From the IMG/VR virus record IMGVR_UViG_3300032309_003726: 20,000 nucleotides of DNA; one strand, given 5' to 3'. Every line of letters begins with the position of its first letter. Positions within the stretch are counted from its first letter, which is position 1. The DNA is from an uncultured virus (IMG/VR IMGVR_UViG_3300032309_003726). Its lineage: Duplodnaviria; Heunggongvirae; Uroviricota; Caudoviricetes. Shown here one piece after another: positions 1 to 20,000 of the stretch. The translations under genes were made by a program, and so were the position numbers. The notes below the pieces were generated by a model. It worked only from the letters and a program-made list of their open reading frames with translations. It was not told the DNA's origin and did no database searches.

Positions 1-59
1 CAAATAGTGGGAATACGCTTAAAATATTAGGATATAGATATAAAAATTAAGGATAAAAA

Positions 60-908
60 ATGGCTTCAATTTTGTGGGATTCAGCAGATGTTTCTACGGT
101 GATAAGCACAGAGATGAACTCACTTCAACCAGAACTCCGGTGTGTTAGCCAAGAAATAAACAACTCGTCGGGTTTGTACTTGTTTAATGATGTAGAGTTA
201 TTTTTAAACACAAATGATCAAACTCCCCAATACGGATCTGTTGTTGAGTTGTACTTGTTATCTGCAATAAACAATACCAATTTTGAAGATGGAAGCGTTT
301 CAATAAACCCTTCGCCTTCATCTTTGGTTGGAGTTTTTAACATAATGCCATCATCTAGTTCTCAAAGACAAACATTAAAGCAAATAACCATTCCTCCCTG
401 CAAATATAAGTACTTATTAATAAATAAAACTGGGGCCGCTATGCCGCCCAATAACAACACTCTTAAAATAGTTCCATATAGATATAAAACAATACAATCA
501 AGATCTGATAATCTTTATTCTAAACAATATATTCTTCAAAGAACAACAACAAATTCCACTCAATCTTTGTTAACTTTAGATGGCAACCAGCCAAGCAATC
601 TGAATATTTTACAAATTTCTACTAAAAACACCTGGACGATCAAGGCGCAAATTAGTTTATATAACAACACCGATAACGAATCCGCTGGCTTTATCGTAAA
701 AGGCGTCTTTAAAAGGAACAACTCTGGCGTTATCAGTAGGGTTGGAAATTTATCTATAGAAAGTTGGTATGACACCAGCTTAGAAAATGCAACTGTTGAT
801 ATTATAGCAAACAATTCAACCAATTCGGTGGATGTTGCGGTTAACGGCGTTTCTGGCAAACAAATAAAATGGATTTGTGTTATAGATTCAACCCAATCTA
901 GTTTTTAA
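60..908 (+). CDS. Putative virion/tail-associated structural protein (two beta-rich modules)
   Basis: 282-aa ORF preceded by AAGGA. Ser/Thr/Asn-rich beta-strand character. The C-terminal part (TTTNSTQSLLTLDG...AGFIVKGVFKR...IKWICVID) resembles modules seen at the ends of phage fibre proteins. Confidence 0.5.
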   Translation: MASILWDSADVSTVISTEMNSLQPELRCVSQEINNSSGLYLFNDVELFLNTNDQTPQYGSVVELYLLSAINNTNFEDGSVSINPSPSSLVGVFNIMPSSSSQRQTLKQITIPPCKYKYLLINKTGAAMPPNNNTLKIVPYRYKTIQSRSDNLYSKQYILQRTTTNSTQSLLTLDGNQPSNLNILQISTKNTWTIKAQISLYNNTDNESAGFIVKGVFKRNNSGVISRVGNLSIESWYDTSLENATVDIIANNSTNSVDVAVNGVSGKQIKWICVIDSTQSSF

Positions 909-1485
909 GCAAATCTGTTAGCCATTTTGAATTAGAGGTTAAAAATACACTCTTTATTCTGTAGAACCACAGATCAGAATACTGGCTTTTTGTTGACTTC
1001 AATATATTCTGCAAATGATTAAAGTGATGTTTTTTATCCTTTAGTGATCTTGTTGATTGAAGAACACAAAATTGCTGCCGAAAATCAAAATTATAAGTTT
1101 TAGACAGATCGTTACCAGCTAGATCTAAAAATATCTTCCAGGCATCGAAAATTTGTTGAGAATAAGATCCGCAATAAAAATTTTCTTGTTTAATTGTTTT
1201 GCAAAAATCTAATAAATTATCTTCATACTCTTCATAATACCAAATATCCGACAACAAACTGTGGAATAATTTTGTTGTTTCTAATCCATTTTTAATAATT
1301 GGTTCGTAATAATTTATATCATAAAAACCTGGGCGGTAATCTTGATTTCTCCAGGTTATGGATAAAATCCGATAAATATCATTTTTTTTATTTTTTAGGA
1401 CAACACAAGACTTTTTTTTAAAACAAACTACAGGAACTTTTATTTTATTTCTTAAAATATATTCTTTAATTATAGAAGTTTTCAT
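898..1485 (-). CDS. Hypothetical protein
   Basis: 195-aa ORF; its start overlaps the stop of the upstream minus-strand ORF (ATGA). No recognisable motif. Confidence 0.65.
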   Translation of the reverse strand: MKTSIIKEYILRNKIKVPVVCFKKKSCVVLKNKKNDIYRILSITWRNQDYRPGFYDINYYEPIIKNGLETTKLFHSLLSDIWYYEEYEDNLLDFCKTIKQENFYCGSYSQQIFDAWKIFLDLAGNDLSKTYNFDFRQQFCVLQSTRSLKDKKHHFNHLQNILKSTKSQYSDLWFYRIKSVFLTSNSKWLTDLLKN

Positions 1486-1718
1486 GTGTTATCTTTTTCA
1501 ATTGTTTTTATATTTTTTGAAAAATCACCTTGCAATAAATCATTGGTGTGAACCCATCGTCTTTTTTTGTTGTCCCAAACAACAGGAAATTTTTTTGGCA
1601 TATCTTCTAATATGTCAAAAAGATCTCCATTTGTCAAAGATTTATCCAAAGATCTGTAAAAGATGAGAGATCCGAATTGATCATATCGTTTTTTTAAAGC
1701 TAATTGTGTTTCGTCCAT
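1482..1718 (-). CDS. Hypothetical protein
   Basis: 78-aa ORF with protein-like composition, coupled to 898..1485. Confidence 0.65.
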   Translation of the reverse strand: MDETQLALKKRYDQFGSLIFYRSLDKSLTNGDLFDILEDMPKKFPVVWDNKKRRWVHTNDLLQGDFSKNIKTIEKDNT

Positions 1719-1732
1719 AGTATATAATAATT

Positions 1733-1948
1733 ATGAGATTTAAGAAATTTATTGATTTTCAGGAAGAACAAAGTGCGTCTGATAAAGGGCTGATGGGTTT
1801 TCCTGTATCTTTATTTGCCCGAAGGCCGTCTGATGGTTTGCCTTTTAAAAATTTAAGATCTGTAGGCGGTTCTACCCCGAGATCCTCATCTGGAAATTCA
1901 AATCCAACAAATGCTTCCATGATGAAAAAATCCATGAAAAAGAACTAA
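1733..1948 (+). CDS. Small basic protein with N-terminal FKKFI..EE motif (candidate capsid-internal protein)
   Basis: MRFKKFIDFQEE N-terminus shared in pattern with other + strand ORFs; low-complexity Ser/Gly/Lys tail. Confidence 0.6.
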   Translation: MRFKKFIDFQEEQSASDKGLMGFPVSLFARRPSDGLPFKNLRSVGGSTPRSSSGNSNPTNASMMKKSMKKN

Positions 1949-2868
1949 TTATCTTTAGAATTAATTTGCAAATAATAATTTGGAGTTTTTCCTAATTTTA
2001 CATCATTTGATAAATCTTTTAAGTATCTTTGAAAAGATTTATCAAAGTGTTCTACACTATCAAATTTTAAAACATTTTTAACAGCATATTCAAAATTTTC
2101 TTTTGAAGATTCTTGAATAAAATTTAAAAATATATCTTCTCCAAATTCTTTTCTGACCATGAGGCAGAGATACATGGAGTAGCAGTCGAATGTTTTTTTA
2201 TCTTCGTCTTTTAATTGTTTATATTTTTCATTATCGAAATCAACTAAATCTTTGACAGTTAGAGGGTTATTATTTTTGTAATCCTCTAATTTGTTTAAAT
2301 TTTCTCTAATTTTTATAAGAGAATCATTTAAATGAGAAAAACCCTTGTAAATCCAAGTTTTAAAATCAACTCGAAATTTTTGAGAAAATTCTGCCAAGCA
2401 AATTTGGGTTAAGGGAACTGGTACTGTCTGGGAGGGGGTTCCATCTATCAACAAAAAAATAACGGTCTCGGTTATTTTTTTGTTTTCATCCCGACGAATT
2501 TCAACTTTTGTATTTTCTATATTAAATAACTTTTTAAACAATTCTTTGTCTTCAACACATATCAATTTACATGTTGTTGAAAAGTCTATGTCTTTCATGC
2601 CCCAACGTAAAAACATCCAAGATTTAACAAGTTCTAAGTGTTTGTGTAAATATTGAGCTTGAGAGTCGTTCAGGCTGCACACTACAAAGTTTTTACTAGT
2701 CCACCTGTTCCAAACGAGATTTTCCAATTCTTTGGGAACGCCACGATATTTTGAAACTTCCACGGAAACTTCATTTGGTCTCGATACCCTAGTAATTTTT
2801 TCATCTGCCAAAGAGTTGGCCGTAAATAAAAAAGCTAACATAACAAACAAAAAATTTTTTAAAATCAT
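1945..2868 (-). CDS. Exported protein, peptidase MA/DUF1570-like fold with degenerate zinc motif
   Basis: Signal-peptide-like N-terminus (MILKNFLFVMLAFLFTANSLA). The NRWTSKNFVV, WIYKGFS and YSMYLCLMVRKEFG segments follow the layout of peptidase_MA-like proteins, but no HExxH is present. Confidence 0.5.
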   Translation of the reverse strand: MILKNFLFVMLAFLFTANSLADEKITRVSRPNEVSVEVSKYRGVPKELENLVWNRWTSKNFVVCSLNDSQAQYLHKHLELVKSWMFLRWGMKDIDFSTTCKLICVEDKELFKKLFNIENTKVEIRRDENKKITETVIFLLIDGTPSQTVPVPLTQICLAEFSQKFRVDFKTWIYKGFSHLNDSLIKIRENLNKLEDYKNNNPLTVKDLVDFDNEKYKQLKDEDKKTFDCYSMYLCLMVRKEFGEDIFLNFIQESSKENFEYAVKNVLKFDSVEHFDKSFQRYLKDLSNDVKLGKTPNYYLQINSKDN

Positions 2869-2917
2869 TTAAACACCAAAAATTGTGAATTTTAATTATC
2901 CAATTATAGTATAGTCT

Positions 2918-3151
2918 TTATTTTGGATTTTTAACTCCATCCCAATTTTGAGAATTTTTAACTCCATCCCAATTTTGTCTGTCATTCGGTTCAAAATTTT
3001 TATTATTTATTTTTGTTTGATTAAAATTATTATCTCTAAAATAAGAAATAATTTTTGATAAAGAACCAGCTATGGCTATTAAAAAAAGTAAATTTAAAAA
3101 AGATAAAAAAAGACAAATATAGTTGATCATAATACATCCATCATTCGACAA
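2918..3151 (-). CDS. Small membrane protein with duplicated QNWDGVKN tail
   Basis: Hydrophobic N-terminal helix (YICLFLSFLNLLFLIAIAGSL); C-terminal 9-aa duplication. Confidence 0.6.
   Translation of the reverse strand: MSNDGCIMINYICLFLSFLNLLFLIAIAGSLSKIISYFRDNNFNQTKINNKNFEPNDRQNWDGVKNSQNWDGVKNPK
2927..2977. repeat. Direct repeat, 24-bp identical core, 27-bp period, 2 copies
   Basis: ATTTTTAACTCCATCCCAATTTTG at 2927-2950 and 2954-2977, in frame within the 2918..3151 ORF. Confidence 0.95.
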
Positions 3152-6100
3152 GGGTTGAAGTTGGCATCCTGACTCTTTTTCTAATGGTTTCTGCCAATGA
3201 TTGAGTGACCTTTAAAATTAAATCGGGAGATTCTACCCAGGCTCTGTTCTTAAAAATTCCAATATTATCATAGATTGTATTTTGATAAATTGTAGCGGAG
3301 GGATTTGAAACAGCGAAATCGCTTTGAGTATCATAATTTATTTCGAATTCAAGCCTGTTAGCTGATGTTAAACAATAGTTGTCTGGCAAAACAGCGATCA
3401 CAACCCTAGTTTCATAGCTGTCGCCCGTAAGTAAGTTGTTTCTAGAAAATTGAAGAGCAACTTTCCAGAGTCTGGATCCCAATATGGTTCCTCCGATATT
3501 ATTAGAGCAAGAAATTTCGGAGACTACATTCCAGGATTCGGGGTAATTGCCTAGACCCGATATTCCTTTATAGTGTAAATTATTTTGCCAAGAATCATTG
3601 GTTTTATTGTACCTTAATTCTAAATTTTTAGAAATAGTAAAATTATTTCTCGTTAAAAATTTGGCAAAAACATTATCGATTGCAAAATTATGAGTCAAAG
3701 TCATTGTGGAAGAAAGATCAAAACAACCACATTTGTTGAAAAAATCAACGTCACCCTCAGCGTCTTGTTTATCTATACCGGCAAAATACACATCCATCTT
3801 TAATAAATTCATTGAGAAATCAAAAATCTGGTCTGGTACGCTAATGTTTCCTGATTTATTTGTGGCCTGTCCTATAACAAACACAGCATTCCCGTCTGAT
3901 ATCCATTTCCAATTTTGCTTTTTTGATCTCGCTGATCCCAAAAGATTTATTCCGCCAGCAGCAAAATATTTAGAAATTTTTCTGGGTACGAACGACTCTC
4001 CCGCAATATTTATACCGCCAACAACTTGATATCTAAATCTCTCAAACCTGGATGCCGATCCTCGTGTTTTCAATCCGCCACTCATCGAATGCCACCAAGG
4101 TAAAACAAAAGCCTCTCCACCAAACTTCAAATTTATAATTGAATTTTCTAAATAAGGAGTTATTTTAGAAGAAGAAGACAACAAACAGCCTCCACTGGTG
4201 TTTGCAACAATGGTTTTGAGTGAGTCGCCACCTATTTTTGCACCAAAAGAAGAAACTTTAAAAACAGTTCGTTTTGTGTATCGAGCATTAGCAGAGCCGT
4301 AAGAGTAAATTTTTCCTAAGGACTTAGATGTATAAGCTGGGGACTTAGCCAAAGCCCCGCTATCTGAAGAAACTCTTATGGTAGAACCATTTGGATCTTC
4401 GTATTCAACTTCAACGTTTATTGAATTAATTCTAGCAATAGTTTGATTTATATTCAAAACAGATTGAACTCTAATAGCCACCCCAAAAGAAGAATTTTTT
4501 ATTTCTTCGAGAGAAGGAACTGCTGGAATCTCTCCTGGTTGGTTATTAATATTCAAATTAATCAAAGAAGATTCGTCCACATACCTATCAAAATCTTCTC
4601 TTCTCCAAGCATCTAATCCATAAGATTTTGTAGTTTGCAAGAGAGGCCAATCTATATTTGTCACTGCCAGATTGCTTGTTATTACTTTGTTGTTTATAAC
4701 CAAAAACAAATCTTTGTCCCTAATGCCACTTTTTGTTGCAACTCTGTCAACGTTGACAATTAATTTTAAAACTTTGCTATTTTCTGGTATGTTAAAAGAA
4801 AAATTTGTCAAAACTAAAAGTTCGGATGTCTTTTTAAAACTAATGTCGGAAGATGAGAAGAGGTTGTCTTCCGAGATTGCTCTTTCCGGCAAAAGCCAAG
4901 GAGACTGCGTTGGAGTATGTTTGAGGCTAGTTGATTTTTTTGCATAACTTTTTGGAGTTTTGTTTGGCCAAACGCCCCCATTATAAGACCAACGATTGTG
5001 TCTAAGCCTAGACTTGCCGCCAACCACACAACCACCAAGACCTCTAAAGAAATTTGTTCCAATTATAAAATTGCCATCAAAAAACAACTCCCCCTCAGAC
5101 TTGAATTTAATATTAGGTAATTTTTTAACAAAAACATAACTAGATTCGCCTGATGTTTGCAAACTTCCTGATGCCGTGGATTGAAAAACTACCCAAGCTT
5201 TAAAATAAAAGCCAGTTTTTAAATTAATGTCCTGATCGACGCAAAAATCTGCACACTCGGGAATCGAACATAACTCAACATCAACAAGATTATTGCAATC
5301 TAAATTGACGCCATTTGATTCTTGTTCTTCAACAACAACAGTTTCCGCAGGTCTGTTGAATCTTTCAACCGTCTCTATTGGAAATTTATATTTTCTTTTA
5401 CTTAATTTTTGACACAACTCGGATAATGACCTTGCGTGCAAATTAACTATAATTTTGCCACAACAAACATCTTGTGGGATACAAGGATCTACAATTCCCT
5501 TGCCAACAACACGATACCAATACATTATTTGTTGACCTAAATTCCAATAAAAATCAACTTTTTTCTCTAATTTAAGATCTGTGTTCCATTTAAATTCTAT
5601 ATCTTTATTAAATTTAAAATTTATTAAAGTACCGTCTGATTTAAGAGATAAACCACCGTCTGAAACGAACAGCGTGTCATTTATAAAATAGAAACCTGAC
5701 CCCTCAACAGATAATGATCCGGATGGTGTGACAAAAAAATTATTGTTTACATTTAGTAAATTTTTACCCGATGGTTTCAATCCGCCGACAACGGAACCTC
5801 TGGCCTCCTTCATTACTAAATTAAAATTAGAAGATGAAGAACAAACGGCACCCCCAAGAGAAACAAAACCTTCGGAAACAAAAAAATCACCCGAGATGAG
5901 ACACAATCCTTCGAAATTATTACGGTAACGAGCCCTAATCAAAGCCGTGCCTTGAAATAGTAAGCCACTACTTTCTACAAAGAATTCTGTGGACTGCGTG
6001 TTGTTGAAATTAACATATAATTTAACTCCACCAAGTGAAACACAATTATAAACAAAGAATGATGAAGAGAAAGGCGAAATTGTAATTCCACCAGTGGCGA

Positions 6101-6440
6101 CAATGGCTTCAGTAGCGATTGCATCCCCTGATAATTTTATTTCAACAACGGTGATGATCACATTAATCAATGATACTGATCCGGAGCCACCAATCCGTGT
6201 TGTGCCTTGCGAACCAATACTATAAATCAAAGACTCTGATCCGGAGCCGCCAATACGTGTTGTGCCTTGCGAACCAATACTATAAATCAAAGACTCTGAT
6301 CCAGAGCCGCTATTATTCACGCCGCCATATGCGGTGATAGAGTAAATAGTGTTGCCCTCATAGGCGCTTTCAATAAGAACAACGTCCGCTTGACCACCTA
6401 AATTTATACCACCAAAAAATATTTCGTCGTAAGTGTTCAT
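3141..6440 (-). CDS. Large putative virion structural/fibre-like protein with ~20-aa GG-periodic repeats and Cys-rich segments
   Basis: 1099-aa ORF. Recurrent GG-x(4)-[GS]-x-[AS] units, a Cys-rich central block (DPCIPQDVCC, ELCSIPECADFC) and a beta-sandwich-like block (SPWLLPE...LVLTNFSFNIPENSKVLKLIVNVDR). Confidence 0.6.
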   Translation of the reverse strand: MNTYDEIFFGGINLGGQADVVLIESAYEGNTIYSITAYGGVNNSGSGSESLIYSIGSQGTTRIGGSGSESLIYSIGSQGTTRIGGSGSVSLINVIITVVEIKLSGDAIATEAIVATGGITISPFSSSFFVYNCVSLGGVKLYVNFNNTQSTEFFVESSGLLFQGTALIRARYRNNFEGLCLISGDFFVSEGFVSLGGAVCSSSSNFNLVMKEARGSVVGGLKPSGKNLLNVNNNFFVTPSGSLSVEGSGFYFINDTLFVSDGGLSLKSDGTLINFKFNKDIEFKWNTDLKLEKKVDFYWNLGQQIMYWYRVVGKGIVDPCIPQDVCCGKIIVNLHARSLSELCQKLSKRKYKFPIETVERFNRPAETVVVEEQESNGVNLDCNNLVDVELCSIPECADFCVDQDINLKTGFYFKAWVVFQSTASGSLQTSGESSYVFVKKLPNIKFKSEGELFFDGNFIIGTNFFRGLGGCVVGGKSRLRHNRWSYNGGVWPNKTPKSYAKKSTSLKHTPTQSPWLLPERAISEDNLFSSSDISFKKTSELLVLTNFSFNIPENSKVLKLIVNVDRVATKSGIRDKDLFLVINNKVITSNLAVTNIDWPLLQTTKSYGLDAWRREDFDRYVDESSLINLNINNQPGEIPAVPSLEEIKNSSFGVAIRVQSVLNINQTIARINSINVEVEYEDPNGSTIRVSSDSGALAKSPAYTSKSLGKIYSYGSANARYTKRTVFKVSSFGAKIGGDSLKTIVANTSGGCLLSSSSKITPYLENSIINLKFGGEAFVLPWWHSMSGGLKTRGSASRFERFRYQVVGGINIAGESFVPRKISKYFAAGGINLLGSARSKKQNWKWISDGNAVFVIGQATNKSGNISVPDQIFDFSMNLLKMDVYFAGIDKQDAEGDVDFFNKCGCFDLSSTMTLTHNFAIDNVFAKFLTRNNFTISKNLELRYNKTNDSWQNNLHYKGISGLGNYPESWNVVSEISCSNNIGGTILGSRLWKVALQFSRNNLLTGDSYETRVVIAVLPDNYCLTSANRLEFEINYDTQSDFAVSNPSATIYQNTIYDNIGIFKNRAWVESPDLILKVTQSLAETIRKRVRMPTSTLVE
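6177..6310. repeat. Tandem repeat, 60-bp unit, ~2.2 copies (coding GSGSESLIYSIGSQGTTRIG)
   Basis: Units at 6177-6236 and 6237-6296 differ at only 2 positions; partial third copy at 6297-6310. Confidence 0.95.
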
Positions 6441-6442
6441 TT

Positions 6443-7156
6443 TTATCCTAGTCTATCGATTATCTTTCCCACCAATGGATGCCTTACTATGCAATCATTG
6501 TTGAACTCTATAACCCCAACTCCGTTTAAATCCCTTAATTTTTGAACAACTTCAACCAAAGCAACTTTGTTACCAATATCACTTTGGGTTGGATCTCCTG
6601 TGATTATAATTTTGCTATTTTCTCCAAAACGAGTTAAAAATAATTTTAATTGCAAAAGAGAAGCATTTTGTGCTTCGTCAAAAATACAAATAGAATTTAA
6701 AAATGAACGACCTCGCATAAAAGCTATAGGAGCCACCTCGACAGCTTGATCTATTTTTTCTCTCCAAGGACCATGTGACCCAACCATTTGATCCATGCAA
6801 TCATACAGAGGTATCATATAAGGGTGTACCTTTTCAGCGAACTCACCGGGCAGGAAACCCAAAGACTCCCCTGCTTCAACAATAGGTCTTGTCAAAATAA
6901 TTTTACTTCTTTTATTATTTAATATCTGCTCTATTGCAAAAGCGCTGGCTAAAAAAGTTTTTCCTGTGCCCGCTGAACCCAACAAAAAAAGTACATCAAA
7001 CTTCTGGAACGCAGCCCAAGCTTCGCTTTGAACTTTATTTTTAAATTCAATGTGAAAATTAGAATTAGACTGAGGAACTTTAATTGGTTTGGCGTTTTTT
7101 GCGTTTTTATTTTTTTCGTTCTTTAAATTTGCAGATTTTCTTTTTTTAAATCCCAT
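6443..7156 (-). CDS. phoH: PhoH-family ATPase
   Basis: Walker A GSAGTGKT, IILTRP-x-VEAGESLGFLPG, AFMRGRS, DEAQN and ITGDPTQSD motifs; SD AAAGGA upstream. Confidence 0.95.
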   Translation of the reverse strand: MGFKKRKSANLKNEKNKNAKNAKPIKVPQSNSNFHIEFKNKVQSEAWAAFQKFDVLFLLGSAGTGKTFLASAFAIEQILNNKRSKIILTRPIVEAGESLGFLPGEFAEKVHPYMIPLYDCMDQMVGSHGPWREKIDQAVEVAPIAFMRGRSFLNSICIFDEAQNASLLQLKLFLTRFGENSKIIITGDPTQSDIGNKVALVEVVQKLRDLNGVGVIEFNNDCIVRHPLVGKIIDRLG

Positions 7157-7205
7157 TTATTTCCTTTCAAAAATGCACACTATATTTAGAATCCAACGTT
7201 AATAA

Positions 7206-7238
7206 TAAAAAACCTTGCCAATATTAAATTGGCAAGGT
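7206..7238 (-). terminator. Rho-independent terminator (minus strand)
   Basis: Perfect 11-bp inverted repeat ACCTTGCCAAT (7212-7222) / ATTGGCAAGGT (7228-7238) with a 5-nt loop, followed on the minus strand by a U-run (A-run at 7207-7212). Confidence 0.85.
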
Positions 7239-7260
7239 AAAAAATATCACAATTCATTTG

Positions 7261-7604
7261 AAGAGATGCCAAGTGCTAATCTAACAACCTAAAACTCAAC
7301 CCTGTTTTCATAACCTTGACAATTGAAAAGAAGATAGTTGTTTTTAAAAGAATCTCAACCAATTTGGATTTGTATTAAATGCTTTACAACTAAAAAGTAT
7401 TTAATTATTGAAACTTTTAACAATATTTATTGACAATTTTTGTCACCCCACCCTTAAATCTTTACTTTTTCAATGATTTTTTTAATACAAACTTGAAAAG
7501 ATTGCTGTTCTTTTCCGACTTTCCGCCTATCAAGGTTAGGTTCGCAACCTCGCACCAAACATTGGTGGCATGTGTAATTTTATGGAAAATTACATGAACC
7601 TCTT
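7261..7604 (-). ncRNA. Candidate structured non-coding RNA of unrecognised class
   Basis: No ORF of 60 aa or more. Nested complementary segments: 7261-7265/7600-7604, 7266-7271/7566-7571, 7311-7319/7530-7538, 7325-7332/7508-7515, 7369-7379/7481-7491, 7392-7399/7463-7470. Local hairpins at 7573-7594, 7538-7550 and 7431-7445. G-U extensions and the downstream terminator favour the minus strand. Confidence 0.65.
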
Positions 7605-7687
7605 TTCGACAAAAAAGATAATGCTAAATTTAAAGTCCAAAGTAGACTTGTTTGTACAAAATATAATAGAAAAAACTAAATACTTTT

Positions 7688-8170
7688 ATGTTAAACTTTA
7701 AAAAATTTCTTCAAGATAACATGGAAGAAGAAAAAGAAGATATTCAGAAAACTCTTTCCAAGTTGCCAAAAGCACACGCAGATCTTGTTAAAGGGTACAA
7801 GTGGAAGTTTCATGCCGGAAACACACTAAATGGAGATGATAAACACGTTGGCTATATGGACAAATACTCGAAGGAAATAGCCATAGCGGCACCTTGGAAT
7901 TTTTCAAGAGAGTTTACAATTCTTCACGAAATAGCTCATCTTGTATATGAAAGATTATCAAAAGAAATAAAAAGTCAATGGTCGCAAGTTGTCAAAAAAA
8001 ACTTTGAAAAACAAACACAAGAAAATCCTGGGGCAAAAGATTCTTTAAAACAAATACCCGAAGAAATTTTTTGTCATTGCTATGCCAATTTTTATTCCAA
8101 GCACAAAAATGCAACCTACAACAACCCTGAGTGGATGGGATTTATAAAGATTTTACACAATGCGATTTAA
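7688..8170 (+). CDS. Zincin-type (HExxH) metallopeptidase-like protein with N-terminal FKKFL..E motif
   Basis: TILHEIAHLVY zinc motif with a downstream EEIFCHCYANFY helix carrying a likely third Glu ligand. Confidence 0.75.
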   Translation: MLNFKKFLQDNMEEEKEDIQKTLSKLPKAHADLVKGYKWKFHAGNTLNGDDKHVGYMDKYSKEIAIAAPWNFSREFTILHEIAHLVYERLSKEIKSQWSQVVKKNFEKQTQENPGAKDSLKQIPEEIFCHCYANFYSKHKNATYNNPEWMGFIKILHNAI

Positions 8171-9296
8171 ACTTTGGTTAGAAAACATGGAAAGCGCCGA
8201 GGACATCTTTAAAAGATTATCCTCATTGATTTTATCCGCATCCACATATCAAGGTGCAATAAAAAGTTTGTCCAGTGCGGGGGTGATTCCTGATTTTGGC
8301 ACAGATCAATATACTCAACTAGGACACAAATGGAAAGATGCTTTTTATGGTTTAATATCTGGTGATACGGGGGGCGGAATGTTCATGCCCGAAACCAATC
8401 CAGATTTGGCATCTAAGTTATACACAATTGCTAATAGAATTAAATCTGTGGGTTTTGATGTCATAGATGACCCTCAAGGATCTTGGTACTTTTTTCAAAT
8501 CGAGGGATATAAGCCCGATGGTGCGAAAAAAAAGATACATGTAAAAATACCAGCAGACAACCTAGAATATGCTGTAAAGCTTGCTGAACTAATAAAACAA
8601 AACCTTGTTAATGTTCGTCAATTTAAGTTTGCTGCAAAAGGCAACAGCTTTGAGTCTAGACGGGATAATTTTGTTATTTATTTATCAAAACAGGGCGAAA
8701 GTAATAGTGAAGATTTTATAAAAGCAATTAAATCTTTAGGCTTAAGTACCGATGTAGGGGAAGACTTTAAAGGCAGCACTGGTAATTCACTTAGTCAGAC
8801 CGAGCTTGTAAGTCTAAGATTATCTGCAATATTATTAAGTAAACCGGGTATTCCCAGACCTAACTTTGCAGGTCAAAAGTTATGGAAAGATACAGAACAA
8901 GAGTTTTTAATGTCTGACCCTGTCGCTTCTCCTTATTTAAAAGGAACAGGACAGCCTCCGGCAACTCAAGCCAGCGGTGGTGTTCAAGACTATCAACCAA
9001 AAACACTAACTCTGTACGGTGGCAATCGGCCCTTATCAATTAATATTGACACACAAATCGGCAAACCTGTGCTGCAATCTTTAGGTGATGTTGCACAATA
9101 CTTTTCAGATGTCCAGTTCAGAATTCAAAAAGCAAGCAACGGCTGGTATTTGATACCAAACAACACAGCAGTCAACCAAACCATAATTAACGGATCAGTG
9201 GTTCGTGGAGCCACAAGAATTAACATTAACGATCAAATTGGAATTATAGGAAAGTCTGGTCGGCAAATAATGCCCTTAAAAGCAACAAGCGTATAA
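8160..9296 (+). CDS. Phosphothreonine-lyase/HopA1-like domain fused to a C-terminal FHA-like domain; N-terminal FKLWLE motif
   Basis: K125-I-H127-V, F-K156-F and R167/168-D-N-F-V-I-Y174 motifs. P/A/Q/G-rich linker. C-terminal IGK...YFSDVQFRI...GWYL...NQTIING...NDQIGI matches FHA strand topology. Confidence 0.6.
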   Translation: MRFKLWLENMESAEDIFKRLSSLILSASTYQGAIKSLSSAGVIPDFGTDQYTQLGHKWKDAFYGLISGDTGGGMFMPETNPDLASKLYTIANRIKSVGFDVIDDPQGSWYFFQIEGYKPDGAKKKIHVKIPADNLEYAVKLAELIKQNLVNVRQFKFAAKGNSFESRRDNFVIYLSKQGESNSEDFIKAIKSLGLSTDVGEDFKGSTGNSLSQTELVSLRLSAILLSKPGIPRPNFAGQKLWKDTEQEFLMSDPVASPYLKGTGQPPATQASGGVQDYQPKTLTLYGGNRPLSINIDTQIGKPVLQSLGDVAQYFSDVQFRIQKASNGWYLIPNNTAVNQTIINGSVVRGATRININDQIGIIGKSGRQIMPLKATSV

Positions 9297-9297
9297 A

Positions 9298-10029
9298 TTA
9301 TTTCTTTTGGGCTGCGGCCATCAACTTGCCGACTATTCCCATGGCTTGTTCGCACATTCTTTCGTATTCACTTGGGTCCATTCCAAAGGCTTTATAGTGA
9401 TGCACAATATTGTTGCCAATTGCTTGAGGCGTGTGTCCTTTGTATTGTGCCCGTAAAGTCATAATAAAAGACATGCCAACAAGTGGAAGATCCTCTGGCC
9501 AAGGTCCAATATCATCCCAACAACGACGACTAATTAACATACAATATTCTTGAACAAAATTAACTTGTTGCTTTTGAATATAATAAGCATGAAGACTTGT
9601 TCCCACAACTCCAGCGGATCTACTTTCAGACAGGTTAACCATAACATCTATCCAAGCTGGGTCTAAGACAACCGTATCGGCGTGCATAAAAATAAAATAT
9701 TTTGAATTTGGATCAGCGACGGCAACACCTTGGTTTGCGGCCTTCGACCAATACTCATTAGTTTTATTTTTAATTACCTTAATCCCCTCTTGTTGAAGCA
9801 CCTCTAAATATTCTTGAGTCTCTTGATCCGAAGCGTTGTCAACAACTATGACCTCATAATTATTAAGATTACTCATTGCGTGAATAGATTGAAGACATAT
9901 ATTTAAATATTCGGGTCTATTGTGGTGAACCACGATAATAGAAACTTGCTCATTAGATCCATCATTTAAATTAAAACTTAAAGTTGGCTTGTCCGATGGT
10001 GATTCTAATGGATTAAACGGTTGATTCAT
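9298..10029 (-). CDS. Glycosyltransferase family 2
   Basis: VSIIVVHHN, YEVIVVDNASD, KAANQG and FMHADT motifs; SD AGAGGT upstream. Confidence 0.9.
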   Translation of the reverse strand: MNQPFNPLESPSDKPTLSFNLNDGSNEQVSIIVVHHNRPEYLNICLQSIHAMSNLNNYEVIVVDNASDQETQEYLEVLQQEGIKVIKNKTNEYWSKAANQGVAVADPNSKYFIFMHADTVVLDPAWIDVMVNLSESRSAGVVGTSLHAYYIQKQQVNFVQEYCMLISRRCWDDIGPWPEDLPLVGMSFIMTLRAQYKGHTPQAIGNNIVHHYKAFGMDPSEYERMCEQAMGIVGKLMAAAQKK

Positions 10030-10054
10030 AAAGTTTACCTCTTTTTAAAAGAGT

Positions 10055-10080
10055 TTTATTTTTAAAATTTTAAAAATAAA
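10055..10080. repeat. Perfect 26-bp AT-only palindrome in divergent intergenic region
   Basis: TTTATTTTTAAAA|TTTTAAAAATAAA. Confidence 0.85.
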
Positions 10081-10111
10081 GTAATAGATAAAAAACAAAG
10101 GGGAAATTAAT

Positions 10112-10444
10112 ATGAAAAAATCAACTAATGGTTTGACTCCAGCGCAAAAAAAATTGCCACAAAAACTTCAAGATGCTATCTTAAATAGCAAAAAACACAA
10201 AAAACCAAAAAATAAAGATGATCACGATGACCATGATGACCATGAAATAAACAAAGAAAAAGCGGACTTGGATGGTGATGGAAAACTATCATCTTATGAG
10301 ATGAAAAGAGGAAAAGCGATCCAAAAAGCAATGAAAGAAAAAGATTGTGGTTGCGAAGGGGAATGCGATTGTAAAAAAGATGAAGTATACAAAAAGTCTC
10401 TTCCAACTTTTCAAGAATGGTTAAAGTGGAGAGAATCTAAGTAA
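10112..10444 (+). CDS. Small charged protein with EF-hand-like loop, Asp/His repeat, Cys cluster and C-terminal FQEWL motif
   Basis: DLDGDGKLSSYE, DDHDDHDDHE, CGCEGECDC and LPTFQEWLKWRE; purine-rich RBS AAGGGG. Confidence 0.7.
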   Translation: MKKSTNGLTPAQKKLPQKLQDAILNSKKHKKPKNKDDHDDHDDHEINKEKADLDGDGKLSSYEMKRGKAIQKAMKEKDCGCEGECDCKKDEVYKKSLPTFQEWLKWRESK

Positions 10445-10470
10445 AAACAACCAGTTCATTGGAAAAATAA

Positions 10471-10854
10471 ATGAAATTAAAGTTAACTGATTATAAGGTT
10501 ACCGATCTGATTCTGTCAAATTATAAAGAAATTCACACAAGTGTTAATATATCAAGTGGAGTTCTTAATATAGATCTAAATCAAGGTAACGTTTTTTTAA
10601 TAAACTTTGATCAAAATGTTAGCAATTTAAATATATTAAATGTTCCAAATTTAGACAACATAGTTGTTGCTTTTACAATGGTGATAACAACATCAGGATC
10701 AAACAGGACTATTTCTTGGCCAAATAGTATCAAATGGCCAGCCAGCGCAGCGCCAGTAATAACGATTTTCACTGATAAAAAAGATTTTTTTAGTTTTGTA
10801 ACAATGGACAAAGGTGTAAGCTGGTTTGGTTTTATAGGAGGGCAAAATTATTAA
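10471..10854 (+). CDS. Phage tail-fibre-associated domain protein
   Basis: IDLNQGNVF...RTISWPNSIKWP...AP...D-x-FSF-x-T-x-DKG-x-SWFG...GGQNY, a pattern commonly seen in phage fibre proteins. Confidence 0.65.
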   Translation: MKLKLTDYKVTDLILSNYKEIHTSVNISSGVLNIDLNQGNVFLINFDQNVSNLNILNVPNLDNIVVAFTMVITTSGSNRTISWPNSIKWPASAAPVITIFTDKKDFFSFVTMDKGVSWFGFIGGQNY

Positions 10855-11507
10855 TGTTTGGAGGATTATTACACAAAATAGTATCAACTTCTTTTGACTA
10901 TACTATTTATAATTTTGATTTCTCTAGCGTTAGCAATATATCTCTTTTGGAAAATGCCTCAATATCAAACAATGAATTAATTTTAACACCAAACACACAA
11001 AACTCCTCAGGATCAGCAGAGTTTTTAAATGTAAGAGTTGGATCTAGTAGATATGTTAAAATAATTTTTGATTATAAAATTTTTGACGGAAATGGGGCTG
11101 ACGGTCTGGGTTTCGAATTATCAAGAAGAGCGGCCACCCCTTTGTTGGGTTCGGGCAATTATGTATCCAATGGTATAAGAATGTTTTTGGACACATATGA
11201 TAATGGAGACGGTGTGGGAATAAAAATTTATAGAGATAACTCGAATAGAGTATTTTTCAGCAGTAATTCTTTAAGAAGCAATAACTATAGGAAAGTTTAT
11301 TTTGAATTAGATAGCGTTAAAAGAAAATTAAACTTTACAATAGATCAGGTAATAACAAACGGATCTATAGATCTGTCCACGGAGGAATGCGATCTATTTG
11401 ATTCACCGGATAGTGATATTGTTCAGTACCGGTTAAGGTTTTATGGCAAAACCGGAGGCTTGACTGATCGGCATTCTATTAAAAATTTAACAATAGTCAC
11501 AAAATGA
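10854..11507 (+). CDS. L-type (legume/ConA-like) lectin domain protein
   Basis: LILTPN...GSA, GADGLGF and FLDTYDN motifs typical of L-type lectins; TAATG stop/start coupling to the upstream gene. Confidence 0.7.
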   Translation: MFGGLLHKIVSTSFDYTIYNFDFSSVSNISLLENASISNNELILTPNTQNSSGSAEFLNVRVGSSRYVKIIFDYKIFDGNGADGLGFELSRRAATPLLGSGNYVSNGIRMFLDTYDNGDGVGIKIYRDNSNRVFFSSNSLRSNNYRKVYFELDSVKRKLNFTIDQVITNGSIDLSTEECDLFDSPDSDIVQYRLRFYGKTGGLTDRHSIKNLTIVTK

Positions 11508-11508
11508 A

Positions 11509-11715
11509 CTAACTCAAGCCTTCAATTTCTACATTCTCTATAACACCATATTCTATAAAACACTCTATTTCTCCTATTTTGGTTGTCCTTGGAAGTTCGT
11601 TTTCTCTTAAAAATTTAAATAAATTTTCACTATTTTTGTCGGCTTTTACAACACGAACAAAAACATACTCGCCCATAACTTGGCGAGCTATACTAACCAA
11701 AATAGATACACTCAT
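11509..11715 (-). CDS. Hypothetical protein
   Basis: 68-aa ORF, ATGA-coupled to 11712..12008. Confidence 0.65.
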   Translation of the reverse strand: MSVSILVSIARQVMGEYVFVRVVKADKNSENLFKFLRENELPRTTKIGEIECFIEYGVIENVEIEGLS

Positions 11716-12008
11716 ACATCATCCAATTCTTTAGATTTTTCTTCTTTTGAATCGCAATTAGCATTAATTTCTTTTTTTCTTTTTGATCTTACTCTTTCAA
11801 TCATTAAGTTGAAATTTTTTCTAAAACTAGGAAAAGCTTGTGTAGGATATCTTTTTGCCAATTCTATGAGTCCATTCGTTGTATATTCGTCCAAACCTTG
11901 CACCTTGATCCAACCTATAACAGTGTCCAAAGTTAACTGCCTCTGTAATTTTCCGCCAGATTTCCCTGGGACGTAAACTTGAGCCTTTATAGAACCGGCT
12001 TCACTCAT
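11712..12008 (-). CDS. Hypothetical protein
   Basis: 98-aa ORF with SD AGGAGA and ATGA coupling. Confidence 0.7.
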   Translation of the reverse strand: MSEAGSIKAQVYVPGKSGGKLQRQLTLDTVIGWIKVQGLDEYTTNGLIELAKRYPTQAFPSFRKNFNLMIERVRSKRKKEINANCDSKEEKSKELDDV

Positions 12009-12298
12009 ATTATTTCTCCTATGTCTTGATTCATTATCTCTTCAACTGTTTTCTCTGCTTCGGCCACCTCTTCATTAACTTCTTCGGAGGATGAGAAGAA
12101 GTCCTCTGGAAGAATATACATTGAATCTAAATAAGAAAAAATATGGTCACTATAAAAAGAATCGCCCGTTTGGGAATAAACTTTTTTATTAACCAAATCT
12201 ACATTAACCATCATAGTTTTTTCTTGACCATCAACAACAATTTTCAATTTTGCTGGCGTTAAAAAAACTAACTCTTTTATTTCTATTTTTTCAGACAT
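12005..12298 (-). CDS. Hypothetical acidic protein (start re-assigned to MSEKIEIK)
   Basis: The ATG at 12298 avoids overlap with the + strand gene at 12336; Glu-rich C-terminus. Confidence 0.65.
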   Translation of the reverse strand: MSEKIEIKELVFLTPAKLKIVVDGQEKTMMVNVDLVNKKVYSQTGDSFYSDHIFSYLDSMYILPEDFFSSSEEVNEEVAEAEKTVEEIMNQDIGEII

Positions 12299-12335
12299 AG
12301 ATATTGGGTTGCCTATGTTTTTATAAGAGTAATAT

Positions 12336-12755
12336 ATGTCTAAATTTAAACAATTTTTAATTAAAGAAGAATTTGGATTAGGAGATATAAAACAAAAAAT
12401 AAATAAAATTTTTGACAACAAAAGTTATTCAAATTTTTTATCATCATCAGCAAATAACACTTATGATTATTCTCCATGGAGAGGAAACGATAGTATAAAC
12501 AATCAAAAAGAGCCTGTTGATTTGGTGATTCCAAATATAGAAAAAACCGCCCGAATAATATTTTTAGACGTTAAAAAAACTCCAATAAGAATGCTTTTGT
12601 CGGATGGGACTGAGTGTCTATTCTCTGAGGTGGAGTTTAGAAAAATAAAAGGAATTCCAGAAATAAACAAAACCATAACTTTAGTGTTTCAAAGAAACCC
12701 TAATGATTTTTCGAAAAATTTTTCAAAAATAGAAAAAGTTATTGTACTGGATTGA
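12336..12755 (+). CDS. Hypothetical protein with N-terminal FKQFLIKEE motif
   Basis: 139-aa ORF; shared N-terminal motif; beta-rich C-terminal half. Confidence 0.65.
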   Translation: MSKFKQFLIKEEFGLGDIKQKINKIFDNKSYSNFLSSSANNTYDYSPWRGNDSINNQKEPVDLVIPNIEKTARIIFLDVKKTPIRMLLSDGTECLFSEVEFRKIKGIPEINKTITLVFQRNPNDFSKNFSKIEKVIVLD

Positions 12756-13068
12756 AGCCACGATCTTGCTCCCAATCTTTTTGCCAAGATTCAAATCCAT
12801 TGTAAGATCCATGAGTAAGATCATTTTTAAAAGAAATTTTTGAGTATAATTCATCGCCCTGAGTATCAACCTGCAAACTCTCAGGATTTACTTTATCTGG
12901 ATCGAAACCTGGACCATACGGAGATGGAGAATAATTTTGTTTTAATTTTTCAATAACGCAACCTGTTGTGGCGTTAATTATGAATTTACTAAAAGCAAAC
13001 CCTAGCAAGTTGATTGTAATTAAAGAAATAACTATTAGAAATATTTTATTATTTTTTAAATCATCCAT
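12739..13068 (-). CDS. Membrane-anchored hypothetical protein
   Basis: N-terminal hydrophobic helix ([18 protein letters not shown]); SD AGGAGA; overlaps the dnaJ stop. Confidence 0.7.
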
Positions 13069-14143
13069 TTTTTTCTCCTATTTTTTTAAAAATTTCTTGT
13101 CTATTTGTGTTCAAACAAGAGTTTTCTAACTCCATTAGTTTAGTAAAAATTTCTTTTTCTTTATCACCCAAATCATTTGGTGTGTGGAGCGTAAGATTAA
13201 CGTATTGATCACCACGTTGGTATATAGTATCACTGGTATTAAATATAGGTAATCCTAAGTTCTTCAGTCTTAGCTTTTGATTCGGCTTTGATTTTGGGGG
13301 AATAACAATGGCGGCTCGCCCTTCCAAGGTAGGAACCTCTATTTGAGTTCCCAAAACAAGTTCAGAATATCCAACAGGCCAATTTATTAAAATGTCTCCC
13401 TTTGGTAATCTTTCAAAATATTCATGCTTCTGTACATTTATTGATATAAACAAATCGCCAAAAACACCATCAGAATCAACTGGGGGATTTCCCAGACCTT
13501 TTTGAACAAATCTCATTCGATTATCTACTCCGGGGAAGATTTTGAATTTTATTTTTTGTTCCTCCGAGTTGATGTATCCCCCTTCGCAATTTGAACAAGA
13601 TTCACCTATAACGCTTCCGGTGCCACCGCACGCCTGACAGCCAGCCCTCACGGTCATGGCCCTCCCTTGAATTACCCTTGAACCAGTGCCATCGCAATGT
13701 TTGCACTTTATTCTATCGCCACCAAAACCATTGCACTTATCACAAATATTTTTTTTCTGGTAGAGAAGATCTATTTCGCCACCACTTAAAACTTGATTTA
13801 ATGTTATGTTTGCTTCCAAAAATATGTCCTCGCCTTTGGAAACTTGCTGAGGTCTATTATTGAAAAATTGAGCAAACATATCTTCAAAAGCCGAGGAGAA
13901 GGGTTTGCCTCTTTCAAAAAAATCATTTCCTTGAATTGATCCATGGCTGTCATAATTAAATCTTGAATTTTTATTGCTTAAAATTTCAAAAGCACGAGAA
14001 ACTTGTTTGAAATTTTCCGCTGACTCTGGGTCGTTTGGGTTTAAATCGGGGTGATATTTTTTTGCCAAATCACGATAAGCCTTACGAATATCCTCCTCTG
14101 AGGCACCTTTTTCAAGACCTAAGATTTCATATAAATTTTTCAA
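13061..14143 (-). CDS. dnaJ: Chaperone DnaJ (class A: J domain, four Cys zinc-finger repeats, C-terminal domain)
   Basis: YEILG...KYHPD J-domain; [24 protein letters not shown] and CSNCEGG repeats; GDLFI and LG-x(4)-VPTLEG motifs. Likely TTG start at 14143 overlapping the upstream TGA. Confidence 0.95.
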
Positions 14144-14922
14144 AATATTTCTCCAGCCAGTCTTTGGCAATTATTGTAATAAGATAAAAGAGATTCTTTG
14201 TGTGCATTCTTATGCCACAACAATTGATAATCGTGAATTCCTTTATATTGAGAAATAAAATTGGTTGGGTGACACAAACCACATTTATTATATAAATTTT
14301 CAAAAAAAGAGCGGTCAGTGTCTTTAATTAGTGGTTTTCCTTGTATAAATTTTGTAGTTTCTGCGAACCAAGCATCAAATTTTTTACAACAATCAGATCT
14401 CCAAGCAACTTGAGTTGCATCCAATTTTCCAACTGGGTTTATAGGATTTTTATATTGATTATATTTGTGCGACAAAGAATCAGCTTCTTCGCTTTTCTGG
14501 AACAAAGGATTATATGTTATAATATTTGAATAACAATAAAGAACTTCTTGATTTTTTAAAAAAAAATTATTTAAATTATAAAAATAATTAGGATAAAATT
14601 CATCGTCATCACAAAGAGTCACAACCAAATCGGCATCAGAGTTCTTTATGGCTTGATTTGCGTACTTGCCTATCGACAAACCTTCTTGTATTTTTTGTTC
14701 CGGGGAAGCATTTGAATTTGCAAAAATAATTTGATTTTTAAAATCTGCCAGAATATCCTCTACAATTGGCTTTCCTGGATTTGGACTACCGTCATCGCCA
14801 AAGAAAAGAACCCAATTCTGGTGGAGATTATTACACTTTGCAATACTTCTTAAAGCATTTTTTACCAAAATAGGTCTATTATAATAAACCATCAATATTA
14901 AAATTTTTAACTTATTTTTCAT
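14140..14922 (-). CDS. Glycosyltransferase family 2
   Basis: [22 protein letters not shown] and LCDDD motifs. Confidence 0.88.
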
Positions 14923-15793
14923 GTTTCAATTAAATTCTAATTTAAAAATAGTCGCAACAATTTTGGCAAAAGATGAAGAAGATATTATAGGAAAGAATAT
15001 AGAACATCATATTAATCAAGGCGTAAAACATTTTATTATCACAAATAATAGATCAAAAGATAAAACTAAAAATATAATAGAATCATATCCGGAAGTTTGC
15101 GAAATTATAGAAGAACAAGGAGAAGATCACAATCAATCAGAGTGGGTTACAAAAATGGCAAGATTAGCTTGCAAATTAAAACCCGACTGGATTATTCACC
15201 TGGATGCAGATGAGTTTTGGTGTGGATTAAATAATTTAAAAAATATTCCTGTGAAGTATGTGAGTTCTCCAAGAATGTTTTTGCACCCTCCCGCTGGTTG
15301 TGAATTTGATCAAATTAAAATGAGATATTATTTAGATTTTGAAAATTTTCATGAATTACCAGGAGAGTGTAAAGTGGCACATAGACCTGATCCTGACATC
15401 GTAATTAAACACGGAAATCATAGTTTTGATGGAATAAACAATGTGCATTACGCAAACACAATATGGAGACACCACTATCCAATTAGGTCGTATTCTCAAT
15501 TTATTAAAAAAGCAGTGGAGGGACACGAATCTCTACTAAGGCGGGGTGCTATTTGTGATCGTTGGAAAAAATGGTACGATTTATATAATTTTGGTTTATT
15601 AGAAGATCTTTATAAGAAAGTGTGTCAATCTTGGTCAAATATGATTAAAAAACCAAACAAAGAAGATTTGGCAAATTTGTTAGAGTTTTGGTCAACACCA
15701 GATACCGTTAATTATATTATTGGAAAAAATCTTTTGCCAAACATAGGAGAATGGCCAAAAAAAATAATAAAAAAAGAAGGAAGATCAGGGTAG
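14921..15793 (+). CDS. Glycosyltransferase family 2-like (Glyco_tranf_2_4 type)
   Basis: AKDEEDII..NIEHH..QGV.HFII.NN.S.D.T, DWIIHLDADEFW, GNH and HYPIRSY.QF motifs. Confidence 0.88.
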   Translation: MFQLNSNLKIVATILAKDEEDIIGKNIEHHINQGVKHFIITNNRSKDKTKNIIESYPEVCEIIEEQGEDHNQSEWVTKMARLACKLKPDWIIHLDADEFWCGLNNLKNIPVKYVSSPRMFLHPPAGCEFDQIKMRYYLDFENFHELPGECKVAHRPDPDIVIKHGNHSFDGINNVHYANTIWRHHYPIRSYSQFIKKAVEGHESLLRRGAICDRWKKWYDLYNFGLLEDLYKKVCQSWSNMIKKPNKEDLANLLEFWSTPDTVNYIIGKNLLPNIGEWPKKIIKKEGRSG

Positions 15794-16396
15794 TTTTCGA
15801 GAAAAATAGTCAGCTAATTTTTTAAATCTATTTGGACTAAAGTTTAAATTGCAACTATCTCCGTATTGCTTCACACGTTCGCTTTTTGACCAATCTTCTC
15901 TAAGCATGCCTAATATGATTGAATCATAATAATTTCCACACTTAAATATAGATTTTCTTTTTTTGCCTTCTACAACAAATCCCAACTTTTCAATTTCCAA
16001 TTTCTGAGCTGTCACATGGTATTCCAGAACTTCTGCTTCCACACGGTGGACACTAAACATCTCAAAAGCAAAATCCAGGCCAGCACAAAAAGAAGAAAAA
16101 GCCCACTTTGATCTATATTTTTTAAAAACAGATCCAGAGATGCTGAGTGATCTGTTGGTGGTATCTATATTAGTTAAAGAAGCAACACCTATTCTTTCGC
16201 CTTCAACTTCTCCAATTAAAAACAATTGATCTTTTGGAATATTATCAAACCAATAATTTTGATCATCTAAATTAATTATTTGTGTTGAATGAGTTCCCCA
16301 CCAACTTTCTTTTTTTAAATCCAAAAGATGCTGAAGATCGCTTCTCTCAATTTTTCTTAATGTTACGCCGTCTTTGTGATTGTACATTAGATTCAA
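15785..16396 (-). CDS. GNAT N-acetyltransferase (RimJ/RimL/PseH-like)
   Basis: LRKIERSDL, LDFAFEMF.VHRV.AEVLEYH and EKLGFVVEG..RK...K.G.YYD..I.GML..DW motifs. Confidence 0.88.
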   Translation of the reverse strand: MNLMYNHKDGVTLRKIERSDLQHLLDLKKESWWGTHSTQIINLDDQNYWFDNIPKDQLFLIGEVEGERIGVASLTNIDTTNRSLSISGSVFKKYRSKWAFSSFCAGLDFAFEMFSVHRVEAEVLEYHVTAQKLEIEKLGFVVEGKKRKSIFKCGNYYDSIILGMLREDWSKSERVKQYGDSCNLNFSPNRFKKLADYFSRKLP

Positions 16397-17226
16397 ATAA
16401 TTTGTTTTTTAATATATTCTTTTATATCAACAACAGGACTCCATTGAGTTTTGATACAAGTATGCTCAATATCGGCAAGTGTTGTTTTTGCTTCGCCTTT
16501 TCTAGGTTCGATATACTCAACGGGCGAATTAAAAAAAGAAGCTATTTCATTAATAGAATAATTTTTACCCGATCCTAAATTAAAGATTTCAAAATCCCAG
16601 TCTGTTTTCATTATGCAAACAAGACCTGACACTATATCGTCTACATGTGTAAAATCACGCCTTTGTTCGCCATCCCCGGTTATGGTAAGGTTTTTATTTT
16701 GCTTTTTTTGTTTTTCAAAAATCCCAACAACGGTGGCGTACTCTCCTTCTTCAATTTGTCTAGGTCCATAAACATTAAAAAATCTAGCAATTGCCACAGG
16801 AACTTGAAAAATTTTATTGTAAAGAACGCAATATTGTTCTCCTATGCTTTTGCTAAAAGCGTAGGGATTAGCATAAATGTCATGCAAAACAGAGCTAGAT
16901 CCAGCAAAGATTACTCTAGACTTTGATTTTTTTGCAAAATCTAAAATCTTAAAAGTACCTGTGGTGTTTGAGTCGTGAACATTTGTTGTATCTTTAAAAC
17001 TAGGTTGAATTCTTGGCAAAGCCGCCAAATGAAAAATAAAATCAAAATCATATGAAAAACGACAAGATTCTATATTTTGAACGAAACCATACCTATATGT
17101 TGCTTTTGGATTTTCATGCTTGCAAAAAGCACAATCTAAAGAAACAACTTCATAATTCAAAGAAACCAACTTGTCAACAAGATGAGAGCCGATAAATCCC
17201 GACCCTCCAGTAACTAAACATCTCAT
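16393..17226 (-). CDS. NAD-dependent nucleotide-sugar epimerase/dehydratase (extended SDR)
   Basis: LVTGGSGFIGSHL, FHLAA, SSS, YAFSK (YxxxK), RFFNVYGPRQ and GDGEQRRDFTHVDD motifs. Confidence 0.95.
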   Translation of the reverse strand: MRCLVTGGSGFIGSHLVDKLVSLNYEVVSLDCAFCKHENPKATYRYGFVQNIESCRFSYDFDFIFHLAALPRIQPSFKDTTNVHDSNTTGTFKILDFAKKSKSRVIFAGSSSVLHDIYANPYAFSKSIGEQYCVLYNKIFQVPVAIARFFNVYGPRQIEEGEYATVVGIFEKQKKQNKNLTITGDGEQRRDFTHVDDIVSGLVCIMKTDWDFEIFNLGSGKNYSINEIASFFNSPVEYIEPRKGEAKTTLADIEHTCIKTQWSPVVDIKEYIKKQII

Positions 17227-17792
17227 ATTATCTTATTTTTAATTGGTTCTAGGCGGCAAACTATATTCGTTCCATCAAGTTTTGGCGGAGCCTCCACGGC
17301 TGCGACATCGGATAGAAGATTCAATAACTTTTTGAAAACCTCGAAGCCTTGATTTTTATGAGCATTTTCACGCTGCCTGAATTTACAAACACACTTTACT
17401 TTGTAGCCCTTTGTTAAAAAAACTCTTATTTGATTAGATTTTGTATTAAGATCCCCGTCAGCTATAACATACCTGAAGTCTATTTCTTTTTCTTTAACTT
17501 GGTTTTGCTTGCTATTAGATTCTTTTTGCTTCTTTTGTTTGTCATACATGTATTTTCCGTAATCTATGATATGACAAACTGGAGGTCTGGCGTTGGGGGC
17601 AACTTCAACCAAATCTAAATCAAAACTTCTAGCCAATTGTAGGGCGGATCTACTTTGCATCACCCCTAAATTTTTCCCATCATGAATCACTAAAACCTGA
17701 GGTATTCTAATTTGTTCGTTGCATCTGACTCGATCCTTTTTTGGATTATCATCAAACCTTGAATACCTTCCAAAATTACCATTTATAGCCAT
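17223..17792 (-). CDS. infC: Translation initiation factor IF-3
   Basis: NEQIR, DLDLVEVAPNARPPVCHIIDYGKYMY, KEIDFR..I...DL.TK and FL.KG.KVK motifs. Most plausible start is the ATG at 17792 (MAING...), with AAAGGA upstream. Confidence 0.95.
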   Translation of the reverse strand: MAINGNFGRYSRFDDNPKKDRVRCNEQIRIPQVLVIHDGKNLGVMQSRSALQLARSFDLDLVEVAPNARPPVCHIIDYGKYMYDKQKKQKESNSKQNQVKEKEIDFRYVIADGDLNTKSNQIRVFLTKGYKVKCVCKFRQRENAHKNQGFEVFKKLLNLLSDVAAVEAPPKLDGTNIVCRLEPIKNKII

Positions 17793-17811
17793 TAGGGCTT
17801 TATATCCTTTC

Positions 17812-18858
17812 TTAGATTTCTGTTGTGAAACTATCAACTATTTGAACAATAAATCCTTCGTTATTGGAAGGAAATCTTCTAACCCACTCAACACCCTCCC
17901 CCATAAAACAACCAAAATCCTCTGGTGTTAAACTGGGGCTTGTAAAACTTGGTATAACAGAGACGTTTTGAGAGTTTAAAATTCCATTGTTATTATAGGA
18001 ATTATTTTTATTTGAATTATCTGTTGTCAACAACACAGAGCCGTCATTGTGATTTTCTCCGGTATAGTATTGATTATCGGAGTGAAGGTGAATATCGCCA
18101 TTCCAAGGAAGTTGTTTCAAAAAATACTTATCATCTACTTGGTTGTATTCTAATCTAACGGATGAGTTGGAGTCAGCGGAACCCGTATAATAGAATCCAT
18201 CTTCATTATTTTTAAACACTTCTCCAACCCAATCACCATCAGGAATAAAATAAACAACTTCTATCATTTTTAAAACCTTGAATTCTAGGTAGTAGATTCC
18301 TGGGAGACATGTATCCTCTGGCTTCCAATCATATGTTAAAAAAGAAGATTGAATAACATCATTTTCAAGGGTTCCATCAACATTATTAATATCTTTGAAT
18401 TCCATTTCGGCTCTGGCTTGTTCATTCATTATTCTAAAAATTCTTATCTTGGTTCCTTTTTTATAAGAATTAGCATCTGTTCCATGGTAAGATCTTTGAA
18501 CTTTAATAAATTTATTTTTTTCATCAAAACCAAGAACCAACATTTTTTCTGGTGATCTAACTTGGTCTACTATGATTATATCCCCCACCATAACTTGGTT
18601 AAAACCTATGTTGTCTGCAACAGGGAAGTAATCAACGGACTCATTAAGGTCTGTCTTTAGTTTTGCCGAGGACCACATATTGATCTCTGCAATTAACCCA
18701 CGAAAATCAAAAGGTCCATCGCAATCTTCTATTGAAACACGAAAAGAGGGCCTTGTATCGTGTCTTTTTATGGAAAAATCTGGTGTTACTTGTGAATTTG
18801 CATCTTGGCAACCACATGTGTTGCAACTTCCAGTCTTCAAGTTATATCTCAGTGCCAT
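17812..18858 (-). CDS. BppU N-terminal-like (baseplate/tail adaptor) structural protein with insertions
   Basis: FSIKRHDTRPSF.V...D..G..D and YDW...DT..PG.Y..EF.V...FP pattern resembling BppU_N-type domains. Confidence 0.55.
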   Translation of the reverse strand: MALRYNLKTGSCNTCGCQDANSQVTPDFSIKRHDTRPSFRVSIEDCDGPFDFRGLIAEINMWSSAKLKTDLNESVDYFPVADNIGFNQVMVGDIIIVDQVRSPEKMLVLGFDEKNKFIKVQRSYHGTDANSYKKGTKIRIFRIMNEQARAEMEFKDINNVDGTLENDVIQSSFLTYDWKPEDTCLPGIYYLEFKVLKMIEVVYFIPDGDWVGEVFKNNEDGFYYTGSADSNSSVRLEYNQVDDKYFLKQLPWNGDIHLHSDNQYYTGENHNDGSVLLTTDNSNKNNSYNNNGILNSQNVSVIPSFTSPSLTPEDFGCFMGEGVEWVRRFPSNNEGFIVQIVDSFTTEI

Positions 18859-18869
18859 GATATTATTAT

Positions 18870-19412
18870 TTACCGCTCAGCGAGCATTTTTTGTAAATTA
18901 ACGATCCAATCGGACAGCCAATCTATGTTGCCATTAAATTTTTCAATTTTAGTGCCACCAAGTTTTGCTATTTCAAAAGTTTTTTGACGCCAATCAGAAT
19001 TTTGCAAACTCGAACTTAGGCCAGACTGAAAATCAAAATAAACGACTCTTCCTATGCCTTTGCTAACAATCTGCAACATACAAGCTGGGCAAGGCAAAGC
19101 AGTCACATAGAGGGTGGAGTCTATTAGATTAATATTTTGCAAATAAATATTATTCATCGCATTAATTTCTGCATGAATTATCAAATCATACTTGCATAAA
19201 TTATTTTCTTTGTCAGCAACTCTATCCCAAACTACGTCCAAATCTTTAATGTTTCTCGGGGGACCATTGTAACCTTCACCTAAAACATAATTATCATTAG
19301 AAACGATATAAGCACCAACTTGGGTGTTTGGATCTTTTGAACAAGAAGCTATAGTCCAAGCCAAGCCCATGTATCTAGAATCTCGATCAGGTGTGTTCCT
19401 AAATTTTTGCAT
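18870..19412 (-). CDS. dCMP deaminase family protein
   Basis: SKDPNTQVGA, GYNG, HAEINA and PCPAC zinc-deaminase motifs. Confidence 0.92.
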   Translation of the reverse strand: MQKFRNTPDRDSRYMGLAWTIASCSKDPNTQVGAYIVSNDNYVLGEGYNGPPRNIKDLDVVWDRVADKENNLCKYDLIIHAEINAMNNIYLQNINLIDSTLYVTALPCPACMLQIVSKGIGRVVYFDFQSGLSSSLQNSDWRQKTFEIAKLGGTKIEKFNGNIDWLSDWIVNLQKMLAER

Positions 19413-19417
19413 AAAAT

Positions 19418-19870
19418 CTAACCAACAAATTGAATTAATTGTATTTTAAAATTTTGATCTTTATATTGACTTGACCATTTAGAAAAGTTATTAATTTCTT
19501 CTTTGTTTAAGTATTTTTTAATTAAAGAAAAAGGCAAAGGAACATAACAATCCCAGTCTGATTCGGGGGACATTATCCTGTAACTTATTGGGACAAATCC
19601 AATGTGGCAAATATCAACTCCCTCAAAGCAAAATAAATCCCTAACTGTGTCGTAAACTTCTGGTGTTAAGCAGTTTCCAAAACTATTTTTAAGTTCTATT
19701 TTTTTGTTTTTGTTTAAACTTTCGTGAACACAAAGAGCATACACAAAAGTGCCAACAATATTCTGCTGAACATGTAAAGATTTTTTAATTTCTTTTGAGT
19801 CTCTGGGAATAAATTTCGTATATTTAAGATGCTCATTTGTATCAAAAACAAAACAAAAATCATTTTGCAT
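19418..19870 (-). CDS. Hypothetical protein
   Basis: 150-aa ORF; the frame stays open upstream into the terminal repeat. Confidence 0.65.
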   Translation of the reverse strand: MQNDFCFVFDTNEHLKYTKFIPRDSKEIKKSLHVQQNIVGTFVYALCVHESLNKNKKIELKNSFGNCLTPEVYDTVRDLFCFEGVDICHIGFVPISYRIMSPESDWDCYVPLPFSLIKKYLNKEEINNFSKWSSQYKDQNFKIQLIQFVG

Positions 19871-19886
19871 AAAAATATCTACTAAC

Positions 19887-20000
19887 TCAATCGGTTTCTG
19901 GCTTCTTGGTTTCTGGCTTCTTGGTTTCTGGCTTCTTGGTTTCTGGCTTCTTGGTTTCTGGCTTCTTGGTTTCTGGCTTCTTGGTTTCTGGCTTCTTGGT
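19887..20000 (-). CDS. Probable 3' end of a gene ending in (KKPET)n-D-stop (partial)
   Basis: One minus frame reads AAG AAG CCA GAA ACC repeated, then GAT TGA (stop at 19887-19889). The frame choice is uncertain. Confidence 0.45.
   Translation of the reverse strand, partial: TKKPETKKPETKKPETKKPETKKPETKKPETKKPETD
19893..20000. repeat. Perfect tandem repeat, 15-bp unit GGTTTCTGGCTTCTT, at least 7.2 copies (runs off the window)
   Basis: Directly visible identical units from 19893 to the window end. Confidence 0.97.

What the first reader, a model, noticed from the sequence alone, without database searches (positions are those of the whole stretch)
7206..7610. Unannotated ~345-nt highly structured RNA candidate with its own terminator
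Seen: this is the only large ORF-free gap in an otherwise wall-to-wall coding window. It contains strictly nested complementary segments: AAGAG 7261-7265/CTCTT 7600-7604; ATGCCA 7266-7271/TGGCAT 7566-7571; TAACCTTGA 7311-7319/TCAAGGTTA 7530-7538; GAAAAGAA 7325-7332/TTCTTTTC 7508-7515; TTTGTATTAAA 7369-7379/TTTAATACAAA 7481-7491; AAAAAGTA 7392-7399/TACTTTTT 7463-7470. Branch hairpins add to this (9-bp at 7573-7594, 7538-7550, 7431-7445). The 5' and 3' ends pair with each other. On the minus strand, some mismatches become G-U pairs, and an 11-bp terminator hairpin with U-tail follows about 20 nt downstream. Known: large phages carry tmRNA, RNase P-like RNAs and large orphan ncRNAs (e.g. GOLLD, ROOL). 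Inference: this is a discrete, independently terminated multi-junction RNA. I could not match it to tRNA, tmRNA, RNase P, SRP or group I/II intron consensus, so it may be a new class.
Basis: partly seen in the sequence, partly recalled or inferred. Interest (0 to 1): 0.85.

Follow-up and report, generated by a model that had tools for sequence, protein, structure and literature searches.

The report
New structured RNA beside phage phoH
The only gene-free gap in this huge-phage window holds a folded non-coding RNA gene from a family found in no RNA catalogue, always just upstream of the poorly understood phoH gene, and it may be that enzyme's RNA partner.

Summary
The 531-nt gap (7157-7687) between phoH (minus strand) and a small HExxH ORF (plus strand) holds an RNA gene on the minus strand. 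It runs from about 7656 to about 7205, from a -10-like box to an 11-bp intrinsic terminator. Comparative data favour local hairpins and a helix joining the 5' end to the segment just after hairpin B.

Evidence:
- Contigs from RNA libraries consist of just this stretch (7247-7647).
- Relatives occur in six lineages of one huge-phage clade (8 sequences). Two core helices covary: 8 of 13 pairs change on both sides, and 0 of 500 shuffles do as well.
- Five of six one-sided changes in helices give G-U on the minus strand only.

Rfam, tRNA/tmRNA, RNase P and T-box tests are negative. Folding energy alone is weak (z -1.7 without the terminator).

The RNA has its own promoter and terminator. The next gene varies and keeps its own promoter-like motif, so I favour an independent RNA over a leader.

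Function is unknown. A 2026 preprint reports long structured RNAs beside bacterial PhoH2, which makes a PhoH partnership plausible. The RNA is patchy even among close phoH relatives.

The parts
7663..7668 (-). -10-like hexamer TATTAT, placing the start of the RNA near 7656
   Evidence: Read. It is invariant in the window, L001 and L002. The consensus scan did not call it. The analogous L009 promoter, TTGTCA-16-TAGAAT, ends 8 nt before the conserved 5' strand. Inferred, not shown.
7205..7656 (-). Predicted primary transcript of the structured non-coding RNA (about 450 nt)
   Evidence: The bounds are inferred from the -10 box and the terminator. RNA-library contigs cover 7259-7647 and 7247-7642, the latter with an adapter joined at 7642, and 7533-7699.
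7650..7656 (-). P1 5' strand, UACAAAC
   Evidence: Pairs with 7492-7486 (7 Watson-Crick pairs). The equivalent helix has a different sequence in L003 (UUAUUUGAU/AUUAAAUAA), L009 and L004 (UCACGG/CCGUGA), L006 (UCACGG/CCGUGG) and L276 (AUCAUGG/CUGUGAU). Per-lineage shuffle tests reached the observed score in 87 to 239 of 2000.
7573..7594 (-).
   Evidence: The A-to-G change at 7591 in L001 and run X20 keeps the pair as G-U on the minus strand. The change at 7586 breaks the loop-closing pair on the minus strand.
7566..7571 (-). It crosses P1, so it is a long-range or pseudoknot contact
   Evidence: Pair 7569:7268 is G-C in the window, G-U in L002, X17, X19 and X3, and A-U in L001.
7553..7567 (-). 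P2 hairpin, CACCAA-UGU-UUGGUG, directly 5' of the conserved core
   Evidence: A hairpin of different sequence sits at the same place in L009 (CCACU/AGUGG), L006 (CUAUUG/CAAUAG) and L004 (GUGCU/AGCAU), read. This was seen by eye and not scored by a tool.
7532..7551 (-). Hairpin P-A (GAGGUU / AACCUU) with the conserved loop GCGAACCU
   Evidence: RNAalifold on a plain MAFFT alignment predicts it. In the 8-sequence alignment 81% of cells are paired and 3 of 6 pairs change on both sides.
7516..7531 (-). Conserved junction strand GAUAGGCGGAAAGUCG (family consensus close to UGACGGAAAGCC)
   Evidence: Nearly invariant block.
7495..7515 (-). Hairpin B: GAAAAGA / UCUUUUC stem with the conserved loop ACAGCAA
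   Evidence: 94.3% of cells are paired and 5 of 7 pairs change on both sides. RNAalifold predicts it independently.
7486..7492 (-). P1 3' strand, GUUUGUA, starting 2 nt after hairpin B
   Evidence: Same position as CCGUGA/CCGUGG/CUGUGAU in the relatives.
7374..7405 (-). Variable hairpin (12 bp) preceding block D
   Evidence: In the cross-lineage alignment, 5 of 11 predicted pairs keep pairing through changes on both sides.
7357..7370 (-). Block D, AAUCCAAAUUGGUU (AACCCAAGCUGGCU in L009, AACCCAAGCUGGCC in L006, AAGCCAAGUUUGCG in L004)
   Evidence: Aligned by MAFFT.
7261..7271 (-). UGGCAU-CUCUU, the 3' partners of AUGCCA (7571-7566) and AAGAG (7604-7600)
   Evidence: At 7263 the C-to-U change gives G-U in L001, X19 and X3, while G in L002 breaks the pair.
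7203..7238 (-). Intrinsic terminator: 11-bp stem, 5-nt loop, U-tail
   Evidence: The C-to-U change in the 5' arm of L002 keeps a U-G pair on the minus strand only. Scans also find terminators at the end of the L009, L004 and L006 elements.
7180..7191 (-). TTCTAAATATAG, a promoter-like motif between the terminator and the phoH start codon
   Evidence: Similar TAAATATAG or TATATAG motifs lie 20-35 nt before the next gene in L276, L004 and L003. They also lie before phoH in the RNA-less relatives L041, L021 and L011. Function is inferred.
6443..7156 (-). phoH (237 aa, PhoH domain only, no PIN domain)
   Evidence: Pfam PF02562, E 6.9e-65.
7688..8170 (+). Divergent 160-aa ORF with an HEIAH (HExxH) motif, a conserved neighbour
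   Evidence: 43-51% identity to the neighbours of phoH in six other phage loci. 44 related viral loci were found. Pfam hits are all below threshold.

Best explanation
The gap holds an independent gene for a structured non-coding RNA of about 450 nt on the minus strand.

The RNA starts about 7 nt after a -10-like box (near 7656) and ends at an intrinsic terminator (stem 7238-7212, tail to about 7203). It belongs to an uncatalogued RNA family found so far in six lineages of one clade of huge phages (records up to 459 kb). In every case it lies upstream of, and in the same direction as, the phoH gene cluster.

The conserved core is a multi-helix domain. The 5' end pairs with the segment just after hairpin B (P1). 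P1 encloses a variable hairpin (P2), hairpin P-A, a purine-rich junction (window GGCGGAAAGUC; ACGGAAAGCC in L009, L004 and L276) and hairpin B with the loop RCRGCAA. A second domain follows, with a variable hairpin and the block AAYCCAARYUGG.

I read it as a stable RNA that acts in trans, not as a leader. The most likely role is as the RNA partner, substrate or regulator of the PhoH-like ATPase encoded next to it.

What is shown: the sequence family, the covarying helices, the strand, the terminator, and presence in RNA libraries. What is inferred: the exact ends, independence from phoH transcription, and any link to the PhoH protein.
For: Presence in RNA libraries:
- Two contigs from RNA libraries of one study consist of this stretch alone. 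One is 389 nt (7259-7647). The other is 419 nt (7247-7642) with a sequencing adapter joined at 7642.
- A third contig, from another study, covers 7533-7699.
- The DNA run from the same sample as X19 spans the region in one 8,059-nt contig.

Homology:
- Model R1 was built from the window, L001, L002, L003 and L006. It found new members in 2 of the other 46 related phage records: L009 (40.4 bits, E 7e-10) and L004 (26.4 bits, E 4e-5).
- It found 1 more member, L276 (56.6 bits), among 36 loci fetched through the neighbouring HExxH ORF.

Covariation:
- On the 8-sequence alignment, 88.4% of cells pair and 8 of 13 pairs change on both sides. 0 of 500 shuffles reach the covariation score, and slid controls are lower.
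- RNAalifold on an unfitted MAFFT alignment predicts the same two helices.
- A second block (variable hairpin plus block D) aligns colinearly in four lineages.
- P1 is kept with different sequences in the window, L003 and the UCACGG group.

Strand:
- Five one-sided changes in helices give G-U on the minus strand and A-C on the plus strand. They are at 7268, 7263, 7591, 7514 and in the terminator arm. One change, at 7586, goes the other way.

Own transcription unit:
- Promoter-like sites end 6-8 nt before the conserved 5' strand in L009 and L004.
- The scan finds terminators in 4 of the 5 elements scanned and none in L003. L276 was not scanned.
- The gene after the terminator differs: phoH, a C39-peptidase-like ORF (L009) or another ORF (L004).
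- That gene keeps a promoter-like motif which RNA-less relatives also have before phoH.
- Terminator arms pair with the RNA body no better than with shuffled bodies in 4 of the 5 lineages tested. In L276 only 3 of 300 shuffles matched one arm.

Link to PhoH:
- All 8 sequences lie upstream of and co-oriented with phoH.
- A preprint reports long structured RNAs beside bacterial PhoH2 genes (10.64898/2026.10.21.760802; I read passages only).
Against: - Folding energy is barely better than shuffles without the terminator: z -1.67 (window), -1.20 (L009) and -2.06 (L004).
- RNA-library contigs give no strand and no expression level, and such libraries can hold DNA. The two well-bounded contigs come from a single study, and the contig from the other study runs on to 7699, past the proposed start.
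- The contigs stop at 7647, short of the proposed P1 5' strand (7656-7650), so P1 in the window rests on homology and on an unverified start site.
- The covariation alignment was fitted to the model. It holds only six independent lineages.
- Only the core (about 75 nt) and block D were shown to be homologous. The rest of the fold is not resolved.
- The RNA is patchy. In the PhoH tree its carriers sit in one 19-row clade, interleaved with 12 RNA-less rows, which needs at least 4 gains or losses. PhoH therefore clearly works without it, which weakens an obligatory partnership.
- The phage PhoH lacks the PIN domain of the PhoH2 proteins in the preprint.
- Homology to the preprint's RNA clusters could not be tested.
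Confidence: 0.55

Rival explanations
1. A cis-acting leader, such as a riboswitch- or attenuator-like element. The structured RNA would be the 5' leader of the phoH operon. Its terminator would be read through or not according to a ligand, protein or tRNA bound by the conserved junction.
For: - In all 8 sequences the RNA lies upstream of, and in the same direction as, the next gene. It ends in a terminator only 40-55 nt before that gene's start codon.
- The conserved core (several helices around an invariant purine-rich junction) looks like an aptamer.
- In the window, AUUGUCAAGGU (7323-7313) could pair with the terminator's 5' arm in 10 of 11 positions (seen by eye).
- In L276 one terminator arm pairs with the RNA's 5' region better than 297 of 300 shuffles.
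- A leader stopped at its terminator would give the same short RNA contigs.
- An earlier report of this scan describes a phoH leader fold in a T4-like phage (unchecked).
Against: - The gene after the terminator differs between lineages: phoH, a C39-like peptidase, or a weak HD-like ORF.
- A promoter-like motif sits between the terminator and that gene, and the same motif precedes phoH in RNA-less relatives.
- Alternative pairing with the terminator arms is no better than in shuffles in the window (93 and 103 of 300), L009, L004 and L006.
- At 300-450 nt with a second domain, it is much larger than known leaders.
- Close phoH relatives have gaps of only 50-130 nt and no such element.
- The T-box model gives no match at E up to 10.
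Confidence: 0.25
2. A highly diverged copy of a known stable RNA, such as RNase P RNA, tmRNA, 6S or SRP. Such an RNA would suit a phage that carries many tRNAs.
For: - The length is right and the ends are paired.
- The window RNA holds GGAAAGUC and AAGGGUG, which recall conserved RNase P regions. This is recalled from memory, not tested by alignment.
- Relatives carry 10-55 tRNA matches.
Against: - Rfam finds nothing at gathering score, and nothing relevant at E up to 10 in the window or in the L009 element.
- Neither RNase P model (types A and B) matches at the locus in five relatives at E up to 10.
- Canonical tmRNA genes lie elsewhere in 4 of the 5 relatives.
- ARAGORN finds nothing.
- The RNase P-like words fall at non-equivalent places in different lineages, and I found no complement for a P4 helix by eye.
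Confidence: 0.03
3. A DNA-level element: an imperfect palindrome in a divergent promoter region that serves as an origin, operator array or recombination site. The RNA fold would be incidental.
For: - Both strands fold equally well.
- The region lies between divergent genes and is AT-rich, about 29% G+C.
Against: - Compensatory changes keep local hairpins rather than the long palindrome.
- One-sided changes are tolerated as G-U on one strand only.
- There are no iteron-like direct repeats beyond chance-level pairs.
- The GC skew follows gene direction and shows no distinct switch here.
Confidence: 0.03
4. Chance complementarity in AT-rich spacer DNA with no function.
For: Without the terminator, z is only -1.67. 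Many alternative pairings exist: one search lists 63 inverted-repeat pairs.
Against: The core is conserved at 26-84 bits across phages whose PhoH proteins are only 55-60% identical. Covariation exceeds all 500 shuffles. Contigs from RNA libraries match the element.
Confidence: 0.02

Closest known systems
PhoH2-associated long structured ncRNA candidates (COMPASS cluster 1,412,455 and 26 further clusters; bioRxiv 10.64898/2026.10.21.760802; I read passages only, supplements closed)
   Same: A long multi-stem RNA (357 nt in the example given) with no Rfam annotation, encoded next to a PhoH-family gene. It has RNA-seq cover concentrated on the RNA, and different RNA architectures go with different PhoH lineages.
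   Different: - Those are bacterial loci beside PIN-PhoH (PhoH2) proteins. Here the host is a huge phage and the PhoH has no PIN domain.
- The preprint did not cover viral genomes.
- Sequence or structural homology could not be tested, because no sequence of those clusters was available to me.
GOLLD and ROOL, large ornate RNAs of phages and prophages (Rfam; bioRxiv 10.1101/2024.12.08.627333, seen only as a search listing and abstract)
   Same: Large, highly structured RNAs carried by phages, of unknown function, and found with metagenome data.
   Different: No Rfam match to either. This RNA is smaller (about 300-450 nt against roughly 580-800 nt, sizes recalled). It lies next to phoH rather than next to tRNA genes. 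Self-assembly was not tested.
Transcription-attenuating leaders (riboswitches, T-box)
   Same: A structured RNA followed by an intrinsic terminator just upstream of a gene in the same direction, with a conserved junction.
   Different: No T-box or riboswitch model matches. The downstream genes vary. No antiterminator is supported in 4 of 5 lineages. A promoter-like motif lies after the terminator.
Earlier report of this scan, e1-6086280 (another huge-phage genome)
   Same: It describes an RNA of about 425 nt upstream of phage phoH, uncatalogued, found in a small clade of huge phages, of unknown function.
   Different: This is an unchecked AI note. No sequence was available, and the look-up by sequence found no look-alike. 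I could not confirm that it is the same family or that it has the three pseudoknots claimed.

Membership tests
Any Rfam 15 family | Covariance-model score at or above the curated gathering score | tested here: not met
   0 matches in the 20-kb window. At E up to 10 the best match is 22.8 bits against a cut-off of 65. Nothing relevant was found in the L003, L005 or L006 gaps or in the L009 element.
Bacterial RNase P RNA (types A and B) | Match to RF00010 or RF00011, which includes the P4 helix formed by the conserved regions | tested here: not met
   No match at the locus in 5 relatives at E up to 10. The only hit is 3.9 bits, elsewhere in G009. Controls rang in 11 of 14 genomes. I found no P4 complement by eye.
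tmRNA | tRNA-like domain plus a tag reading frame (ARAGORN, RF00023) | tested here: not met
   ARAGORN finds 0 genes in the window and in L001, L003, L005 and L006. Canonical tmRNAs lie elsewhere in G001, G003, G004 and G009.
T-box leader | Match to RF00230 (Stem I with specifier loop, T-box sequence in an antiterminator) | tested here: not met
   0 of 5 relatives match at E up to 10. The GGUGG-containing words in the window and L003 resemble the T-box sequence only from recall, and they are not conserved in L004 or L009.
Transcription attenuator or riboswitch (generic) | An alternative pairing that competes with the terminator | tested here: inconclusive
   The best ungapped pairing of the terminator arms with the RNA body is no better than shuffles in the window, L009, L004 and L006. 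In L276 only 3 of 300 shuffles match one arm. Gapped pairings were not scored.
Transcription attenuator or riboswitch (generic) | The same regulated gene class downstream | tested here: not met
   The downstream gene is phoH in the window, L003, L006 and L276, a C39-like peptidase in L009, and an ORF with a weak HD hit in L004.
PhoH2-associated structured ncRNAs (preprint candidates) | Encoded adjacent to a PhoH-family gene | tested here: met
   All 8 sequences lie upstream of and co-oriented with phoH. One ORF intervenes in L004 and L009.
PhoH2-associated structured ncRNAs (preprint candidates) | The neighbouring protein carries both PIN and PhoH domains | tested here: not met
   The window's PhoH has the PhoH domain only, at residues 36-234 of 237.
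PhoH2-associated structured ncRNAs (preprint candidates) | Sequence or structure homology to a described cluster | not testable with these tools
   No cluster sequences are in the text I read, and bioRxiv supplements are closed.
New family defined here (phage phoH-upstream RNA) | Core of hairpin P-A, an ACGGAAAGCC-like junction and hairpin B with loop RCRGCAA, detected by models R1 and R2 | tested here: met
   The window scores 84.5 bits (E 9e-24). It was part of the training set. The independent members L009, L004 and L276 score 40.4, 26.4 and 56.6 bits.

The most novel reading that the evidence does not exclude
The RNA is the dedicated RNA partner of the phage PhoH-like ATPase, whether as substrate, guide or regulator. 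RNA-plus-PhoH modules would then be an ancient, widespread two-part system shared by bacteria (PhoH2) and huge phages. That would give the first concrete handle on what PhoH, a very common but unexplained phage gene, actually does.
Probability: 0.3. Interest if true: 0.8.

Novelty: new variant of a known kind. Interest (0 to 1): 0.62.

Why it matters
- phoH is one of the most widespread auxiliary genes of phages and is used as a marker gene, yet its function is unknown (from my own knowledge).
- A discrete, conserved, structured RNA next to it in huge phages parallels the long RNAs just reported beside bacterial PhoH2. That turns 'what does PhoH act on?' into a directly testable question: does PhoH bind, unwind or process this RNA?
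- Whatever the PhoH link, it adds a family of large structured RNAs that no catalogue holds. The family comes from genomes (huge phages) whose non-coding content is almost unexplored.

Tried and rejected
- **Uncovered flanks in the RNA runs.** The RNA-library contigs do not cover phoH or the 160-aa ORF. I do not count it, nor contig depth, as a measure of expression.
- **Strand from the adapter.** The adapter joined at 7642 in X19 is, from recall, the one read at the end of read 1. In a dUTP-stranded library that would put the RNA on the minus strand with a 5' end at 7642. I do not know whether the library is stranded, so this is a hint only.
- **DNA pattern and similarity searches for more relatives.**
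  - A 14-mer scan of viral contigs returned 115 or more chance hits.
  - Longer patterns found only contigs I already knew.
  - The single metagenome scan found only the 459-kb relative.
  - blastn against GenBank phages found nothing.
  - BLAST of the element against 46 related records gave only AT-rich matches of 37 nt or less, in 7 records.
- **Prokaryote genomes.** A pattern scan gave 4 hits, none with the hairpin. This is no evidence of absence.
- **Weak model hits.** The R2 hit in L280 (23.5 bits) lies inside a 447-aa ORF and is a false positive. L281 (17.8 bits) matches one hairpin only and is not counted. L226 and L214 (16.5 and 15.1 bits) are not counted either.
- **L005.** Its 335-nt gap before phoH ends in a GC-rich hairpin and a T-run seen by eye (not scanned) and shares a 12-mer with L003. 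Neither R1 nor R2 detects it, so it stays open.
- **Small protein.** The gap has no start-to-stop ORF of 60 aa or more, and the minus-strand stop-to-stop frames lack a Met. Alternative genetic codes were not tried.
- **Repeated or mobile element.** The element is single-copy in the 459-kb and 177-kb relatives.
- **Giant-virus origin.** The NCLDV capsid search found nothing, but its control rang nowhere either, so it is uninformative. Phage origin rests on a tail-fibre-like domain, tmRNA and tRNA genes and the IMG/VR relatives.
- **Scoring P1 with the count of structure pairs.** MAFFT did not align the helix ends, so P1 rests on direct reading and a simple shuffle test.
- **Literature.** Searches found no description of this RNA. 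One search found only the PhoH2 preprint.
Full report
**Setting.** The window is wall-to-wall coding apart from one 531-nt gap, 7157-7687. On the minus strand the gap is bounded by phoH (6443-7156; Pfam PhoH, E 6.9e-65). On the plus strand it is bounded by a 160-aa ORF with an HEIAH motif (7688-8170). Other genes in the window include bacterial-type IF3, DnaJ, dCMP deaminase, glycosyltransferases and a tail-fibre-like domain. The closest relatives are IMG/VR contigs of 459 kb and 177 kb, 96% identical over the gap. More distant phoH relatives come from contigs of up to 527 kb. Five of these phage records carry 1-55 tRNA matches, and four of the five carry a canonical tmRNA. I therefore treat this as a huge phage. 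No whole genome is held for the window.

**Checking the observation.** The minus-strand terminator is real: 11 pairs at 7238-7212 followed by a T-tail. The 421-nt stretch 7200-7620 folds better than all 100 shuffles on both strands, with z -3.52 (minus) and -4.33 (plus). Without the terminator the signal is weak. For 7247-7647 on the minus strand z is -1.67, and 5 of 100 shuffles fold as well. Two relatives give -1.20 and -2.06. By folding energy alone the finding would be marginal.

**Known families.**
- Rfam 15 gives no match at gathering scores in the whole window.
- At E up to 10 in the gap, the best Rfam match is 22.8 bits against a cut-off of 65.
- ARAGORN finds no tRNA or tmRNA.
- The gap has no ORF of 60 aa or more, and the minus-strand stop-to-stop frames have no Met.
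- The element is single-copy in the two close relatives.

**RNA libraries.** Of 20 public runs holding part of the stretch, three are RNA libraries. I laid those three and one DNA run.
- X17 has a 389-nt contig covering 7259-7647.
- X19 has a 419-nt contig covering 7247-7642, with 23 adapter letters joined at 7642.
- X20, from another study, has a 177-nt contig covering 7533-7699.
- The DNA run from the same sample as X19 crosses the whole region in one 8,059-nt contig.
- The RNA contigs carry the same variants as that DNA contig at six sites, so they come from the same phage population.
- Caveats from the tool: contigs show neither strand nor level, RNA libraries can hold DNA, and uncovered flanks are not evidence. 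X17 and X19 come from one study, and X20 does not stop at 7647.

I take this as consistent with a discrete RNA of about 400 nt, not as proof.

**Strand.** I compared the window, L001, L002 and the variants. One-sided changes inside helices are nearly all transitions that leave a G-U pair on the minus strand and would give A-C on the plus strand.
- 7268 opposite 7569: G-C in the window, G-U in L002, X17, X19 and X3, A-U in L001. This is a full compensatory series.
- 7263 opposite 7602.
- 7591 opposite 7576.
- 7514 opposite 7496.
- One position in the terminator's 5' arm in L002.

One change, at 7586 in a loop-closing pair, goes the other way. L002 also has an uncompensated G at 7263. With the terminator, this puts the RNA on the minus strand.

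**Relatives.** BLAST and nhmmer found only the two near-identical contigs. I then measured the ORF-free gap upstream of phoH in the 57 phoH loci that were long enough. Most gaps are under 130 nt, but L003 (295 nt), L005 (335 nt) and L006 (548 nt) have long ones.

L003 and L006 share a colinear block with the window. In the window it reads AACCUUGAUAGGCGGAAAGUC, followed by a hairpin whose stem differs in each lineage while its loop, RCRGCAA, is kept.

A 75-position covariance model of this block (R1) was searched as follows.
- In 50 whole phage records it found two new members, L009 (40.4 bits) and L004 (26.4 bits). All other hits had E above 0.01.
- The remaining 20 phoH loci gave nothing.
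- Fetching 44 loci through the neighbouring HExxH ORF and searching 36 of them gave one more member, L276 (56.6 bits). The other 8 lie on contigs already searched.
- A rebuilt model (R2) over 49 records added nothing real. Its 23.5-bit hit in L280 lies inside a 447-aa ORF.

The family so far has 8 sequences in six lineages.

**Structure.** On the 8-sequence model-fitted alignment, the two core helices pair in 88.4% of cells and 8 of 13 pairs change on both sides. No shuffle out of 500 reaches the covariation score, and sliding the partners lowers every measure. Hairpin B alone has 5 of 7 compensatory pairs. RNAalifold on a plain MAFFT alignment predicts the same two helices without prompting.

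A second colinear region aligns in the window, L004, L006 and L009, with 5 of 11 predicted pairs compensatory. It is a hairpin of variable sequence followed by AAUCCAAAUUGGUU in the window, AACCCAAGCUGGCU in L009, AACCCAAGCUGGCC in L006, and AAGCCAAGUUUGCG in L004.

By direct reading:
- A hairpin of unrelated sequence sits just 5' of the core in four lineages.
- The first bases after the predicted start pair with the segment 1-6 nt after hairpin B in every lineage. The pairs are window UACAAAC/GUUUGUA, L003 UUAUUUGAU/AUUAAAUAA, L009 and L004 UCACGG/CCGUGA, L006 UCACGG/CCGUGG, and L276 AUCAUGG/CUGUGAU. In each lineage, 87 to 239 of 2000 shuffles reach the observed score.

This helix (P1) closes a first domain of 110-240 nt.

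- Its GAAAAGAA/UUCUUUUC helix is displaced by hairpin B.
- Its UAACCUUGA/UCAAGGUUA helix takes uncompensated changes in L001 and L002.
- Its AUGCCA/UGGCAU helix is supported by strain covariation, but it crosses P1 and would be a long-range contact.

The rest of the fold is unresolved.

**Independent gene or leader?**

For an independent gene:
- Promoter-like sites end 6-8 nt before the conserved 5' strand in L009 (10 of 12 consensus matches) and L004.
- The scan finds terminators at the 3' end in the window, L009, L004 and L006. It finds none in L003. L276 was read but not scanned.
- The gene that follows differs: phoH, a C39-like peptidase in L009, or another ORF in L004.
- A TAAATATAG or TATATAG-like motif lies between the terminator and that gene. 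The same motif precedes phoH in relatives with no RNA.
- Terminator arms pair with the RNA body no better than with shuffled bodies in four of five lineages.

For a leader:
- The orientation is constant.
- The distance from terminator to start codon is short.
- The core looks like an aptamer.
- The window holds a possible 10-of-11 antiterminator.
- L276 is the exception.

I put the leader reading at about 0.25.

**Known classes considered.**
- RNase P was attractive, because these phages have many tRNAs and the window RNA holds GGAAAGUC and AAGGGUG. But the type A and B models find nothing at the locus in five relatives at E up to 10. The suggestive words also sit at non-equivalent positions in different lineages.
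- tmRNA genes lie elsewhere.
- The T-box model finds nothing.

**Link to PhoH.** All 8 sequences lie upstream of and co-oriented with phoH, with one ORF between in L004 and L009.

After my own analysis I looked up earlier findings of this scan. One unchecked report describes an uncatalogued RNA of about 425 nt upstream of phoH in another huge phage, and it pointed to a preprint. I read passages of that preprint (10.64898/2026.10.21.760802). Its main points are:
- It reports long multistem RNA candidates next to bacterial PhoH2 (PIN-PhoH) genes.
- 148 of 326 loci of its lead cluster are adjacent to PhoH2.
- RNA-seq cover exists for a 357-nt example.
- Different RNA architectures go with different PhoH2 lineages.
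- It did not analyse viral genomes.

The phage PhoH here lacks a PIN domain, and I could not test homology to those clusters.

In a PhoH tree of 47 rows, the seven RNA-bearing rows all fall in one 19-row clade. They are interleaved with 12 RNA-less rows, which needs at least four gains or losses; 1 of 500 label shuffles is as clustered. The RNA is therefore an accessory that is often lost. That argues against an obligatory cofactor but still allows an optional partner or regulator.

**Verdict.** This is a real structured RNA family (about 0.9). It is probably an independent trans-acting RNA gene rather than a leader (about 0.65 of that). Its function is unknown, and a working partnership with PhoH is the most interesting reading the evidence leaves open (about 0.3). 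It belongs to no catalogued family. As a kind, it sits next to the recently proposed PhoH2-associated RNAs and the large orphan phage RNAs, so I rate it a new variant of a known kind.

Noticed in passing
window 17223-17837 (-), 13061-14170 (-), 18870-19412 (-): The phage encodes a full bacterial-type IF3 (IF3_N and IF3_C domains), a three-domain DnaJ and a dCMP deaminase.
   Followed up: no
window 7688-8170 (+): A small 160-aa ORF with an HEIAH motif. It is a conserved divergent neighbour of phoH (43-51% identity in six other loci; 44 related viral loci) and is present with or without the RNA. Its only Pfam hits are sub-threshold matches to metallopeptidase-type families.
   Followed up: partly
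L276 383-2149 (-): The phoH-like ORF after the RNA is 588 aa instead of about 237 aa. Unrelated sequence follows the Walker A motif, which may be an intein.
   Followed up: no
window 7180-7191 (-); L276, L004, L003, L041, L021, L011 upstream of genes: A recurrent TAAATATAG or TATATAG motif lies 20-35 nt before start codons. It may be a promoter specific to this phage clade.
   Followed up: partly
L005 2630-2964: A 335-nt ORF-free gap before phoH ends in a GC-rich hairpin and T-run (seen by eye, not scanned). It shares the 12-mer ATAGTTGATGAA with L003, but models R1 and R2 do not detect it. It may be a diverged relative or a different RNA.
   Followed up: partly
hairpin B loop (window 7505-7500) and GAUUGC in the 5' domain of L003, L006, L009 and L276: The invariant GCAAUC of the hairpin B loop is complementary to the invariant GAUUGC in the 5' domain, so the two may form a pseudoknot. 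In the window the nearest complement is GGUUGC at 7549-7544. Seen by eye only.
   Followed up: no
L055 2855-2927 and L020 2496-2567: In two other relatives a tRNA gene, rather than this RNA, lies upstream of phoH on the same strand.
   Followed up: no
G006 (record of L006), about 70-106 kb: There are 55 tRNA-model matches in one 340-kb phage record, mostly in one array. Canonical tmRNA genes occur in G001, G003, G004 and G009.
   Followed up: no
window 3141-6440 (-): A 1099-aa ORF, and several others (60-908, 898-1485, 1945-2868, 17812-18858), have no Pfam or PHROG match.
   Followed up: no
window 10854-11507 (+): A 217-aa ORF has weak matches to legume-lectin-like domains. One is below the cut-off and the other (23.2 bits) is just under a cut-off of 24. 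It sits next to a tail-fibre-like ORF.
   Followed up: no

Follow-up and report, generated by a model that had tools for sequence, protein, structure and literature searches.

Gene organization of the locus

The window, a stretch of 20,000 nucleotides from an uncultured virus (IMG/VR record IMGVR_UViG_3300032309_003726), carries two plus-strand genes that are considered here, an upstream gene encoding an HExxH protein and a downstream gene encoding a two-domain protein of 378 aa, the stop of the former overlapping the start of the latter by 11 nt. The downstream reading frame is open throughout, and all motifs named in the earlier note on this DNA, which had read the product as a phosphothreonine lyase joined to an FHA-like domain, were found at their positions (K125, H127, K129, R153, K156, R167, R168, D169, N170 and Y174, verified by script), including the spacing of 29 residues between H127 and K156. 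The features are as follows.

7688..8170, plus strand: upstream HExxH protein, 160 aa, with its own leader resembling a capsid-targeting sequence (CTS), MLNFKKFLQD (open reading frame)
8160..9296, plus strand: whole gene, with leader, lyase domain, linker and FHA-like domain, 378 aa (open reading frame and translation, homologues)
8160..8186, plus strand: leader at the N-terminus (aa 1-9, MRFKLWLEN), similar to the T4 CTS (pLDDT, regular expression, enrichment)
8193..8450, plus strand: helical N-terminal subdomain (aa 12-97; helices 13-26, 30-39, 54-67 and 81-97), compare HopA1 and LxmY
8451..8924, plus strand: putative phospho-Ser/Thr lyase core (aa 98-255)
8532..8540, plus strand: K125-I-H127, putative enolate/phosphate-stabilising Lys and general-acid His (aligned with SpvC K104-F-H106)
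8625..8627, plus strand: K156, putative catalytic base (aligned with SpvC K136 and the conserved Lys of the HopA1 family)
8658..8681, plus strand: motif R167-R168-D169-N170-F-V-I-Y174 (aligned with R-x-D-x-x-V-x-Y of the HopA1 family; Y174 with SpvC Y158)
8943..8993, plus strand: flexible Pro/Ala/Gln/Gly linker (aa 262-278; pLDDT <50)
8994..9293, plus strand: FHA-like beta-sandwich domain (aa 279-378)

Homologues share the leader (MRFKxWLEN), which supports Met1 at 8160 as the start; P0002 (369 aa, 98% query coverage), the representative of the cluster to which this protein belongs, presumably starts at Met10 of the 378-aa protein. The Pro/Ala/Gln/Gly linker named in the earlier note coincides with the sole internal low-confidence stretch of the structure model, and its sequence and length differ among homologues. 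A scan for promoters and terminators gave results at chance level. There are 23 close homologues of the protein, plus more distant full-length ones. No relative was found in 50,697 deposited phage records, no match to the lyase fold in BFVD at E <= 1e-3, and no description of such a protein in a full-text search of the literature.

Fold and family of the N-terminal domain

The predicted structure of the N-terminal part consists of a helical subdomain followed by an alpha/beta lyase core, the architecture of the HopA1/LanY family, and the structural alignments to LxmY and HopA1 cover model residues 12/14-255. The model also superposes on ThurKC (rmsd 2.4 A over 117 aa), and structures of phosphothreonine lyases of the OspF/SpvC group were among its top Foldseek matches (3bo6, 2q8y, 2z8p, 3i0u), which upholds the lyase-domain assignment at the level of the predicted fold. 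By fold superposition only, the putative catalytic residues would line one three-dimensional pocket.

Profile comparison points to the same family. An alignment of the N-domain of the family (24 sequences) matched eight PF17914 proteins in hhalign with a probability of 94.1% (E 1.3e-7, 83 columns); the comparison proteins were taken from genomes and hit PF17914 with E values between 2.4e-10 and 1.3e-42. This alignment pairs K156, R167, D169 and Y174 with Lys, Arg, Asp and Tyr, respectively, and the conserved Lys base, Arg and Tyr of the HopA1/LanY enzymes (K219, R229 and Y236 in CaoY) have their counterparts in K156, R167 and Y174. PF17914 itself (gathering score 22.7 bits) did not match this protein or the proteins of relatives G001 and G002 at E up to 10; in 5 of the 15 distant family members it matched the same region at 13.3-17.6 bits, all below the gathering score. 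Among Atlas clusters, the nearest are for the most part viral; in two of the three, PF17914 occurs on 11% of the members. The N-domain of this protein gave no match in Pfam, PHROG, PADLOC or PDB sequences. When PDB sequences were searched with the family profile, weak matches to FHA domains and an unrelated weak match to YabA were obtained and no lyase, and the relative P0123 alone retrieved nothing. A profile search with the natural N-domain-only alignment added no further family members, a metagenome scan added one short contig (L033) and nothing else, and the distant members P0033 and P0029 had no related loci in IMG/VR. Fold and profile alignment place residues 12-255 in the HopA1/LanY/OspF superfamily, which comprises phospho-Ser/Thr lyases that act by beta-elimination; for this protein the activity itself is a prediction. 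The fold alone is not proof of catalysis, because HopA1 itself is not known to have lyase activity.

Conserved residues and comparison with SpvC

The motifs go beyond chance: twelve positions (K125, H127, K129, R153, F155, K156, F157, R167, R168, D169, N170 and Y174) are invariant in all 23 close homologues. Across the 24 sequences, which extend down to ~19-25% identity, K156 and R167 remain invariant, and the others vary to different degrees: position 125 is Lys in 23 and Arg in one, position 169 is Asp in 21 and Glu in three, and position 174 is Tyr in 21, Phe in two and Asn in one. The histidine is the least constant (His in 15, Tyr in eight, Gln in one); of the residues whose conservation the earlier note named as a check, K156 is thus kept throughout, and H127 is replaced in 9 of the 24 sequences, all distant homologues.

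The likeness to SpvC proposed in the earlier note is exact in its columns, K125, H127, K156 and Y174 aligning with SpvC K104, H106, K136 and Y158, but the hhalign probability of that alignment is low (16-21%) and not significant by itself. It was obtained with a 17-sequence alignment of the SpvC family (P0173 and 16 of 19 loci; L005, L008 and L020, which are near-duplicates or contig-end pieces, were omitted), in which these four residues are invariant; the single SpvC sequence against the family profile reached a probability of 1.3%. The four residues are described as catalytic in SpvC (PMC9486802, PMC10604976). No reliable counterparts were found by hhalign for SpvC R148, D201, R213 and R220, including in extended alignments (-mact 0.01): R148 aligns three residues off R167, and the C-terminal part of the alignment carries no confidence. 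The candidates on the phage side, D198, D202 and R220, are unchanged throughout the close clade and not beyond it. Membership in the sequence family PF03536 was not recovered by Pfam, among PDB sequences (no lyase) or by hhalign at the above probability. In the HopA1 family, the positions corresponding to K-x-H read R-x-T.

The FHA-like domain

Residues 279-378 adopt the FHA beta-sandwich fold in the structure model, in agreement with the assignment made from the sequence in the earlier note. The canonical phosphothreonine-binding residues of FHA domains are Gly-Arg, Ser-x-x-His and Asn. The corresponding motifs here are G301-K302, S316-D317-V318-Q319 and N339-Q340-T341, i.e., G301, S316 and N339 are kept, and Arg is replaced by K302 and His by Q319, as read in the earlier note. 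The phosphate-binding set is degenerate: among 20 close members, the Arg position is occupied by Lys in 16, by Arg in two and by other residues in two, and only about 5 of 12 distant members have a basic residue there; the His position is Gln throughout, and 7 of 21 members carry Gly or Ala in place of the Ser. This protein scored 16.7 bits (E 0.01) against PF00498, below the gathering score of 20.7 bits, which 5 of the 15 distant family members exceed (23.6-32.8 bits). The domain is most closely related to the C-terminal regions of Ser/Thr kinases of the Hanks type. It may therefore steer the lyase toward proteins with which such kinases associate or which they phosphorylate, and it may bind phosphothreonine.

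The kinase-FHA proteins were also considered as defence genes. Their PADLOC matches (mad6, PD-T4-6, MkoA, PglW) are read as generic kinase similarity, because they fall on the region of the kinase domain and involve many kinase models that are unrelated to one another. A tblastn search of phages with one of these proteins (P0045) gave weak kinase-domain matches only.

Evolution of the gene and absence of protein kinases

The product of the lyase gene is 56-73% identical among relatives, compared to 94-99% for PhoH, the HExxH protein, GT2 and DnaJ. Its lyase part is nearest to that of locus L001 and its FHA part to that of locus L002; the C-terminal module has been exchanged in four homologues (P0022-25), and the same FHA module occurs on a different N-domain in another (P0032). 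The gene evolves fast, domain by domain.

No match to Pkinase (PF00069) or APH (PF01636) was found in a 458,813-bp relative (91% complete), in a 177-kb relative or in the window. Because the 91%-complete relative encodes no protein kinase, the phosphate to be removed would have to be derived from the host.

The N-terminal leader

In the structure model, residues 1-8 of the leader are disordered (pLDDT <50). Its sequence fits, in a frame shortened by one residue, a pattern derived from T4 leaders (MKTYQEFIAE at the start of IpII/IpIII, and MKTFKEFTST as the second leader compared), and 26 of the 38 N-termini of the family match the corresponding regular expression. In G001, a 459-kb relative, the pattern was found on 18 of 881 first-ATG open reading frames, compared to 1.5 +/- 1.2 in shuffled N-termini (~12-fold enrichment; maximum of 7 in 2000 permutations), and at 0-2 of 1866 internal Met positions. 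The best copies equal T4 IpII/III at 6 of 10 positions, with three conservative changes. G001 also encodes a T4-type gp21 protease (PF03420, E 9.1e-26) and gp23 (PF07068, E 9.2e-87). A gp21-type cleavage site [LI]-x-E is missing from this protein, which reads L-E-N where T4 has I-A-E, and is present in several other leader-bearing open reading frames of G001. The internal proteins of T4 are described as diverse anti-defence proteins that have only the CTS in common (PMC3012670, PMC9026906). Because its disordered leader resembles the T4 CTS, the protein probably enters the prohead during assembly and is delivered to the host together with the DNA.

Functional interpretation and alternative explanations

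Taken together, we favor, with a probability of roughly 0.55, the interpretation of the gene product as a modular effector from a giant, uncultivated T4-like phage, an effector in which a lyase targeted by an FHA-like domain would act on host phosphate after delivery from the capsid. By analogy with SpvC and CaoY, K156, aided by Y174, would abstract the alpha-proton, K125 and R167 would hold the enolate and the phosphate, and H127 would protonate the leaving phosphate, the product being dehydrobutyrine or dehydroalanine, which could not be re-phosphorylated. The flexible linker would tether the lyase to the FHA-like domain and so target it toward partners or substrates of Hanks-type kinases, and loading into the capsid via the leader, followed by injection, would let it act before phage gene expression. 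The suggestion of the earlier note that the protein erases Thr phosphorylation of the host is strengthened by the lack of a kinase in the 91%-complete relative, the fast mosaic evolution and the CTS-like leader, and the protein may well be such an eraser.

The domain might instead be a pseudo-enzyme or binding protein, in which a HopA1-like fold sequesters or scaffolds a host factor with no beta-elimination. This is unlikely, since K156 and R167 persist in all 24 sequences to ~20% identity with D169 and Y174 nearly invariant, a polar pattern that would be unusual on a pure binding surface; moreover, PMC9486802 reports that mutating the equivalent residues cripples CaoY (K219, R229) and SpvC (K136, Y158) and that LanY enzymes are active without K-x-H. 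A domain of this family could also serve as a LanY-type dehydratase subunit that, together with a kinase, installs dehydro-amino acids in a ribosomal peptide or a protein of phage or host, in a RiPP-like or cross-linking reaction, rather than shutting down signalling. We consider this the least probable of the alternatives, as no PF00069 or PF01636 protein that could supply the kinase was detected in the two relatives or the window, and the lyase is fused to a protein-docking domain of FHA-like type rather than to a cyclase or to a domain that binds leader peptides.

Another explanation keeps the catalysis and drops the injection: the lyase would be expressed in the cytoplasm late in infection and act on phage or host phosphoproteins, the N-terminal motif being, e.g., a translation-initiation or folding element. 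The missing [LI]-x-E site at leader positions 8-10, the leader being one residue short of the T4 CTS, and a promoter scan no better than chance are in its favor, and yet we regard it as quite unlikely given that the motif is concentrated at the starts of open reading frames (18 versus 1.5) and nearly absent from internal Met positions, that its best copies are so close to T4 IpII/III, and that the relative encodes both gp21 and gp23. In addition, an Asp at position 10 of the T4 CTS is reported to block processing and not targeting (PMC9026906). The effector delivered from the capsid remains our preferred interpretation. Its extension, that giant T4-like phages carry a whole repertoire of capsid-loaded, injected effectors marked by a CTS-like leader (at least 18 in the 459-kb genome), including a lyase aimed at host kinase pathways by its FHA-like module, is tentative and we hold it to be possible, if somewhat doubtful; if true, such phages would possess their own analogue of OspF/SpvC, the effectors secreted by type III systems, and host phosphorylation would be irreversibly erased at the time of DNA entry, e.g., disarming kinase-dependent defence.

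Comparison with known systems

The LanY enzymes (LxmY and CaoY, from the pathways for class V lanthipeptides and thioamitides) have an Arg in place of K-x-H (PMC9486802), whereas the close clade described here has K125-x-H127. LanY forms a complex with an APH-like kinase, of which none was found in the phage relatives, and of the two only the phage protein is phage-encoded and fused to an FHA-like domain. Similarly, the lyase N-domains of kinase-cyclase polyproteins act on leader-bound peptides, whereas the phage protein has neither kinase nor cyclase. OspF, SpvC, VirA and HopAI1 (PF03536, type III effectors) share the predicted fold, and their K-x-H, Lys base and Tyr align with those of the phage protein, the His-to-Lys spacing being 30 in SpvC and 29 here; the concept of an effector whose removal of phosphate within a target cell is irreversible would likewise be shared. 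In contrast to the MAPK-docking N-terminus of OspF/SpvC, the phage protein has the helical subdomain and, in addition, the FHA-like domain, and it would be delivered by capsid and tail instead of a T3SS. Compared to established FHA domains (PF00498; DgcB, GarA/OdhI, Rv1747, EmbR, Chk2), the domain described here shows Arg to Lys, His to Gln and NGT to N-x-T, and it belongs to a subtype that occurs C-terminally in Ser/Thr kinases. With T4 IPI, IPII, IPIII and Alt, the phage protein shares a leader of ~10 aa in which positions 4 and 7 are aromatic and position 8 is aliphatic. Diversity and fast evolution would be a further common trait of the T4 internal proteins (as described in PMC3012670) and the phage protein as putative cargo, but there is no sequence similarity beyond the leader.

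Phospho-Ser/Thr lyases are known in two settings, effectors injected into eukaryotic cells and the pathways of peptide natural products. A phage lyase with an FHA-like docking domain would, if the interpretation is correct, add a third setting and would be the first irreversible viral "eraser" of bacterial protein phosphorylation; it would also complement the phage T7 kinase, which was recently described to disarm bacterial defences via phosphorylation. The CTS-like leader offers a sequence handle with which candidate injected proteins of uncultivated giant phages can be listed, making the question of what giant phages inject directly testable.

The upstream gene

The predicted structure of the upstream HExxH protein is of low confidence (pLDDT 43.6), and its sequence has a weak match to ATLF (E 0.0063). 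The gene occupies the same position in loci L001 and L002, the HExxH motif is kept in 82 of 82 homologue clusters, and the protein may possibly be a second cargo that is co-expressed with the putative lyase.

Domain architecture and fold

The lyase-FHA protein (P0001, 378 aa) is encoded directly downstream of a small HExxH ORF, and the start of its gene overlaps the stop of that ORF by 11 nt:

7688-8170, + strand: HExxH protein, 160 aa, with its own leader resembling the capsid-targeting sequence (CTS) of T4 internal proteins
8160-9296, + strand: lyase-FHA gene, an uninterrupted frame of 378 codons

Position 8160 is the likely start because residues 1-9 are kept in homologues; the cluster representative of this protein, P0002 (369 aa), covers 98% of the query and therefore presumably starts at Met10. 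The motif residues named in the earlier note (K125, H127, K129, R153, K156, R167, R168, D169, N170 and Y174) were located by script at the positions claimed, with the His-to-Lys spacing of 29. The domain combination proposed there, a phosphothreonine lyase with an FHA-like domain, is supported.

Direct searches of Pfam, PHROGs, PDB sequences and PADLOC gave zero matches for the N-terminal domain. The AlphaFold2 model, built from a 23-sequence alignment, was confident (mean pLDDT 86, with only residues 1-8 and 262-278 under 50). In its Foldseek comparison with the PDB, phospho-lyases were among the top matches (VirA/SpvC 3bo6, E 1.3e-4; SpvC 2q8y, CuvL 8cav, HopA1 4rsw/4rsx, ThurKC 8sap, LxmY 9dk3 and OspF 3i0u), FHA-containing entries were also recovered, and the Foldseek families were found independently by VIA-align (all against 48,161 chains). 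In BFVD there was no lyase-fold match at E <=1e-3.

Structural alignments of the model in a second look (score; aligned length; further detail)
LxmY: 11.5; 195 aa; model residues 14-255
HopA1: 11.1; 188 aa; model residues 12-255
ThurKC lyase: 10.8; 117 aa; rmsd 2.4 A
CuvL: 10.5; 117 aa; rmsd 2.5 A

The N-terminal profile was aligned by hhalign with eight PF17914 (HopA1) proteins (E 2.4e-10 to 1.3e-42, collected from 3 genomes in a set of 5 and 5 in a set of 401) at a probability of 94.1% (E 1.3e-7, 83 columns), pairing K156 with Lys and R167-x-D169-x-x-V-x-Y174 with R-x-D-x-x-V-x-Y; K125 and H127 lie opposite Arg and Thr. Sub-threshold PF17914 matches (E 0.004-0.075) occurred in the equivalent region of 5 of 15 distant family members. 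Within the phospho-lyase superfamily, P0001 is thus placed in the HopA1/LanY branch. Its close clade also has K-x-H, a motif characteristic of OspF/LanKC members. With a 17-sequence SpvC-family alignment (invariant K104, H106, K136, R148, Y158, D201, R213 and R220) the probability was only 16-21%, and in that alignment K125/H127/K156/Y174 fell exactly in the columns of K104/H106/K136/Y158. In the excerpts of PMC9486802 and PMC10604976, K136 and Y158 of SpvC deprotonate C-alpha, K104 stabilises the enolate and H106 is the general acid; CaoY, an active class V lyase, does without K-x-H (Arg187 there) and needs K219 and R229. An excerpt of a preprint gives an HHpred value of 90% for PF03536 (SpvC/OspF/VirA) against PF17914.

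Homologues and the FHA-like domain

A word-indexed search (2753 candidates) yielded 23 close homologues at E up to 0.001, all unnamed or "hypothetical", some of them on contigs reaching 501 kb. An exhaustive search of representatives yielded 158 proteins at E up to 0.001, of which about 20 cover the N-terminal domain and the remainder the C-terminal domain only. The complete motif set was invariant in the 23 close sequences.

Conservation of lyase-domain residues in 24 sequences, down to about 19-25% identity
K156: 24/24
R167: 24/24
D202: 23/24
K125: 23 K, 1 R
D169: 21 D, 3 E
Y174: 21 Y, 2 F, 1 N
H127: 15 H, 8 Y, 1 Q

The FHA sandwich occupies residues 279-378; the Pfam FHA score of P0001 was 16.7 bits, below the cut-off of 20.7, which 5 of the 15 distant members of the family exceeded. 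Canonical FHA domains have Gly-Arg, Ser-x-x-His and Asn. P0001 has G301-K302, S316-x-x-Q319 and N339-Q340-T341, and the caution voiced earlier was justified: it retains Gly, Ser and Asn but not Arg and His, so that the domain may or may not bind phosphothreonine. Of 20 close members, 16 have Lys at the Arg position, 2 have Arg and 2 another residue, and a basic residue stands there in only some 5 of the 12 distant members; the His position is always Gln, and Gly or Ala replaces the Ser in 7 of 21. Relatives of the domain outside the family show the same unusual pattern. Hanks-type kinases of ~390-520 aa with the domain at their C-terminus make up 18 of the 37 relatives scanned, and P0039 is one more; it is through homology of this docking module that P0001 would be connected with kinases.

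Genomic setting and leader sequences

The window is phage DNA, with a tail-fibre PHROG, PhoH, three GT2 glycosyltransferases and the following genes:

13061-14170, - strand: full-length DnaJ
17223-17837, - strand: translation initiation factor IF-3
18870-19412, - strand: dCMP deaminase

It also codes for an epimerase and a GNAT protein, and a legume-lectin-like protein adjoins the tail-fibre gene. A 1099-aa ORF (3141-6440, - strand) has N-terminal near-repeats with GSGSESLIYSIGSQGTTRIGG twice and no Pfam or PHROG match. No relative was found among deposited phages; two IMG/VR contigs are fully syntenic with the window, G001 (458,813 bp, estimated 91% complete) and G002 (177,312 bp). The clade is T4-like, since both the prohead protease (PF03420, E 9.1e-26) and the major capsid protein (PF07068, E 9.2e-87) of G001 are of the T4 type.

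Homologues of the HExxH protein form 82 clusters, on contigs reaching 693 kb; HExxH is present in every cluster, and one is source-named ImmA/M78 peptidase. The protein itself matched ATLF weakly (E 0.0063), and its AlphaFold2 model was unusable (pLDDT 43.6).

T4 IpII and IpIII start with MKTYQEFIAE and IpI with MKTFKEFTST. In the window, the N-terminal pattern shared by the lyase-FHA protein (MRFKLWLEN, disordered in the model) and the HExxH protein (MLNFKKFLQD) occurred at only these 2 of 83 Met-starts, and the leader regular expression matched 26 of 38 lyase-family and 31 of 82 HExxH-family N-termini. In G001 the ORF starts were counted with a pattern derived from the T4 leaders, which calls for aromatic residues at positions 4 and 7, Q/K at 5 and an aliphatic residue at 8.

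Leader pattern in G001 (first-ATG ORFs; internal Met starts)
T4 register: 8/881; 0/1866
One residue shorter: 7/881; 2/1866
One residue longer: 3/881; 0/1866

The total of 18 compares with 1.50 +/- 1.19 expected (maximum 7) when residues 2-13 were shuffled inside each ORF. The best leaders, e.g., MKTFQEWLNE, are identical to T4 at 6 of 10 positions and differ conservatively at 3 others, and two of the best copies lie 4-5 kb from the gene for gp23, the major capsid protein. At least 18 G001 ORFs (L034-L056) carry such leaders, e.g., 447547-447936, 447946-448779, 361187-361795, 366645-367157 and 71983-72633. Five of six scanned had no Pfam match; ORF 361187-361795 (202 aa) weakly matched the ART-PolyVal ADP-ribosyltransferase (E 0.016), which is reminiscent of T4 Alt.

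Proposed function

P0001 is most likely (probability roughly 0.55) an irreversible phospho-Ser/Thr eraser, aimed at host kinase pathways by its FHA-like module and probably delivered with the DNA. The lyase, which we infer to be catalytic, would strip Ser/Thr phosphate irreversibly. As neither G001 nor G002 gave a match to Pkinase, APH, a second FHA or a second HopA1, that phosphate would be host-added. Our literature searches found no phage phospho-lyase. A non-catalytic HopA1-like binder is unlikely, if the least so of the alternatives.

That P0001 is instead a cytoplasmic enzyme which is not packaged seems slightly less probable still. Its leader differs from the T4 CTS in being one residue shorter and in having L-E-N in place of [LI]-x-E, which counts against capsid targeting. 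In the excerpts of PMC9026906 and PMC3012670, residues 1-10 of IPIII are enough for targeting, residues 4 and 7 serve targeting and 8 and 10 processing, an Asp at position 10 prevents processing while leaving targeting intact, and the internal proteins of T-even phages are anti-defence proteins of diverse kinds with the CTS as sole common feature. A LanY-type dehydratase subunit is the most doubtful reading; a LanK-type partner was not found in G001 or G002. For the eraser favoured here, the putative CTS-like leader suggests entry into the host together with phage DNA.

Divergence and module swapping

Across the three phages the neighbours (PhoH, HExxH protein, GT2 and DnaJ) are 94-99% identical (HExxH protein 96-97%) and the 1099-aa ORF 77-89%; the lyase-FHA gene is 56-73% identical, comparable to the tail-fibre and lectin genes. 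It is a mosaic, the lyase part being nearest to one matching locus (L001, 80-88%) and the FHA part to the other (L002, 88%). Lyase-family members P0022-P0024 have an alternative C-terminal tail without the FHA domain, and P0025 yet another tail. In the metagenomic P0032 (338 aa) the same FHA-like module (54-56% identity) follows an unrelated ~220-aa N-domain, which belongs to no family found and is absent from G001 and the window. Such divergence and mosaicism would fit a host-facing, module-swapping gene.

A CTS-like MRFKDYFISEA stands at an internal Met of P0032, probably its true start. On the short metagenome contig L033 (827-1957) a P0025-like gene is broken into two ORFs, possibly by a frameshift or sequencing error; its neighbourhood is different, and it adjoins an ORF of 190 aa whose start reads RHGxxxN, histidine phosphatase-like by eye only.
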